Below are positions 1-64,000 of a stretch of DNA of 64,000 bases, one piece after another. Position 1 is the first letter of the stretch. Each line of letters opens with the position of its first letter. Origin of the DNA: Schizochytrium sp. TIO01 (Eukaryota; Protista; Bigyra: Labyrinthulomycetes); contig SMSO01000004.1 of NCBI GenBank assembly GCA_004764695.1, forward strand, positions 868,001 through 932,000. The letters run 5' to 3'. The notes under the pieces were generated by a model. The model did no database searches. It was not told where the DNA came from and worked only from the letters and a program-made list of their open reading frames with translations. A program made the position numbers and the translations under genes.

Positions 1-3000
1 GTGCGCAACGCTGCTCTGGAACACATGGTGTTTCCTGTTCGTGGAAATTTGCAAAGCCTCCCCAGCAATTCTCTTGTAGGACTTTCAAGCTTTGGCTTCG
101 GAGGAACAAACACGCACACAATTCTGAGAGCTTCTTCAGGTAAAGCTAAGTTTGATTTGTCTCTAGCATCTAGGTCAATCGTATGGACACGAAAAACATT
201 TTTACCTCGTGTTACGAGTGTCAAGTCCCATGGTGGGTGTAACAAAGTGCAGGAAACGTCTACGCGAGTCGAGAACCAACTTAATCCCTCGAATCAGAAA
301 GACGTTCCACAAAGGCATGCCCTCCTATCAGCGGGTTCGCTACCGGAAAATGAATGTCCAACCATGTTTGGGGTTAAATCAAAGCTCCCAACATACGCAC
401 TTTTGGATCTTTTAATTTGGTGTCAACATGACACTCATAAAAACACAAGTGGCTACTTGACTTGGGCCTCACTAAAGCTCCAATCTAGTACAGTAAAGCC
501 CTCACATAAGGTCAAGGTTGGCATGTCAAAGATTACAAGTGGAAGCACCATATTATGTGAGTTTGAAAATGTAACACAATTGCAGCAGTCTCTGTTTGAT
601 GATGGGACGCTTCCAATTATCGTTTCGCAGAATTTTAATTGGGTATCAAGATCACCTGCATGGCTGAAACATTGTCTGGCTCAAGTAGGATGGCGTAAAC
701 CAGACTGGCTTGTTACCGATGTGAAGTCTTCTCTAGACGAAAGAATGCTGCGGCTAACATTTTCAAAGCCACTTCCTCGGCCGAGCGGGTACTTCTGGGT
801 TCCCGAGCTACTGGGCGAATGCGTTATGGCACTTGGATTAGTTCAGGCCAGGAGGCACGAGGTAGACAGTCAATCTAGAGTTGATGTCCCTCCATCGCTG
901 AGTTTTGTAGAAACAATGGTTTGCTCACTTTCCAATATATTATTCCACGTGCAAGATTCTTCATTCGTTGGGCCGCTGGAGTGCACCATTGAAGCAACTC
1001 GTGGCCTTCTTCACATTACTAGCTGTGAAACTGGTCACGTACTTTTTTATCTTAAGGGTGCTCGCTGCGAGTTTGGAAAGGAAATTGGAGAAACAACCTC
1101 CTACGTCCGGCGTTGGATTCCCCATGTGAGGCCATCATTTCCCCGACAGATCACTGGCGATAGCAGATTCACCATGAACGATGTCAAGAAGTATGTACAT
1201 CCTCGGGAGGTGAAAGACAGGGTGGGAGATGAGGCGCTAGAGGTTTACTGCGCACATTATATTAGGCGCGCCCTTTCAATGCTGCCAGCAGGATTTATAC
1301 CCGCCGAACCGCATCTCCAGTTCTTATTAAATAGATGGAAAGATCAATATTCCAATGCTCAAAGTTTTGAGAGTTTGAAAGATATTGAACCCACAGGGGT
1401 GGAATACGAATTTGCTCAGAATTGTGTAGAAGCTCTACCTGAAATCATGCAAGGAAGGCGACCCGCTTTGGATGTCTTATTTTCTAAGCCGGATCTTACA
1501 ACGCGACTGTATAGTGAGTCAACTCCTTCCCTCACCTGCAACAACGCAATTGCACAAGCTGTAAAGGGCATTGCTCAGTCAAAGTATTCATCTGAGGGCG
1601 ATTCAAAGGTTCTCCGCATCCTTGAGTTGGGCGCAGGAACAGGAGGCACAACTATGCATTTGGTCAAATTTTTGAAGTTGCATCAAACGGAATACTTCTT
1701 CACAGATATTTCAGATTACTTCTTACGGCAAGCAGAAGAAACATTCTCAGCATACTCAGACATGATGCGATACACGCTCTTGAATGTCGAAAATTCCCTT
1801 CATGAACAAGGATTTGCAATGCACCAATTTGATGTGATTATTGCATCCAACATCATCCATGCAACACAAGAGCTTCATGTAACTCTTGGTCATATTGCTG
1901 ACCTTTTAGTTCCTGGAGGTTGCTTTCTATTAAATGAAGCCACAATATCAACCGCGTTTCTAGATGCCACGTTTGCGCTCACAAGTGGATGGTGGCGATT
2001 CGCAGAAGCTAATGATCCGGCTCGACCAGAACGTCATGGCCCGCTTCTCTCTCCACAGAAATGGTTTTCTGTCCTAAAAGAAAATGGATTCACACAAACG
2101 GAAGTCATTCATGAGGCTGCTCAAGGTCAAGCTGTAATTTGTGGCATTCGTAATTCAGTGTTTTCGACTCCAACCATATCAACATCGTATTCAAATGAAC
2201 TTTGCGTTATTGGGAATGGCTCACTTGCTAATGCCCTTAAAGCTTCATCCGACGGTCATGAAGGAGTTGAGCCAGTATATGTTTTGGTACCTCCTGCTGA
2301 CAACAGCTTTGAATTGCAGAAGTTCTTTGATGTCCTAAAGTCCTTAGCTTCAGGAAAACTTCGTACCAGTAAATTAATTATTGTGACGCGCCGCGACAAA
2401 AACCCATGGCATGGTGCTCTTTGGGGAATCACGAGAAGCATGATGCTTGAGAGTATAGACATTCAGCAACTAATTTGCATGGATATCGATGACCACACTT
2501 CATTTCCAAGCGTTGTCCAAGCGGTGCATTATGAAATTAATGCGCCACAATGCCCCTCGCATATCCTGCAACTCCGTTTCATTCGTGGAGAACGGCATGA
2601 AGCAGAGCTCCATGGATTGAAAGCTATCGCATCTCCTAGTGCTTCGAAATTGCGAGGAACGTATGTAATTACTGGTGGTCTTGGAGGTCTCGGGCTATTG
2701 ACGGCTGCAATCCTACTGCGCCAAGGTCTGAGAAATTTGGTTCTTGTATCACGATCCGGTAAACTCCGACGAGATGACGCAAGCGCCTGTATCGAGAAAC
2801 AGCTCCTTGAGGAGATCAAAAGCTACAACGATGCAACGGTGCGCTTTATCGCATGTAATGTCCGTTCTCGGGAATCATTAGAAGAAAACGTTTTTGATAT
2901 TATTGATAGAGATACCAAATTGCCTCCAGTGAAGGGCATTGTACACGCGGCTGGTATTTTAAGTAACCATTCATTGTCAGCCATGGACTGGTCAGAAAAT

Positions 3001-4659
3001 TTCTCTCCAGTTTATGAAACAAAAGCAACATCGGCATGGAATCTTGATATAATTGCACGTGAACGACAATACGAACTGGACCATTTTGTTTTGTACTCAT
3101 CAGCTGCAAGTACGTTTGGATCTGCTGGTCAGTCGAATCATGCAGCTGCAAATGAGGTTATGGACGCAATCATAGAGAAGCGGTGCTTGAATGGTCTCTG
3201 TGGAGTTTCTGTCCAATGGGGCGGCTGGGATGATCTCGGAGCTGCCGTGGCTTCTAGTAAAGCTCAAAGCACCATTTTGGCACGTGGTATGGGGCTCATT
3301 TCCATTGAAAATGGCACTCGATCAATTATAGATTTGTTCTCTTCCGCATTTCAGGAGCCTGTCTTTGGTGTAAGTATTGTATTTTGGGACTCTTTCGGGC
3401 CTCAGCAGGTTGATCGTTTGTTTCTCAAGAGATATGCGAAACTACCAACGTCTGAAAAAGGTAGGAAGGAAGCTCTTGCAACAGAAGATACAACGACGTT
3501 TGAGCATTCTTCATCTTTAAGTGCCACAACTGAACTTGTTGCAAGTCTACTTCAGGACTGTGGTATCGCTGACATGGATGTACCCCTGTCTGATCAGGGG
3601 CTGGACTCTCTCACTTCTATTGAGTTAATAGGCTTGGTTCAACAGCACAAAGGCGTTAAGCTCTCGCCCACGTTCTACTTAGATTGTGTAAATGGTCACG
3701 GACTGGCTCGTATGCTTGAAAACTTGTGCAATTCATGCTCCACAACCTCCAACAAGGCTTCCCAAAACATTGGAGATTCAGTACCAGCAACAGCAACAAG
3801 CAACAAGCAATCAACTCTAGAGAACTCTTTGTGGATCGAGCCTTTATTTGCTCCGACAATGAGATTGTACTGTTTTGCGTATGCTGGAGGCCACCCCAAC
3901 GTCTTTCGTGAATGGACATTTCACATTCCTGCAAACGTACAGATTTGTCCAATCGCAATGCCAGGGTATGGCAAACAAACCAACCGCGCGTTCTGGAAAT
4001 CTGTGAGGGAGCTTTCTGCAAACATCACCTCTTCAATTCCCACAGATGTTCCCTTTGCCCTCGCAGGTTCTTGCCTTGGAGCTATCATATCATTTGAGGT
4101 TGCAAGATCCTTGCGAAATGCTGGAAAGCGTCTCCCTTTACACCATTTTGCCATAGCTTGCAGTGCACCACAGGACTACTCTCGAGCATTACGCCTGCTC
4201 TATAGTAACCGTCTCAAAGAGAACGCATTTTTCGTACCCTCTGAAGAATCGGATGCTGCGGTGAGATTTCAAGACCTGTCGATTCAAGAGCGGGACGACA
4301 CTGTTCGTGACCTACATCAGCTCGGTTTCTTCAAAGATGAAGAAACTTTAGCTAATTTAACTCAGAATCAGGTCTATTTTGAGTACGTTATGGCACAGAT
4401 TGCAGGACAAATGCAACTTGCGGAACGATATGTATACGACCAAACAGTCCAGCCGTCCAATATACCTGTTACTGCAATCAGTGGAAAGCTTGATGACACA
4501 ATTCCTGAAGACTGGCCAAAGTCATGGGAAACGCATACACGAAAAGCTAGCTCGTTTCGACATGTTGAAATCAAGGATGGTGGGCACTATATTATTCAGA
4601 CGCATGTGCAGGAAGTGACAGCGATCATTTTAGAAGATCTTTCTAAATACCACTTATAG
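1..4659 (+). CDS. Type I polyketide synthase, 5'-truncated terminal module: KS C-terminus, (no AT), C-methyltransferase, KR, ACP, thioesterase
   Basis: ORF runs off the window start. Motifs: KS C-terminal GLSSFGFGGTNTHTIL; SAM-binding ILELGAGTGG (~1615-1647) with FTDIS, FDVIIASNIIHAT and LLVPGG; KR YVITGGLGGLG, HAAG and GQSNHAAAN; ACP GLDSL (3598-3612); TE LYCFAYAGG, GSCLG and GGHY. Confidence 0.95.
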   Translation: MRNAALEHMVFPVRGNLQSLPSNSLVGLSSFGFGGTNTHTILRASSGKAKFDLSLASRSIVWTRKTFLPRVTSVKSHGGCNKVQETSTRVENQLNPSNQKDVPQRHALLSAGSLPENECPTMFGVKSKLPTYALLDLLIWCQHDTHKNTSGYLTWASLKLQSSTVKPSHKVKVGMSKITSGSTILCEFENVTQLQQSLFDDGTLPIIVSQNFNWVSRSPAWLKHCLAQVGWRKPDWLVTDVKSSLDERMLRLTFSKPLPRPSGYFWVPELLGECVMALGLVQARRHEVDSQSRVDVPPSLSFVETMVCSLSNILFHVQDSSFVGPLECTIEATRGLLHITSCETGHVLFYLKGARCEFGKEIGETTSYVRRWIPHVRPSFPRQITGDSRFTMNDVKKYVHPREVKDRVGDEALEVYCAHYIRRALSMLPAGFIPAEPHLQFLLNRWKDQYSNAQSFESLKDIEPTGVEYEFAQNCVEALPEIMQGRRPALDVLFSKPDLTTRLYSESTPSLTCNNAIAQAVKGIAQSKYSSEGDSKVLRILELGAGTGGTTMHLVKFLKLHQTEYFFTDISDYFLRQAEETFSAYSDMMRYTLLNVENSLHEQGFAMHQFDVIIASNIIHATQELHVTLGHIADLLVPGGCFLLNEATISTAFLDATFALTSGWWRFAEANDPARPERHGPLLSPQKWFSVLKENGFTQTEVIHEAAQGQAVICGIRNSVFSTPTISTSYSNELCVIGNGSLANALKASSDGHEGVEPVYVLVPPADNSFELQKFFDVLKSLASGKLRTSKLIIVTRRDKNPWHGALWGITRSMMLESIDIQQLICMDIDDHTSFPSVVQAVHYEINAPQCPSHILQLRFIRGERHEAELHGLKAIASPSASKLRGTYVITGGLGGLGLLTAAILLRQGLRNLVLVSRSGKLRRDDASACIEKQLLEEIKSYNDATVRFIACNVRSRESLEENVFDIIDRDTKLPPVKGIVHAAGILSNHSLSAMDWSENFSPVYETKATSAWNLDIIARERQYELDHFVLYSSAASTFGSAGQSNHAAANEVMDAIIEKRCLNGLCGVSVQWGGWDDLGAAVASSKAQSTILARGMGLISIENGTRSIIDLFSSAFQEPVFGVSIVFWDSFGPQQVDRLFLKRYAKLPTSEKGRKEALATEDTTTFEHSSSLSATTELVASLLQDCGIADMDVPLSDQGLDSLTSIELIGLVQQHKGVKLSPTFYLDCVNGHGLARMLENLCNSCSTTSNKASQNIGDSVPATATSNKQSTLENSLWIEPLFAPTMRLYCFAYAGGHPNVFREWTFHIPANVQICPIAMPGYGKQTNRAFWKSVRELSANITSSIPTDVPFALAGSCLGAIISFEVARSLRNAGKRLPLHHFAIACSAPQDYSRALRLLYSNRLKENAFFVPSEESDAAVRFQDLSIQERDDTVRDLHQLGFFKDEETLANLTQNQVYFEYVMAQIAGQMQLAERYVYDQTVQPSNIPVTAISGKLDDTIPEDWPKSWETHTRKASSFRHVEIKDGGHYIIQTHVQEVTAIILEDLSKYHL

Positions 4660-5010
4660 TTTCCTTATTATGGCGCTCCTGTCGCAACAAGTAACTGCAG
4701 AGTAAATTTCTAAAATTGATCAAAACAGTTTTTAAAAAATTCTACTCCAAAATTTAGCAAGAGACTTTATTTTACTAGAAATCATGGAATTAGTTCGACA
4801 CTTGATACTTTAGATCACAACTAAAAGTAAATACAGCTTATAGTTTTCCTATCATGGCTCCTGTCGCTACAAGAAACTGCAAAGTAAATTTCGAAAATTG
4901 ATCAAAAGTTTTTTACTCCAAAATTTAGCAAGAGACTTTGTTTTACTATATCTGACTTTAGAGAAATCATGGAATTAGTTCGATGCTTGATACTTTAAAC
5001 TACAACTAAA
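4644..5010. repeat. Diverged direct tandem duplication, two copies of ~184 bp, including the PKS stop-codon region
   Basis: Copy 1 (4644-4827) and copy 2 (4828-5010) share TAAATAC..CTTATAGTTT, CTCCTGTCGC, AAATTGATCAAAA, TACTCCAAAATTTAGCAAGAGACTTT, AGAAATCATGGAATTAGTTCGA, CTTGATACTTTA and ACAACTAAA. Confidence 0.9.
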
Positions 5011-5179
5011 CATTTTTATGACGAAGATATACAACATGATGAAATATCGGTTTATAAAATGTAGTTGGAATAAGATTCTATCAAATGAAAGGATATGAAA
5101 CGCATATCAAGATATATAGCCTTGTTTGTGACTGTATGTGAAATGGTAGAGAGTGTGTTTCGCTTTTATGAAAAGTCGC

Positions 5180-6463
5180 TTATCCCTCCTGAGCGACAGG
5201 ATCATTCGCAGGCTTTGCTGCTGCTGGTTTGGTGGATGATTTTGACGGCGCAGGCATATCCATAGCTGCAAGCGATTTGCGCATTCGTGCAACAGCTTTA
5301 ATACCATTTACAGCGTTCTTGAACTTGCGTGTAGCATTATATTCCCGAAGTTTGTCCAGGTTTGCTGTAAGGTTGGAGTTGGAGTCGCCTACGAGCCATT
5401 TGTGTTTGAGTACCTCTGAGATAGTAGGACGCTCGACCGGATTTGTGACAAGCATAAAGTCGATAAAATCCTTTGCATCTTTGGAAACATTGTCCCAATA
5501 TGGCGAGGGAAACTCGTACTTGCCACGCTTAATTTGACGAAATAACTCGGCATTATTTGGGTGATAGAACGGCGGAAACCCACAAAGAAGAATGTAGGCA
5601 ATAACACCAAAGCTCCAGACGTCGACCTTGAAATCATACTTGTCGCCCTGAAGGATTTCTGGTGCGACGTAGCCAGGGGTACCACATGCTGTCTTCATGA
5701 AGGGCTCTTCCTTACAAACTTTAGCGAGACCAAAATCTGCCAGCTTGACAACAGCATCATCTGTGTTGTCCGAGTACAGAAGATTTTCGGGCTTAAGGTC
5801 ACGATGAACCACGTCCTGGGAGTGACAGTACTCTAGAGCTTCTGCAATACGGGTCAGGTCTCGACGTGCCATACGTTCTTCATAGTGCTCCTTCTCCACA
5901 ATTCTATCAAACATTTCTCCGCCCATCATTAGCTCCATCACAAGATATACATTTTTCTTGGAACGATATGTTTCATACAGTTTGCAAATGTTTGGATGAT
6001 CCATATCATATAGGATCTGCATCTCAGTTTCAAGAGCTGCAGCATCCTCTGCTTTCATTGTCAGCAGGTTCATAATTTTCACAGCTCTGACAACATTTTT
6101 GTCTTCCTTAAGGGTGCAAATTTTAACTGTTGCAAAGCTGCCGGTGCCCAATGTCTTACTAACACGATATCTTTTCGAAAACTCCTGCATATAGAATGTC
6201 ACATAGAATACAGCAAATTTAATCATTGTTGATTTCATTGAACACAGTTAGTTTAACCCTTATTTCATGCTCAAGTTATTGCACTAGTGTTGGCGATCAG
6301 TCCAATTGCCAATTCAGCCTCGCGCGTTGCTCCCTTTGTATGAATTGGCAAGTCCTCGAGTGCATTTATTTTTCGTAGATACCTGCTGTTTGACCCCAAC
6401 CTCAATCGGTCCACACAAATTGCTGCAAGAACTTACATCCGTGTTGAAGAAGAAGGAAGGCAT
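5180..6463 (-). CDS. Ca2+/calmodulin-dependent (CaMK1-like) Ser/Thr kinase; 2 exons (6463-6437, 6184-5180)
   Basis: Kinase motifs GTGSFATV, AVK, HRDLKPEN, DFG, GTPGYVAPE, DVWSFG; C-terminal CaM-binding-like YNATRKFKNAV. An upstream exon MPSFFFNTD ends at a GTAAGT donor (6436) and joins in phase 0 to a TATGCAG acceptor (6185), continuing EFSKRY. Confidence 0.93.
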
Positions 6464-9193
6464 TGTTTACCTTCAGCCGCCCGAGCTGTGAAACGACCAA
6501 GTTCCTAGTTTGTAGCGCAGCCCCTGCTGCGGAGGACGATCACGGCCGATGCCAGAGTCAACGAAGTCTTCGCTCTCAGGCAATGAGCTCACAATGCTAC
6601 TTTGCTTCCTATTTATGGAGGCCGTGGGCGTAGTAGCGTCGGTACTGAAACTACGCTACCCTCACTTTGATATTGTATTTATTATTGTCCGAAAATATGT
6701 ACAAAAAAATCACTCGCAAGGGCAACGATCACAGTGCGAGAGGCGCCCTGTTCTGCATACGTTTAAAAATAGCTTAACCTGCTGTAACGGAGGAATTGTT
6801 TGATGCTTGCCATAAATTTGCTTACCAAAGCTTATAATTTAAGATGCCGCAAGGAATTGAATTTAACAGTATGTCTCCTTCTTGAAAGGGCCTGAAAAGG
6901 TGTGAAAGAACGAAAGAAGGATTTAAAAAAGTTAGAATGGATTTTGGTAAGCATTTAGCTTAGTATAAAGCTTGTTAACAACTATGAAGGACAGTGCTGT
7001 CCACCCAGGAACGTGAACTCAGCACTGTAATTCTTTTGCAGAGCTGCTTATGAAGGTAAATTGATCAAAATCGGTATTGCAATAATTGAATATTCCGCGC
7101 CGTAGTATAGATCGTCACCAGCTGATTGATTTCCGTCGACCTCCGCGCTCCTGAAGCAGTACACACTTTTGAAAAAAGCCTTCTCCCCTACAAATCCGTT
7201 GACCTGTATTGTTCGCGGTCGTGTCGCATCTCACATTTGCATGAAAAACTTATAATTTACTTTAATTTACTGCTAGGTATTTTGTTATTCGTTCATTCTT
7301 ACTTTTAGTTATTATTATATTATTTATTGAAAGAAAGTTGATTTTACGCTTGGCAGTGTAAACCTGCAGAATTTCACTTGATTGTATTATAGATTAACCA
7401 GGTTGCAAAGCGTGCGTCGATATCAGCAAAACAAATGTTGTTCATTCATTCATTCATTCACTTATTCATTCCAATTCCGATTCCAGAGCCTGTTTTTCCT
7501 CCCGAAGATGGATTCTGACCCACGAGAATGTCCAAGAATTGGTTCTTCTGGACATCTTGGGATACTTATCATTTGGAGTGTCATGAATGGGTCATCAAGC
7601 CCTCTAGGGAACAAAGCAAAGAAGTAAGCTTTAATAGAGGGATCTCCGGATGCAAAGCTTCGAAACTTCGATTTTGGTGTTTTGGAAACTGCAATTAGAA
7701 CATCCAGTCTGAGGTGGAGTTTACTGCAAGCAAGTACGCAAATAGTGTTAAGTATTTCGAAGGCTATCGATTGCCTTAGTGAACTAAGGCCGGGGAGAAA
7801 AAGAATAATATGCTATCTCAAATTTTTCAGGAAGCTGCGTGGGTGATTAAAGGTTCCCTACACTTGGAAACAAGCGGCGACCCTGTACGAGAGGCGGGGG
7901 ATCTGCATAACATCGCTCACTGCGAGTATGGCTTCTGATGACATCATGCTGTGATTAATGAAATCTCCAAACATTGCTTAGAGCATCCGTTGCAGCATAG
8001 GTCACAGCAGGTGAACCTCTCCCAGATAGTAGGATAGTTCCGTTGAGCTCTTTTGTTAGTCCAACCGAAGCATTTGATGTTTCGCATCTGGCAAACCAGC
8101 CGTGTATTTATGTGCATGCCTCATGCCTATCATTCATTGCACTGTGCACCAGCTTTTGATATGAAATTGAACGTGGATTCATCCTCTACTTCAGCATGAT
8201 TGTTTGTTTTCTTTTGGTTGGCATCCCACTCCAAAAGTTTTGTAGAAGAATCCTCCTCTTGAAAATAAACTTTCTCGTAGTAATTAGAACAGGTCGCATA
8301 GACTGGCGTTTCAATATCTCTTTTGGAAACACAGCTGCGTAGATCCAGAGGGACAGAGATTAGGTAATCCTAATGGATAACCATGATGTCTGAAATAAGC
8401 CAGAAATATTTAGTTTGGTCAGTTCTTTAATCAACCAAGACTGACAATGAGTTAGTCCACTGTTGTGGATAGAAAGCTATCATATTTGATCCATGTTTTT
8501 CACTTATCAGAACAACCTTAATGATATCAAAGTTTCCTGTCTCTTTTGCGATAATGCGAGCACATATCTTGGTAGGTCGCCAACATTTCAACACCCTTCT
8601 GCCTGCAAAAGATACCTCCTGTACTACCTATGAGATTATTACTCAGGCTATTCAACTATACATTTAAAAAAGAATAAATGGAACCACTGGCGACTACAAA
8701 ACCAAATAAAAAAATAGGAATTGAATCCTCAAATTGTGAAGCTTTATACAATTTTGAAAGGTTAGTAAAACAGTGGTGAGTATCAGCCGCTGATCCTAAC
8801 GAGTAAATTGGGAAATGCTTCTTCGTCAACTCACTGCGGTTGTAGCCGGCGTGCGCGCAATTCTGTGGTTTAAACATTCCTTCCCAACCTCTATTATTAT
8901 CATAATAACAATGACTAATTTGATTAAAAACAATTTTCTTTCCTTTTTTAAATTAAAATCCACATCAAGTTGCCCAAATAAAAAAGTTTTCAAGTCAATT
9001 GTTCTTTATACATTGACGTTCTCTAGGTTGCAAGCGCCGACTCTATCATGTCAAGCCCAGATGAGCCTTGCTGAAGCCACGAGTCACAAGCGAGTTGAGA
9101 GAGCTTTGAGAAAAAAAAATACGAGTGCAGCAGCAACCTTCCCGTGGTGTCCAGATCACGGCAAGCTCAACTTTGAGATCTCCGGGTCAAACG

Positions 9194-10894
9194 ATGTCTT
9201 CCTTCAGCGTTCGCTCAGTATCCTCCTCGCCAGTGGCACGAAGGCCTGCTCCAAAGAGCTCTTTGGTTCATAGTTCCTTTGAGAAAATTGCAAACAACCA
9301 GAGCAGCAGTGTTGTTGACAAAACAGAGGGTGTCAAAAGAAATGAAACCAATGAGTATCACCAAAGTGGTCACAACAAGAATGCCAGACCTGAGACGCCT
9401 GCGAACCGGCTAAGCCAGGACGAATGCGGTGCTGACTCTACAACTCGATCTGCTGCGTTAAGAATGTGCGTATCGTTCTCAGCGCTCATGGCAGCGAATT
9501 ATATGCTACAGTCTGTGCGGGATGCGCAGTTAATGTTCGTTGGTAAGAGCCTGAGCTCCAAGCTCCTTACGCTCTCTACGGCCTTCTCCTTCTTTGTCGG
9601 TCCTTTTGCAAAAGTAAGTCAAGATACCAGCCCTTTGGCCCATGATTGCGCCATGCTAAATGTGGGCAAATAAACTAATCTGTTTAGCTTTCGTACATAA
9701 AACGTCTCGTAGCGAATTGCGCATCCTACAATTGAAGCAACAGCTCATGCAATAATGCACTCGTACAGGCTGTATGCTGTGATTTTAATTTGTGGAACCT
9801 TGATAGATATGAGCTCGCAGCGCGTACTTGAGGAGAAGGGAAATTCGATTAACATTTTTGTTTCAGCGTTTTATGTCTTAACCCAGACTTTGAATAATCT
9901 TTCGATATCTGTCCTTTGGAGCTTCTCGTCAGATATTCTACCTATCAAAGGTGCAGTGGTTTATTTTAGCATGTTTGGTGCCGCATGTACAATTGGACAA
10001 GCGTTCGGATCACTGCTCGCCCAAACACTTCTCGAATACTTTGACTTTCCTGTACGATTTTTGCTCCCTCTTATAGCCGTCTTCCTAGAGATATCCTCGC
10101 AGTGTGCAATGCTTGCTGCACAGTTTCACAAACACCAAACAAAGACCAACTCTAATAAAGAACATGCTACACCAGACATCACAAACCGCCCTTCTCTAAT
10201 TCCCATCTCAGCATGGGCTTCGTCCTGGCTCATCGAAACAAAGCATGCAGTACGTATTTTAACCGTGGACCCTTTCAATATTTGGCTAAGCATAAGCACA
10301 GTCTGCTACTCCGCCACACTCTCCTTCATCTATCTTGAACGTACTGTGTTGGCAAGTTCAAACAACCTCTCTGTAGAAGACGGGGCAGCCCTCTCCGCGC
10401 GAATCAGTTTAGTTGCTTCAATCTTAACCTTTGGTCTACAAATCGGGTTTTCAACAAGTACTTTTGCAAAGTACTTAGGCGTACAGTGGGGCTTGCTTGC
10501 AGGCCCTGTAGTTACAATCTTGGGTTTTTTGCTACTTTACACCCAGGTTATTCCCCCACTCCAAGCAATCGTCATTTTTGAGCTTTTCCGTCGTGTTACT
10601 TCCTTTGGCATTAGTAAGCCTGTGCGCGAGTCACTTTACGCCATCATGCCCCGAGAGTCAAAATTTGCTGTGAAAAGTGTAATGGACACAGTTGTATACC
10701 GCGGTGGAATGGGTCTTGGCGCTATGGTTTTCGACTGGGTTTCCCAAAACAGTCACAACGATGTCTCCAACCCTGATTCCACGATGACCACTGCCGAATT
10801 GGCCCTGCATATCATCACCTTCTTATTGTGGGCTTTTGCTGCGCAGAGTCTTGCTTCCACTCACGCACGCAGAGTCTATGCAGCACATGTCTAG
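9194..10894 (+). CDS. MFS transporter of the NTT/TLC (ATP/ADP translocase-like) group; 2 exons (9194-9613, 9713-10894)
   Basis: Multiple TM helices; YMLQSVRD near the N-terminus and KPVRESLY...KFAVKSVMDTVVYRGG near the C-terminus, resembling bacterial NTT-like MFS proteins. A GTAAGT donor at 9614, an ACTAAT branch-like site and a CGTAG acceptor at 9712 join the two ORFs in phase 0. Confidence 0.8.
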
Positions 10895-11159
10895 CAGTCT
10901 CCTCTATTACAACCCTCACGCCCACACCATCGCTTCTGTCTAATCCAAGTGACCACCTCCCCCGTAGGTCCTCCGGTACCATAAAATAGTACCTAGTGTA
11001 AATCTCTATTTGCTATTCCGTCCTATTACTTTGTGATCACTGCAGTAGTAGAAAGACGAAACCAAAGCGAAAGCGTCATTTCGAAGCTTGCTGCGCTTTG
11101 CTGGGTGGCATTGAAGGAGGTTGATTGTCAGTGTGCGAAGCAAAGACCGTCTTCTGAAA

Positions 11160-11903
11160 ATGATGGGAAGGTCCTCGGCCCTGGGTCGCGTCCTGGTTTT
11201 TGGCGCAAACACTGATGTGGGCAAGACTGTAGTCACCTCAGGCGTAGTAAGGGCGGCCTGTGCAACTCTTGAAAGCGTATATTATGTGAAGCCATTGCAG
11301 ACTGGATCTGAGCACGGCCACTCCGACGAGCGGACTGTCCGGCGCACAGTTGGTACTGATCACCTGGAGAAGCTGCGAAGCGCTACCCTATACTCTTGGG
11401 CTCCCGCGGTGTCAGCACATGTGGCTGCAGAGTCAGGACCTGCCGTCACCAAGAATGGCATCATAGAGGCAATCCCGTCGGACGAAGAGGTCTGCGAGAG
11501 CATTTCTAAAGCACTTGAAGATCATGCAGATGCCAAGTTGTCACTTGTGGAGACTGCTGGTGGAGTTCTCTCACCGGGGCCATCTCGCACGCTGCAGGCG
11601 GATATGTATGCTGGACTTGGCCTCCCGGTGCTGCTCGTGGGTGATGGCCGCCTTGGAGGCATCTCAAGCACGCTGTGCGCCGTTGAGTCCTTGCAGAAGC
11701 GAGGTTTCAACCTTGCAGCTCTCGCGTTGATCGAAGATGAGTCTGGCAACTACGGAAATATTGAATTTTTGCAGAGATACCTTAGTGATACGACGTCACT
11801 CTTCGCGTTCAGTGGCCTGCCTCCTGAGCCTGAGCCACTCCAAGATTGGCACGAGAAGTCGCGCCCACAGTTTGATGCACTCGTTAAGCACCTTGTTCGC
11901 TAA
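11160..11903 (+). CDS. bioD: Dethiobiotin synthetase (BioD / BIO3-type), stand-alone
   Basis: P-loop GANTDVGKT, YVKPLQTG, VETAGGVLSP, LVGDGRLGGISSTL; first ATG at 11160. Confidence 0.92.
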   Translation: MMGRSSALGRVLVFGANTDVGKTVVTSGVVRAACATLESVYYVKPLQTGSEHGHSDERTVRRTVGTDHLEKLRSATLYSWAPAVSAHVAAESGPAVTKNGIIEAIPSDEEVCESISKALEDHADAKLSLVETAGGVLSPGPSRTLQADMYAGLGLPVLLVGDGRLGGISSTLCAVESLQKRGFNLAALALIEDESGNYGNIEFLQRYLSDTTSLFAFSGLPPEPEPLQDWHEKSRPQFDALVKHLVR

Positions 11904-12566
11904 CTTTGATGCAGTTTAGAGTCATACATTTTTTCTTTCGTTTCCGCTTTCGGGACCGAGGTTTATGCCATGAACCTCACTACATTAGCTAGTTGCAATA
12001 TCAAAGCAAAATTACAACATCACAAAATATACTCAATCTTCTAGAGGGGGTTAATGCAAAGCCAATCTTGTTCGAACAAGCTCATCAACTTTTATGGTTG
12101 CTCTATCTTCCTGTGGATTCATGGGTCTCTTCTCATGAAGCCTTGTTTCTTAATTAATACCCGCGTAGCTGACAAGTTAATCTTCTTGGTTCTATGTACC
12201 CCTACCTTGTCTGTTCCTCTTTCATTAGACTGCTGAAGGTTGAAGAAGTATTAAATTTAGTAAATCCTACCTATACCTTACATAAAGTTGGTATTTTAAA
12301 ATTTTATATGTAAAAAATTGTAGGGTCTACTCAGTGTGATTTCTGCTACGAGTATAAAACCCACTACGAGTAATATATCGCAGCAGGAAGGAGTGACGCA
12401 AAAAAACGTTAAGCAGTGAAAGCTTGCATGCGCATGCACGCTGCTAAATATGCTGGGCGTGGACTACCTAGCAAACGCATGGTAGAATAATTTGGACTGA
12501 ATAACATTGAAATTCGCATGCCCAGCATGCCGCACGGCTAGGTTCCTAGCGGGAATTGACGGAAAC

Positions 12567-15500
12567 CTAGTTCTCGAAGGCGACTTTGTACACGTCGTTG
12601 TACTCCTTGGCGAAGTGAAAGTCAATACCCTCACGCAAGTAGTCCGGTAGCTCATCAACATCCTTGCGGTTACCATCGGGCACCACGATTGTGGTGACTC
12701 CAGACCGGCGCGCGGCAATGACCTTTTCTTTGATACCACCGACCGGAAGGACACGTCCAATCAGACTGATCTCACCAGTCATAGCAAGATCAGTCTTCAC
12801 AGGCCGCTGCAAAGCAAGAGAGAGGAGAGCCGTTGTCATTGTCACACCAGCGGAAGGTCCATCCTTGGGGGTGGCACCCTCCGGTACGTGCAAGTGGATC
12901 TGGTTAGATTCAAAGAACTCGTTACCAGGGTCAACCTCCTGCAAGAAGAACTTTGCGTTAGTTTGAGCCAAGCGAACACTCTCTTGCATGACATCGCCGA
13001 GTTGGCCAGTTGAATGAACGCTAAATGGGCTGCCAAGACCACCAGAGGACTTAGGCGAAGCGGGCTCGGTGGACTCATTCTGCTCCTTCTTCTTGGGCTG
13101 GCGAATCGCCGTGCTCTCGATATAAAGAGCGCTGCCACCTACCGAAGACCATGCAAGGCCCATAACGACACCAGGAGGCGGGATGGAACCGTAAAGCTTG
13201 TCGCTCTGGAACTTGCGCTTTCCGACGTACTTCTCAAGATCCTTGTCATGAATAACCCAAGACTCACGAGGGGCAGGGGCGTCAGGCTTGCTTGCCTTGG
13301 CCTGTTCTTGAAGGAGCTCAAGAGAAACCTTACGGTAGATGCGTTCAATGTGCTGCTCAAGCTTACGAACACCAGACTCGCGGCAGTACCAGCGAGCAAG
13401 AGATTCGATAGCGGAGTCATCGAGACCGAGATCCTTGGGAACGGTGACAGACTTCACACGTGTAGGATTCTTCTTTAGATCCTCAGAGACCTCGCTGGGT
13501 TCATCAACTGTCTCAAAAACGGTCTCATCTTCTGGCAAAGCAAGACCAGAATCACGTCGGGCACGAGGTTCTAGGTAGCGCTTGGCAATCTGAACCTTCT
13601 CAGGAAGATCATAGCCAGAGAGTCGGAGAACTTCCATGCGGTCAAGAAGGGGACCCGGGATAGTGTCGAGCTCGTTAGCGGTGCAGACAAAGAGAACCTT
13701 GGAAAGATCGATGGGCACATCAAGATAATGATCCATGAACGCATTGTTCTGAGCAGGGTCCAAAAGCTCAAGCATAGCACTAGACGGATCTCCACGCATG
13801 CCACCTTGACCAAGCTTATCGATTTCATCAATCAACACAACAGGGTTCGAAACGCCAGCTGATTTGAGGCACTGCACAAGCTTACCGGGCATACTTCCAA
13901 TGTACGTACGGCGATGACCCTTGATCTCAGAGACATCGCTGAGACCACCAACAGAGAAGCGATAGAATTCGCGATCGAGAGCGTGTGCGATAGACTGACC
14001 AATTGACGTCTTACCAACACCGGGGGGACCAACAAGAAGGATAATCTTGCCTTGTACGGTGCCTCGAAGGTTACCAACGGCAATGAACTCGAGAATGCGT
14101 TCCTTGATATCCTTTAGACCAAAGTGATCAGCCTCGAGGATTTCCTCAGCACGAGTAATATCAAGGTTCTCTACAGAGTGACGACCCCATGGCATAGCCA
14201 TAAGCCAGTCAAGGTATGCACGGGTCACGTTGAACTCTGGGGAGGTCTTCTCGAGGGTGGAAAGCTTCTTCATCTCATCCGAGATAACCTTATCGGCTTC
14301 GGGAGGGAGGCCCTCATAGATGTACTGGCGCTGGGACTCCTTCTTATCCCCAGCTGCAGACGATTTTTTCGATGACTCGAAGTCTTCCTCAGTCTCAAGA
14401 CCCTTAAGCTTGCGGAGCTGCTTTTCGTACTTAGAAAGAAGTGCATCTTTGTCATCATGCTCGAGACCAAGCTCCTTCTTGATCTGCTTAAGCTGCTCAT
14501 TCAAGAAATACTTGCGCTGGTTTGCACTGATGGTTTCCTCGACCTGTCTGGAGATTTCCTGTTGCAGCTCGCCAAGTTGAACTTCCTTCTTAAGGAGGGA
14601 CAACACCTTTTTGAGACGGGTCTCCAGATTAAAGGCCTCGAGAACCTCCTGAAGTTCCTCAGCATCAGCAGAAGTGAGAGAAGCCGCAAAATTGCAAACG
14701 TTGTACGGATCAGACATATCAAAGCGAGTAGAGAAAAAGTGCAGATGTTCACGCATCAGAGGGTTAGCCTTGATTACGTCACGAAGCGTGCTAAGAACCT
14801 CGTTCGTGTAAGCACGGATTGTGTCACGGTCATAGCTTTCGACAGGAAACTCAGTGAGATGCTTGACCTTCACCAAGGGAGGCGGGCCCTCCTTGAGGAC
14901 CTCCTCCAATTGAATCTTGCGGTGAGCCTTCACCACAAGTGTCCATGACTCCTCTTTAGCATTGGCCACTGCCTCAGTTGGCGATGAAGACCGGGCGCGG
15001 TTGAGCTCATCCTCCTCAAAGAGAGCGTTGCGGAGGTTCTGCTTCCTGCGTTGCTGGATCGGGTCCTGAAATTCCATAGTGTTGTCATCACGCATGCCGT
15101 GTTCTCCAAAGGCATCAGATCCGTCCTGAGTTCCAGCTAAGAGCTCACGCATAGGCTCCATTTGCACAATCTGCGCAAATGTGCCTACTTTGTGAACCTC
15201 TTCCATGGTTGCAAAACTACTCATGCTTTCCTCGTCACCAGGATACTCACCCTTCATGCTGCTACCACCATTGTTGCGCAAAAACAGGCCAATGAACGGG
15301 TTCCCGCTAGCGCGGGTGCGCACAAGGGCTTCATAAACCTTACGATCTGTGATCTGAATTGGGTGCAAAAGACCAGGGAAGAGGGGTCTACGATCCAGAG
15401 GTAGGGCAAGGACCTGAGGCTGGCGAGGAGCCCCTTGAAGGTTAAGAACTGGCGTGATGGATGAATTTGAAGATGGTCCCGACCCACTGCTGTTTCCACC

Positions 15501-15863
15501 AGGAGGCGGAGGAGGCGGTGGCGTTGAGCCAGAAGAGTCTTGCGGGTTTTCAGGGTTTGCGCGAGATCCACCCTTGGAGTCGCCGTTGCCGCTTTCTTCA
15601 AACTTTTGTTTTTCGCCTTCAGCGACCTTTCCATTCGTGTTAGCATTGCTGCCATTGGACTCAGTCTTCGGTTGTCCATTGCCATCGACTTCGGCATCGG
15701 TTTTCTTTGCGGATCCTTCGTCTTTGGCTTTCTTATCCCACCACCATGAACTCAGAAGTCTAGGGTGAGCCTGCCCAGGCACAGCTATTCCTCCATTGCG
15801 AGATTCAAGACGCGACCCGAGACCAGCGACGCGCAAGCCTGTTCTACGAGCTGCCGAGAGCAT
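12567..15863 (-). CDS. LONP1: Mitochondrial Lon protease (LONP1/PIM1)
   Basis: Arg-rich presequence, LON N-domain (RRPLFPG), Walker A GPPGVGKT, Walker B LIDEIDK, catalytic PKDGPSAG and Lys in GGIKEK. Confidence 0.97.
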
Positions 15864-16764
15864 TATTTAGGTCCAAATCTAACCCTCCTATTGATCGTGA
15901 TTTCCACTGTGGCAAGGCCAAACGATGGAGCTGTTAAATGCACAGGTATCGCAAACACCAGCAAATCAAAGGGTGATCCTGATCTTCTTACAGTCTGTTC
16001 TTGAGAATTGAACTCTCTCAAAAGGAGCCTTGGCAGAGAAGAAGAAATTCGAAGCTGTCTGTCCGGGTTCGGGTCTGGCAATTCGTGCCACCAAGAACCC
16101 GATTTCGAGACGTATCGTACGAGCTTGATCCACGGCCTCTCCGCAAGCTAGGGTCCACTCCCAAGCCAGAGTAAAGATCGATCGATCTCGTATCGACGAT
16201 CTCTACGTAAAGATGCACTACCTACTCTGTCTGTATGACCGAATGAACCTTAAAAGGCGATGCGCCAATGCGGCTCCGAGCCGCGCCGGAAGCGTCAGAA
16301 GAGCTAGATTTGACCACAGCGACACACAAGCAGCCGCTGATCGCTCGCCGGCACTTCGCCAGTGCCGCCGTGCCTCAAAACGCGCTGCCTAGAGCCGCGC
16401 AGAGCGGGTTTGCTGCTTGCTTGCTTGCTCGCCCGCAAGTACGCGAGCAAGCAATCAATATTAATTCAACTACTATGGATAGTTACTACTATGCCTTGCT
16501 CTACTATAAAGCCCTTTGTGCCGCCGCACTCTATGCACTATCTACAAATACGCTACTTTGCGCAAACTATACGCTATTGACATCAGCTCTCACAAATGAG
16601 TTATACGGAGAGTGCTTCTCAGGGTCTGCTTTTCTTCTTCGAGAACTTCACAGAGAACAGTGTTCCAGAAGTTCCCCCCTTGCTTTTGAAGGGAGCGGAG
16701 TCCTCTCTATAGTGCCTCCTATGATAAAGCATAGGGTTCCTTGTTCCCTTATTTCCCAATCGCT

Positions 16765-16788
16765 CTTTCTTTCTTTCTTTCTTTCTTT

Positions 16789-16820
<32 letters not shown>

Positions 16821-16826
16821 TTCTTT
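16765..16826. repeat. (CTTT)n microsatellite
   Basis: Seen directly. Confidence 0.95.
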
Positions 16827-17239
16827 CAAGTTGTTGGTTTATTTGTAGAAAGTAGAACGTACCTATAATCTTTTGGGACGGCGTGTTTGGGATTAGTTCT
16901 CAATTTGCGACTTCGAGGGTCCTTTTGCGAATGCCGGGTTCGTGGATACTTGCTGTCGTTGTTGGACCCGAGGCCGCTGGGCAGTAGCGGTCTTTGCCTC
17001 CGCTGCTAGTCTGGTCCTTCTGCGAGTTGGTCGCTGCCTGCTTCGTAATCGCCGCAGAGAACGCAGCGGATTCGTTCAATCTCCAATGCCCTCTGCGATG
17101 GCGGCGGTAGGAACCGCCAGAACGGGTTCCTGAGGGTTTGCCGCTGCTCGCAAGCACTGCGCTCGGGCGTGATAGTCTGCCGGTTCCCATCCCCGGTTTC
17201 CTCGAGCGAGAGCTCTGGATAAGCTCTGGAGAGTGATGA

Positions 17240-17358
17240 GTTGTTGTTGTTGTCGTTGTTGTTTCTGTTGTTTCTGTTGTCGTTGTTGTTGTCGTTGTTG
17301 TTTCTGTTGTTTCTGTTGTCGTTGTTGTCGTTGTTGTCGTTGTTGTCGTTGTTGTTGA
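17240..17358. repeat. Compound (GTT/GTC/TCT)n microsatellite
   Basis: Seen directly. Confidence 0.95.
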
Positions 17359-17462
17359 TGTTTTGGTCCTGGAGTTTGCTTGTGTTTTCTTGCTCTTCGT
17401 ATCTATATTCACCGCTCCTATATATGTATGAATGCGTTATGGCAAATGTGCTTATCTATTAT

Positions 17463-17607
17463 TGTTTGTTTGTTTGTTTGTTTCACTTTGTTTGTTTGTT
17501 TCACTTTGTTTGTTTCAATTTGTATGTTTCAATTTGTTTGTTTGTTTGTTTGTTTGTTTGTTTGTTTGTTTGTTTGTTTGTTTGTTTGTTTGTTTGTTTG
17601 TTTGTTT
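17463..17607. repeat. (GTTT)n microsatellite with interrupted units
   Basis: Seen directly. Confidence 0.95.
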
Positions 17608-18839
17608 ATTACCCATTGCGTGAATCCTGTAAAATGGCAATCTATCCGCAGGACAACATCTTCGTGGCGACGTTCTGGGTGGCACGAGTTTTCTTGCTCT
17701 GACTAGCGTTGCGTGTGCTTGCAGAGAGTTTGCTTCTTCATTTGCTCGGACTCGGAGTCGAGGATGGGCATGACAGCGGGAGAGTTCTGCGGAAACTCCG
17801 AACTGGGACGTATTCATATTTCATTACATCGACTTGTGCTATGGTACACCTTCGATGCTCTCTCCGTCGTGGGAAGCGACGACCTCCGCACGAGGCGAAG
17901 ATGACCCGTGTCACCTAGGATTGGATACGCTCCCGATGTGAGTGGAATTCTGCTCTCTGCGGAAGTGAAGTTATTGCCAACCCATCGCAAGGGTCAGCAA
18001 CCAACTTCGATCGAACTCCACAGGTATTGAACTCCACTCAGGCTCTCCAAGGCGGTTTCGCGGCTTGCTGTACTTTCTCATTTAGCAGCAGCAGCGCAGC
18101 AATGGCCTGCAGACTCGCCTTTCCCAAGTTCCTTCCTCTCTGTGTGAATATCCAATTCAGAGATGATTCATTCAGACGTTGAGCTATACTAATAAGTGGA
18201 AATAACTTCGGCTCACAAAAAACTAAACTAAACTTGATCACATGGGAGTGAACCGAGGCCGCCTCCCTCCTGCGCAGCAACTCCTAAGCAATGTGCGAAC
18301 CTCGCTGATGATCTTGCTCGCTACCTTGAAGACTTTGGAGGTGTGCGCAGGTAGATGAAGTAGCTCATTAAAAATTATAATAATGGTCAAAGTACAAATA
18401 GATAGCATTGAGAAAGCTGACTTGCTATTGTTCTGAGGGAAAAGCAAGCATAGCTGCGCATTCATTGCAGATTGGGAAGAGGCCGCCATCAAACTACGAA
18501 ACAAATAAGCTATTGGGATGAAGCACAACACTCGTGCGACTTTCCAAATTGATCGCAAGTTCACAACAACAATTTATTGATCCTTAGTTTTCCCTAGGAA
18601 AACGTATTACTAGTAGAATGCACAATCCCCAAGACCCTGTATCCATCATTACAAGAACTCCTGAATTCGTGCGAGTGTGTGGCAAACCTGCTTCACCGTG
18701 GTCCCTACGCCTGTGTCCAAACACCGTTGACCCACGCGAAGCGGAAGTCCTTCCAAGCTAGAGGTAGCGTGCGAAGCCACCGAGACAGTACCAACATTCT
18801 TGAAGTGAGCAAGCTTTCTTGATTGCATACTTCCTGAGC

Positions 18840-19697
18840 ATGCTGACTGCGACTCAGCTGACGAAGCGTACAAACCGCTTTCTCCGGCAAGGAGCGATGC
18901 GAGCAATGTCCACAGGCGCCACGGAGCATATGGGCGCCAACTTCCGCTCAACCATGCCCAACGAAAGGCTCTCCAGCAAGTTCATTGTCACATGTGAGCA
19001 TGCTATGACCAACCTCCCACCTGAAAAATCCTGGGGCAAAGCAGATCTTGCTCGAGATCTTCCTTCGTTACACTGGGCATCTGACCCTGGCGCTCTTGAG
19101 CTTGCCGAAGAATTAGCAGATGCAATTCGGGCCCCTCTGATTCATTCTTTGTACAGTCGACTCTTTGTTGATGTGAACCGACCCGTATCCTCATCAACGC
19201 TTGCACGTTTGCTAGCAGATGGCCAGCCCGTTGAGCTCAACGACGATGTCAAGGTTTCCAAAGATGTTCTTGTGGAGCGTATCATGAAGTACTACTTGCC
19301 TTACCATGGCGAGATCGAGCGAATTGCTTCGCAGGTATTGGCACAAACGGCTATCTCAGTTCACACGTTCACACCAAATTATGAAGGTCAAGTGCGTGAA
19401 ATGGAGGTTGGTGTGCTGTACTCCACGTCAAACAAAATGCTTGTTGAGCGCATGACGGCAGACCTCAACAACAAGGGATTTTCCGCCAAGATTAATGAGC
19501 CATGGAGCGGTCTACATGGATTTATGCACTCTGTGGACTGCTTTACTTACAACGCTCCTTCCCCAGGTGCCCGCAATGCAATTATGTTCGAAATTCGCAA
19601 CGACGTGTGCCAGGACCCGGAATGGCGAGCAAGATTCATAGAAGCTATTCTTCCCTTTTTTCCGGAGCAAGGTTTTGAGCCCGAAGCAAAGCTCTAG
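18840..19697 (+). CDS. N-formylglutamate amidohydrolase family protein with probable mitochondrial presequence
   Basis: VTCEHA, DPGA, SRLFVDVNRP, YYLPYH, SVHTFTP, NEPWSG and FEIRND match the FGase family. The N-terminus MLTATQLTKRTNRFLRQGAMRAMST is basic with no acidic residues. Confidence 0.88.
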   Translation: MLTATQLTKRTNRFLRQGAMRAMSTGATEHMGANFRSTMPNERLSSKFIVTCEHAMTNLPPEKSWGKADLARDLPSLHWASDPGALELAEELADAIRAPLIHSLYSRLFVDVNRPVSSSTLARLLADGQPVELNDDVKVSKDVLVERIMKYYLPYHGEIERIASQVLAQTAISVHTFTPNYEGQVREMEVGVLYSTSNKMLVERMTADLNNKGFSAKINEPWSGLHGFMHSVDCFTYNAPSPGARNAIMFEIRNDVCQDPEWRARFIEAILPFFPEQGFEPEAKL

Positions 19698-21487
19698 ACG
19701 CTTTGCGCAAGTCATCTCGACACAAATATCTTCGCCGAATCATGTTAGAGAATGGATTCTCCGAGGGTGATTGCTCAGACAAGGGTCTCCCATCAAAATC
19801 ATGGTGTGTAAAGATCCCACGCCCTTGCGCAAGAATGAAACAATAATCGTCCCATAAGTGGGCGCTGAAGTTAATTGCGCTTTCAATTCTCCTCGTCCAA
19901 TCCGCCTCGGCCACTGGCGCAACATATTTCTTTTGTATCCAAGAACAACAAAAAATGCAACAGCCCCTCAAATTAGATGAAAAGCAACAAAGAAAGATCC
20001 ATGAAAAGAATTTTTGAACGTGTTCATCACGTTTTTTTCACACACCAGTTTTATTAAATACTTGTCTCGCTGTGAGTTTCTACCGCTCATTCCACCATGA
20101 ACACTTCAATTTCAGATTGGAGTAGAGAAAAACAGATTGTCTCTATTCCTTCTGCAAAGAACTTACTTTGTATAATGCTGGTTTAAGAAGAAATGGGTTG
20201 TTTGACCAGCCACTATGAGTTGAATACGAACAAAACCACTGATCCCAGATGGTCTTGCCTTTGTGGCAAGACCAAACAGGACGCTCATCTGTGCTTTCAG
20301 CCCAATATGTGCTTGGATCAATCAACCAATGGACGCTTTCCAAAGCGCTATGGTTAGATATGTAGGGTGTCTCTATGTGAAAAATATCTTTCTCATGGGT
20401 TTTCCAGACAGAAGGGTAAAATGGTTCTCCAGGAACCAGTCTATGACGCAACTTCACAATGTCGGCTTTTCCCGAGCGTAAGAGCACCTGTGCTTCGCGC
20501 AACGTTTGCACAGCCTGACCTGTACCTTCCATTGAATTTACCTGAAAATCCTCTTCAATGAAAAGAACGTGCTCTACGTTTGCTTGTAAAGCAATGTTGA
20601 CGAGGCGATTGAGTGCAGGTCCAATATTTAGTTGGGAGCGAGATCCCAACACTTGAAAATTAAGTTCTTGTGGGAGAAGATCGACTCGGGCATCTCGAGC
20701 CATGTGGTGAGGTATAGTGCCATAAATTTGATCAGGACTGTTTTGCCAATTTTGAAGAAACACATAGCGATGCGTTGCCATGGAAAGCAAACCGCTACTA
20801 GCCCAAGAAGCAGCTGCCTTCTGAAACGAGGCACCACCTCTACTTACTAAGACAATTATTGCTAGCCCTTGCGGTGAAGGGAGCGATGGATCTCTATCGC
20901 GTCTACTCTCTGATTCTAGATCTTGCAGCATCTCCTCCCGCTTTTGCTTAGAGCAAGCCTCAAAGTTTGCATTTTGCCGAATGGTTGGAAGCTCGGTTGT
21001 GACCTGTATCCAGCGGAGTACCCCAGAGCTTTGGCGATGACGCGCCCAAACTACAAGGGCGTGTTCTCCATAGGGAAGATTACGAAAAGTTATTACACGA
21101 GCATCTCTTGCAGGTAAGCAATGGACTTCTGGTCCATCGAACTGCACGGAGATTATTTGTGCGCAAACCTCCTCGTCACTGTTTAAACTAGTGACATCAA
21201 GTTCAAAACTACTCGTAGGAAGCACGAAAGAATCGTCCTTGCTCTTCTCCAAAAACCTAAGCCGAGGACCAATCCCCCGGTTTTAGGCTTTCGAGGGCCT
21301 CTTGGGCTCCCAAAACCTTGCAGGCACTAGAGAGCGGCTCAGAATCTTTGCCAGTTGCGCTGTCAAGCGAATATCCATCGAAGCAGGTTTTTTCCAATGA
21401 TCCTAACGGCGCAGAGGACGTCTTCTCGCAGAGCGTTGTAAGGACAGCTGCGAACAGCGTGAAGCTTACGGTTGTATTAACACGCAT
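19645..21487 (-). CDS. Putative secretory-pathway GT-A-fold glycosyltransferase-like protein; one +1 frame break near 21257-21285 and one intron (20166-19930)
   Basis: Signal-peptide-like start MRVNTTVSFTLFAAVLTTL; HVLFIEEDF (DxD-like), WSNNPF, and in the last exon GIFTHHD. A GTAAGT donor at 20166 and a CTAAT/pyrimidine tract/AAG acceptor at 19930 join in phase 0. Confidence 0.6.
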
Positions 21488-21765
21488 CCGGGGTTTTATC
21501 AAGTAGACTTGAAGTTATGAGTAGCAAACCAAAGCCTTGAGTTGCAAGGGCATGAATGAGATCTAATTTTAATTTAAACAAAAAGTGTTACCTCCAGTCA
21601 TGATTGACCCTTGAAAATGGGCTTTACATCATGTAAAGAGAGGAAATAGACTGTGTTCAAGTGAAGTGGACAAGAAAGTGCGATGGACTGAGTGATATTT
21701 CTACATAAAAGTAATCGATGGTCATTTCTACAATAATCAGGCGCATAGTTGATTTGGTTATACTA

Positions 21766-22587
21766 TTATACTTGAATGATCCCACTTTTGATGTTGTTTA
21801 TGTCACTGGAAGCAGTGAGATCATCGTCGTCTCCCTGAAAGGTCTCTTCTTCGTCACTTCGACAGCAGCGGAAAAAAGCGGCTAGAATGGCCACTATAGC
21901 TGCGAGCACAGATGCAGCAAATCCAATACCGACGCCGAACTGATCCTGGGAAACGATTAGAACGTATGGATTAACACCGTCGCTAACATTTGCAGTTGAG
22001 TTTTGCACAAGAATACCAGCTTGACCTGATCGCAAAGCACTGTAGTAATCCCAGGACAATGCAACAGAGAACTGCGCAATTAAGAGAGCCGCAGAAATCA
22101 GATAAAGTACTGCAGAAAATTTTTTAGTGCCAATGGATGGTTTTGAAGCTGTGAGGCACGTTACAAAAAGACTCCCACTGAGACAGATAATGGCAACGGA
22201 GCCCAAAGCAATGACTGCAGACGCAGATGCAGGAGTTTGGAAATGCCCTTCTTCTCCAGAGCAAAATCCATAAGCACCAAAGCTCTTGTAAGCATCTACG
22301 GGGACAGAGCTTATCACAGGTAATGACGCAGAACAAGCTTCGTCTCCCACGCCGCCCATGGTAAGGCGCATTGAATTTGAAATAACAGTGTTACCAAATG
22401 CTGACGACTCTTCGTAGAGCGATATCCAAATTGGAGACGTGTGCAACGAAACGACGTCAGGTTCGAAGGAGACACTGTCTTTAAGAAGCCAGGAGGCCCA
22501 GATCCATTTAGCAGAAAATAAGGCACACACTGCAAGGATCCAAGAGAATAGCCCGCAAGCAGAGCTTACAGCACGTCCATTTAGCAT
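21766..22587 (-). CDS. Four-TM claudin/PMP22-like membrane protein, paralog 1
   Basis: TM1 ending in a Trp, a large extracellular loop with two Cys (SPIW..ACS..FGAYGFC), three more TMs and an acidic tail. Confidence 0.75.
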   Translation of the reverse strand: MLNGRAVSSACGLFSWILAVCALFSAKWIWASWLLKDSVSFEPDVVSLHTSPIWISLYEESSAFGNTVISNSMRLTMGGVGDEACSASLPVISSVPVDAYKSFGAYGFCSGEEGHFQTPASASAVIALGSVAIICLSGSLFVTCLTASKPSIGTKKFSAVLYLISAALLIAQFSVALSWDYYSALRSGQAGILVQNSTANVSDGVNPYVLIVSQDQFGVGIGFAASVLAAIVAILAAFFRCCRSDEEETFQGDDDDLTASSDINNIKSGIIQV

Positions 22588-24199
22588 CTTCTATAGTATC
22601 TGAGTGAGTGGTTCGCGCAAACTTAATTTAGTTACAGGTTTCGTGCTTTACGCTTAAATATGCTTGAGAGTTTTGGGTTTGCTGACCAAGTGAGTAAAGG
22701 ACACCTCGAAGCCTTTTGAAAAAAAAAACAAAAAATATCCATGTTTACGACTAATGGCATACCGGAACACTTCGTGACAGGAATTCACCGTTTGCATTAA
22801 TCTTGGCAAGTTGTACGATAAATAAACTGCAAAGTATCGACTTTCTTGCTGGGCCAAATTCAGCTTTCGTGTTCAGAACTCATTATTGAGTCCTATAGTT
22901 TTTATTAGAGTTTGGACCCTTTTTTTTCACTTTTTTTCTTTGTATAATAAGCAGGATCTAATGTAGTATATATTTTTTTAATTACGTTGAGCTAAAGCTC
23001 TCATCGCTCAGCAAACTTAATGCAGTAAACCTATCTTGAAATAAGCACTCCTTGAGATTTCATGGGAGTGAACTCAAGCCCATTCTCACTTTCGCTTATG
23101 CAGTCGTCCAGGCTTTTGGGGTTGTTATAGTCCCGCTTTTTTTTCTTCTTAAAAAATTATATTCCTTCAGCACAACCTTATCTTCTTTAAACAACGATGT
23201 TTACCATATCTGATTTAGCGTATGCAAAAGAGAGGCGAACTTCTTGCAAGTTAACTCTAGAATAGATTAGGTAAATAACACTAGCGTCGGTGTAGCTCTT
23301 GGGTCGTTCCTTCGATATACATTTATCTTTCTATTTTTCAATTTCACCATGTGAGGTGAATCGCAAAAGCCAGCTTTAATAAGACTGAGGGCTTTGAATG
23401 TTCTGAACTATTCAAGGGGGGGCAGCAAAGCCGAATTTAGACATCTTGAACCAACTGCGTCCAAAATTAACATACCTTTATTACATAACATAGATACACT
23501 TGCACGAGCATTCAGCATGAACAGAACTTGTTCCAAGGCTATGAAGAATGTCCGCAAAATTGTCTCCATGAAAGGAAGAGCCTCAACAACTCTTCCTCAA
23601 TCTATACTGGAGCATGGAAATCCTGCTTCTAAGCCACATTATTCAAAAACCGAAGGTCATCAAAATGTTGATCTATCTATATCAGAATTTCCAATAGATG
23701 ATACCGTGGGGCAATATTCGTTGAAATGGAGTTCCATACACTCCGACACCAAATCACAAGCCACTGAATGCAGGATAGCTTCTCCTTGGTATGATTTTGA
23801 AAATTGTGACGACTGCATGACGAGGAAAACTACACAAGTTTTATGCAATTGCCAATGTTTGATCTTTGTTCTAAGTGAATATATGCTCAACATCTTAAAT
23901 GTTGCCGTATACATTATAGCTTCATCCATCAAGAACCTGAGATGTCATTGCTTAGCTCGTAAAGCTAATTAGATTATTTAGCGTTTTTAAGTTTCCATTA
24001 AAATCAAGCAATAAATAAAGACACGTATTAATGATTCCATTCTCATGAACCTAACCAGAATTAAACAACGCGTTGCTATTATAACACAATAATTCTACGG
24101 TTAGCTCTTTTTCAAAAAGTGACTACCCGTTTGGCTTTTCTGTACAATTCTAGAAGTAGAATTCGAAGTATATCCTTACAAATATTTATAGAGACTAAA

Positions 24200-25010
24200 T
24201 CATACTTCCGCCGGCGATTCGAAAGCGCCAGCGGTTGCCTTCCCATCTACATGCTCTGCCTCTGGTGTAGGCTCAGAAGTTTTGATAATGAGTTGTAATG
24301 TAGCAGCAACGAGGGAAAAGAAAGCACCAATGATTGCAGCTGCAAAGCCAAGACCATAGTGAACATTGTCATTCAAAATTCCAACAACGTAGGCGGTTCT
24401 ATTCTCAGAGGAAAAAGAAGAGCTGGATTCTTCAATGTTAGGAAGAAGGAATTCCTGACTTGCCCGACATGAGTCCAGAGTAATAGTCCCATGTCAAAGC
24501 CACCGCAAACTGTGCGATTAAAAGAATACCACCGATTACAAAGCAGGCAGCCGAAATAAGACGCAGTACTTTGTTTGTTGGCCCTGCCCAGGGGGTTGCC
24601 ATTGCAATATTATAAATTGCAGCAGGGGTGAGAAACAGGACGGCAAATATTGCTAGGAGGAAAATAGCAAGCGCGTGGGGAGGGTATTGGAACTTGCCAT
24701 CTTCCTTCGTGCAGAATCCATACGCTCCGAAATAATCGTAAGCCGCGCCATCGTCCATCAATCGAAGGGTTGAGGAACACGCATCATCTGTTATATCGTT
24801 TGATGTGTAAGCAAATGCAGGAATTACAACTCCCAAAATATCGATGTTTCCGTTCATGGCGGAAAACCAGATCGGAGAGGTTGAAAAACTCGGGAGTGTG
24901 AAGCTGTTATCAACAGAAAACGATCCTTGTACCCACGTTTTGCTCACAAGAGAGATAATGGAGAAGGTCCAGGCAATAATGGTCACAATAGCTGCAAGTA
25001 GTTCCATCAT
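24200..25010 (-). CDS. Four-TM claudin/PMP22-like membrane protein, paralog 2, with +1 frame break near 24450 (pseudogene or assembly error)
   Basis: Shares TSPIW, ACSS, FGAYGFC..G.FQ.P and AQF.VAL.WDYYS.L.SG..GI with paralog 1. The +1 frame continues LLPNIEE...YVVGILNDNVHYGLGFAAAIIGAFF to a TGA at 24202-24200, matching TM4 of paralog 1 (GIGFAASVLAA). Confidence 0.78.
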
Positions 25011-26146
25011 GGTGCTCTGGTATAGTAACTTGTTTTTATTCGTCTATTTTGTAATTGATTGATTGCAGATCTTGGTTTTGGGATATGTAGTTTGTTTTAA
25101 TTGACCTCCGTAGTTTGGTGTTTGCTGACAAATTGTTGGGCAACCAGTTCGTCAAAACGAGATGCAGCAAAGCTAGATAATCTCCATATGGTGTTCAGTC
25201 AAATATTCCTATGTAAACTTTCATCTGATCTGAATGAAGAGGGTACGCCTACATCTCATCTAGGTAGCATGAGTTTCAGTTACTCGTGAAAAGGTTTCCA
25301 ATAAAAGACTTGCTTTAATGATTTAATATTATATATATTTATACAATATTTCCTGTAATTTTTTTATTAAAAATTTTTTTCTCTCTAAGATGTTTGACAC
25401 ACTTTGGGACTTTTACGAATCCATGTTTCAGTTTTCCAGAAGAGCGGGTTTGAAGAGACTAAATTGGTTTTCAGAGTCAGGACAAGCGCAACCTTTGACC
25501 GCAGCTGAGGGTGTAGACATGTAAGGTAAGTACTCAGAGTCAATGTTCTGAATTCTTATTTCGAGATAGTTACACATTGGGAAAAATTTATATAATGAAT
25601 TCAATGAGATGGAAAAGAGAGAAGTAAGAGCGAAAATGGCCAGCGGCCAACTGAAGTCGGTACATCTCGAAACGAATTGAATCATGATGTCTGACTAGCG
25701 TCACAGCGCGACTGAAATTTGGCCCTACAGCACATCACATTCATGAAGTTTCAGACCTGTTAAAAAATCCCTGTGCCGCGCACCGGATGTAGCATCTTGT
25801 GAGGTACAAGGATGCTGAAAGACAAGATTTACCAAGTCGAATCGAAAGGGTTGAAGACCAAATCCATCCTTTCGACTTGAAGGTCTGACTGAATATATCG
25901 CTCAATTTGCAGAAGCAATACACCAGAATTCGTTGGAAAATTAGCTCATAATCATTATTGATAGTATGTTTAAAATGGTAAACGTCTGGGCATAGAAGGC
26001 TACTGTCTAATTGCTTTTACGCTGGGATATTCAGTTGGTGACCAAAAATGGCAAGACTTTCTTCTGCGGGTCTCACCAAGACAATGACACATTCTAATAA
26101 GAACACGATTTAAGGTTTTGGGATTTCGTAACCTATTGGTACTGAG

Positions 26147-29100
26147 TTAAGCCTCAGAGTTCCCCTCCTGCGCGTTCCACAGAGCAGCATAGGCTCCATC
26201 ATGTTTTGCAAGAAGCTCATCATGCGTACCCTGTTCGACAGGAACGCCGTGAGAGAAAACAACAATTTTATCAGCATTCTGGATTGTTGTGAGACGATGC
26301 GCGACTACAAGAGTTGTGGCCTGGAGATCATCGATCATCGTGTCGAGAGCGTCCTGAACAACACGTTGTGATTCGTTATCAAGAGCACTTGTAGCTTCAT
26401 CAAGAAGCAAAATCTTAGGACGGCGCATGAGGCATCGTGCCAAGCAGATGCGCTGACGCTGACCACCACTTAGCTGACTTCCTTGCGGCCCGACATCAGT
26501 TTGGTAACCATCAGGAAACTGCATAATGAAATCATGTGCGTTCGCCTTCTTTGCGGCTGCCTCGACCATCTCTTGGGTTACAATGACGTTTTCACCGTTA
26601 CCATCCGGTCCAGCTGGGATACCATAGGCGATATTCTCAAATACTGTAGTTGCAAAAAGCTGTCCCTCTTGCTGCACATAACCAATCTGCTGGCGAACCC
26701 ATGCCACATTAGCATCCTTAGTTTCTACGCCGCGGATTTTTACGGAGCCACCAGTTGCATCGTAAAAACGTTCTACTAAGCTGATACAAGTAGATTTACC
26801 GGAGCCCGATGCACCAACCAAGGCTACAGTTGTGCCGCCCTTAATGTGCAAAGTCATGTCGTCATAGATGAGTGCATCCGGACGGGTAGGGTAGGCAAAT
26901 GTGATGTTGTCAAAGGTAATATCATTTGACGTGACCGCCTCTTCCTTGAGACCCGACGTGTCTTCGGGGTTGATTTTGGACTTGCGGTCAATTACGCTAA
27001 ACACGTTGCTTACACCAACGCTAGCTTTGGCAACATCTGGTGCCATCGCAGCAGACTGGCCCATACCAAAGCCAACCATCAAAATCGTCATAATAGACGT
27101 AAAGACGTCGAGAAAGGTGTAGCCCTTGTACTCAATGAGACGAGCTGCATAAAAGAATGCAATGGCATAGACGGCAAAAATCACAGCTTGAGAGAATCCA
27201 AAACCAAACCCAGCACTTAGACCCTTCTTAATTCCGAGCTTAGAAGGTCCAACAAGGAACTCATCGTAAAGTCCAACAACACGAGTGCGCAAATTAAAGG
27301 CGGTGACGGTACGAATGCCATAGATGGCCTCGGTGAGTACCTGACTAGCATCTGACAAGGCTTTGTCGTCCTCCTTAGCAAGACCGCTCATAACCATCAT
27401 CTGCATTGCTGCACCAATCACGATAAGGGGCAACATTGCAATCAACACGAGAGTGAGCTGCCAGCAGTAGAAGAAGGAAATAATGATTCCAGCAACGGCC
27501 GTTACAGAGTTCATCACAGCAAGACCGAGACGATCTGTGATGCTCGCTTTCACCACAGAGGCGTCAGTGGCAAGTTTTGAAGTCAAACCTCCAACACTGT
27601 TCTTGCGTTCATCGTAATATCCAATTTCCTGTCGCAACAAAGCCTGGAAGAGCTCAGCACGAACGCGTGAAGTCATACGCTCACCAATGATTCCAAAAAA
27701 GGTAAACTGGCCCCAATAGCAAATTCCGGTAGCAACAGCAAGACCAATGAAGCAGAAAATGTATGTGTGAGACTTCTCTGTCACAAGATCTTGAGACGGA
27801 AAGTAGTACACAGTTGCAATACCGGAAAAGATGATACCAAAAGCAGGCATGATGGCGCCGTTCACAAGGGCAGAAAGAACAGCAGGAATGTAGAGTGCTT
27901 TTTCCGGCTTACTATAGGCGAACAGGCGACTTGTCGAAACCTTGTAGACATCTTCCTTCTTCTTCTTCTTACCGAAACAACCTTTGGCCTCTTCCTCTTC
28001 GGGTCCACTTTCAAGGTCTGCCTCATCTTCCTCTCGAGCTACTGGAAGGGAAGCTGCTGAGCGGCCCAGCCTATCCTTACCATGTGCGCTCTGAGAGCGA
28101 CTCTTTTCGTGGTACATTCCGCTTCCCTCGCGATAAGGGGCCTCTTCTGGCTCACTTGAATTACTGATGTGCGACCCGAAACGCTGTTGCAACTCCTCGT
28201 CTTTCTCCATCACCTTTTGGATGTCAACTTCTCCACTTCCGTCGCCATGACCGTGTTCCTGAGAGCGAGTAGCTGCTGCGACCAGAGCGGAATACATGCC
28301 ATCTAACTTCAAAAGTTCAGAGTGAGAGCCTTGCTCCAGAACTCCACCAGCATTTGCACCAAGAACTACAATCTTGTCTGCGGTGCGAACAGTGGAGAGG
28401 CGGTGGGCAATAACCACAGTTGTACGACGACGTTTCCGCAAGAGCTCATCAAGAGCATGTTGAACAATACGTTCGGACTCCGAGTCAAGAGCTGAGGTTG
28501 CTTCATCGAGAATTAAGGTGTTGGGATCACGAATGATGGCCCGGGCAATGGCGATACGTTGCTTCTGACCACCTGAAAGAGTAGACCCACGTTCACCGAC
28601 AAATGTGTCAAAGCCCTCAGGTAAGTCGCTGATGAAATCATAAGCGTTTGCAGCACGTGCAGCGTCTTCAATCATCTGACGTGTGACTGTGACTCCAGGT
28701 GCAGCACCTTGGGCAATATTTTGCGCCACAGAAGTAGCGAAGAGAACAGGTTCTTGACCAACCAAGCCAATCTGCGCACGAAGTGATGCCACATTGAATT
28801 CACGAATGTCCTTGCCATCAAGAAGAATTCTGCCAGCTTCCGGATCGTAGAAGCGCATCATAAGCTGAGTCACTGTACTCTTTCCGCAACCAGAACCACC
28901 AACGAGAGCAGTCGTTTTGTTTGGCTCAATGTCGAGATTCAGTCCATTAAAGATGATAACCTCTTGACGAGCAGGATAGCGAAAGGTGACATTATCAAAA
29001 CGGTAGAGACCAACAAGCTTGCTAGTCTCTACCTCTTCGCCAGGAGTACCGCTAGAGTCAATTTCAGGTTCACGATCGATCACCTGGAAAATTTTACCAG

Positions 29101-30607
29101 CTGCAGCACGTGCGTTCGTGAGGGATGACATGCTCGGAGCGGCCTGACCAATTGCCATAGAACCAATGATGATGGAAAAAAAACAAGCCAAAATGTCACC
29201 ACCATTAATGCAGCTTACTGTAGCATCAGCGTAATTGCAACCACAATCGCAGGCAGAACATGAGCACACATCTGCAGCCGTATTGAGTGTGAAGACATCT
29301 ACATAGTCGGCAAATTGGCAACCAATCGCAAGACCTTGATTGTATGTCAGAGGGACATTAGTCTGGCAATAGCCCTGGTAAACAGGGTCCACACGAGATG
29401 CATCATATGGATAACGTGCAGCGGCAGTATCCTGGTCATCGAAAACAATCTTGGTACCAAACCAAAAAGCGAGCGCGTAGCAGAGGAAGTAAACTCCAAA
29501 TGTGAAGCCCATTCCAAAGCCCTGTGCATAGGACTTGCGCACTCCTGCATCCTCAGCATGGCGAAGCTCATTGTTGTACCGAGCGACGGTGCGTTTTTCG
29601 ATGGAGTATGACTGGACAGCGCGAATGAGAGAAAATGCTTCCTCGGCTACTGCTCCAGCGCGGGCATAAGCTCCCAGGCCACCGCTAGTTGCCTCGGCCA
29701 TGAACTTCATCATCATAAATCCACCAAAGGCAAGAAGGGGTGACACAGCCAAAACGACAAGAGTGAGCTTCCAACTATTAACGAAGGCAATGACGTAACC
29801 AGCCAAAAACATGGCCGCAAACTGAAAGCCTGCACCAAGCTTCTCTCCAAGACCCTCCCGGATAACAACTGTATTCTCAGCAATCTTGCTCGAAAGCTCA
29901 CCAGGGTTCGAAGTATCAAACCAGCTAACCTCCTGGCGCAGAATTGAGGCCAGGTAGAGTTTACGAATGCGAAGGGTCATGCGCTCACTCATGATGGTGA
30001 AGAACGCAACCTGACCAAAACCACAGACAAAACTGCCTGCCGTGATATAGGCAAAAATTTTAGCATATTTGGCACCTGCAGCAAGGGTGTCAGTTCCATT
30101 GAAGTCATCAACTAGACCACCAAGGATGAGCGAGAACACCGGGAAAACTACGCCAGTTCCAATGCCACAAATACTTCCTGCTATTAGCAGCATTATATCC
30201 GTGGACTCTGCATATTTGAACAGTCCTGGGATAGACACTGCGGGTGCATCTGCGTCCGGCAGGTCTTCGTTCTCCTCCTTCTTCTTGCCAAAGAGTGTTG
30301 TAAAGAACCAGTTTTTATCATTCTCTGGTGCATCCGGCATTTTCTTTGGTGCCGACGGTGCAACTTTCTTTTCATTGCTCGCGCTCATGTCTAGGACAGT
30401 CTCATCCTTAGAAACGCTTTCGTTCGCAGGTTTCACGTTAGCTTCGGCCATCTTAGCATCCTTTGCATGCGCTAAGTTCTCTGCGGCTTCGGCGACCTCC
30501 ACGGCGTGCTCCGGTGTCACTGCCGCTTGCACAGGTGCTGGTGGGGGTACAGGCCCCACGGCAGGCACCGCCGGCACATTGCCGGCCTTGCCGTTCTCCG
30601 CAGACAT
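26147..30607 (-). CDS. Full-length ABCB (MDR/P-glycoprotein) exporter
   Basis: TMD-NBD-TMD-NBD. Walker A GGSGCGKS and GASGSGKS, signatures LSGGQKQRI and LSGGQRQRI, LDEATSALD twice, AHRL twice; first ATG at 30607. Confidence 0.97.
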   Translation of the reverse strand: MSAENGKAGNVPAVPAVGPVPPPAPVQAAVTPEHAVEVAEAAENLAHAKDAKMAEANVKPANESVSKDETVLDMSASNEKKVAPSAPKKMPDAPENDKNWFFTTLFGKKKEENEDLPDADAPAVSIPGLFKYAESTDIMLLIAGSICGIGTGVVFPVFSLILGGLVDDFNGTDTLAAGAKYAKIFAYITAGSFVCGFGQVAFFTIMSERMTLRIRKLYLASILRQEVSWFDTSNPGELSSKIAENTVVIREGLGEKLGAGFQFAAMFLAGYVIAFVNSWKLTLVVLAVSPLLAFGGFMMMKFMAEATSGGLGAYARAGAVAEEAFSLIRAVQSYSIEKRTVARYNNELRHAEDAGVRKSYAQGFGMGFTFGVYFLCYALAFWFGTKIVFDDQDTAAARYPYDASRVDPVYQGYCQTNVPLTYNQGLAIGCQFADYVDVFTLNTAADVCSCSACDCGCNYADATVSCINGGDILACFFSIIIGSMAIGQAAPSMSSLTNARAAAGKIFQVIDREPEIDSSGTPGEEVETSKLVGLYRFDNVTFRYPARQEVIIFNGLNLDIEPNKTTALVGGSGCGKSTVTQLMMRFYDPEAGRILLDGKDIREFNVASLRAQIGLVGQEPVLFATSVAQNIAQGAAPGVTVTRQMIEDAARAANAYDFISDLPEGFDTFVGERGSTLSGGQKQRIAIARAIIRDPNTLILDEATSALDSESERIVQHALDELLRKRRRTTVVIAHRLSTVRTADKIVVLGANAGGVLEQGSHSELLKLDGMYSALVAAATRSQEHGHGDGSGEVDIQKVMEKDEELQQRFGSHISNSSEPEEAPYREGSGMYHEKSRSQSAHGKDRLGRSAASLPVAREEDEADLESGPEEEEAKGCFGKKKKKEDVYKVSTSRLFAYSKPEKALYIPAVLSALVNGAIMPAFGIIFSGIATVYYFPSQDLVTEKSHTYIFCFIGLAVATGICYWGQFTFFGIIGERMTSRVRAELFQALLRQEIGYYDERKNSVGGLTSKLATDASVVKASITDRLGLAVMNSVTAVAGIIISFFYCWQLTLVLIAMLPLIVIGAAMQMMVMSGLAKEDDKALSDASQVLTEAIYGIRTVTAFNLRTRVVGLYDEFLVGPSKLGIKKGLSAGFGFGFSQAVIFAVYAIAFFYAARLIEYKGYTFLDVFTSIMTILMVGFGMGQSAAMAPDVAKASVGVSNVFSVIDRKSKINPEDTSGLKEEAVTSNDITFDNITFAYPTRPDALIYDDMTLHIKGGTTVALVGASGSGKSTCISLVERFYDATGGSVKIRGVETKDANVAWVRQQIGYVQQEGQLFATTVFENIAYGIPAGPDGNGENVIVTQEMVEAAAKKANAHDFIMQFPDGYQTDVGPQGSQLSGGQRQRICLARCLMRRPKILLLDEATSALDNESQRVVQDALDTMIDDLQATTLVVAHRLTTIQNADKIVVFSHGVPVEQGTHDELLAKHDGAYAALWNAQEGNSEA

Positions 30608-32658
30608 TGTTGGGAGAGCGAGTTCTCGCAATTCTGGATTTGCTTTCAGATTTGCTTCTCCTTCATTTCTTGGCCGCCCAAGCTCAAATTCAAATATTCA
30701 AATACTCCTTTCAAACACTCATCTCAAATACTTTTTTTTTTTTTTTTTAATTATTTAATAGTTATTACTATTTAATTTTAAAAGAAAAACAGGTAAAGAA
30801 AGGGTCCAAACAGCAGAAAGACCGTTCAAAAAGTACCAGTTATTCTTTATTATTCCCAGCGATTTAAACAAGCGAGAAAATGCTTTTACTTTGTCTCTTT
30901 TTTCTTTTTCTTTTTTTTCAAAATTAAAAACAACAAAAAACAACAAAAAATATTACAATTCCATGATCATGATCACATAATCATGGAATAGTAATGATAA
31001 TGATAGTAAACAACTCCAGATCCTCCTCACGGACGATGAGGACAAAGAGTGAAGCAGATGATACCCTATTTATTTACTCCTGCACCCTTGAGGTTTCGAG
31101 TTGATTTTTTAATATGTTCTTTACCCTAAAATAACACCATTACTATTCTCATTACAAAACAAAGCTGCCTTGAAGTAACAGTACTTAGGTGCCTATAAAC
31201 GTCTCTGTTTTTTTAGAGCACAGACAAAGTGCGTTGGGAAAAACGACCCCCAGAGGCTATGTTATGGTGTTTGTTAGAGCTCTAGTCACGGCTCTGCGAG
31301 TCCATCGTTTCGAGTCAACCGGTCTATTGTCGATTCTGGGCGCTTTTAAAGCGCCAAAGCGCCAAAGCGCTGCATTCCAGAGCTGCTACTGCCAGTGCCG
31401 AGTCCCATTAAACAGCAGTATCCAATCTTTATTATTTTGGCATTTTCCATCGAACTTGATTGCAAAAGCTTGAAGTTGGTATCTGAATGCACTACCAAGC
31501 TGTTTCTTTCTTTAACTTTTGGTATTATCTGGTTTTATCACGCTACCTCGATTAGAGGGATGCCTAGCTTGAAGCTTGGCACTCCAAAAGAACAGCAAAG
31601 CCGCTCTCTTTCCAGAGAACCAATACTGGGTGCTCAATTTAACCTGCTTTCCTCGATTGGTGTTACGACTTTGTGACTTCCCTTCCCTTCATATGCACCT
31701 CCTGTGTTTCTGTTTTAATATTCTTAAACAATTCTCTTATCAAGTTAGGCTTTTTTTATTTTTTTATTTTTTAAATTAAAGTTTTTCAATAAATTCAATT
31801 TTAAGTTTAAAAAATGAAAATAAATAGAAATAACAAAATCGCCAAAATGCCATCATGAACTCCAAGGTCTTCACCTGCTGATGCTTCAAGGCTATTCAAC
31901 TTTTGCTTCACGGCTCGTGCACCTCCTCAAGAGTCGCAAGAGAGACGCAGAGCAGTAGCGGCACTCTCCTCGATCCCAGGTTCCGAGGCTCTCTCCGCCA
32001 AACACGGTGCAAGTAAGCATGTAAGTAAGTTCAAAGCAGCTTGAAGAACCTGAGTTTGCAAGTAACCACCCTTCGGGGCACCGTGCGCCGCCAGTCTTGT
32101 ATTTATCGCCACCCTTGGAGGAAGGCGCCAAAACGATAATATATTGCACAATCATCGTCGATCGTCCGATGAGAACCGCTAAGCATTCGTCATTCCCTGT
32201 CGGGCAGGCACTGCAATCCCGCCTGGTGACACGAGATGACGACTCCCCAGGAGGGCCTGCCTGAGTCCCTCCCCTCCTCGGCCTGCGCTTCCCAAATCCC
32301 AAGGATCCTCAGAGCTGCCCTGCCTGATTGCTCACGCGAAACCTTGTGCATCAGGCCGTTCGTTCTTTTGGCGAATTGGAACGAATCAGACTGAGGGCGC
32401 TCTTCACTTTACTTTACTTTGTGAGTTTGCTTGCTCGTTCAATCTGAGGTCTCGAGGCAAAATGCATCTGTGTAAGCAAAAGAGTCCAACTATATGTGTG
32501 TGTCTGCATTTATGCATTAATTCATTTATGCATTTATGCATTTATGATCTAAGAATGAAGCTTCTCCGTTCGCCCTCATCCGCAGATTGAACTGATTAGC
32601 GGCGGAAAGTTTCAAGTTCAAGTTCGGCTCTGCCGACTATGGGCTCATGTTCCACAGA

Positions 32659-32799
<141 letters not shown>

Positions 32800-35700
32800 G
32801 GGCGCTCAGCTCCTTTTTAATAATTAGGGGGACTGACTGTCTGTCTCCTCTCTCGCCTGTCCTACGAGCTAGCTAGAGTAAAGTAAGTACCTGTGCCTTT
32901 CAAGTTTGTATGCATACATATAGTGGTATCATATTGGTAGTTTGGTTTTTGCATTATCTTCTTCTTCTTTAGGTATCAACGAAGCAGCAAAAACGCAGCG
33001 CTTGACAGGGCACTGAAGGCGGCTGTGGGGGGTTTCGACAAACCGACCGACAGACAGAGACTGATCTGTAGGCACGGCATCTATTTATCTATCTATCTAT
33101 GTCCACTCAAGATCAGATGTGGCCTCGCTATGAGATGTGGTCCTCCCAACAGCCGCTCGTGTCCCCTCTGCGGGAGGAAAGAAACGAAGGAGGCTGCCCT
33201 CCTCAAAGCCAGGCCCCTCAGTCCTGCGGCGCCAGTCTCGCCCACTGCACCCTTGCTTCCCTGCCGGAGACGGATGCCGTTTCGCGGGATCCCGCAGCGC
33301 TTGTGAGGGGCGTCCCTCTTTGCGGGGCCATTTCCTCCGCATTAATACCCCACATTCCCCATTTCGCCCCGCAGCGCCGCTGCCCTGCTTTCTTTTCTCT
33401 CCTCCGCGCGCCTTCACGTTCCTTGGAGCCCTCTCGAAGAACTAAAACAGATTGAGAGCCCCGAAAGCTCTGCGCCGGGCGCCGCTTCGCCTCTCCGGAC
33501 GGTCGAGGCTCGGCCCTGGGCTCTTGATGCGCCTGCCCAGGCCCGCCTGTCGTCCCTGCCGGCATTCAGCCGAGCGAAGTGCCAGAAGGCAGGCTGCCTC
33601 CGGCTGTCTATCTATCATTCGCGTCATGCGAAAGGCCTCCCTTCCGCCTGTCGAGTCTCGCGACAAGACCTCTTCTTCCATGTCGCTCGCGTGGGAACTG
33701 CCACGGCACCGCGACAGAACCTGGCTGTCCATAGGAAGGAGGGAGAGAGGTGGGGCGCGGAGATACCGGACAAGGGCCGTGCCTGTTATTTCCACCGGTT
33801 AGCTAGCAGGCAAGCAATACGGATAAGGGGGTAGTATGGTTCAGTTTTTACTTAAAAGTTCGTGGTTTGTTCTGAGGTTCTTTAATTGTTTTAGAGAATG
33901 GAGATAGGCCTGCAGGAAATAGCTCAAAAAAAAAAGAGTCACATGGTATTTTATATATATTTTATTTTTTTTTATTTAAAAAAAAAATTAAGCATTGGGT
34001 TTTAATTATCTAATTTGGTTTGATTTGATGTTTTGGAGTGGATCGGTGGGATTGGATGGGATTGGATGTGATTGTATCTAAAAGTGCTCCTCGCCGGCCT
34101 GAAGAGAGAGGTTGGTTAAGCGAATGAAAGGGTTTGGAAGACGAAGCGTGGCGATATTGCTGGCAAGGTGGCCAGCAGCAGGGGATTGAAATTTGCGAGC
34201 TAGTCTAGGCACTGCGAAGAATTTTGTTTTGACCACGGCCCGATGCCTTGAGGAGACAGCGAGCTCGCAATGAAATAAGAGTGAAATCGGGAATCGCAGT
34301 GGCGTATAATGATCTGGTGTGAGTGAACTTTAAACTATGGATCAAAGATGCTCAAGTTCGCGAACCCTCCTTATTGTTCAAGTTGGTATCAACTTGAAAA
34401 CAATATGGTCTTTGAGTAGCACTGCTGCCGTAATTCAATCTCGCAGGTATGTCGCGATTGAAACTTTTCGCTGCTTCTATAAAATAACAAATTTAGACCT
34501 TATCCTATCGACCAACCTGCAAATTATGTATTGACATGGTCAGCAACAATCTTGCATTTCACCGGAAAATGCTCAAGTTCTCCAGTAAAATTGAGTGTTG
34601 TAGAGCATGCTTACAAACTGCATTCTTGAAACGACGGAGGCACTTACTTGGAGATCTGCATCATTCAGACAAGGGTCGGTCGACTCGCAGTTTGCACATC
34701 AGCCACATCATAACCAGCGCTGTCCCAAGTTTCGATTCAACTGTGCAGACTCGAACGCGCGTACGAACACGGAATGCTTCACGACAGCGCTTGTAGTGCC
34801 CCACCGCAAGTGGTTTAGCAAATAACAGAGATGAAGTTCCACTCCAGGCTGCCTTATTCATCTGCGACAAGATCTTACTCGACATCTCGCAAATAACCCG
34901 CATGCTTCCCTGAAGATTCTGCAGACAGAGGCTTTGATTTAGAAGTAGCAGGCAATGAATTATACATTCTTTACTGTTACTACTATTGCATTAAGAGAGG
35001 CACCAAAGCAAGTTGTAGTCGATCAAATCGTCATCATTTTGCACATTGCCACGCCCGCTTCCGACTTAGGCTTTGAAGACGTCGTTATCGACGAAAAGGA
35101 TGAGAATCGGAGCCTATCACGAACATCGATCATTCGTAGGACGCAATCAAGGCTCAATGTCCGAGTCATGGCATGCATGCCATTCTTCAAGAATTGAAAC
35201 AGCGACGTTTTTCGATCGAAGACTTTGGTAGAGCGGGTTTTAATCATCTCTGACCTTTCGTTTCTCTGAGTGGTATTGCGCATACCTACCTACAAGACCT
35301 TCCCAGGAATGGGTAGATGATAGATAAATCTCATCGTTGGCAGTCAGCAGAAGTGAGCCTCGCTCACGACAAGACTAACTTCACCCAGTCGCAAATTTGC
35401 TTCATCGATATCTCAGATGCAACTGAAAGCACCTGGTTTGCGGCGAAGAAGGTTGTGCGATCGCTCCTTGAGTGGTCTGGTTTTCAAGCCTGGGCAATAC
35501 TTTTGATTCAAGTTCTTTCTTTTTATACATAGGCCTGGTATAATATAATATATTTATTATATATATATGTATGTATTTTTATTTTTTATTTTTTTTAGAC
35601 ATGGTTTGTTTTTAAAGCTTCAAAGTTAAACGTAAGATGCAAAAATGAATAAAATAATAGTTGAAAATATAAGGAGCTTTCTCTTTCCGTTCTACCTGAT

Positions 35701-37523
35701 ATGGTGATGGGAAGTAAGAATGGTCACTCTCACCAGTCTGAGTGGATAGATTATATAAAACATTTCTCTTTTAGACTGTTTTTTGTTTTTTGTTTTAATG
35801 TTAAAACAAAATAAAAATTGGGTGAAAACTCAAGTCAAAAGCTTTTAGTACCTCTGCATCAACTTCCTTATTTCTTCTCATTTCTTGAACATGAAGAAGC
35901 AGACCGATGATGAAATGAGCTGTCGCTCAGCAGTCATTGATTCTGTTAACCAGACCAAACTGTAAGAGGAGGAGAACTGCAGGGCAAAGTTACAACGTGT
36001 GTTGTCTTCTGTTCCACAAATTTCAAGCTTCGATCCCAAGGAAGTGCTTAGCCACAATTAAAGTTAGTGAACACCACGCAACCTAGGTGCACCTATGATT
36101 TGACGCATGCACGAGGACATCGCTGACGCGAAGGACCTGCAAGTGAAGCGAGGAAGCTCTCGAACTGTGTACGATCTGAACAATGAATGCTGTGAGATGG
36201 TGAAGAACTTGAAGTACAGCTTACAGCCTTGGGGAGCTAATGAAGTCAGTGATTATCGGGATTTGGGAACTTCGTGTGACACGCTTGAGTTGCCACCTCA
36301 GGGTCTTCTTGAAGTTCTTGGCGAGCTTGAGCGTGTAATTAAGATTCTAAAGAATCACATATTACCCATTATTGAGCACGTGTTACAATGAAATTGAATG
36401 AAGCTGGAAACCCCTGAGGCATCTACTATGATCGCGTGCCAACCCAATACAGGTGAGAGCCCCGGCGGCTGAGCCATGGAACATGCCATGAGGTGCAGCA
36501 TAGATAAGGGTCGTCTTCGTGAAGTGTCGCACGCACTGGTTCTTATAGGCCAGACTCGGTTTTCAAGGCACGTTCGCAGGAACTTTCTCACCTCAAAGCA
36601 GTGCATCTTTTGTGGGACACATACTATAATCCCCGTCAAGCTTATTATTATCAATGAACTCGAAGTCGAACCTCAAGACATGAGTTCGCACAAAATCTAT
36701 GCTGTTGAAACCTGCAACCTCAAATGAAGAGCTCTATGACTTAGGACAGTCGTACATACCAACTTAAAGTCAGACACATCTCCAAAGGAACTTGCCTTGG
36801 CACCGGATGCGGTAAGTAGGGTACGTATTTCCGACGCAAGAGTCTTGACTCGTGCATGTCATTTCACTCGGTGCAGGCTAGCTTGTGGCCAAGGAGTTGA
36901 AGGAGCGAAAGAGTATTTGGGCAGCAGCAGACTAGAAAGTGATTACTTGTACTATCCAGGTACCCACTGGTTGTTTAACGCCCCCTCAAAACGCAGGATC
37001 AAATACTACTAAGCAGAATGCACATGTGTACAATATGTGTAGGGATGGTCTTTGGAATATACCTGCTGCAAACTTTATGCTCTTGACGTCGGGAATCAAA
37101 CTCGACGCATACCCAACCATTTCTATACCACACGGTGTAACTGCTTCAAGAGCACGAGCAACAACTGTGTCAGGATATAGAAATGAAGGGTTCTCACGGG
37201 TACCTATTTTAGACAGGAGAATGTGCCAAAAAGAAAGAAATGCACCTGTATCCAGTCTTACTACTCTGATCAATACTTCTACTCAAAAGTAAAAGCTGAC
37301 TTTTTCAGTAAGTTGGCCCTGGCTATCAAAATTGTGAGAAATATATTGAAATCATTTGCTTATCAAATTTTCTGCGGTTACTATTTAAACTATAGCAAAT
37401 TGAGCGTAATCTTCTAGTTTTGGCACAGAAATGTTAAACCATCACCACCCATGCGTGCCAGGGCTGAAGGGTGCACAATTGCGGAGACATCTTAAGACAA
37501 CAAACGAAGCAAGACACAAATAA

Positions 37524-40500
37524 TTAGGAGTGTTGCGAATGGTATGGGTGAAACATAACACGCTGCCGGGGGCTTCTCGAACGCCGTGGAAGAGGCAGAT
37601 CCCGAGAAGTTGACGCCGATTTCATCAAACCATCTGCCGGCCCTACTTCATGAGGAGGAAAGGGCATACTTGATGAAGATCTCGCAAGCCCATGCACCAG
37701 AGGTTGAGATTGAGAACGCGCACGTAAAAGCATAATCTCCCGCTCCAGACGACGGTTATTCAGAATAAGTTCTTTCACTGACAGCGTCAGCTGCTCAATA
37801 TCCTTTCTAAGGCTTTTCTCTTGCTCTTGTTCAGACTGGTGTGTGAAGATATCAAGTGAACTACGTGGCGCTTGAAATGAAGTTATCAGCTGAAGCTCTG
37901 ATTTTTCGTTCAAAGCCGCACCAAACTCTTTCTGTACCGGCTCGTAATAACCGCCAGAGCTTGAACGGCGTACACCTGAGCGCTTCTGTACCTTTGGCCA
38001 CGTAAATGTCTCCTTTCTCCCTCGAAATCGCAAGTATAGTCCAAAAAGCTTCGAGCGTATCCAGTGGAGCTTGGTGGCAAAATGATAACGTACACTCGCA
38101 AGCTCCTCAATGTAGGTACGTGGAAGCTCAACTTCAACAGTCTGATCAGCCATCTCTCGAACATACTGGTTTGACTCACCGGGAGGTAAATAACGACCTT
38201 CGCGCTCCGCAATCTGTGCTGCAGTGCGTGAAAAGAGAATCGAATTCAGTGCAAGCTCGTAGTGTTCATAAAAGAGCACTAGACGAGCCTTTTGCATCAT
38301 CCAAGCGGCCTGGGAATTCTGATTGATCTCTTCGTACGTATTGGTCATCACTGCAACTAGTAAATTAACCACTACGAGGCTTACCAACACCATGTACACT
38401 GAAAGCACAAGGAATGCAAACCATTTCCGCCAAAAAATTTGATCCTCATTCAGGGTAGTCACATCCAAGTTGAAAATAAACATGAACAAATTGATCCATG
38501 CCATACCCACAGAACCATACTCGTGCCCATCCTCCTCATCCTTGAACAGAATAGCCATTGATAGCGAAAACCCAGTAATCAGAGTAAACAAAACCATAAA
38601 ATAGACTGTGTTGCGTGAAATCATCTTGCGAATTGTCGCCATTGGTACACCAATAGACTCAAAGCCTTCGCCATAACCTAAACCGCGATAGAACATATGC
38701 GGCAAAATAACAGCACATAACACATCAGCCGTAATGAGCTCTGCGTCTGGCCCACTTCTCCCTTCTGTTGACTGATATGGGATGGCTCGCAACACCTGCG
38801 AAATGAACACAGACACATGGGGCAGAATGTAAAATGCTTCGTTCCGGAGTTTGCAGTGCAAGATTGCTCTCCAGCGTGGCAAGTCACTTCCCAACACCTC
38901 CGCGAGTTGGGCTTGAACAATGTGAATGTAGATGTAGCGCATGTTGAGCACGAAAAGTGCCAGATGGGCTACAATGTTCGACGCAGCCAGCACATTGTGT
39001 GCAGATGGATTGGTCCAAACTATTCCAAGCGAATGGTAAGGGAAAACACGATAGGTCGTGAACACAGAGTAAGCAATGAGGCTCGTGAAGATCACATGAA
39101 TTATAAACTCAAAAAAAACAACCTCACGCGTGAACAAAGTCCAGCGCGCATTCAACACAAATTGTACAACACGATGCGAAATTAGATCAGCGTTGTTCGA
39201 AAACACCATCTCTTTTAACGCAAAACTACTGTGCGGAATACTTCCTAGTAAAGAAATATTGTAAGAGTAGACCCGTGCATTATTTTCCCAATGAAGGAAA
39301 TTACGTTGCTGGTCCAGCACTTTAAGAGCCAATGAAGGTCTTTCAATTACGATGACGTTGAAAAATGCCTCATAAAACGACGAGGATCGAGAGGAAATCA
39401 CATCTGTAAGGGTTTCTCCACTTTGCATCCGCTCCACGTTCTGTGGATTGGTGTATCGACCCGTCAGGAACGCGCGTTTGAGAACAAGCCACTTGTCGCG
39501 TGCGCTCTGTTGGATCATACGTTTACGCAGTTTCGCAGCCAGATCAGGTGATTCAGGGCTTGAAGAATCAGATCCTATCGAAGATTTTGATGATATTGAT
39601 CCATATGTTGTTCCGCGCCCGCTCTCTGCGCTTCCATAAATAGAAGAAGCCCCATCTTGTTCTTGATCGCTATCTTCTGCACGACTAGCATTGCTCTGAG
39701 ACCGAAATCGCCGTCGCGAAAGCTCGAGGAGATAAAGGGCGACACGGTGCTCCTCATCGCTTGTGGCTCGTGATGCGGCTTCTTCAAGCGGAAGACGACC
39801 TTCGTTATTGCTGACGTCCAAACGAGCACCCTTGCTCACAAGATATTTGGCTACTTCCACGGACGTAGCCAGATGCAACGCAGTATTTCCAGAAAAATTT
39901 TGAAAACACACGTTCGCACCAGCACGAATGAGTGCCTTCACGACACGTTTGTTGTCAGCTGCAGTGGCCCATTGCAAAGGAGTAGAACCATTATATGTTG
40001 TCCGGGCATCAACCTCTGCACCGGCATCTAAAAGATAGCGTATGATGTCCAAGTTGTCATTGTGCGTAGCTGTATGCAAGGGAGTTTGGCCATTCAAGCC
40101 CCGAATATCCACATCTACGCCGTGCTCGACTAACAATCTGCAAACCTCAACAGCACTTGCAATGTGCAATGCGCTGAGACCGTAGGATGCCGTATCTTTC
40201 ATCGGATTGAGCTGCGACGCGGATTCTGGAGAAAGTAACTCTAAGCTCTTACGGACTTGCTTAGCATCTCCTGACCGACTAGCACTCATGAGCTTGTAAA
40301 ACGCTGCTTCCGAACCCTCCACAAGGCTTCCTAATCTCACGAGAAGCCGATCTTCACGTGTATCGTACCCGCTTAAACTCCGACTCAAACGCATAGGTTT
40401 TGCATCACCGCCATTTTTCATCCGATGTTCCGAGTCTGATTCTGCCTCTGTGTCATCAGATTCATCTGTGCCTGAGGCAGCCTGAACATCACCGCCGTGC

Positions 40501-41582
40501 GATAAACCCACTTCCTGCGGCAACGCCTGAGACCTCCCTGGTTGAAATAAGCCTTTACTTGAAGCATCAACACCATCATGAACGCGAGAAGCTTTCGGGG
40601 CACCAACATAGAAGTTATCCGAGCTCTGTACCCTCCCGATATTGCTTTCATTGCCAGGAAGAAAAGAAGATTGATTCATGCTACCAGAGCGGTCAAAATT
40701 GTAGTCGTAATTGGGACCACTGCTGTTATCTTGTGGAGGGATCCCAGCTCCATTAAACTCGGATCGCTGCGGAAAAGACCGCGGGCGCTCTCCTGGACGG
40801 TGCTGGATATACTCTCCAGAGTGCTGTAGCGTGCCTTGCTCGAAGTTCTCTGGTAGGGGTAGTAACGAGTCCAGCTGTGAACGGCGCGAGGTTTCCTCAG
40901 CGCTCCACCGATACGGCAGCCTTGAATCTGCCGCTCGGAACGCAGCACCCATAAGATCGGATGATGAAGAAGCTGCGTAATGGGACCCAGAACTCCAAGC
41001 AGACGATGGAGACTTCAGTTGCCCATGTGAGGAGGATGGTGATTGTGATTGAGTTTGAGAAGACTCCAGCGAAGGTAGCATTGACGCCGACACGAAGTCT
41101 GTTGGATCACTTCCCATAGATCCTTGACGCCCAAACTTATCATTGCAATCGCTTGAAGTTGAAGATGGCGGTCCTGATGTCGTCGGCTCTAGCGGTGGTA
41201 ATAGCGAACCCCCAAAGGTATCATCATCTTCTCCTTGAAGGTCATTGTCACCGAATTCTTCGTTCTTGAAGCCCTCAGTTTTCGAATCTAGATTATTGAA
41301 AGCTTTCTTCTTTGCTTCCTCACCCTTTGGAACCTCGGTCTTCAACTTTTCACTGTTGGGCTTTCCGCTGCCAGGCTTCTCGCCTTCGGGTTTCACGGGA
41401 ATCTCCCCGTTATCCCTGTCCTCTTGACTGCCCTGCGTCTCAGTCTCATGCCCGATCTCGCTTGGGAGGCCCTCGTGCGGGCCTCCAAGGCCACGCTCTA
41501 CGTCTTGAGTAGCCTCATATCGGTCACCGTTGACGCTATCCTTGTCGCTACCGCCGCCGACAGTGTCGCCACTGCTCGCCAT
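37524..41582 (-). CDS. Ankyrin-repeat TRP-family cation channel (TRPA/TRPV-like architecture)
   Basis: Long disordered N-terminus, ~4-5 ankyrin repeats (GQTPLH, GSTPLQ, GNTALH), six TMs with pore helix, S6/TRP-helix NLLVAVMTNTYEEINQNSQAAWMMQKARL and a C-terminal coiled coil. Confidence 0.88.
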   Translation of the reverse strand: MASSGDTVGGGSDKDSVNGDRYEATQDVERGLGGPHEGLPSEIGHETETQGSQEDRDNGEIPVKPEGEKPGSGKPNSEKLKTEVPKGEEAKKKAFNNLDSKTEGFKNEEFGDNDLQGEDDDTFGGSLLPPLEPTTSGPPSSTSSDCNDKFGRQGSMGSDPTDFVSASMLPSLESSQTQSQSPSSSHGQLKSPSSAWSSGSHYAASSSSDLMGAAFRAADSRLPYRWSAEETSRRSQLDSLLPLPENFEQGTLQHSGEYIQHRPGERPRSFPQRSEFNGAGIPPQDNSSGPNYDYNFDRSGSMNQSSFLPGNESNIGRVQSSDNFYVGAPKASRVHDGVDASSKGLFQPGRSQALPQEVGLSHGGDVQAASGTDESDDTEAESDSEHRMKNGGDAKPMRLSRSLSGYDTREDRLLVRLGSLVEGSEAAFYKLMSASRSGDAKQVRKSLELLSPESASQLNPMKDTASYGLSALHIASAVEVCRLLVEHGVDVDIRGLNGQTPLHTATHNDNLDIIRYLLDAGAEVDARTTYNGSTPLQWATAADNKRVVKALIRAGANVCFQNFSGNTALHLATSVEVAKYLVSKGARLDVSNNEGRLPLEEAASRATSDEEHRVALYLLELSRRRFRSQSNASRAEDSDQEQDGASSIYGSAESGRGTTYGSISSKSSIGSDSSSPESPDLAAKLRKRMIQQSARDKWLVLKRAFLTGRYTNPQNVERMQSGETLTDVISSRSSSFYEAFFNVIVIERPSLALKVLDQQRNFLHWENNARVYSYNISLLGSIPHSSFALKEMVFSNNADLISHRVVQFVLNARWTLFTREVVFFEFIIHVIFTSLIAYSVFTTYRVFPYHSLGIVWTNPSAHNVLAASNIVAHLALFVLNMRYIYIHIVQAQLAEVLGSDLPRWRAILHCKLRNEAFYILPHVSVFISQVLRAIPYQSTEGRSGPDAELITADVLCAVILPHMFYRGLGYGEGFESIGVPMATIRKMISRNTVYFMVLFTLITGFSLSMAILFKDEEDGHEYGSVGMAWINLFMFIFNLDVTTLNEDQIFWRKWFAFLVLSVYMVLVSLVVVNLLVAVMTNTYEEINQNSQAAWMMQKARLVLFYEHYELALNSILFSRTAAQIAEREGRYLPPGESNQYVREMADQTVEVELPRTYIEELASVRYHFATKLHWIRSKLFGLYLRFRGRKETFTWPKVQKRSGVRRSSSGGYYEPVQKEFGAALNEKSELQLITSFQAPRSSLDIFTHQSEQEQEKSLRKDIEQLTLSVKELILNNRRLEREIMLLRARSQSQPLVHGLARSSSSMPFPPHEVGPADGLMKSASTSRDLPLPRRSRSPRQRVMFHPYHSQHS

Positions 41583-42157
41583 TCTCGCGAGCTCCGCGCA
41601 AACACGAGATCGAGGAATGAGCGATTGAGTTATCTCTTCAAAGTTTTTTTAGGGGCGTGACGGGATCAATCACTTTAGACTGCGCAACTCATTTTGCATT
41701 GCACAACGCACTTTCAAAGTCCCGTTCTTTTCGTGTCAATCGTTCTTTTCGTTCGAAAGTGAACTCCAGCTCAACGGATAGCCAGTTAGTCGCAGGAACT
41801 AGATAGCATGGAGAGGCTTGGGAGCGCGTCTGCAGCAGTTGATTGCAGGCAGCATAAACATCAGGAAAACGCGGAACTCGACAAGCAGGACAATATAAGA
41901 TACTTCCCAAGCTCTTGAGATTGGAGATTGCAGTGTAGTCTGTAAGACAGAAGATATCGAGACATTTATTGGGGGAGCGGGGTTGTGACATAAGTAGATT
42001 TTGTTTGTCACTCACTTTGAGGTTTCCACCAGTGAGGTTTGGACTATAAACACCGCCAAGAGACCTCGCTAGCGTCTTAAGTGATGGAAGCTTGACTTTG
42101 GACCCTTAAAATCAAAATCGTGGTTTTAGAGGCAATCCTGTATGAAAGCTCGCTACC

Positions 42158-43549
42158 ATGGCTACACAAGTCGCCGAGGTACTCAACTCGAGCCGTGCTC
42201 TGGCTATGAAAGGGGATATGCACGAGGCAGTAGCTATTTTGTTAAGAAAACGGCACGAGCTTCAGCAGCAGCAACAATCTGATTCAGTACAGGGCATAGA
42301 CCGCCGCAATGAAGCCGTCTCAAGTTCTTTAGGAAGCAGTAAACCAGGGTCCAAGGCACTACTCAGTGCTATTGAAGTTATTAACAGCCGTGTTCAACCT
42401 TTACTGAATGACCTTCGGGCAAATGCCTGTGCTGCGCTAGGGGTAGGGGCCGATACACAGGCTGCAGAAGCCAAAAAGGCATATCGAAAGCTGGCGCTTC
42501 GTTTCCACCCGGATAAAAGTGAGGGCACTACAGACTTATTTCATTGCATTCAGGAAGCATTTGAGCGCTTCCAGAGTGGTGGGCCCTTAGTCACCCCACA
42601 ACAGCCTCAAACTTCAAGTAGCTCTAGTTTTTCAGAGAGATTTAGAGGCCGGCAACGGCAGTCCCAGTCCGGGGGGAATGGGCGTCGCCAACGAGGTGCG
42701 GGCTCAGCAGCAGGATCTGGGGCCTCTTCAACAGCCTCGAATGGAGTTGGAAGCTCAGGTCCATTGCAGACACCTAAAAACCTTCGCATGATAGATCACA
42801 GCTCTGCTTCGGTAACAGTATGCTGGGACCCCCCTCCTGGAGCTACACCTTCACAAGTTTCTTGCTACGAGCTTCAGTTTAAAGAGGGTGACGATCGTGA
42901 TTGGCAAACAGCCAGCAACAGCTTGTCACGAACTAGCTGTCAAAAGCATAACCTTAAGCCTGCAACAACCTATAAATTTCGCATTCGTGCTTTGTCCTCG
43001 CAGACTGGGGAGTGGAGCCCATTCTCTGGCTCTGTCACTGCATCTACTATGGCTGCTGTTCCTCCTCGACCAAGAATTATCAGTGTCACCGCAAAAACAA
43101 ATCTTGGCACGGTACACGTTGTGTGGGAATCAGGGGTTTCAGCAGGTGGAGGACCATCAAAATATGTATTTGAGTTTCGTCCCAAAAAACCTTTCAGTCC
43201 TTGGATCGAAGTTGAGCCAGCCAACGAGTATGAAGCCGCTTCATGCACACGGATATTAAGGGATCTTAGTTTTACTAGGCCTTATCAGTTTAGAGTTAGA
43301 GCTCAAAACCAGGTTGGAACCGGTCCTTGGAGTGTCACAGCTTCCTATGATCCACCCGTCAATAGCTTAAAAACGCGCTCAGCCCGCAAAGTGGATATTT
43401 TGCGTGTAAAGCCTCTTCCCAATGTGAATGCGCGTTCTAAGACTTCTATGTATAATAATAAATTCAATAAAACCAAGGGCCATACTCCGCACACTACTTG
43501 GTCAACATGGGATGATTTATTCCAACCAGAAAATGATGAACCATTCTGA
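42158..43549 (+). CDS. J-domain (DnaJ) protein with two fibronectin type III domains
   Basis: J-domain KKAYRKLALRFHPDK; FN3 motifs P.NL..SVTVCWDPP..YEL..NLKPATTYKFRIRA..WS and DLSFTRPYQFRVRAQNQVGTGPWS. Confidence 0.88.
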   Translation: MATQVAEVLNSSRALAMKGDMHEAVAILLRKRHELQQQQQSDSVQGIDRRNEAVSSSLGSSKPGSKALLSAIEVINSRVQPLLNDLRANACAALGVGADTQAAEAKKAYRKLALRFHPDKSEGTTDLFHCIQEAFERFQSGGPLVTPQQPQTSSSSSFSERFRGRQRQSQSGGNGRRQRGAGSAAGSGASSTASNGVGSSGPLQTPKNLRMIDHSSASVTVCWDPPPGATPSQVSCYELQFKEGDDRDWQTASNSLSRTSCQKHNLKPATTYKFRIRALSSQTGEWSPFSGSVTASTMAAVPPRPRIISVTAKTNLGTVHVVWESGVSAGGGPSKYVFEFRPKKPFSPWIEVEPANEYEAASCTRILRDLSFTRPYQFRVRAQNQVGTGPWSVTASYDPPVNSLKTRSARKVDILRVKPLPNVNARSKTSMYNNKFNKTKGHTPHTTWSTWDDLFQPENDEPF

Positions 43550-43713
43550 ATGAAACAGCAAGAAAGAGTAGTCATGCAAACCTACTGTACAAGCGAACAA
43601 ACTAAATCGAAACTAAAACTTAAATGATAATAAATGTTTCAGATAAAACCAGCAGAAGTGACCCCAATATGAAGTAGACTCGAAAACGATGATGCTTTTG
43701 CAACCGAGGTTCA

Positions 43714-44949
43714 TCAAAGTTTAGTAAATTCAACCTTATTTAAGAAGGCATCAACCCGTGCCTCAAGGTTATGATTTACGTGAGCCTCCAAATCAGAAAC
43801 CAACTGCCGTGGAAGCCGCGAAAATCCGCACTCTGCACCTAAGAGCGCACCTATCAATGCCCCAGTACCAACGTTTTCACCACCACGGTTTGCGTTAGCC
43901 CAAACTGCCCGTTCAAAAGCCTTGGATGGACTGGTGCTCCCTGCGTCCTTCTTCATATTTACATCTTTATCGTTAGTCATGCCGTATTTATAAACCATAA
44001 CTAATACTGATGGCAGACTTTGAGAAATATAGCAAGCTGTCATAGGATCTGCACGAGATCTTGTTGCCGCATGAGCAACATCGATTCCTAAGCTTTTACC
44101 GATTGAAACAGCAGCATCTCGTGCAGGAATTCCTTTGGTAACATCTCGAAGAGCTGTGGCATAAAGTTGTGCCATTTGCGAGGACACCTTGGAGTCACGT
44201 GTAATACTGACCATTTCAGATGCCAATCGTGATGCATCTGAGTCGTCTGCTGGAGAAAGTGCCACAGGAATTGTTGTGACAAGTGCATCGCAGGTATCGA
44301 CATTATGACCATCATTATCTGGACACTTGTCCGGCGGATTTCCTTTTGCCCACTTTGCAAAGAACATACGATGACATGTTCCACAGTATGTGTCATTGTG
44401 AGAATCTGGAGTGGTCATGAAGTCAATATAATCCTTTGTGAGAGCCTCTCGATCAAACTTGCCATTGCTATCAGTAAGAACATCAACAGTACGCATCATC
44501 AGACTGCCCTCGAGGGTATTTTCTCCTGCCTTAAGAAGATTATGATAGTGGTGGTCTGCACCGGGTGCCCAATACTTTTTCTTGCCATGGAAAATAACAC
44601 TCCCAATTATATCGCCGTGATAGCCACCGCGACCTCCACCTCCTGTGTCTGATTTGCTCATGATCGAGCCTGGCAAATGGTCAACAGGTTTGGTATAATG
44701 TGTCAAGAGCCCGCCGTACACGTCCCGTACCTGCATAGCGCCTCCATAGAACCAATGCGTCGGTGCTGCTGCTGCGTCCATGATCAAGGCGCCGTAGATT
44801 GCCCCTTTGACAAAGTCTCGTTTGTTCATCGAGCTTGCCATTGTACTGTCCTGCACGATTTTCAAATCCGCTTTGCCACACGTAGAATCTCTTTCCGTGT
44901 CTTCTAATAGCCTGGGATCTTTCGCTGGCTTGCCCGCCACAAGACCCAT
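43714..44949 (-). CDS. ADP-ribosylglycohydrolase (ARH/DraG superfamily) protein
   Basis: KGAIYGALIMDAAAAPTHW at the N-terminus and ANANRGGENVGTGALIGALLGA...LP at the C-terminus. The true start may be a later Met (MASSMNK). Confidence 0.85.
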   Translation of the reverse strand: MGLVAGKPAKDPRLLEDTERDSTCGKADLKIVQDSTMASSMNKRDFVKGAIYGALIMDAAAAPTHWFYGGAMQVRDVYGGLLTHYTKPVDHLPGSIMSKSDTGGGGRGGYHGDIIGSVIFHGKKKYWAPGADHHYHNLLKAGENTLEGSLMMRTVDVLTDSNGKFDREALTKDYIDFMTTPDSHNDTYCGTCHRMFFAKWAKGNPPDKCPDNDGHNVDTCDALVTTIPVALSPADDSDASRLASEMVSITRDSKVSSQMAQLYATALRDVTKGIPARDAAVSIGKSLGIDVAHAATRSRADPMTACYISQSLPSVLVMVYKYGMTNDKDVNMKKDAGSTSPSKAFERAVWANANRGGENVGTGALIGALLGAECGFSRLPRQLVSDLEAHVNHNLEARVDAFLNKVEFTKL

Positions 44950-45390
44950 GCGTGAGCAAAAGAAACCAGCCCCGATTCAACTTGGTCTAATTTTAAGTGG
45001 AGTAAATCCCTTCAGTCAACTCTGCTGCCGCTTCTTCGTGCACACAGCGCTGTCGTTGTGGCTTTGATCAAGATGACCTCTTAAAGATCTTGCTTTCAGC
45101 CCTATCAGTTTACAACGGAGTTCTTCGTAATTCCTCTTGTTCTGGGTGCGGTGAGTTTTCTCAACCAGGACTCCACACCGACCTCATCGATCTTGCCAAC
45201 GAAACGCTGGACCCCTGCACTGTTTCAATTTTTGCTTTGTCTTCTCAATCAAGTGCTCTACACGACGTTGGCGGCGGGCTTGTGTATTTAGATCTAAAGT
45301 AGGATGCTCGTCTATTGCCAACAGAGCGTCCATCGCAGAGATTTTTGATCTTCTGAATGGAATACTAAATTTGTGATTGTTGTAAGCATC

Positions 45391-45414
45391 TCTTTCTCTC
45401 TTTCTTTCTTTCTC

Positions 45415-45508
<94 letters not shown>
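45391..45508. repeat. (CTTT)n microsatellite
   Basis: Seen directly. Confidence 0.97.
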
Positions 45509-45509
<1 letters not shown>

Positions 45510-46111
45510 CCCTGAGTTCCGCACAGCAAACAATTTGAGCAGCGGCAGGCGATGGATTGGCCACATAGTGGGGATCTATGCAATGTCTCTTTGAGGTGGC
45601 TGGACTTGGGAATATTTCGTGTGGATGGTATAGTAGTACTTTTTTTAAATTGATGACGATTCTAATCATATGCTTTGGAGATGCATAGGTTCTTTTCATT
45701 AGAACCGCCCAACTCATCCCGCAACACATGAGGGCCCTCCTGTACCTTGTCTCCGAAAAATGTTGTTGGGCCGCAGAGTTGATTGAAATTATCAGTATGA
45801 ATATCGTGCACGCTTGGGAGTTGAAAATTATCTCAAAACACTCAAAATTGAAGTTTATCTGAAGTTCTCCTATTTATGTAATGGATCAGAGAGGGGAGAT
45901 ACCCTAAAATCAGGACCGGTCGGCGCTCTCCTCATAATATACCTCAGGGGATATCGCACCACCCCAGAGTACAAGGCTAAGGAAAGGGCAGAGCTCGAAA
46001 ACTTACTGGTCACATTGAATTTCTATGTTTCATCAAAGTATGAAAGTAAAATCGTGTGTTATTTTCTTCTTTATTATCCCAGTTCTAAATGTGGCTTTAA
46101 AAAAGCTCAAA

Positions 46112-49100
46112 TCAGTCTGTCCCTTCAAAAACAATGCAAACAGAACCCCTAAGAAGTACCCGAGCGGTTCCATAGTCTTGGGCGGGCCCTTGCGCAGAAA
46201 ATGGGTATGGTCCTGCTGTTTTGAAAGAGTCTGTATGTAAGATAAATGTTTGTTTCGCGTCACGATCGATTAAAGTCATTACGCCATAATTATCGTTGAC
46301 CCGCGCGACCTCACGCAAGTTTGGCCTAGGAAGCTTTATTTCATGAAGCAAGTCTAAATGCACAGCATCCAGAGCTTGAAGTAGATTATCTTCGGTAATT
46401 AAATATAACCTGTCTCCACTCTGTGCCATTGAGGTTATTAAATTGTCGAGATTTGCTGTGGAAACTACCGTGGCTGTCTTCACATCCCAACGTCGCAACG
46501 TTAGATCTCTCGAAGCGGTGTAGGCAAACTGACCGCATGTAGATAATGTAGCAGAAACACAGGACTTCGTATGCCCAAGAAATGAAAGCTCTCGCCTCCG
46601 CTCAGGATCTTCCACAATAAATTCATGTGAGTCATTCACTACACGAACTCCTTCAATATCGACCGCAAGATACTTAGAAGAAGCATCCATTCGCAACTCT
46701 GCAAGGCACATTCGATCCTTCCAAACTCGCACACGGCCGATTGAATCACCACTAGCCCAAATCTCTGTAGAGGCCTGGTTTGACAATGCAGAAATTGTTG
46801 CTCCAGGATGAGCTAATACTGGATGAACTTTTCCAAAATTCTGGCCTTGGAGAAAAAGTACTTGACCTTGTGCATCGCCTAGTAGACCAGGTGCAACACA
46901 GGTAATCTCAGCATCAAAAGCTTCTAGCTGTGCGCAACGAAGAGTGCCCTCGTGTACACCAAAAATCGGAAGATGCATGTTACTTGGGCATACACCTATA
47001 CATATGAACGAATACCGATCAACAAAAGTACAACCAGTTCGCCTGGAAGGTGCATCTTCATCCTGGACTCGCTTGCTCAAATCAGCCAACACCTGATGTT
47101 CTAGTTGCATCCCGCTCAGTGCACCGACAAATACAACCACCAAGCTCCCCTTTTCAACTACTTCCTCTTCTTGGGTATCTGATTCATTTATTTTACCATC
47201 TTCCTCCATGAGATGGTCCAATTTACGACCAACTATTGCAAGATCTCCGCGTACAGAGACGGCCATAGATTCAATTGCTAGAGTATTTTGAAGAGCGTGC
47301 GGTGGCCCACAAGGTTCTCCTGATACAGTATCAAATACTACCGCCAGACTTGGCTTCTGAGATACAATTGCAATTTTGGATGCATCAGAGCTAAAATTAC
47401 AGGCAACGATCGTACCTGGGCAAACGGTGCCGATGCATCGTTGTGAAAGGAGGTTCATGTCCATGCCTGTTGCACAGTCACCACCAACCCGAATAAGCTC
47501 GCCCCGTGCATTGAACTGACGGGGAACATTATGTGTAATTCCAAGAACAGCCTTTCGACCCTCTCGCCGTGCGTTTTCAACGAGGGAGGTTCCGAATGTT
47601 ATGGTTTCATCTAGCTTTAAATCCATAAACGAATGTTTAAGAACAGAGAGATGCACCTGAACCTCATCTACAGGCTCCGCTGTGATCCATGTTTTTTCTA
47701 ACCGCTCTTCAGGAATTGGGTTAGCAGAGACAGAGTCCGCGTAACATTCCCGCTTATTCTGGTCTAAAAGGCGAACAATCTCACAATCATCAGCAAATTG
47801 CACAGTATCAGGAGGCCACCTCCATTGAATGCCGCTTGGGGTTAGAGATTGGCGAACCTGAGCGTACCGTGAGTCGTAGAAACTCATGACTCCATCTGCA
47901 CGCGCGACGACGAAACGATATGAGTCTGAACCAGTCTTTGATGGGCTAAAGGCAAGACATTGAATACTACTGGGGGGACTTCCATCGCCACAACGCAAAC
48001 GCACGAGCTCATCTTCTAGCTTGCTTTCTATTGAACGAACAGATACTGATCCCATGTTTGTCCCAATTGCCAATACATCTCCATCATGAGAGAATGAGAC
48101 ACATGTGCAGACTGCATCGGGGCGATCATCCAGTCTTATTTCATTGATAAGCTGGAAGTCCGAGTCCCAGAGGCACACAGTTGTGTCCTGTTCTCCTATC
48201 GTTGCCCATAGATTATTTCTTCCGAAGCACACAACCCGCACCTTAGTATGGGCCGAAGCAACCTGCTCAGATTCCTTCAGAAGCTTCAATACACGGTGTC
48301 CATCGCCAACAAGACCACGTCGACAAATTGAGTCAATTCTTACCTTAAAATTGTCGAAGATATGCTTCAGATCACCTTGGGCAGACCAAACTCGAATCAC
48401 CGATTTTTCGCTAACTGACACAAAATCACGCAAAAGTTTCACGCCTACACCGTCATGTGCCTTCGCTTCAATCAGAATAAGCCTTGCCTCGTCTGAGTCT
48501 AAGCGCCACAATGATCCTTTCTGGTCTCCGCACCAGTCCCCCCAGATACAAGTAACTTTACAGCTGTGTTCGATGGCAACTCTTTCATACTCACGCCCAT
48601 GTGCATGGTGAATCCAGAGTAGACCAGTTTCCTTGTCAAGTTCTGCTAGGCTTACATTACAGGAACCGTGTGCTTTCAATGTGCTTATGGTACTTTTTTG
48701 AGCAATCAAAGGAAACCTAGCTAGTGGCGTAGGCCCATGCCTAAAATCTAACTCTTCATTAGAAAGCTGCGGTTTTTCAAGACGCCATGTTGTAGCCATG
48801 TTACGCGCACAAACTGCCGTAATAAGACCTGAAGGATTAATGTCAATTTGCGAAACACCTTCCAAACGAACAAAAAAACAAACTTTACAATCTGACCCGT
48901 CTTCGGAGATTTGCCATACCATTGCACGCATTGTATCACACGCAGCAAGCCACCATAGACCGGGGGCACTACAAGGGCAGGAGCGCAAGGAAACTACTTG
49001 TGCAAGCATTTGTAAGTACCTAACATGGTAATTGCGACTTTTTGCAAGTACAATCATATCGGATGCAGCATATGCTAAAAGTCCTTGACTACCTAGACTT

Positions 49101-51808
49101 GCGATTGAGTCTCCAGATGGGCCTTTACATCCTTGAACTGAACGCTTGTAAATAATTGGCCCCGGCTTTAAATGAGCATATTCTTGCGCAAGAGGCTCTT
49201 CGGTTTTGTCTTCATCATCCTCCATAAACTTGTCAAGCTCTTCGTCGGCAGATTTCTTACTTTGTCCTTCGCCACGTGTTCTGATAACATCCTTTTCATT
49301 CTTTATCACCTCGGGGTTTTTCTCTAGAAAATGGAGCTTGGGAGCCGCATCTTCAATTCTTAGAGCGCAGTCGTAAACTTTTTCGACCATTTGCATCAGT
49401 GGGTTGCTTTCCTCAAGTGTATAAAACCAGCCCAAAGATGGCAAGCTTTCCAGATATGGTACAGTTTCAGGATCGCCACCCATATCGCTCACTTCTGTCT
49501 GCTTTGGAAGTTTAATTCGACGGAGACCCTGCTTGTGAAATACAGATTTCTCCTGGACTGCAAAGACATGGTCATTTCCGAGATACAAATGCCATTTTGT
49601 CTCGCTTTTGCCGGCTTGTATAAAACGAGGATCAACAGAGTCTAAATTTGGGACACTCTCAGGAAGCCGGCAAAACTCTTCTCCATGTTTTAAATCATAA
49701 ATTCTGTCTTGAACGAAAAGGTAGCTTCCACATGGACTCAACTTTAGAGCCTGAACAGTAAAACCTGGCTCCGAGTATACATACTTCTCGGTCCAGGTTT
49801 TTGTAGCATCATTACGCTCAACCACAGAAAATCCATCTGCAAAGCCAATTGCGCAGACAATCACTCTCTGTGGCTGAGTCAGTTCTCGCGCAGTCAGGCA
49901 AAGAGGGATCCTTTCATCCAGCATGCAAGTGGATTCTAAAAACCCTAATTTTTTCATATCCCATAAACGTAGTGTCCAGTCTTGACCAACACTCACAAGC
50001 TTAGTGGTAGAGATCCAGTAATGCACTCTCATATCCAAATGACCACTAGAAACCCCCCCTTCACCTACAACGTGACCACTTACTCCGTGCACAAGGAACA
50101 CCTCACATGCGCGTGTTGTGATAGCAATTCGAGATCCGTCGAACGACCAGCACACCATTCGCGCACCTGTATCAAGCGAAGGTGCACGAGTCATCTCATC
50201 AAACTCTGCAATTAATTGAACGTTAAAACTCCAAAGTTTAAGATACCCGTTTTTGGATGAACTTGTCGTGAAGCCTCGCGTGCAGACATGTATCGCATGT
50301 AATGGTTCACCTTGGAAAGTTGCTTCTGACCTTGTGACACGGTAACCTTCCAATACATATAGAAGACCATCATTTCCTCCAAGAACAGCGAATTTCGATC
50401 TTGGATGATATGCACAACACAAGAAGTCTGTATCAGGCCGCACGCTGAAACCCACGCGCCGTTGCTCGTTGGCAGAAACATCGATTACTTCCGCCAACCC
50501 CGCAATTCCTCCAACAAGTATACGATCGTCCTCGATATAGCACACTGTTCGAATTGAGCCTGCAGGCAAAGTAAAAACACCCCGACGCTTACTTAATAAA
50601 AAATCTGCCTTTAGCTTACATGATTCTTTAGCTGCATGACCCCGCTCCAAGTCATCTTGTTCCTGCTCAGATTCGCTTTCCAAACTACTACTATCCTCGC
50701 TGTCAGATTTTGACGACTCATCAATACTACTGGCGATTGACCCATCATCGTTCAAATGTGAAAATAGCGGACTTGCTGAACTCCCTTCAGCGAAAATAAA
50801 TACTTGGACATTTCCGTATTTGTCTGCCACGCAAAGCTCAAGCGTGCCAAGTGCCCAGCATAAGGCCACAACCTCGCGAACCGCAATAGTTGCAAGAGGA
50901 TGGATCTGTGGGTAACCCCAAATGACAATTTTCTGCGCACAAGCTGTTGCAATTAAGTTGTGCTCCCAGCTATAAGCTGACGTGAAGATATCTTTTTCAT
51001 GGCACCAGCCTATCCGGTTTTCCTCGCGGCCTTGTCTTTGCGTTGCTTGGACCGAGCTTGAGATAAGCAAGGGCCCCATGGTTCGAACCAGTCGTCCATC
51101 CATCATGAAAAAAGCGTTGGTTGCTCCGCAAGCGCTCTTAACTTTTCCAAGTGTCAATTCTGATCTTTCCATAGAAGGTTGTGCCCAAAGAGGGCGTGTT
51201 GAACAAAATGGCATTGCTTCTCCTCCATGATCTATGAGACCGTCAAACAGCTGAAGCCAGGAGCGCACTCGTAAACACGTATTGTTAATAAAAGCTTTCC
51301 GTGAAAGACGATCATGCGGTGTTGCTCCAAATAAAATATCCACTACAAGTTCTAGCTCAGCAGTGTTTGGCAGTGTAAAACGGCCTCCCCCAAAGCGATC
51401 AATACCAGCACTGCAAGTATCGAGGAGCAAAAATGTCTCGTCGAATGTAAGAGATCCCCGTTTTCGAAAGTCGAATACATCGAAGAGCGCTGCTAAGCGT
51501 GCCTTCCGACTGGTTGCACTAAAGCAGCATGCAGCACCTACTAGCTGTAGGCTGTCGATTCCCATGATACTCTCGGAGCTTACAGCAGGGCAATTCGGCC
51601 CGCATGCCTCCTTTACGCCAAGCAAACGCAAGCAATCTGCAGGGTCCAGCTGAAAGTCAAGATTTCGATGCCTTTCTACCAAGCTCCACATCTCTTTGGT
51701 GCTTAGACCAACCATACAAGCGCATGCACACTGAGCATTGTTTGACACTTCAGGGTTGTCTGAAGTTAATGCTGCATCGCTCTGCTCCCTGCCTTGCACC
51801 AAGCCCAT
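46112..51808 (-). CDS. Large EF-hand + multi-WD40 (EML/TAPE-like) protein
   Basis: MG start; EF-hand LFDVFDFRKRGSLTFDE; many WD-like units (GQDWTLRLWD, DTTVCLWD, GHTKSC..ASRDLTLRRWD) spread over ~1600 aa with acidic linkers. Confidence 0.8.
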   Translation of the reverse strand: MGLVQGREQSDAALTSDNPEVSNNAQCACACMVGLSTKEMWSLVERHRNLDFQLDPADCLRLLGVKEACGPNCPAVSSESIMGIDSLQLVGAACCFSATSRKARLAALFDVFDFRKRGSLTFDETFLLLDTCSAGIDRFGGGRFTLPNTAELELVVDILFGATPHDRLSRKAFINNTCLRVRSWLQLFDGLIDHGGEAMPFCSTRPLWAQPSMERSELTLGKVKSACGATNAFFMMDGRLVRTMGPLLISSSVQATQRQGREENRIGWCHEKDIFTSAYSWEHNLIATACAQKIVIWGYPQIHPLATIAVREVVALCWALGTLELCVADKYGNVQVFIFAEGSSASPLFSHLNDDGSIASSIDESSKSDSEDSSSLESESEQEQDDLERGHAAKESCKLKADFLLSKRRGVFTLPAGSIRTVCYIEDDRILVGGIAGLAEVIDVSANEQRRVGFSVRPDTDFLCCAYHPRSKFAVLGGNDGLLYVLEGYRVTRSEATFQGEPLHAIHVCTRGFTTSSSKNGYLKLWSFNVQLIAEFDEMTRAPSLDTGARMVCWSFDGSRIAITTRACEVFLVHGVSGHVVGEGGVSSGHLDMRVHYWISTTKLVSVGQDWTLRLWDMKKLGFLESTCMLDERIPLCLTARELTQPQRVIVCAIGFADGFSVVERNDATKTWTEKYVYSEPGFTVQALKLSPCGSYLFVQDRIYDLKHGEEFCRLPESVPNLDSVDPRFIQAGKSETKWHLYLGNDHVFAVQEKSVFHKQGLRRIKLPKQTEVSDMGGDPETVPYLESLPSLGWFYTLEESNPLMQMVEKVYDCALRIEDAAPKLHFLEKNPEVIKNEKDVIRTRGEGQSKKSADEELDKFMEDDEDKTEEPLAQEYAHLKPGPIIYKRSVQGCKGPSGDSIASLGSQGLLAYAASDMIVLAKSRNYHVRYLQMLAQVVSLRSCPCSAPGLWWLAACDTMRAMVWQISEDGSDCKVCFFVRLEGVSQIDINPSGLITAVCARNMATTWRLEKPQLSNEELDFRHGPTPLARFPLIAQKSTISTLKAHGSCNVSLAELDKETGLLWIHHAHGREYERVAIEHSCKVTCIWGDWCGDQKGSLWRLDSDEARLILIEAKAHDGVGVKLLRDFVSVSEKSVIRVWSAQGDLKHIFDNFKVRIDSICRRGLVGDGHRVLKLLKESEQVASAHTKVRVVCFGRNNLWATIGEQDTTVCLWDSDFQLINEIRLDDRPDAVCTCVSFSHDGDVLAIGTNMGSVSVRSIESKLEDELVRLRCGDGSPPSSIQCLAFSPSKTGSDSYRFVVARADGVMSFYDSRYAQVRQSLTPSGIQWRWPPDTVQFADDCEIVRLLDQNKRECYADSVSANPIPEERLEKTWITAEPVDEVQVHLSVLKHSFMDLKLDETITFGTSLVENARREGRKAVLGITHNVPRQFNARGELIRVGGDCATGMDMNLLSQRCIGTVCPGTIVACNFSSDASKIAIVSQKPSLAVVFDTVSGEPCGPPHALQNTLAIESMAVSVRGDLAIVGRKLDHLMEEDGKINESDTQEEEVVEKGSLVVVFVGALSGMQLEHQVLADLSKRVQDEDAPSRRTGCTFVDRYSFICIGVCPSNMHLPIFGVHEGTLRCAQLEAFDAEITCVAPGLLGDAQGQVLFLQGQNFGKVHPVLAHPGATISALSNQASTEIWASGDSIGRVRVWKDRMCLAELRMDASSKYLAVDIEGVRVVNDSHEFIVEDPERRRELSFLGHTKSCVSATLSTCGQFAYTASRDLTLRRWDVKTATVVSTANLDNLITSMAQSGDRLYLITEDNLLQALDAVHLDLLHEIKLPRPNLREVARVNDNYGVMTLIDRDAKQTFILHTDSFKTAGPYPFSAQGPAQDYGTARVLLRGSVCIVFEGTD

Positions 51809-53046
51809 GCTTGCAAGTTGTTGCCTCGATTCCTTCTACCTTATCAACTCTGCTAGAGCTGCCAAGATGGAGTAGGGAAACTACTACAACACCGTACTGC
51901 TGCCTTGCGTGCTTTGCTCTCAGGGTTTCAACTAAGAGCTCAAGGGCCATGAGTCTGCTTTCCTTGGATCAACTTTGGGCCATGCAAGTTAAGGCAAGAA
52001 CTTTGTTTGCCAGCCCAAAATCCCGCAATTAATTTGGGTCTCTGCCAAGGAGACCTATTTCTTCGATTGACATCTTTTGCTTTGTATTCCTCCTTTCTAA
52101 AGCTACCATTCCCATAGACTAGCGTTACTGCCTTCATTATGTGTTCCCGTAGTCCCACTGGGAGTGTACTTTTAATGTCAATTATTTAATGTTCGCCTTA
52201 TGGTACCTGCTATGACCGATGATGAGCAAACTATCACCCAACACGTACAAGAAAGGATAGTTAAGCTTCGTCACCAGTATGTCTTCATGTGCATGGGTAA
52301 ATTAAATGAGCAGTGCCACGCTTGATCCAATGGTGGCAGTCTCTTCCGTCCCCCAACGGCCCTTGAAAAAAAAAAAAAAAAAAGCAAACTGCCTCAGGCA
52401 CACTTGCGCAACCCATTTTCAACGTAACGGATACCATGTCACAATTTCACAGATAAAATGATAGCTAGATTGCTTTTTAATTTTGTGACTAAAATCAGTC
52501 AAAACGACCATACTCAGAAGCTCGGGGTTTCTATGAAGGGAGAGCAATTTGGGTGACGCACAGGTACATCCGTAGAATGGCGCAGAGACATTCCCGCTCA
52601 AGGTAAAAAGAATTATGGAAAGAAAAACATGACAAGTTTAGGTTTCTGATCTGGTGCTTTAGATGGTAGAAGATTCAGTAATAACGATACTAGTGGGTGA
52701 ACATCGGTGGGAAAATTACTTTGTAATCGTTGACTTGAAAGTCTTAGGAAGGGGTATTCAACATTATAGTTTTCTAGCCTGGTGGTCAAGCAAGCCTGCG
52801 GAAACGAGAAAAAATGAATACAAGGTTCGGACACTTATTTTAGTAGGCTTATTCCTTACCTTATTTTCTTACAACAGCTATTGTGAACTATTTGCTGTAG
52901 CTCCGAAAACAGTGCACCGGACGTACAAGTTGCGAATCGAGTCAGTGCTGTGCTCATTCTCAATTCGCGAAGGCTTTTCAGCCGACTAATGCGCGTGGAA
53001 AGGCCACAAGCATTGACGCACTAGCGCTTTGCACGTGGCCGGCAAC

Positions 53047-55875
53047 ATGGCTGCAGCAGCTGCGATTGCTGCAGCGCAGCGGAACACCCGAAGGAAAGCT
53101 AAAGAAGCAGATAAAGAAGCACGTCGAAACGCGCGCCGGATCAAGAAGGAGCGCAATGGTATAAGTGAAGGACTTAGTGTGGAGAGCAAACAGATTGTAG
53201 GTTATGCCAAGGAAAATGTGAATCAAGATCCTATGGCACAACTCTCAAGCACAGATTCAGAGGATTCTTCAACCTCTACACCTAGTAAACTTGCTCTCAG
53301 GGGGCCGTACGGTCGTCTTGCACATTTCTGCAAAACCCTGTCTCATGCCGATAGCTTCAATGGCTTCATTATTTTTGTTATCCTCATTGCCGGTGTTCTT
53401 GTTGGATTACAGAGCTACCCCGCCATGGAGCAGAATACTGCGGTTTCTATTATTGATAAATGCGTACTAATCACGTTCTGCGCTGAGTGTGTCATTAAAA
53501 TCATTGCAGAGTATAGCAGACCATGGCGATATTTCACTGGAAGCGAGTGGAAATGGAATGTGTTTGACTTTACCATAGTGTTCATGTCTCTCCCTATCTT
53601 TAATTGGGGTTCATCTATTGCTCTTTTACGACTCGTTCGTCTAATGCGTCTTATAAAGCTGGTCAAGCGAATCCCGCAGCTCTACATGATTGTAATGGGT
53701 CTCATGGGTGGTATGCGCGCGATCATGTACATTCTGGTTTTGCTATTGCTCATTTTTTACATGTATAGTGTTGTTGGATTTTATTTGTTTGCTGAGAATG
53801 ACCCCTTTCAGTTTGGTGACATTTGGAAAGCAATGGTTACCTTGTGGCGGGTCTCAACTTTTGAAGACTGGACTGATGTTTTGTACACCAACTACTACTC
53901 ATGCGCTGTATATCCCGGAAATATATATATCGACGAGGTTTCTCTCGATCCCGAGAGCTATGGCAGAGCAGGGGAGCTTTGGGCGTGCACTAATCCCGAG
54001 GCACAGGAGTTACTGTCCGTACTATATTTTATCAGTTTTGTGTTTGTGTCTTCCCTTGTTATGCTCAGTCTCTTTGTCGGTGCTGTAACTATGAGCATGA
54101 CAGAGAGCATGGAAGAGTTGAACGAAGAAAAGGAAGCTGTTCGCCGTGAGCAGGCTCTTGCAAAGGCTCGGGAGCGTGCACTTTTAAGATCTGGTACTGA
54201 TACATCATTGAATAAAAGTAATAGCGAGGATTCCCCACAGCGCATTGCTTCAGATGTATTCACACTAACTAAAAGGGTTTCCATGCTCATAAAGGCAGCA
54301 TCCCGAAGTTCTCTGACTAAAATTACACCCTTAGTAAACCAAAATTCTTTGGACGAGAATGTTTTGGTCAGTGAAACACCGATAAAACAAAATACTGAAC
54401 CTTCAATTCATTCTTCATCGAAACTTTCTGCTGAAAAATATCTTACGGCTTCTGGAAAAGTGAAGCCCATGGGTTCCTCTGCACAACTGCAGAGAGCTCC
54501 TACTATGTTATCACGGATGTTCAGTGCTAACATGTCACAAACAGAGACAGATCTCTTTGACGATGCAGAGATTCACCACTTGCGTTCGTTAATTCTTCGT
54601 GCTACAGGAATCGAAGATATCAAAAGGAAGAGTAAAAATGTTGAGGACGAGGCGCCAGCACATGGTGCTATAATCACTGCATACATTTCACTTGCTGCAC
54701 GCTGTGAAAAGGTTGTACAAAGTTCGTATTTTGTAAACTTTATTACGTTTATTATCGTATGTGCAGGCATCCAAATTGGTGTGTCAACTTTCCCACAAAC
54801 AACCCAAGCACAGAAACTTCTCAAAGTTACAGATGGTATTATTTTAGGAATTTTCGCTCTTGAAATTCTTCTTAAAACTATCGCTGCTGGTCTAAAACCC
54901 TGGCACTTTTTCTATTTTAGAGGTGCAAATGGGTGGAATATATTCGACTACATCGTGGTTGTGGGCAGTCTGATACCCGGTTCAGGGAGCACGCTGACTA
55001 TTCTGCGGCTCTTGAGGCTTCTCCGTGTGTTAAAGCTGCTGAGAGCATTGCCCGAATTGCAGATTATCGTGGTGGCACTAATCAACGGTATTGGTTCCAT
55101 CAGCTATATTGCTCTTATTTTGTTTATGGTGTTTTACATTTTCGCTATCGCAGGTCAAATTCTCTTTGCAGAAAATGATCCTTTACATTTTGGATCGCTT
55201 CATATCGCACTAATAACTTTGTTCCGAAGTGCAACCCTGGAGGACTGGTCTGATCTTGCATATATTTCAATGTACGGATGTAATCAGTTTGGATACAATG
55301 GCTTTGAGGCGCTTTGCGAATCTCCAAAAGCATTGGGTGCAGTCGCTGCTCTATATTACATTCTTTTTACACTTATCGGAGGTCTAGTTCTCATGACGCT
55401 GTTTATCGGTGTGGTAACCATGAGTATGGAGGAGGCCTCCCAAGATCAAAAGGACCATGATGCTGTCATGGACAGAGCTCAGAGGATTTGTGAGGCTTCC
55501 AACATTCCTAAAGAGATTTTCTTATTGTATGAGGAAATCTTCAATACAATCGATTATGATGGAGGAGGATCGATTGATGAGGAAGAGCTAGCGATTGGTT
55601 TTATTGCAATTGGTGATGTCTTCTCTAAAGCAGAAATTCGAGAAATGGTTGCTCGAGTGGACGATGACAACAGTGGAGAACTTGACCTCGCGGAGTTCAT
55701 TGAATTCATGACTGTTTTCAAAGAAGAGTTCCTTCAGCGTACAGATGGGACTGGAGACATTCGCTTGGCGCGAAATTTTCAGAAGAGGTCACAAGACGCT
55801 GTTAACATCACCGCATCAGAAACATCTGTTATTTCAATAGAGAATATGGAAGAAGCAGAAGGCACTGAGCTTTGA
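53047..55875 (+). CDS. Two-repeat (2x6TM) voltage-gated cation channel with two C-terminal EF-hands
   Basis: Two ion_trans repeats: WNVFDF and WNIFDY; S4 LRLVRLMRLIKLVK and LRLLRLLRVLKLLR; filters TFEDW (53857-53871) and TLEDW (55234-55248). EF loops DYDGGGSIDEEE and DDDNSGELDLAE. First ATG at 53047. Confidence 0.93.
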   Translation: MAAAAAIAAAQRNTRRKAKEADKEARRNARRIKKERNGISEGLSVESKQIVGYAKENVNQDPMAQLSSTDSEDSSTSTPSKLALRGPYGRLAHFCKTLSHADSFNGFIIFVILIAGVLVGLQSYPAMEQNTAVSIIDKCVLITFCAECVIKIIAEYSRPWRYFTGSEWKWNVFDFTIVFMSLPIFNWGSSIALLRLVRLMRLIKLVKRIPQLYMIVMGLMGGMRAIMYILVLLLLIFYMYSVVGFYLFAENDPFQFGDIWKAMVTLWRVSTFEDWTDVLYTNYYSCAVYPGNIYIDEVSLDPESYGRAGELWACTNPEAQELLSVLYFISFVFVSSLVMLSLFVGAVTMSMTESMEELNEEKEAVRREQALAKARERALLRSGTDTSLNKSNSEDSPQRIASDVFTLTKRVSMLIKAASRSSLTKITPLVNQNSLDENVLVSETPIKQNTEPSIHSSSKLSAEKYLTASGKVKPMGSSAQLQRAPTMLSRMFSANMSQTETDLFDDAEIHHLRSLILRATGIEDIKRKSKNVEDEAPAHGAIITAYISLAARCEKVVQSSYFVNFITFIIVCAGIQIGVSTFPQTTQAQKLLKVTDGIILGIFALEILLKTIAAGLKPWHFFYFRGANGWNIFDYIVVVGSLIPGSGSTLTILRLLRLLRVLKLLRALPELQIIVVALINGIGSISYIALILFMVFYIFAIAGQILFAENDPLHFGSLHIALITLFRSATLEDWSDLAYISMYGCNQFGYNGFEALCESPKALGAVAALYYILFTLIGGLVLMTLFIGVVTMSMEEASQDQKDHDAVMDRAQRICEASNIPKEIFLLYEEIFNTIDYDGGGSIDEEELAIGFIAIGDVFSKAEIREMVARVDDDNSGELDLAEFIEFMTVFKEEFLQRTDGTGDIRLARNFQKRSQDAVNITASETSVISIENMEEAEGTEL

Positions 55876-56340
55876 AACTTGGCTTATGTATCGAAAAAGC
55901 TAACATTGGGTAGTTTGTATTACGGAAATAAAGAATCTTATATAGAGTATTATGAGTGGTTTTATCAACCGAAGGAGTTGTCCAGGCCCAGCACTTGCAG
56001 AACAATTGAGCTCTCTCATATCTTTCAAATGTTGTAGAGTTTTCTGTTGATCATCATACCCTTACATTCCTACAAGCGCTCCTTTCTAGGAAGCGTTAGT
56101 CTAGACGCCTGGTCCCTAGACAGATTTTCAATTCCCAGAGGTCAGGAGAAGGGGAATGTAAATAGTGCTGGCAGATATCATACAGCGAAGGCAATTTTTT
56201 AATTTTTTTTCCTTTTACCTAAAAGAGGATACTTGAGGTGTAGAAAGCTCGAAGTACAACATCTTATTTTAAACTATGATAAGTCAGAGAGTACATCCTC
56301 GGTAGTGGGGAGGGGTGTCCATTTGAGGGTAAATAAAAGT

Positions 56341-58006
56341 CTAATCTGTCATTTCGGTGCCATCTGCATTCTCATCAGGCTCTTCTTCCAGCTCGATCCT
56401 AGAAAATTGGGCAGACTTTGTAGCCGGAGAGTAGAACACAAATGATGCATCAAGTGCGAAAGACCCAGGGTTGAGGATGGTAGATCCATCATGTTTGGTG
56501 ATTGTTTGTGCAGAAGTCTCTGCAACAACTAGTGTAGTAGGTTGGGGATAGAGGCGAAGAGCATGATCCCACGCGTGATGGATTGGCCTTGCGTGTACCG
56601 GTAGAGGACACAAGTGGGATTGCTGCAAATAAGTCCGTGCCTGATGCTCTGCCATGCTCCACTTAGACTCGTCTGGTTCGCACACGCAGAACCGACGCAT
56701 TTTACGAAGCATCTCCTCACGAAAGAGCACGACTTCCTGGGTCAAGTATTTGATTCGACAAGGGTTCGTTGGAAAACTTGAACTTTGCATTTGGCACAAC
56801 TGATTGAATCATTTGCTCGAGGTCTCGTGTAAAGAATTTTGGAAGTGCGTGTTGAGGTAAATTTCCTGCGTTCGCAACTGGATCACGCGGCCCGGGCATG
56901 ATCACAAATGTAGAGCTTTCCAACAAACGTGGTACCTCAACAAGAAGATCTCCTAGCTTTGTCATAAGGCTTTTGTACTCCTTAGCGCTACACTGACCAT
57001 CTCCTTCGCCGAACGGAAGAGAGCAAAAGTTGCCCATGAAAGCAAACAAAAGGGGTGCTTCGTCCAAATCTTCGTAAGCTTGTAGCATCCGACGAAGGCT
57101 AGCGACAACCGTGGGGTTGTCGAGGTGAATTTCAGAGACTATGACAAAGGCCGCTTCCTCGTGGGCAGCCTCAAGTTTTCGCATATTCTCTATCGTGCTT
57201 TCTGGTAAAGGGTCGCCACCTCGTACAAAGTCAAGGTTTCCATGAGCTGCAAGTGAATCAGCGCGATCTTCTACGGGAGGTGCCATGATACTTTCTGCCA
57301 CTAGAACGCCTTCTGAAAGTTCGCCCTCTACCAGAACAATGGAGCCTTCCATAATGAGGCCAGGGCCGACACGTGCATTCTTCAAGTCTAGTTCAACTTT
57401 GCCATTCAGGTCTTCAAGGCACAACTTTCCATCACTAGATCGGGTGATCATACCAAGAACGCAACTGTTAGAGATGCCAGAGGCAGCCAAACTTTCGATT
57501 TGCGTGAGCTGGATATAAACACCATCGTTGGACCCAGCCCTCACCCGGCGTCTTGAGGGATCAAGTGAAGTCGCCCCGACGACAGGCGGCGCAAATGCAG
57601 GGTTTCGGAGCACACGTTGCTTGATGAGGGTCAATCTATCACGGAGTGCATCGATACGACCCTTAGCGTTAAGTTCCACTGGCGCTTCGTAAAAGACTCG
57701 TCTCGTCATATTCCAGTGAAATGCAGGCATGTCAAATGCGCTAATTACCTCTAGATTCGCTTGCTCCATCTCCGCGTCTTCTTGCGAGAGATCTCGCACC
57801 ACCTCGCGCACAACATCTCTATTCACTGGCTGTCCAGCTTTCGTACGCGCCTTGATAGCGTCCATAATAATCCTCAGCGAGTCAAGGGCATTTTCTTCTC
57901 TTCGCAAAACTGACTCAAGCGCATGTACCGCTTCCGGTCTCACGCTCAACCCGCTTAGTCGAAACTCCTTCTGGATGGACCTCTTTAACTTGAGGTCACT
58001 CGACAT
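56341..58006 (-). CDS. POLE2: DNA polymerase epsilon subunit B (POLE2/DPB2), split by a +1 frame break near 56770
   Basis: VISAFDMP, LCLEDL, IVLVEG, SEIHLD, FMGNF and PGPRDP in the first frame; NPCRIKYLTQEVVLFREEMLRKMRR, QSHLCPLP, WDHALRLYPQP and NPGSF in the +1 frame. Confidence 0.93.
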
Positions 58007-58852
58007 CTTGGTCTCCACTTGGTACGTGTCCCAGTTTTATATATTTCCTTCGTCCAGCCCGACCCTTAATCAACTCGACAGTCCCAAACGTACGAAGTTC
58101 TACACTGTCAGTTGAGCCTTTGCTCGCTCCATCGATCAATCACAGTCGATATAGGTACTCTCGACATTCTCTCGCTCTTACTTTCTGAATACCCACACGG
58201 TGGTCGTTAGGTCATACCGTTCCCAATGTTCTACCCGTTCCCTCTGTTCCCATATATGAAGGTTTCATGTAACTTACAAAGTGTAACGATTTGGCGAAAC
58301 CGACAGAGTCTGGTACTGCTTGGAAAGGTCCCGCAGGCACGCCGGCTTTTGCCTGAAGTATCTAGACTAGAGTAGAGTACTGCGTAGAAAGCTACCCTCA
58401 CAAAGGGATGAGGAACACTATTCAGAGAAAGCGGGCGTCGATGAACTCAGATAGGCACTACAAACTGCTTAGGTAGATATGCCGCTTGCAGGACTCGTTT
58501 AATGGGTTGCATGTCATTGTAAAACTCGTCTTTGACAATTGTAAATATGCCCTTTTTGCTCTCTTTTGGCCTTTTTAGTAGCCTAGTAGTTGGCTAGGAG
58601 ATAGTGTTAGGAGTAATCATGTAGTTTGGGGATCCGAGTCTCTTCTTCTCTGGGGTGGATAAACTCGATCAGCGTCGAGTCGAGGACGCCACGGACCTTT
58701 GGCGCCCTTGTCACAGGCGTAGTCAACACGAAGAGTCACGGAGGAGTGTTGGATAGCTCCGCCTGAGCCGACTGATATCGTAGACCTTAGATTCGGATTC
58801 AGAAGCCTTTAGGAGTTCGTGACTTGGTGTTGCAGGAAGGCAGACAATAGCC

Positions 58853-59464
58853 ATGGGCGGAAAGCCATCTTCGCAGCGGGCTAGGTTTCTTGCGTACCGC
58901 GAGGCGCTTGAGGCGCGGGTGGTGGATCAGATCATTGCTAAATTTGCGGAAGATGCTACACTGACATTTTACAATGCGCAAGACCGCATGCCTGTGATCT
59001 TCAAGGGCAAAAAAGAGCTTGAGAACTTCTTTGCGCTCTACGTGCAGACGGTCCCGGCTTTCCGCGTGGATATTAAAAGCGACGACCCCGTGGTACCCGC
59101 TAAGACAGACAGCAAAGACTCTTCAGCGTCTGGGCCAAAGGCAGACGGTAAAGCGGAAGGCGATGCGGACAACGACGCGGAGAGAGCTGCGATGGAAGAG
59201 GCTGCAGATCTCGCATCGCACAGTTCGACGATCGCCGAGGCGGTTCTTGTGGCTAGCTATTTTGATGATGTAAAACGTATTGCATCAATCACATACAAGT
59301 GCCCTGCAAAGGGCTACCGCTTTGTGCAGGAGACCTTTATCGCAGAGAAGGAGCTTTTCACCTTTGCATCAATTACTATGGACTCCTCCACTGATTACGC
59401 CGGCCTTGCGCTCGTCGACCACACACCAGTTGACCAGGAAGACAATACCCCCCAGGATGCCTAG
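58853..59464 (+). CDS. NTF2/SnoaL-like fold protein, possibly N-myristoylated
   Basis: MGGKPS start; Y.EALEAR.VDQIIAKFAEDA....FKGKKELENFF matches the SnoaL-like N-terminal pattern; coding-like codon bias. Confidence 0.6.
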   Translation: MGGKPSSQRARFLAYREALEARVVDQIIAKFAEDATLTFYNAQDRMPVIFKGKKELENFFALYVQTVPAFRVDIKSDDPVVPAKTDSKDSSASGPKADGKAEGDADNDAERAAMEEAADLASHSSTIAEAVLVASYFDDVKRIASITYKCPAKGYRFVQETFIAEKELFTFASITMDSSTDYAGLALVDHTPVDQEDNTPQDA

Positions 59465-60220
59465 CTCTATGGGCTTATAAACACCTTCTGGCACATTACA
59501 ATGTTGGAAGGCATCGCATCGCGTCAATTGACCCTTTAATTCACCAATTCGTTAATAAAATCGTTCTTTGAAATTAGTGTAGACCATTTAACTAAATCAA
59601 CCATCCACGTCCACTCTGTAAAACCCCCGGGATATCTTCTTTCTTTATAATGCCGCTGATGTACGTGCCCCTTCACAGTAAATGAATTTTGGTGTGTCTG
59701 TATCTTGCCTACCAGTTTAAGATTTTGCGTGAACTATACATTCTTCTATCAACTGCCCCTTTTCCAAACTTTGCTTCGGTGCGTCTTTGTCCCGCTCACG
59801 CACTCAAGCTGCTATGAATATTTCACCCTTTTCCATTCTATCGGTTAGCAGACCACGAGAACTGCTCCTGTATCCTATATCGACCTTACTTGTGCTAATC
59901 CTAGTAGATGCGAGTAAGAGTACATTAGGGTGTGTTCTCTCCGTAGCAATGATTTTGATTGAAGAACTCGAAAGCGCAGAAATTTGAAATTCAAAACTCG
60001 CCTCTTCGAGGAAAGCAGACGTGGAACCATTTGAGGCGGACACACCAGTGCCCGCGAAGCGCTCTCGCGCGAGCACTGAGGACTAACACACTTCAGGGAC
60101 ACGGGCACGAGGACCACTGCTACTAGTTTCTGCGGTTTTCAAGGTTTGCTTGCAATCAGGGCCATTGGCGATCAGCCTGGGAGGAACGTGGTTTGAAAGT
60201 CAGAAACACAAACGCTGGAA

Positions 60221-61636
60221 ATGCCTCGAAAACCAGAGTTATCATTGTCAGATCAAAGCATGGCGCCGCATTCACCAGAGCCAGGCCCCATACTTCGCTA
60301 TCGAAGGTCCCATGAAATGCCTGAAAAAGGTCGGTCTGCAAGGTTGCGGCGGCGGACCCGGGCAACCCTCCCAAGATGCACACAGAGCCAAGAGCCTGCT
60401 AAGGACTCTACCCCCCGAATCTCGCCGTTGCTCGCCTTACCACTGGAATTGGAGCGGGGGGTTCTGGAATACTTGGACGCGTGCTCACTTGCGAACTTGA
60501 GCATGACGGAGAATAGGCGTCAGAAATTTGAAATGGTAAATTTAGTTAACCAAATCGCCCTTGAAAAGGTTTCACGAGACTTTTCTGAGGACTTGGTCAA
60601 CACCATGAAAGCCTGGGTTCAGGACTCAGAGAACAATCGACAGCACATGCGTACTCTCGCGGCCCAGCCGCAGCTCATTAATATTCGAAACTACGCTAGT
60701 GGTAAGCTTGGTTTAACTCTCAACAGATTACAAACCCGCCTTGATGATATGGGGAAAACACCACTAAAATGGGTTATGTGCTGGTTCTCATCATCCTTGA
60801 TTCAGTTTGTGGAACAAGTTGATAATGAACACGAGGAGTTCGGTACGGATTCTTCATTGCTATGGGGGGCCGAGGAGTATCGAAGCATTCAACGAGCTTC
60901 ACTTTTGGACAATCCAATCGCTCATCGAGAACGAGCGATTCGCATGTTCACCAAGCTCAGTACTAATAGCAAGAAAGAAGTTAATGCTGCACGTTACTGT
61001 CACGGTATCTTTTGGCTGCAACGAGCTGCACCTTACGATCATCTAGCCAAATCTCTCCTAGCATCGGGTTTGAGCTTCCCTGATGAATTTGATGTTCCAG
61101 AGCTTAAGGAAGGGCTTGATGTGCATCTTATACTAGCGTTGTATCAAGATGCAGCATCTTTTGGACTTTTGGATGCCCAAGTCAATTTGGGGATGATTTT
61201 TACCGGAAAATTCATGCCATTTCCAGAGAATCTGCGTGCATCATTTTGTGATCACGAAATTTCGTACAAATGGTGGTCTAAGGCCGCAAACTGCGGACAG
61301 CCGGAGGCACTTATTAATCTTGGTCATATGTATGCACAAGGCAACGCCCCGGACTGCCACGGCGTTCCGAACGAGCAGAGAGCTTTCAAAATCTGGCATC
61401 GGCTGATGCATGCTGGGGATCTTCGAGGAAACTTTCTCATTGCACTCTGCTATGCGAATGGACGCGGAGTTAGACAAAACTACGATTCAGCTATCTCTAT
61501 TTTATGTGATGTAAAGAACCGTGCGTCTGGCACTCGCCTTGGCGCGGAGGCTACATCAACTCTTCGAACCATTTTAGCATCGTTTGCGCATCACCAAAAT
61601 CCTAACATGGTTGCTAACCCACAAGGTGCAGAGTAA
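60221..61636 (+). CDS. F-box + SEL1-like repeat protein
   Basis: F-box LLALPLELERGVLEYLDACSLANLS; SEL1 units AQVNLG, ALINLGHMYAQG, IALCYANGRGVRQNYDSA. Confidence 0.8.
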   Translation: MPRKPELSLSDQSMAPHSPEPGPILRYRRSHEMPEKGRSARLRRRTRATLPRCTQSQEPAKDSTPRISPLLALPLELERGVLEYLDACSLANLSMTENRRQKFEMVNLVNQIALEKVSRDFSEDLVNTMKAWVQDSENNRQHMRTLAAQPQLINIRNYASGKLGLTLNRLQTRLDDMGKTPLKWVMCWFSSSLIQFVEQVDNEHEEFGTDSSLLWGAEEYRSIQRASLLDNPIAHRERAIRMFTKLSTNSKKEVNAARYCHGIFWLQRAAPYDHLAKSLLASGLSFPDEFDVPELKEGLDVHLILALYQDAASFGLLDAQVNLGMIFTGKFMPFPENLRASFCDHEISYKWWSKAANCGQPEALINLGHMYAQGNAPDCHGVPNEQRAFKIWHRLMHAGDLRGNFLIALCYANGRGVRQNYDSAISILCDVKNRASGTRLGAEATSTLRTILASFAHHQNPNMVANPQGAE

Positions 61637-63004
61637 AATACTTGAAGTTCAAGTGTCTTGTTCTCCTTCTTAGTTGGAGGGTGCAGGAAGAAAATGAAAC
61701 GAATGGTATCCTCATTGACACTCATTTCTCTTACCGAGCTGGTCTTGTCTCTAATATTACCTCTGCATCTTCTTGGATATTTGGCGTGATAAATATTCAG
61801 AACCAAGCAACAATATTCGTGAATTATCACTAATTTGAAAGGAATTGATATTGACTTTACTTTGAGTAAACCCAGTTTGATCAGTTGCTCCATTTACTTG
61901 GCTTGGGTGCTATCAACTTTTCTTCGCAAAATCCAAAACACTCCATCGTTCTGTCTGGAAAGACAGATTTCAAATGTATATCTTGCTACAATCAGCTCAG
62001 AACAAGTTTAGGTTGAAGAAGAAGTACTCAAACGAGCGGAGTACGCACCTACTTGACCATCAACAGTAGGTACTTATGCAATAATGATTACCTTCTCTTT
62101 CTTAGATATTATGCGATATGACAGTATCTCTTCCAACAGGCAAAATTCAGAGTGCTTCTACATGATGCAATTTATCTGTTGTTTAATTATCAGAAGTTGT
62201 TAATGGTCTTGCAGATTTAAGAAATGACCTGATATTGGCTACAATTCGAGGCAACTCGCATCGTTGACGGCACAGCTCGAAAACATTTAAGTTTAATAGC
62301 AGATGGCTCATCAGCTCGCTCAATTTTTATACTATGAATGAGAACTCCACAATGGAATGACTACTACGAGCAGTTGACTTCTAACTAGAAGTATAAATTT
62401 TACCTAAGTAATATCCCTCGCTCACAACCATCTGAAATTTGTAGGTTTGATCAGACATTTCATCAGGGAAGAAAACCACGATTTGATGTGCCAAGCTTCA
62501 ATTGATAACTGACGGACGACCTCGAGGTGGATCAGATTGGCGATGGTCTGCGATTCAACTTGAAGTCCTCTTGCAGGCCTCGCGCCCGCCAACACTGGGC
62601 GCGTGGCTCCTATTGTTCTTTATGTGCGTGCGTCTCCTTCTCAAAAGTTGGCGCCTGTGCAGACAGTGAATTGTTTAAATTCATATTCTAGAGACTCATT
62701 TCTGCAAAACCGATTCAATTTAGTCAACACATAGCCTTTCTTCAAGACGGCGTGTATGACCCCGCGCTGGGAGCACTGTCTTAAAGAGTGCTCGCAAAAT
62801 GGGCCGTCCTCTGGCTTGGACGTCAGCAATCATCGCTTTCAAGTTGCGTGTGCACAAGTTGTTTGTGGAACTTCTGCATCTTCCACGTATGGATGAATGA
62901 AAAACCTTTTAATCAACCATTATTATGATATCTCCTGCTTTTATAGTATATAAAGCAACAGGGAAAGTTTTTTGCCGTGTCTAAATTTTATTTTCACAAC
63001 TACA

Positions 63005-63009
63005 CTATT

Positions 63010-63042
<33 letters not shown>
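63005..63042. repeat. (TTA)n microsatellite
   Basis: Seen directly. Confidence 0.9.
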
Positions 63043-64000
63043 TTAATTAAAACACTAAATAAAATAAAAATAAAGCAAATGGTTCAGAAAGTTAATTATA
63101 AACATCTGAGGCGGCCTATCTTGTTTTAATTAATAAAGAAAGAAAAAAGAAAGAAGGTACTAGCATGATATAGGAATCTATGGTATCCTCTAGAGAGGAG
63201 TAAAGAAGAAAGCTCTTGCATACTTGTCGGACAGCTTTGACGTAATAAGTGTTTGTTTTGGCTTGAGCTTTCACAGAAGCTAACTTCATTAATCCTTTGA
63301 CGCCAAAGTTTCATTCTTGTGTACGGGCAAAAGGCTTCTTATGTTTTCAGTCGTCTATAAATTTAGCCTTTGCCCTCATCCGTTCTTGAATTGGGATAGC
63401 AAACTCCAATTATGATAAGAATTAAAGTCCGTCAACTCATCTAGCTAGAGCTATATCTTATTTAGTGTCCTGATTCCCAACAACGCTTGTCATGATATTA
63501 TAGTAGTAGAATAGCAGTTCCTTGTGCCTGTTCTCCATCTTTATTTCTTCCGAATCCTGTCGTTGCGATATACCTTTTCTGTTCTTTACTCCGAACTCTG
63601 TTGTTTTGGTCCAACTTATATTTCCCTCATCTTAATGCGCGTTCGCAGTCAGAGCCGAGAGAGTCGGGCATGTTGCAAGCCTCTCCGGCTCGCTTGTGCC
63701 CGCTGCCTGGCTCGCTGTGCAACCTTGCTACTCCAAGAAGGTTCTTCATATGCCAACCTCAAATCTCGGGCTTACCTTGATTTTCTGTGCGCCGTATTTG
63801 CTGGTGATGAGCGACCTTGAGAATGAATTTGGTCATTACGGTAATATACAATGGCAATGAAATGATGATTAAGGTCAAGGCCACTGTAGGGATAATGGCC
63901 CGAGCTTCAAATGACCCCCTTTTATTTTGTGCATGCTGCTGGTGTCTCGAGGTTCACATGTACCATTGGTTCACGTCCCGCATGCTGAAATGCTCAAAAG

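Follow-up and report, generated by a model that had tools for sequence, protein, structure and literature searches.

The product of the gene described here is a two-repeat voltage-gated cation channel subunit which, with a probability of roughly 60%, originated from a bacterial-type unit through an ancient tandem duplication of its own, acts as a dimer, conducts mainly Na+ with some Ca2+, and receives feedback through EF-hands. Judged from sequence and structural model, the protein is a member of the 6TM voltage-gated cation channel superfamily with segments S1-S6, a charged S4 and a P-loop filter. It belongs to a widespread family that apparently has been undescribed so far. In the window, i.e. 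the whole 64-kb stretch of DNA that was analysed, the following features were assigned:

53047..55875, plus strand: single-exon gene; 942-aa product, a voltage-gated cation channel subunit of two repeats with an EF-hand pair towards the C terminus (ORF; Pfam)
53332..54108, plus strand: 6TM repeat I, aa 96-354 (profile match; AF2 helices)
53629..53658, plus strand: S4-I gating charges R195, R198, R201 and K204, kept in 69, 68, 69 and 69 of 69 aligned relatives
53857..53877, plus strand: selectivity filter I (TFEDWTD, aa 271-277) with a Cys-containing P2-S6 loop behind it (C286, C314)
54109..54708, plus strand: I-II linker, aa 355-554, with helical S6 extension, disordered Ser/Thr-rich middle and no EF-hand (pLDDT, DSSP)
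54562..54621, plus strand: family-conserved linker helix, aa ~506-525 (helix 506-519 in the AF2 model)
54709..55437, plus strand: 6TM repeat II, aa 555-797 (Pfam; profile match; AF2)
55006..55035, plus strand: S4-II gating charges R654, R657, R660 and K663, each kept in 69/69 relatives
55234..55254, plus strand: selectivity filter II (TLEDWSD, aa 730-736) with a Cys loop behind it (C745, C757) that bacterial relatives also have
55531..55713, plus strand: EF-hand pair at aa 829-889 (loops at 836-847 and 872-883), immediately after S6-II (Pfam PF13499, E 1.8e-9)

The reading frame (53047-55875, plus strand) runs through all 942 aa without interruption. Pfam finds Ion_trans twice (E 9e-82), and the AF2 model reaches a mean pLDDT of 78 and a pTM of 0.71. 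Relatives with four repeats exist, and the frame could accordingly be one half of a four-domain channel joined by splicing, or an error of the gene model. This reading is effectively refuted, as the sequence-only reading had assumed. A search of the 64-kb window with 80 repeat-II queries for a third or fourth repeat matched only 53332-54108 and 54706-55437, everything else having E>0.1. The neighbours are close and lie on the opposite, minus strand, ~1.2 kb upstream and <1 kb downstream of the channel ORF; they encode a WD40/EML-like protein and DNA polymerase epsilon subunit B. Contigs of public runs, none of which is on record as RNA, span 53047..55875 without a joint, and two contigs from different studies end at 55949 and 55952, positions which DNA-like contigs pass, a weak hint of the transcript end. 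Moreover, at least 224 proteins of the family have two repeats, including some from transcripts labelled complete.

Both repeats carry the filter motifs originally read from the DNA, at residues 271 and 730, and both S4 segments are fully charged with the order R-R-R-K. C286 in the loop after filter I is present in 69/69 aligned relatives. The repeats were described as closely similar, but repeat I and repeat II are only 37% identical over 254 columns, and their grouping as sisters is rejected (AU p=9e-5), so that the similarity is no sign of a recent duplication. A recent lineage-specific duplication was rejected by the same test, and the sequences indicate that the 1-to-2 duplication is ancient.

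The linker of about 200 aa, initially called low-complexity, is disordered only in its middle, with pLDDT<50 at 389-412, 416-490 and 493-501; its flanks are an extension of the S6 helix and the family-conserved helix, in which A519 is kept in 50/69 relatives, W at 520 in 43/69, G at 522 in 44/69 and D524 in 41/69. The C-terminal EF-hand pair is likewise present, although not canonical in both loops as first stated. Loop 2 (872-883) is canonical, while in loop 1 (836-847) position 5 is Gly, a feature of 42/69 aligned relatives as well. An EF motif stands behind repeat II in 165/216 two-repeat relatives, 51/216 have no strict EF motif, and only 2/216 have one within the I-II linker. A complex prediction that combined the EF-hand lobe (796-902) with two Ca ions and the conserved helix of the linker (497-540) gave no answer (score 0.03).

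Named hosts among the matches listed are thraustochytrids, oomycetes, Parmales, chrysophytes and other stramenopiles, almost all of them stramenopiles. Database labels on family members read Cav1 or Nav. The filters vary over 216 two-repeat relatives: ED occurs in 97 and 94 of 216, and EN, DD, DN, DG and DA are also common. No description of the two-repeat family was found in the literature searched; text searches for the family motifs gave no match in the supplements of PMC5824947 and PMC11085791 and in part of that of PMC7041947, where alignments given as images would escape such a search. The reviews consulted count Cav, TPC, CatSper and EukCat types only for these protist lineages. Among viral contigs, the TPC motif and a four-repeat query had 0 matches each; the family alignment found 3 distant loci there, at 31-33%.

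The best single-domain matches of the channel are bacterial channels with the filter TLEDWTD, which was present in 109/120 short matches. Over 227 trimmed columns, repeat I is on average 41% (at most 46%) and repeat II 45% (at most 50%) identical to this bacterial group. The corresponding values are 28% (37%) and 35% (38%) for plasmid BacNavs, 24-29% (33%) for Cav/Nav domains and 19-21% (24%) for TPC domains. A Cys-loop signature after the filter is found in 200/220 repeats I, 207/216 repeats II and 27/27 four-repeat domains of the family; outside the family it occurs in 49/89 bacterial matches, 0/5 plasmid BacNavs, 0/48 Cav/Nav domains and 0/36 TPC domains. The units are thus BacNav-like by identity and by trees, as had been claimed. 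The AnclNav group (NavPp of Plesiocystis pacifica and CavMr; Shimomura et al. 2020, PMC7041947) has TLEDWTD as the filter consensus common to both repeats, and the bacterial relatives include Enhygromyxa salina of the same family as Plesiocystis. We infer the AnclNav identity of the bacterial relatives from filter and taxonomy. The bacterial TLEDWTD channels share the NDP and Cys-loop signature and up to 46-50% identity with the two repeats, but AnclNav-type units are single-domain homotetramers and the bacterial relatives have a short C-terminal helical tail, whereas the eukaryotic proteins have two (or four) fused repeats and an EF-hand pair. The alternative label EukCat-like is not supported. 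EukCatA-C and CatSper (Helliwell et al. 2019, PMC6509283) are likewise 6TM units of BacNav-like type and occur in protists, stramenopiles among them, but they are single-domain, and by text search the published set lacks the family signature. The NDP/Cys-loop signature is absent from two EukCatA sequences in the supplement, and a text search of the tree set, whose cells are possibly incomplete, gave one match to the family motif, a Halomonas protein.

Per-repeat trees were calculated on hand-picked sets of 161, 94, 57 and 47 rows from 682 repeats, with C20 trees on sets of <94 rows; they cover bacterial, TPC and Cav/Nav rows, without TPCR, EukCat, CatSper, NALCN, NaChBac, NavAb, NavPp or CavMr sequences. 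All repeats of the family fall into one clade (98/99 and 100/99); together with the bacterial channels, this clade stands apart from TPC/Cav/Nav (100/99). The repeats do not join TPC domains I and II. AU tests, most of whose groups were defined after the first tree was seen and in which TPC rows are long branches, reject the odd repeats grouped with TPC-I (p 0.015 under LG, 0.0012 under C20), the family grouped with TPC (p 0.0029) and a first duplication common to Cav/Nav/TPC (odd repeats p 0.0026 under LG and 2e-13 under C20; even repeats p 0.0024). The independent 1-to-2 duplication foreseen from the DNA is borne out by these tests: on sequence grounds, the duplication of the family is likely not shared with TPC/Cav/Nav, i.e. 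independent of the animal Na+/Ca2+ channels.

The best trees place the family nested among bacterial TLEDWTD channels, but a monophyletic bacterial group survives the AU test (p 0.42 for LG, 0.30 for C20), so that the direction of transfer is unproven. Together with the lack of any single bacterial phylum as supported sister, this would fit a vertical inheritance of the unit from a slow-evolving early eukaryotic single-domain channel, with duplications still independent of TPC/Cav/Nav and with any ion selectivity. We regard such a descent as possible but rather unlikely. It is opposed by the nesting itself, seen in all best trees and with starred branches under C20, by the almost exclusive presence of named members in stramenopiles, and by the Cys loop, which occurs in a bacterial subset only (40/80 named loci) and which a regex did not find in Verrucomicrobiota and Planctomycetota. 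A search for a single-repeat eukaryotic precursor also argues against it. Each of the 26 one-repeat eukaryote-like matches has its highest score with repeat II, and the majority carry the EF lobe or the linker motif; they were therefore treated as fragments.

In overall architecture the channel resembles TPCs. TPC1-3, plant TPC1 and diatom TPCL have two 6TM repeats per chain and a predicted dimer as here, and TPCs are the best structural matches of the AF2 model (Z 23-27, up to 27.3) at 15-18% identity, which points to the same subunit layout; a Foldseek search with the complete model was uninformative, its top-ranked Nav/Cav matches having poor rmsd. Nevertheless, the channel is not a canonical TPC, in agreement with the sequence-only reading: identity is 15-24% and shared duplication ancestry is rejected. 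TPC filters are asymmetric and mostly non-acidic, with VNN, MGN or VND in repeat II (PMC11085791), in contrast to TFEDW/TLEDW here. Only repeat II of TPCs is voltage-sensing, whereas both S4 segments are fully charged here. Plant TPC1 has EF-hands too, but between the repeats, as in diatom TPC1, and not behind repeat II.

A channel of the TPCR clade (Rahman et al. 2014) or another TPC lineage would already have a name. The TPCR clade, compared here by its descriptions in PMC4278181, PMC12839299 and PMC8490419, comprises protist two-domain channels with a Cav-like acidic filter as here; its members are reported from protists, including choanoflagellates, and are described as a clade of TPCs. 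Besides this likeness, the two-repeat layout and the structural matches to TPCs, some room is left by oomycete BLAST counts of 'TPCN', 'CatSper' and 'VGCC' (PMC4820453), which may include family members, and by the matches beyond the 120 listed of 258. The available descriptions call TPCR voltage sensors uncertain or doubtful, whereas both S4 are invariant here; identity to canonical TPCs is ~20%, grouping with them is rejected, and no opisthokont or apusozoan is among the named top matches listed. Membership in TPCR is thus improbable.

Four repeats were found in 7/253 family proteins. Repeats I and III of these proteins cluster together within the repeat-I clade (100/95, 99/93), and II+IV group more weakly (94/76 and 92/79), the repeat-II types not forming one supported clade. 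EF relics lie behind II and/or IV and never behind I or III. This pattern points to a second, independent 1→2→4 series; the alternative that the four-repeat forms arose separately, out of a single unit, was rejected (p 0.0027). The four-domain Cav/Nav/NALCN channels have an acidic filter ring as here and the same I~III, II~IV pattern, and several even repeats of the four-repeat relatives have Gly at filter position 2, as in Cav/Nav. However, identity to Cav/Nav is only 24-33%, Cav/Nav chains have four repeats where the window protein has two, and domain orthology is rejected, also for the four-repeat relatives (four-repeat D1 with Cav/Nav D1, AU p 9e-58), which further differ by EF relics, the bacterial loop signature and a III-IV linker of >100 aa (104-151 aa in six four-repeat relatives versus 40-47 in 12 Cav/Nav). 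The proposal of an independent 1-to-2 duplication is supported but was understated, because four-repeat descendants of the same family exist. We consider it probable that 1→2→4 occurred twice: besides TPC/Cav/Nav, an AnclNav-type unit would have doubled early in stramenopile-type protists and gained an EF lobe, and a later doubling of the whole gene would have led, by convergence, to a Cav/Nav-like layout, with all three stages still living.

A pore of this superfamily requires four pore domains, and TPC subunits pair. By the same count, two subunits of the channel are predicted to assemble into a dimer, as in TPCs. We propose the following sequence of events. A bacterial-type single-domain channel gene was likely duplicated in tandem in the ancient past. 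In the paired subunits, depolarisation would shift all four voltage sensors and open a ring of four Glu and four Asp. By analogy with NavPp, there is a slight preference for a current with Na+ > Ca2+ and low-affinity Ca2+ block. Ca2+ that enters would bind to the EF-hands and, on balance, may damp the channel rather than open it. In another lineage the same gene would have been doubled whole again, resulting in four-repeat channels that copy the Cav/Nav layout.

The earlier expectation that the acidic ring makes a Ca2+ channel is doubtful, since NavPp, the only measured channel with a TLEDWTD filter, prefers Na+ (PCa/PNa 0.308, with Ca2+ block), as does its Ca2+-blocked TLEDWSD mutant (PMC7041947). 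A channel of identical origin and architecture might still be Ca2+-selective, a compact Cav analogue with calmodulin-like feedback. TLEDWSD confers Ca2+ selectivity in the NavAb backbone, and NavAb with Phe at the second filter position, the residue that repeat I has there, showed no Ca2+ block (PMC10349818). Strong Ca2+ selectivity is also seen in CavMr, whose filter differs by one or two residues, so an AnclNav backbone can be Ca2+-selective, and the filter alone does not predict selectivity in this group. The conserved EF-hand pair would be best explained if Ca2+ enters. We nevertheless consider Ca2+ selectivity unlikely: TLEDWTD and TLEDWSD both gave Na+ preference and Ca2+ block in NavPp, whose bacterial group we infer to be the closest kin of the repeats, and the Ca2+ determinant of NavPp is Gly at position 4, where both filters of the window protein have Asp.

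In the textbook account, four-domain Na+ and Ca2+ channels originated by intragenic duplication in two rounds. To our knowledge, TPCs are the sole living stand-in for the two-domain intermediate, and they are too diverged (~20% identity, non-acidic filters, one working sensor) for the duplication steps to be studied directly. In the present family, identity between the two-repeat form and its single-domain bacterial counterpart still reaches 50%. If the proposed origin is true, the family would be a replicate series whose one-, two- and four-repeat members are still 35-50% alike per repeat, so that symmetry breaking in filters, sensors and linkers after duplication becomes testable. For thraustochytrids, oomycetes and several algal lines, a probable excitability channel would be added.

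The channel gene of the window encodes two channel repeats with EDW filters and C-terminal EF-hands, as the sequence-only reading had proposed; open frame, domain search and selectivity-filter motifs agree on this architecture:

53047–55875, plus strand: channel gene, single open frame of 942 aa
Within 53047–55875, plus strand: two Ion_trans repeats and an EF-hand pair at aa 829–889, from domain search
Within the same frame: filters TFEDWTD at aa 271 (repeat I) and TLEDWSD at aa 730 (repeat II), from the sequence

The two repeats are 37% identical (254 columns) and share the S4 charge pattern R-R-R-K. The AlphaFold2 model (pTM 0.71, mean pLDDT 78), calculated from a 69-sequence alignment hand-picked from the best 120 of 258 length-matched matches, with the window protein in place of its near-copy, predicts both 6TM units with confidence, leaves the middle of the linker disordered and folds the EF-hands into a lobe immediately after S6-II. 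A search of the 64-kb window for a third or fourth repeat found none beyond these two, and the adjoining genes are minus-strand and unrelated to the channel. Contigs from eight public sequencing runs span the locus without a joint, and one contig, from a run that may be RNA, spans 53974–54836 and so links the end of repeat I to the first part of repeat II. In two studies, contigs end at 55949 and 55952, beyond which DNA-like contigs extend; this hints weakly at where the 3' end of the gene lies. Divergent from the channel gene, a WD40/EML-like beta-propeller protein of 1898 aa with an EF-hand-like N-terminal region is encoded at 46112–51808 (minus strand). The window probably contains a one-base assembly error at 56769–56771, because one base is absent there in all four sequencing runs compared and the minus-strand gene for DNA polymerase epsilon subunit B, from about 58006 to 56341, breaks across two frames at this point.

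The length-matched protein search scored 7991 proteins, 258 of them at E ≤ 1e-30; among the best 120 of these, which were listed, Hondaea fermentalgiana provides the closest named match (68%), so that a thraustochytrid is the probable host. Named hosts of the family include Hondaea (two paralogues), Pythium, Phytophthora, Plasmopara, Nothophytophthora, Triparma, a bolidophyte, Paraphysomonas, Phaeomonas, a chrysophyte and Chattonella, and the nearest, automatically named ESM Atlas cluster (score 0.98) has 161 eukaryotic members, most commonly Oomycota. The listed matches, the top five of a longer-protein search and 128 new proteins were pooled to 253 proteins, with two repeats in 224, one in 19, three in 3 and four in 7. 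All 26 one-repeat eukaryote-like matches score as repeat-II fragments. The 69-member alignment shows little or no variation in the four S4 charges of each repeat, the Thr and Trp of both filters and the loop cysteines, and both repeats have TLEDWTD as their consensus filter. An EF motif directly follows repeat II in 165 of 216 complete two-repeat proteins and lies in the linker in two. The relative P0007, an MMETSP transcript protein, has three repeats: the second begins like a repeat II but has a pore loop and S6 end resembling those of repeat I, and the third clusters with another paralogue. Assembly or unequal crossover seems to have joined two paralogues into a chimera here. P0005, labelled Durusdinium trenchii in UniRef (21-kb contig), groups with thraustochytrid proteins at 64–67% identity per repeat and may be a co-assembled labyrinthulomycete sequence, not a dinoflagellate gene.

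Among shorter proteins, the top complete single-domain matches are bacterial (42–49%), and 109 of the 120 matches listed carry TLEDWTD. Matches in named genomes come from Bacteroidota, Myxococcota, Verrucomicrobiota, Planctomycetota and other groups (among the best 80 of 592). One match (46%) is from Enhygromyxa salina, of the same family as Plesiocystis pacifica, whose NavPp has the filter TLEDWTD and helps define the AnclNav group of bacterial channels (PMC7041947). As outgroups we used Cav/Nav proteins from the longer-protein search, six plasmid BacNavs and TPCs recovered by motif from metagenomes (117 loci, 32 long ORFs, 18 used). Over 227 columns, repeats I and II have mean identities of 41 and 45% (maximum 46 and 50%) to the bacterial TLEDWTD group, 28 and 35% to plasmid BacNavs, 24–29% to Cav/Nav domains and 19–21% to TPC domains. 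A Cys-containing loop follows the filter in 407/436 two-repeat domains, 27/27 four-repeat domains and 49/89 bacterial matches, and in 0/89 plasmid-BacNav, Cav/Nav and TPC domains. Three IMG/VR viral contigs (L204–L206) encode single-domain relatives (31–33% identity).

One FastTree analysis (161 of 682 repeats) and three IQ-TREE analyses (94 rows, C20 quick; 57 rows, LG+G4; 47 rows, C20 careful) were concordant; TPCR, EukCat, CatSper, NALCN and named BacNavs are absent from all per-repeat trees, and the TPC rows are long branches. All family repeats form a single clade (support 98/99; 100/99), and TPC/Cav/Nav split from family plus bacteria (100/99). Repeat I forms one family-wide clade (100/99), which argues that the first duplication was single and old; the repeat-II types lack a supported common clade. 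In AU tests, with most groups defined after the first tree was seen, the grouping of repeat I with TPC-I (p 0.015; 0.0012) and of the family with TPC (p 0.0029) was rejected, which supports the earlier view that this is not a canonical TPC. A first duplication common to the family and TPC/Cav/Nav was likewise rejected (odd repeats, p 0.0026 and 2e-13; even repeats, 0.0024), which bears out the proposed independent 1-to-2 duplication. Repeats I and II of the window protein as sisters were also rejected (p 9e-5). Monophyly of the bacterial channels was not rejected (p 0.42; 0.30), and transfer from bacteria is thus the best tree but unproven. All 17 best VIA structural matches of the model are TPCs (Z 23.0–27.3, rmsd 3.5–10.2, 363–527 aligned), yet at only 15–18% identity; the protein has a TPC-like build without descent from the TPC duplication.

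The longer-protein search returned four proteins at 553–722 bits, a long-tailed two-repeat member at 398 and Cav/Nav at 215 or less. Seven relatives have four repeats (P0031, P0242–P0245, P0364, P0367; P0242–P0245 complete) and two further proteins of this type are truncated (P0022, P0387); they are drawn from EukProt gene models, JGI or ENA contigs and unlabelled library representatives. The P0364 cluster has three long members, on contigs of 5154, 24146 and 9294 bases, and a single assembly accident is therefore an unlikely explanation. Each repeat position forms its own clade; I and III cluster within the repeat-I clade (100/95; 99/93), and II and IV cluster with weaker support (94/76; 92/79). 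With the EF-lobe profile, EF relics were found behind repeat II and/or IV, never I or III, the footprint expected of a whole-gene tandem duplication. Separate origin of the four-repeat forms from a single unit was rejected (AU, p 0.0027), as was orthology of their first domain with that of Cav/Nav (p 9e-58). The III–IV linker has 104–151 aa in six of them (430 in P0367), compared with 40–47 aa in 12 Cav/Nav. P0244 carries a C-terminal PH domain. In even repeats of P0242–P0245, P0031 and P0364, filter position 2 is often Gly, Ala or Ser, as in Cav domains II and IV, a possible convergence; small residues there led to divalent block in NavAb (PMC10349818).

A channel pore is built from four pore domains, and therefore two window-protein subunits would pair. 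We propose that depolarisation would open the gate through four fully charged sensors, whereas in TPCs repeat II alone senses voltage (PMC12839299). In the dimer, four Glu and four Asp would form the filter ring, which the sequence-only reading took as probably Ca2+-permeable. According to PMC7041947, NavPp prefers Na+ (PCa/PNa 0.308) and is blocked by Ca2+, its TLEDWSD mutant has similar, Ca2+-blocked currents, and Gly at filter position 4 decides Ca2+ selectivity in this backbone. Since this Gly is absent from both window filters, a mixed current with Na+ > Ca2+ is, by analogy, somewhat favoured. In oomycete members (P0025, P0033, P0037, P0054 and others) the two filters differ, with EN in repeat I against DG in repeat II; as the latter has Gly at position 4, the Ca2+-selectivity residue of the bacterial channel CavMr, selectivity may vary within the family. 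In the model, the EF lobe on the S6-II extension appears placed so that cytosolic Ca2+ could act on the gate. Analogues differ in sign, Cav-calmodulin being negative and plant TPC1 activating, and negative feedback seems slightly more likely.

The TPCR clade of protist two-domain channels was reportedly defined by Rahman et al. in 2014. The literature consulted, including PMC6259924, PMC6509283, PMC5824947, PMC7935092, PMC12839299, PMC4278181, PMC8490419, PMC10120453, PMC7312350, PMC5322657 and PMC10349818, describes neither a two-repeat family of BacNav-like build with C-terminal EF-hands nor four-repeat channels of this kind. Diatom TPC1 and TPCL differ in their filters (PMC11085791), and the oomycete BLAST counts of PMC4820453 may conceal members. 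The family thus appears undescribed, at a small risk that the TPCR definition, subscription papers or supplements cover members. In conclusion, the observation is real and the gene belongs to an apparently undescribed channel family with its own duplication history; with a probability of roughly 70% this family represents a complete 1→2→4 repeat series independent of the TPC/Cav/Nav line.
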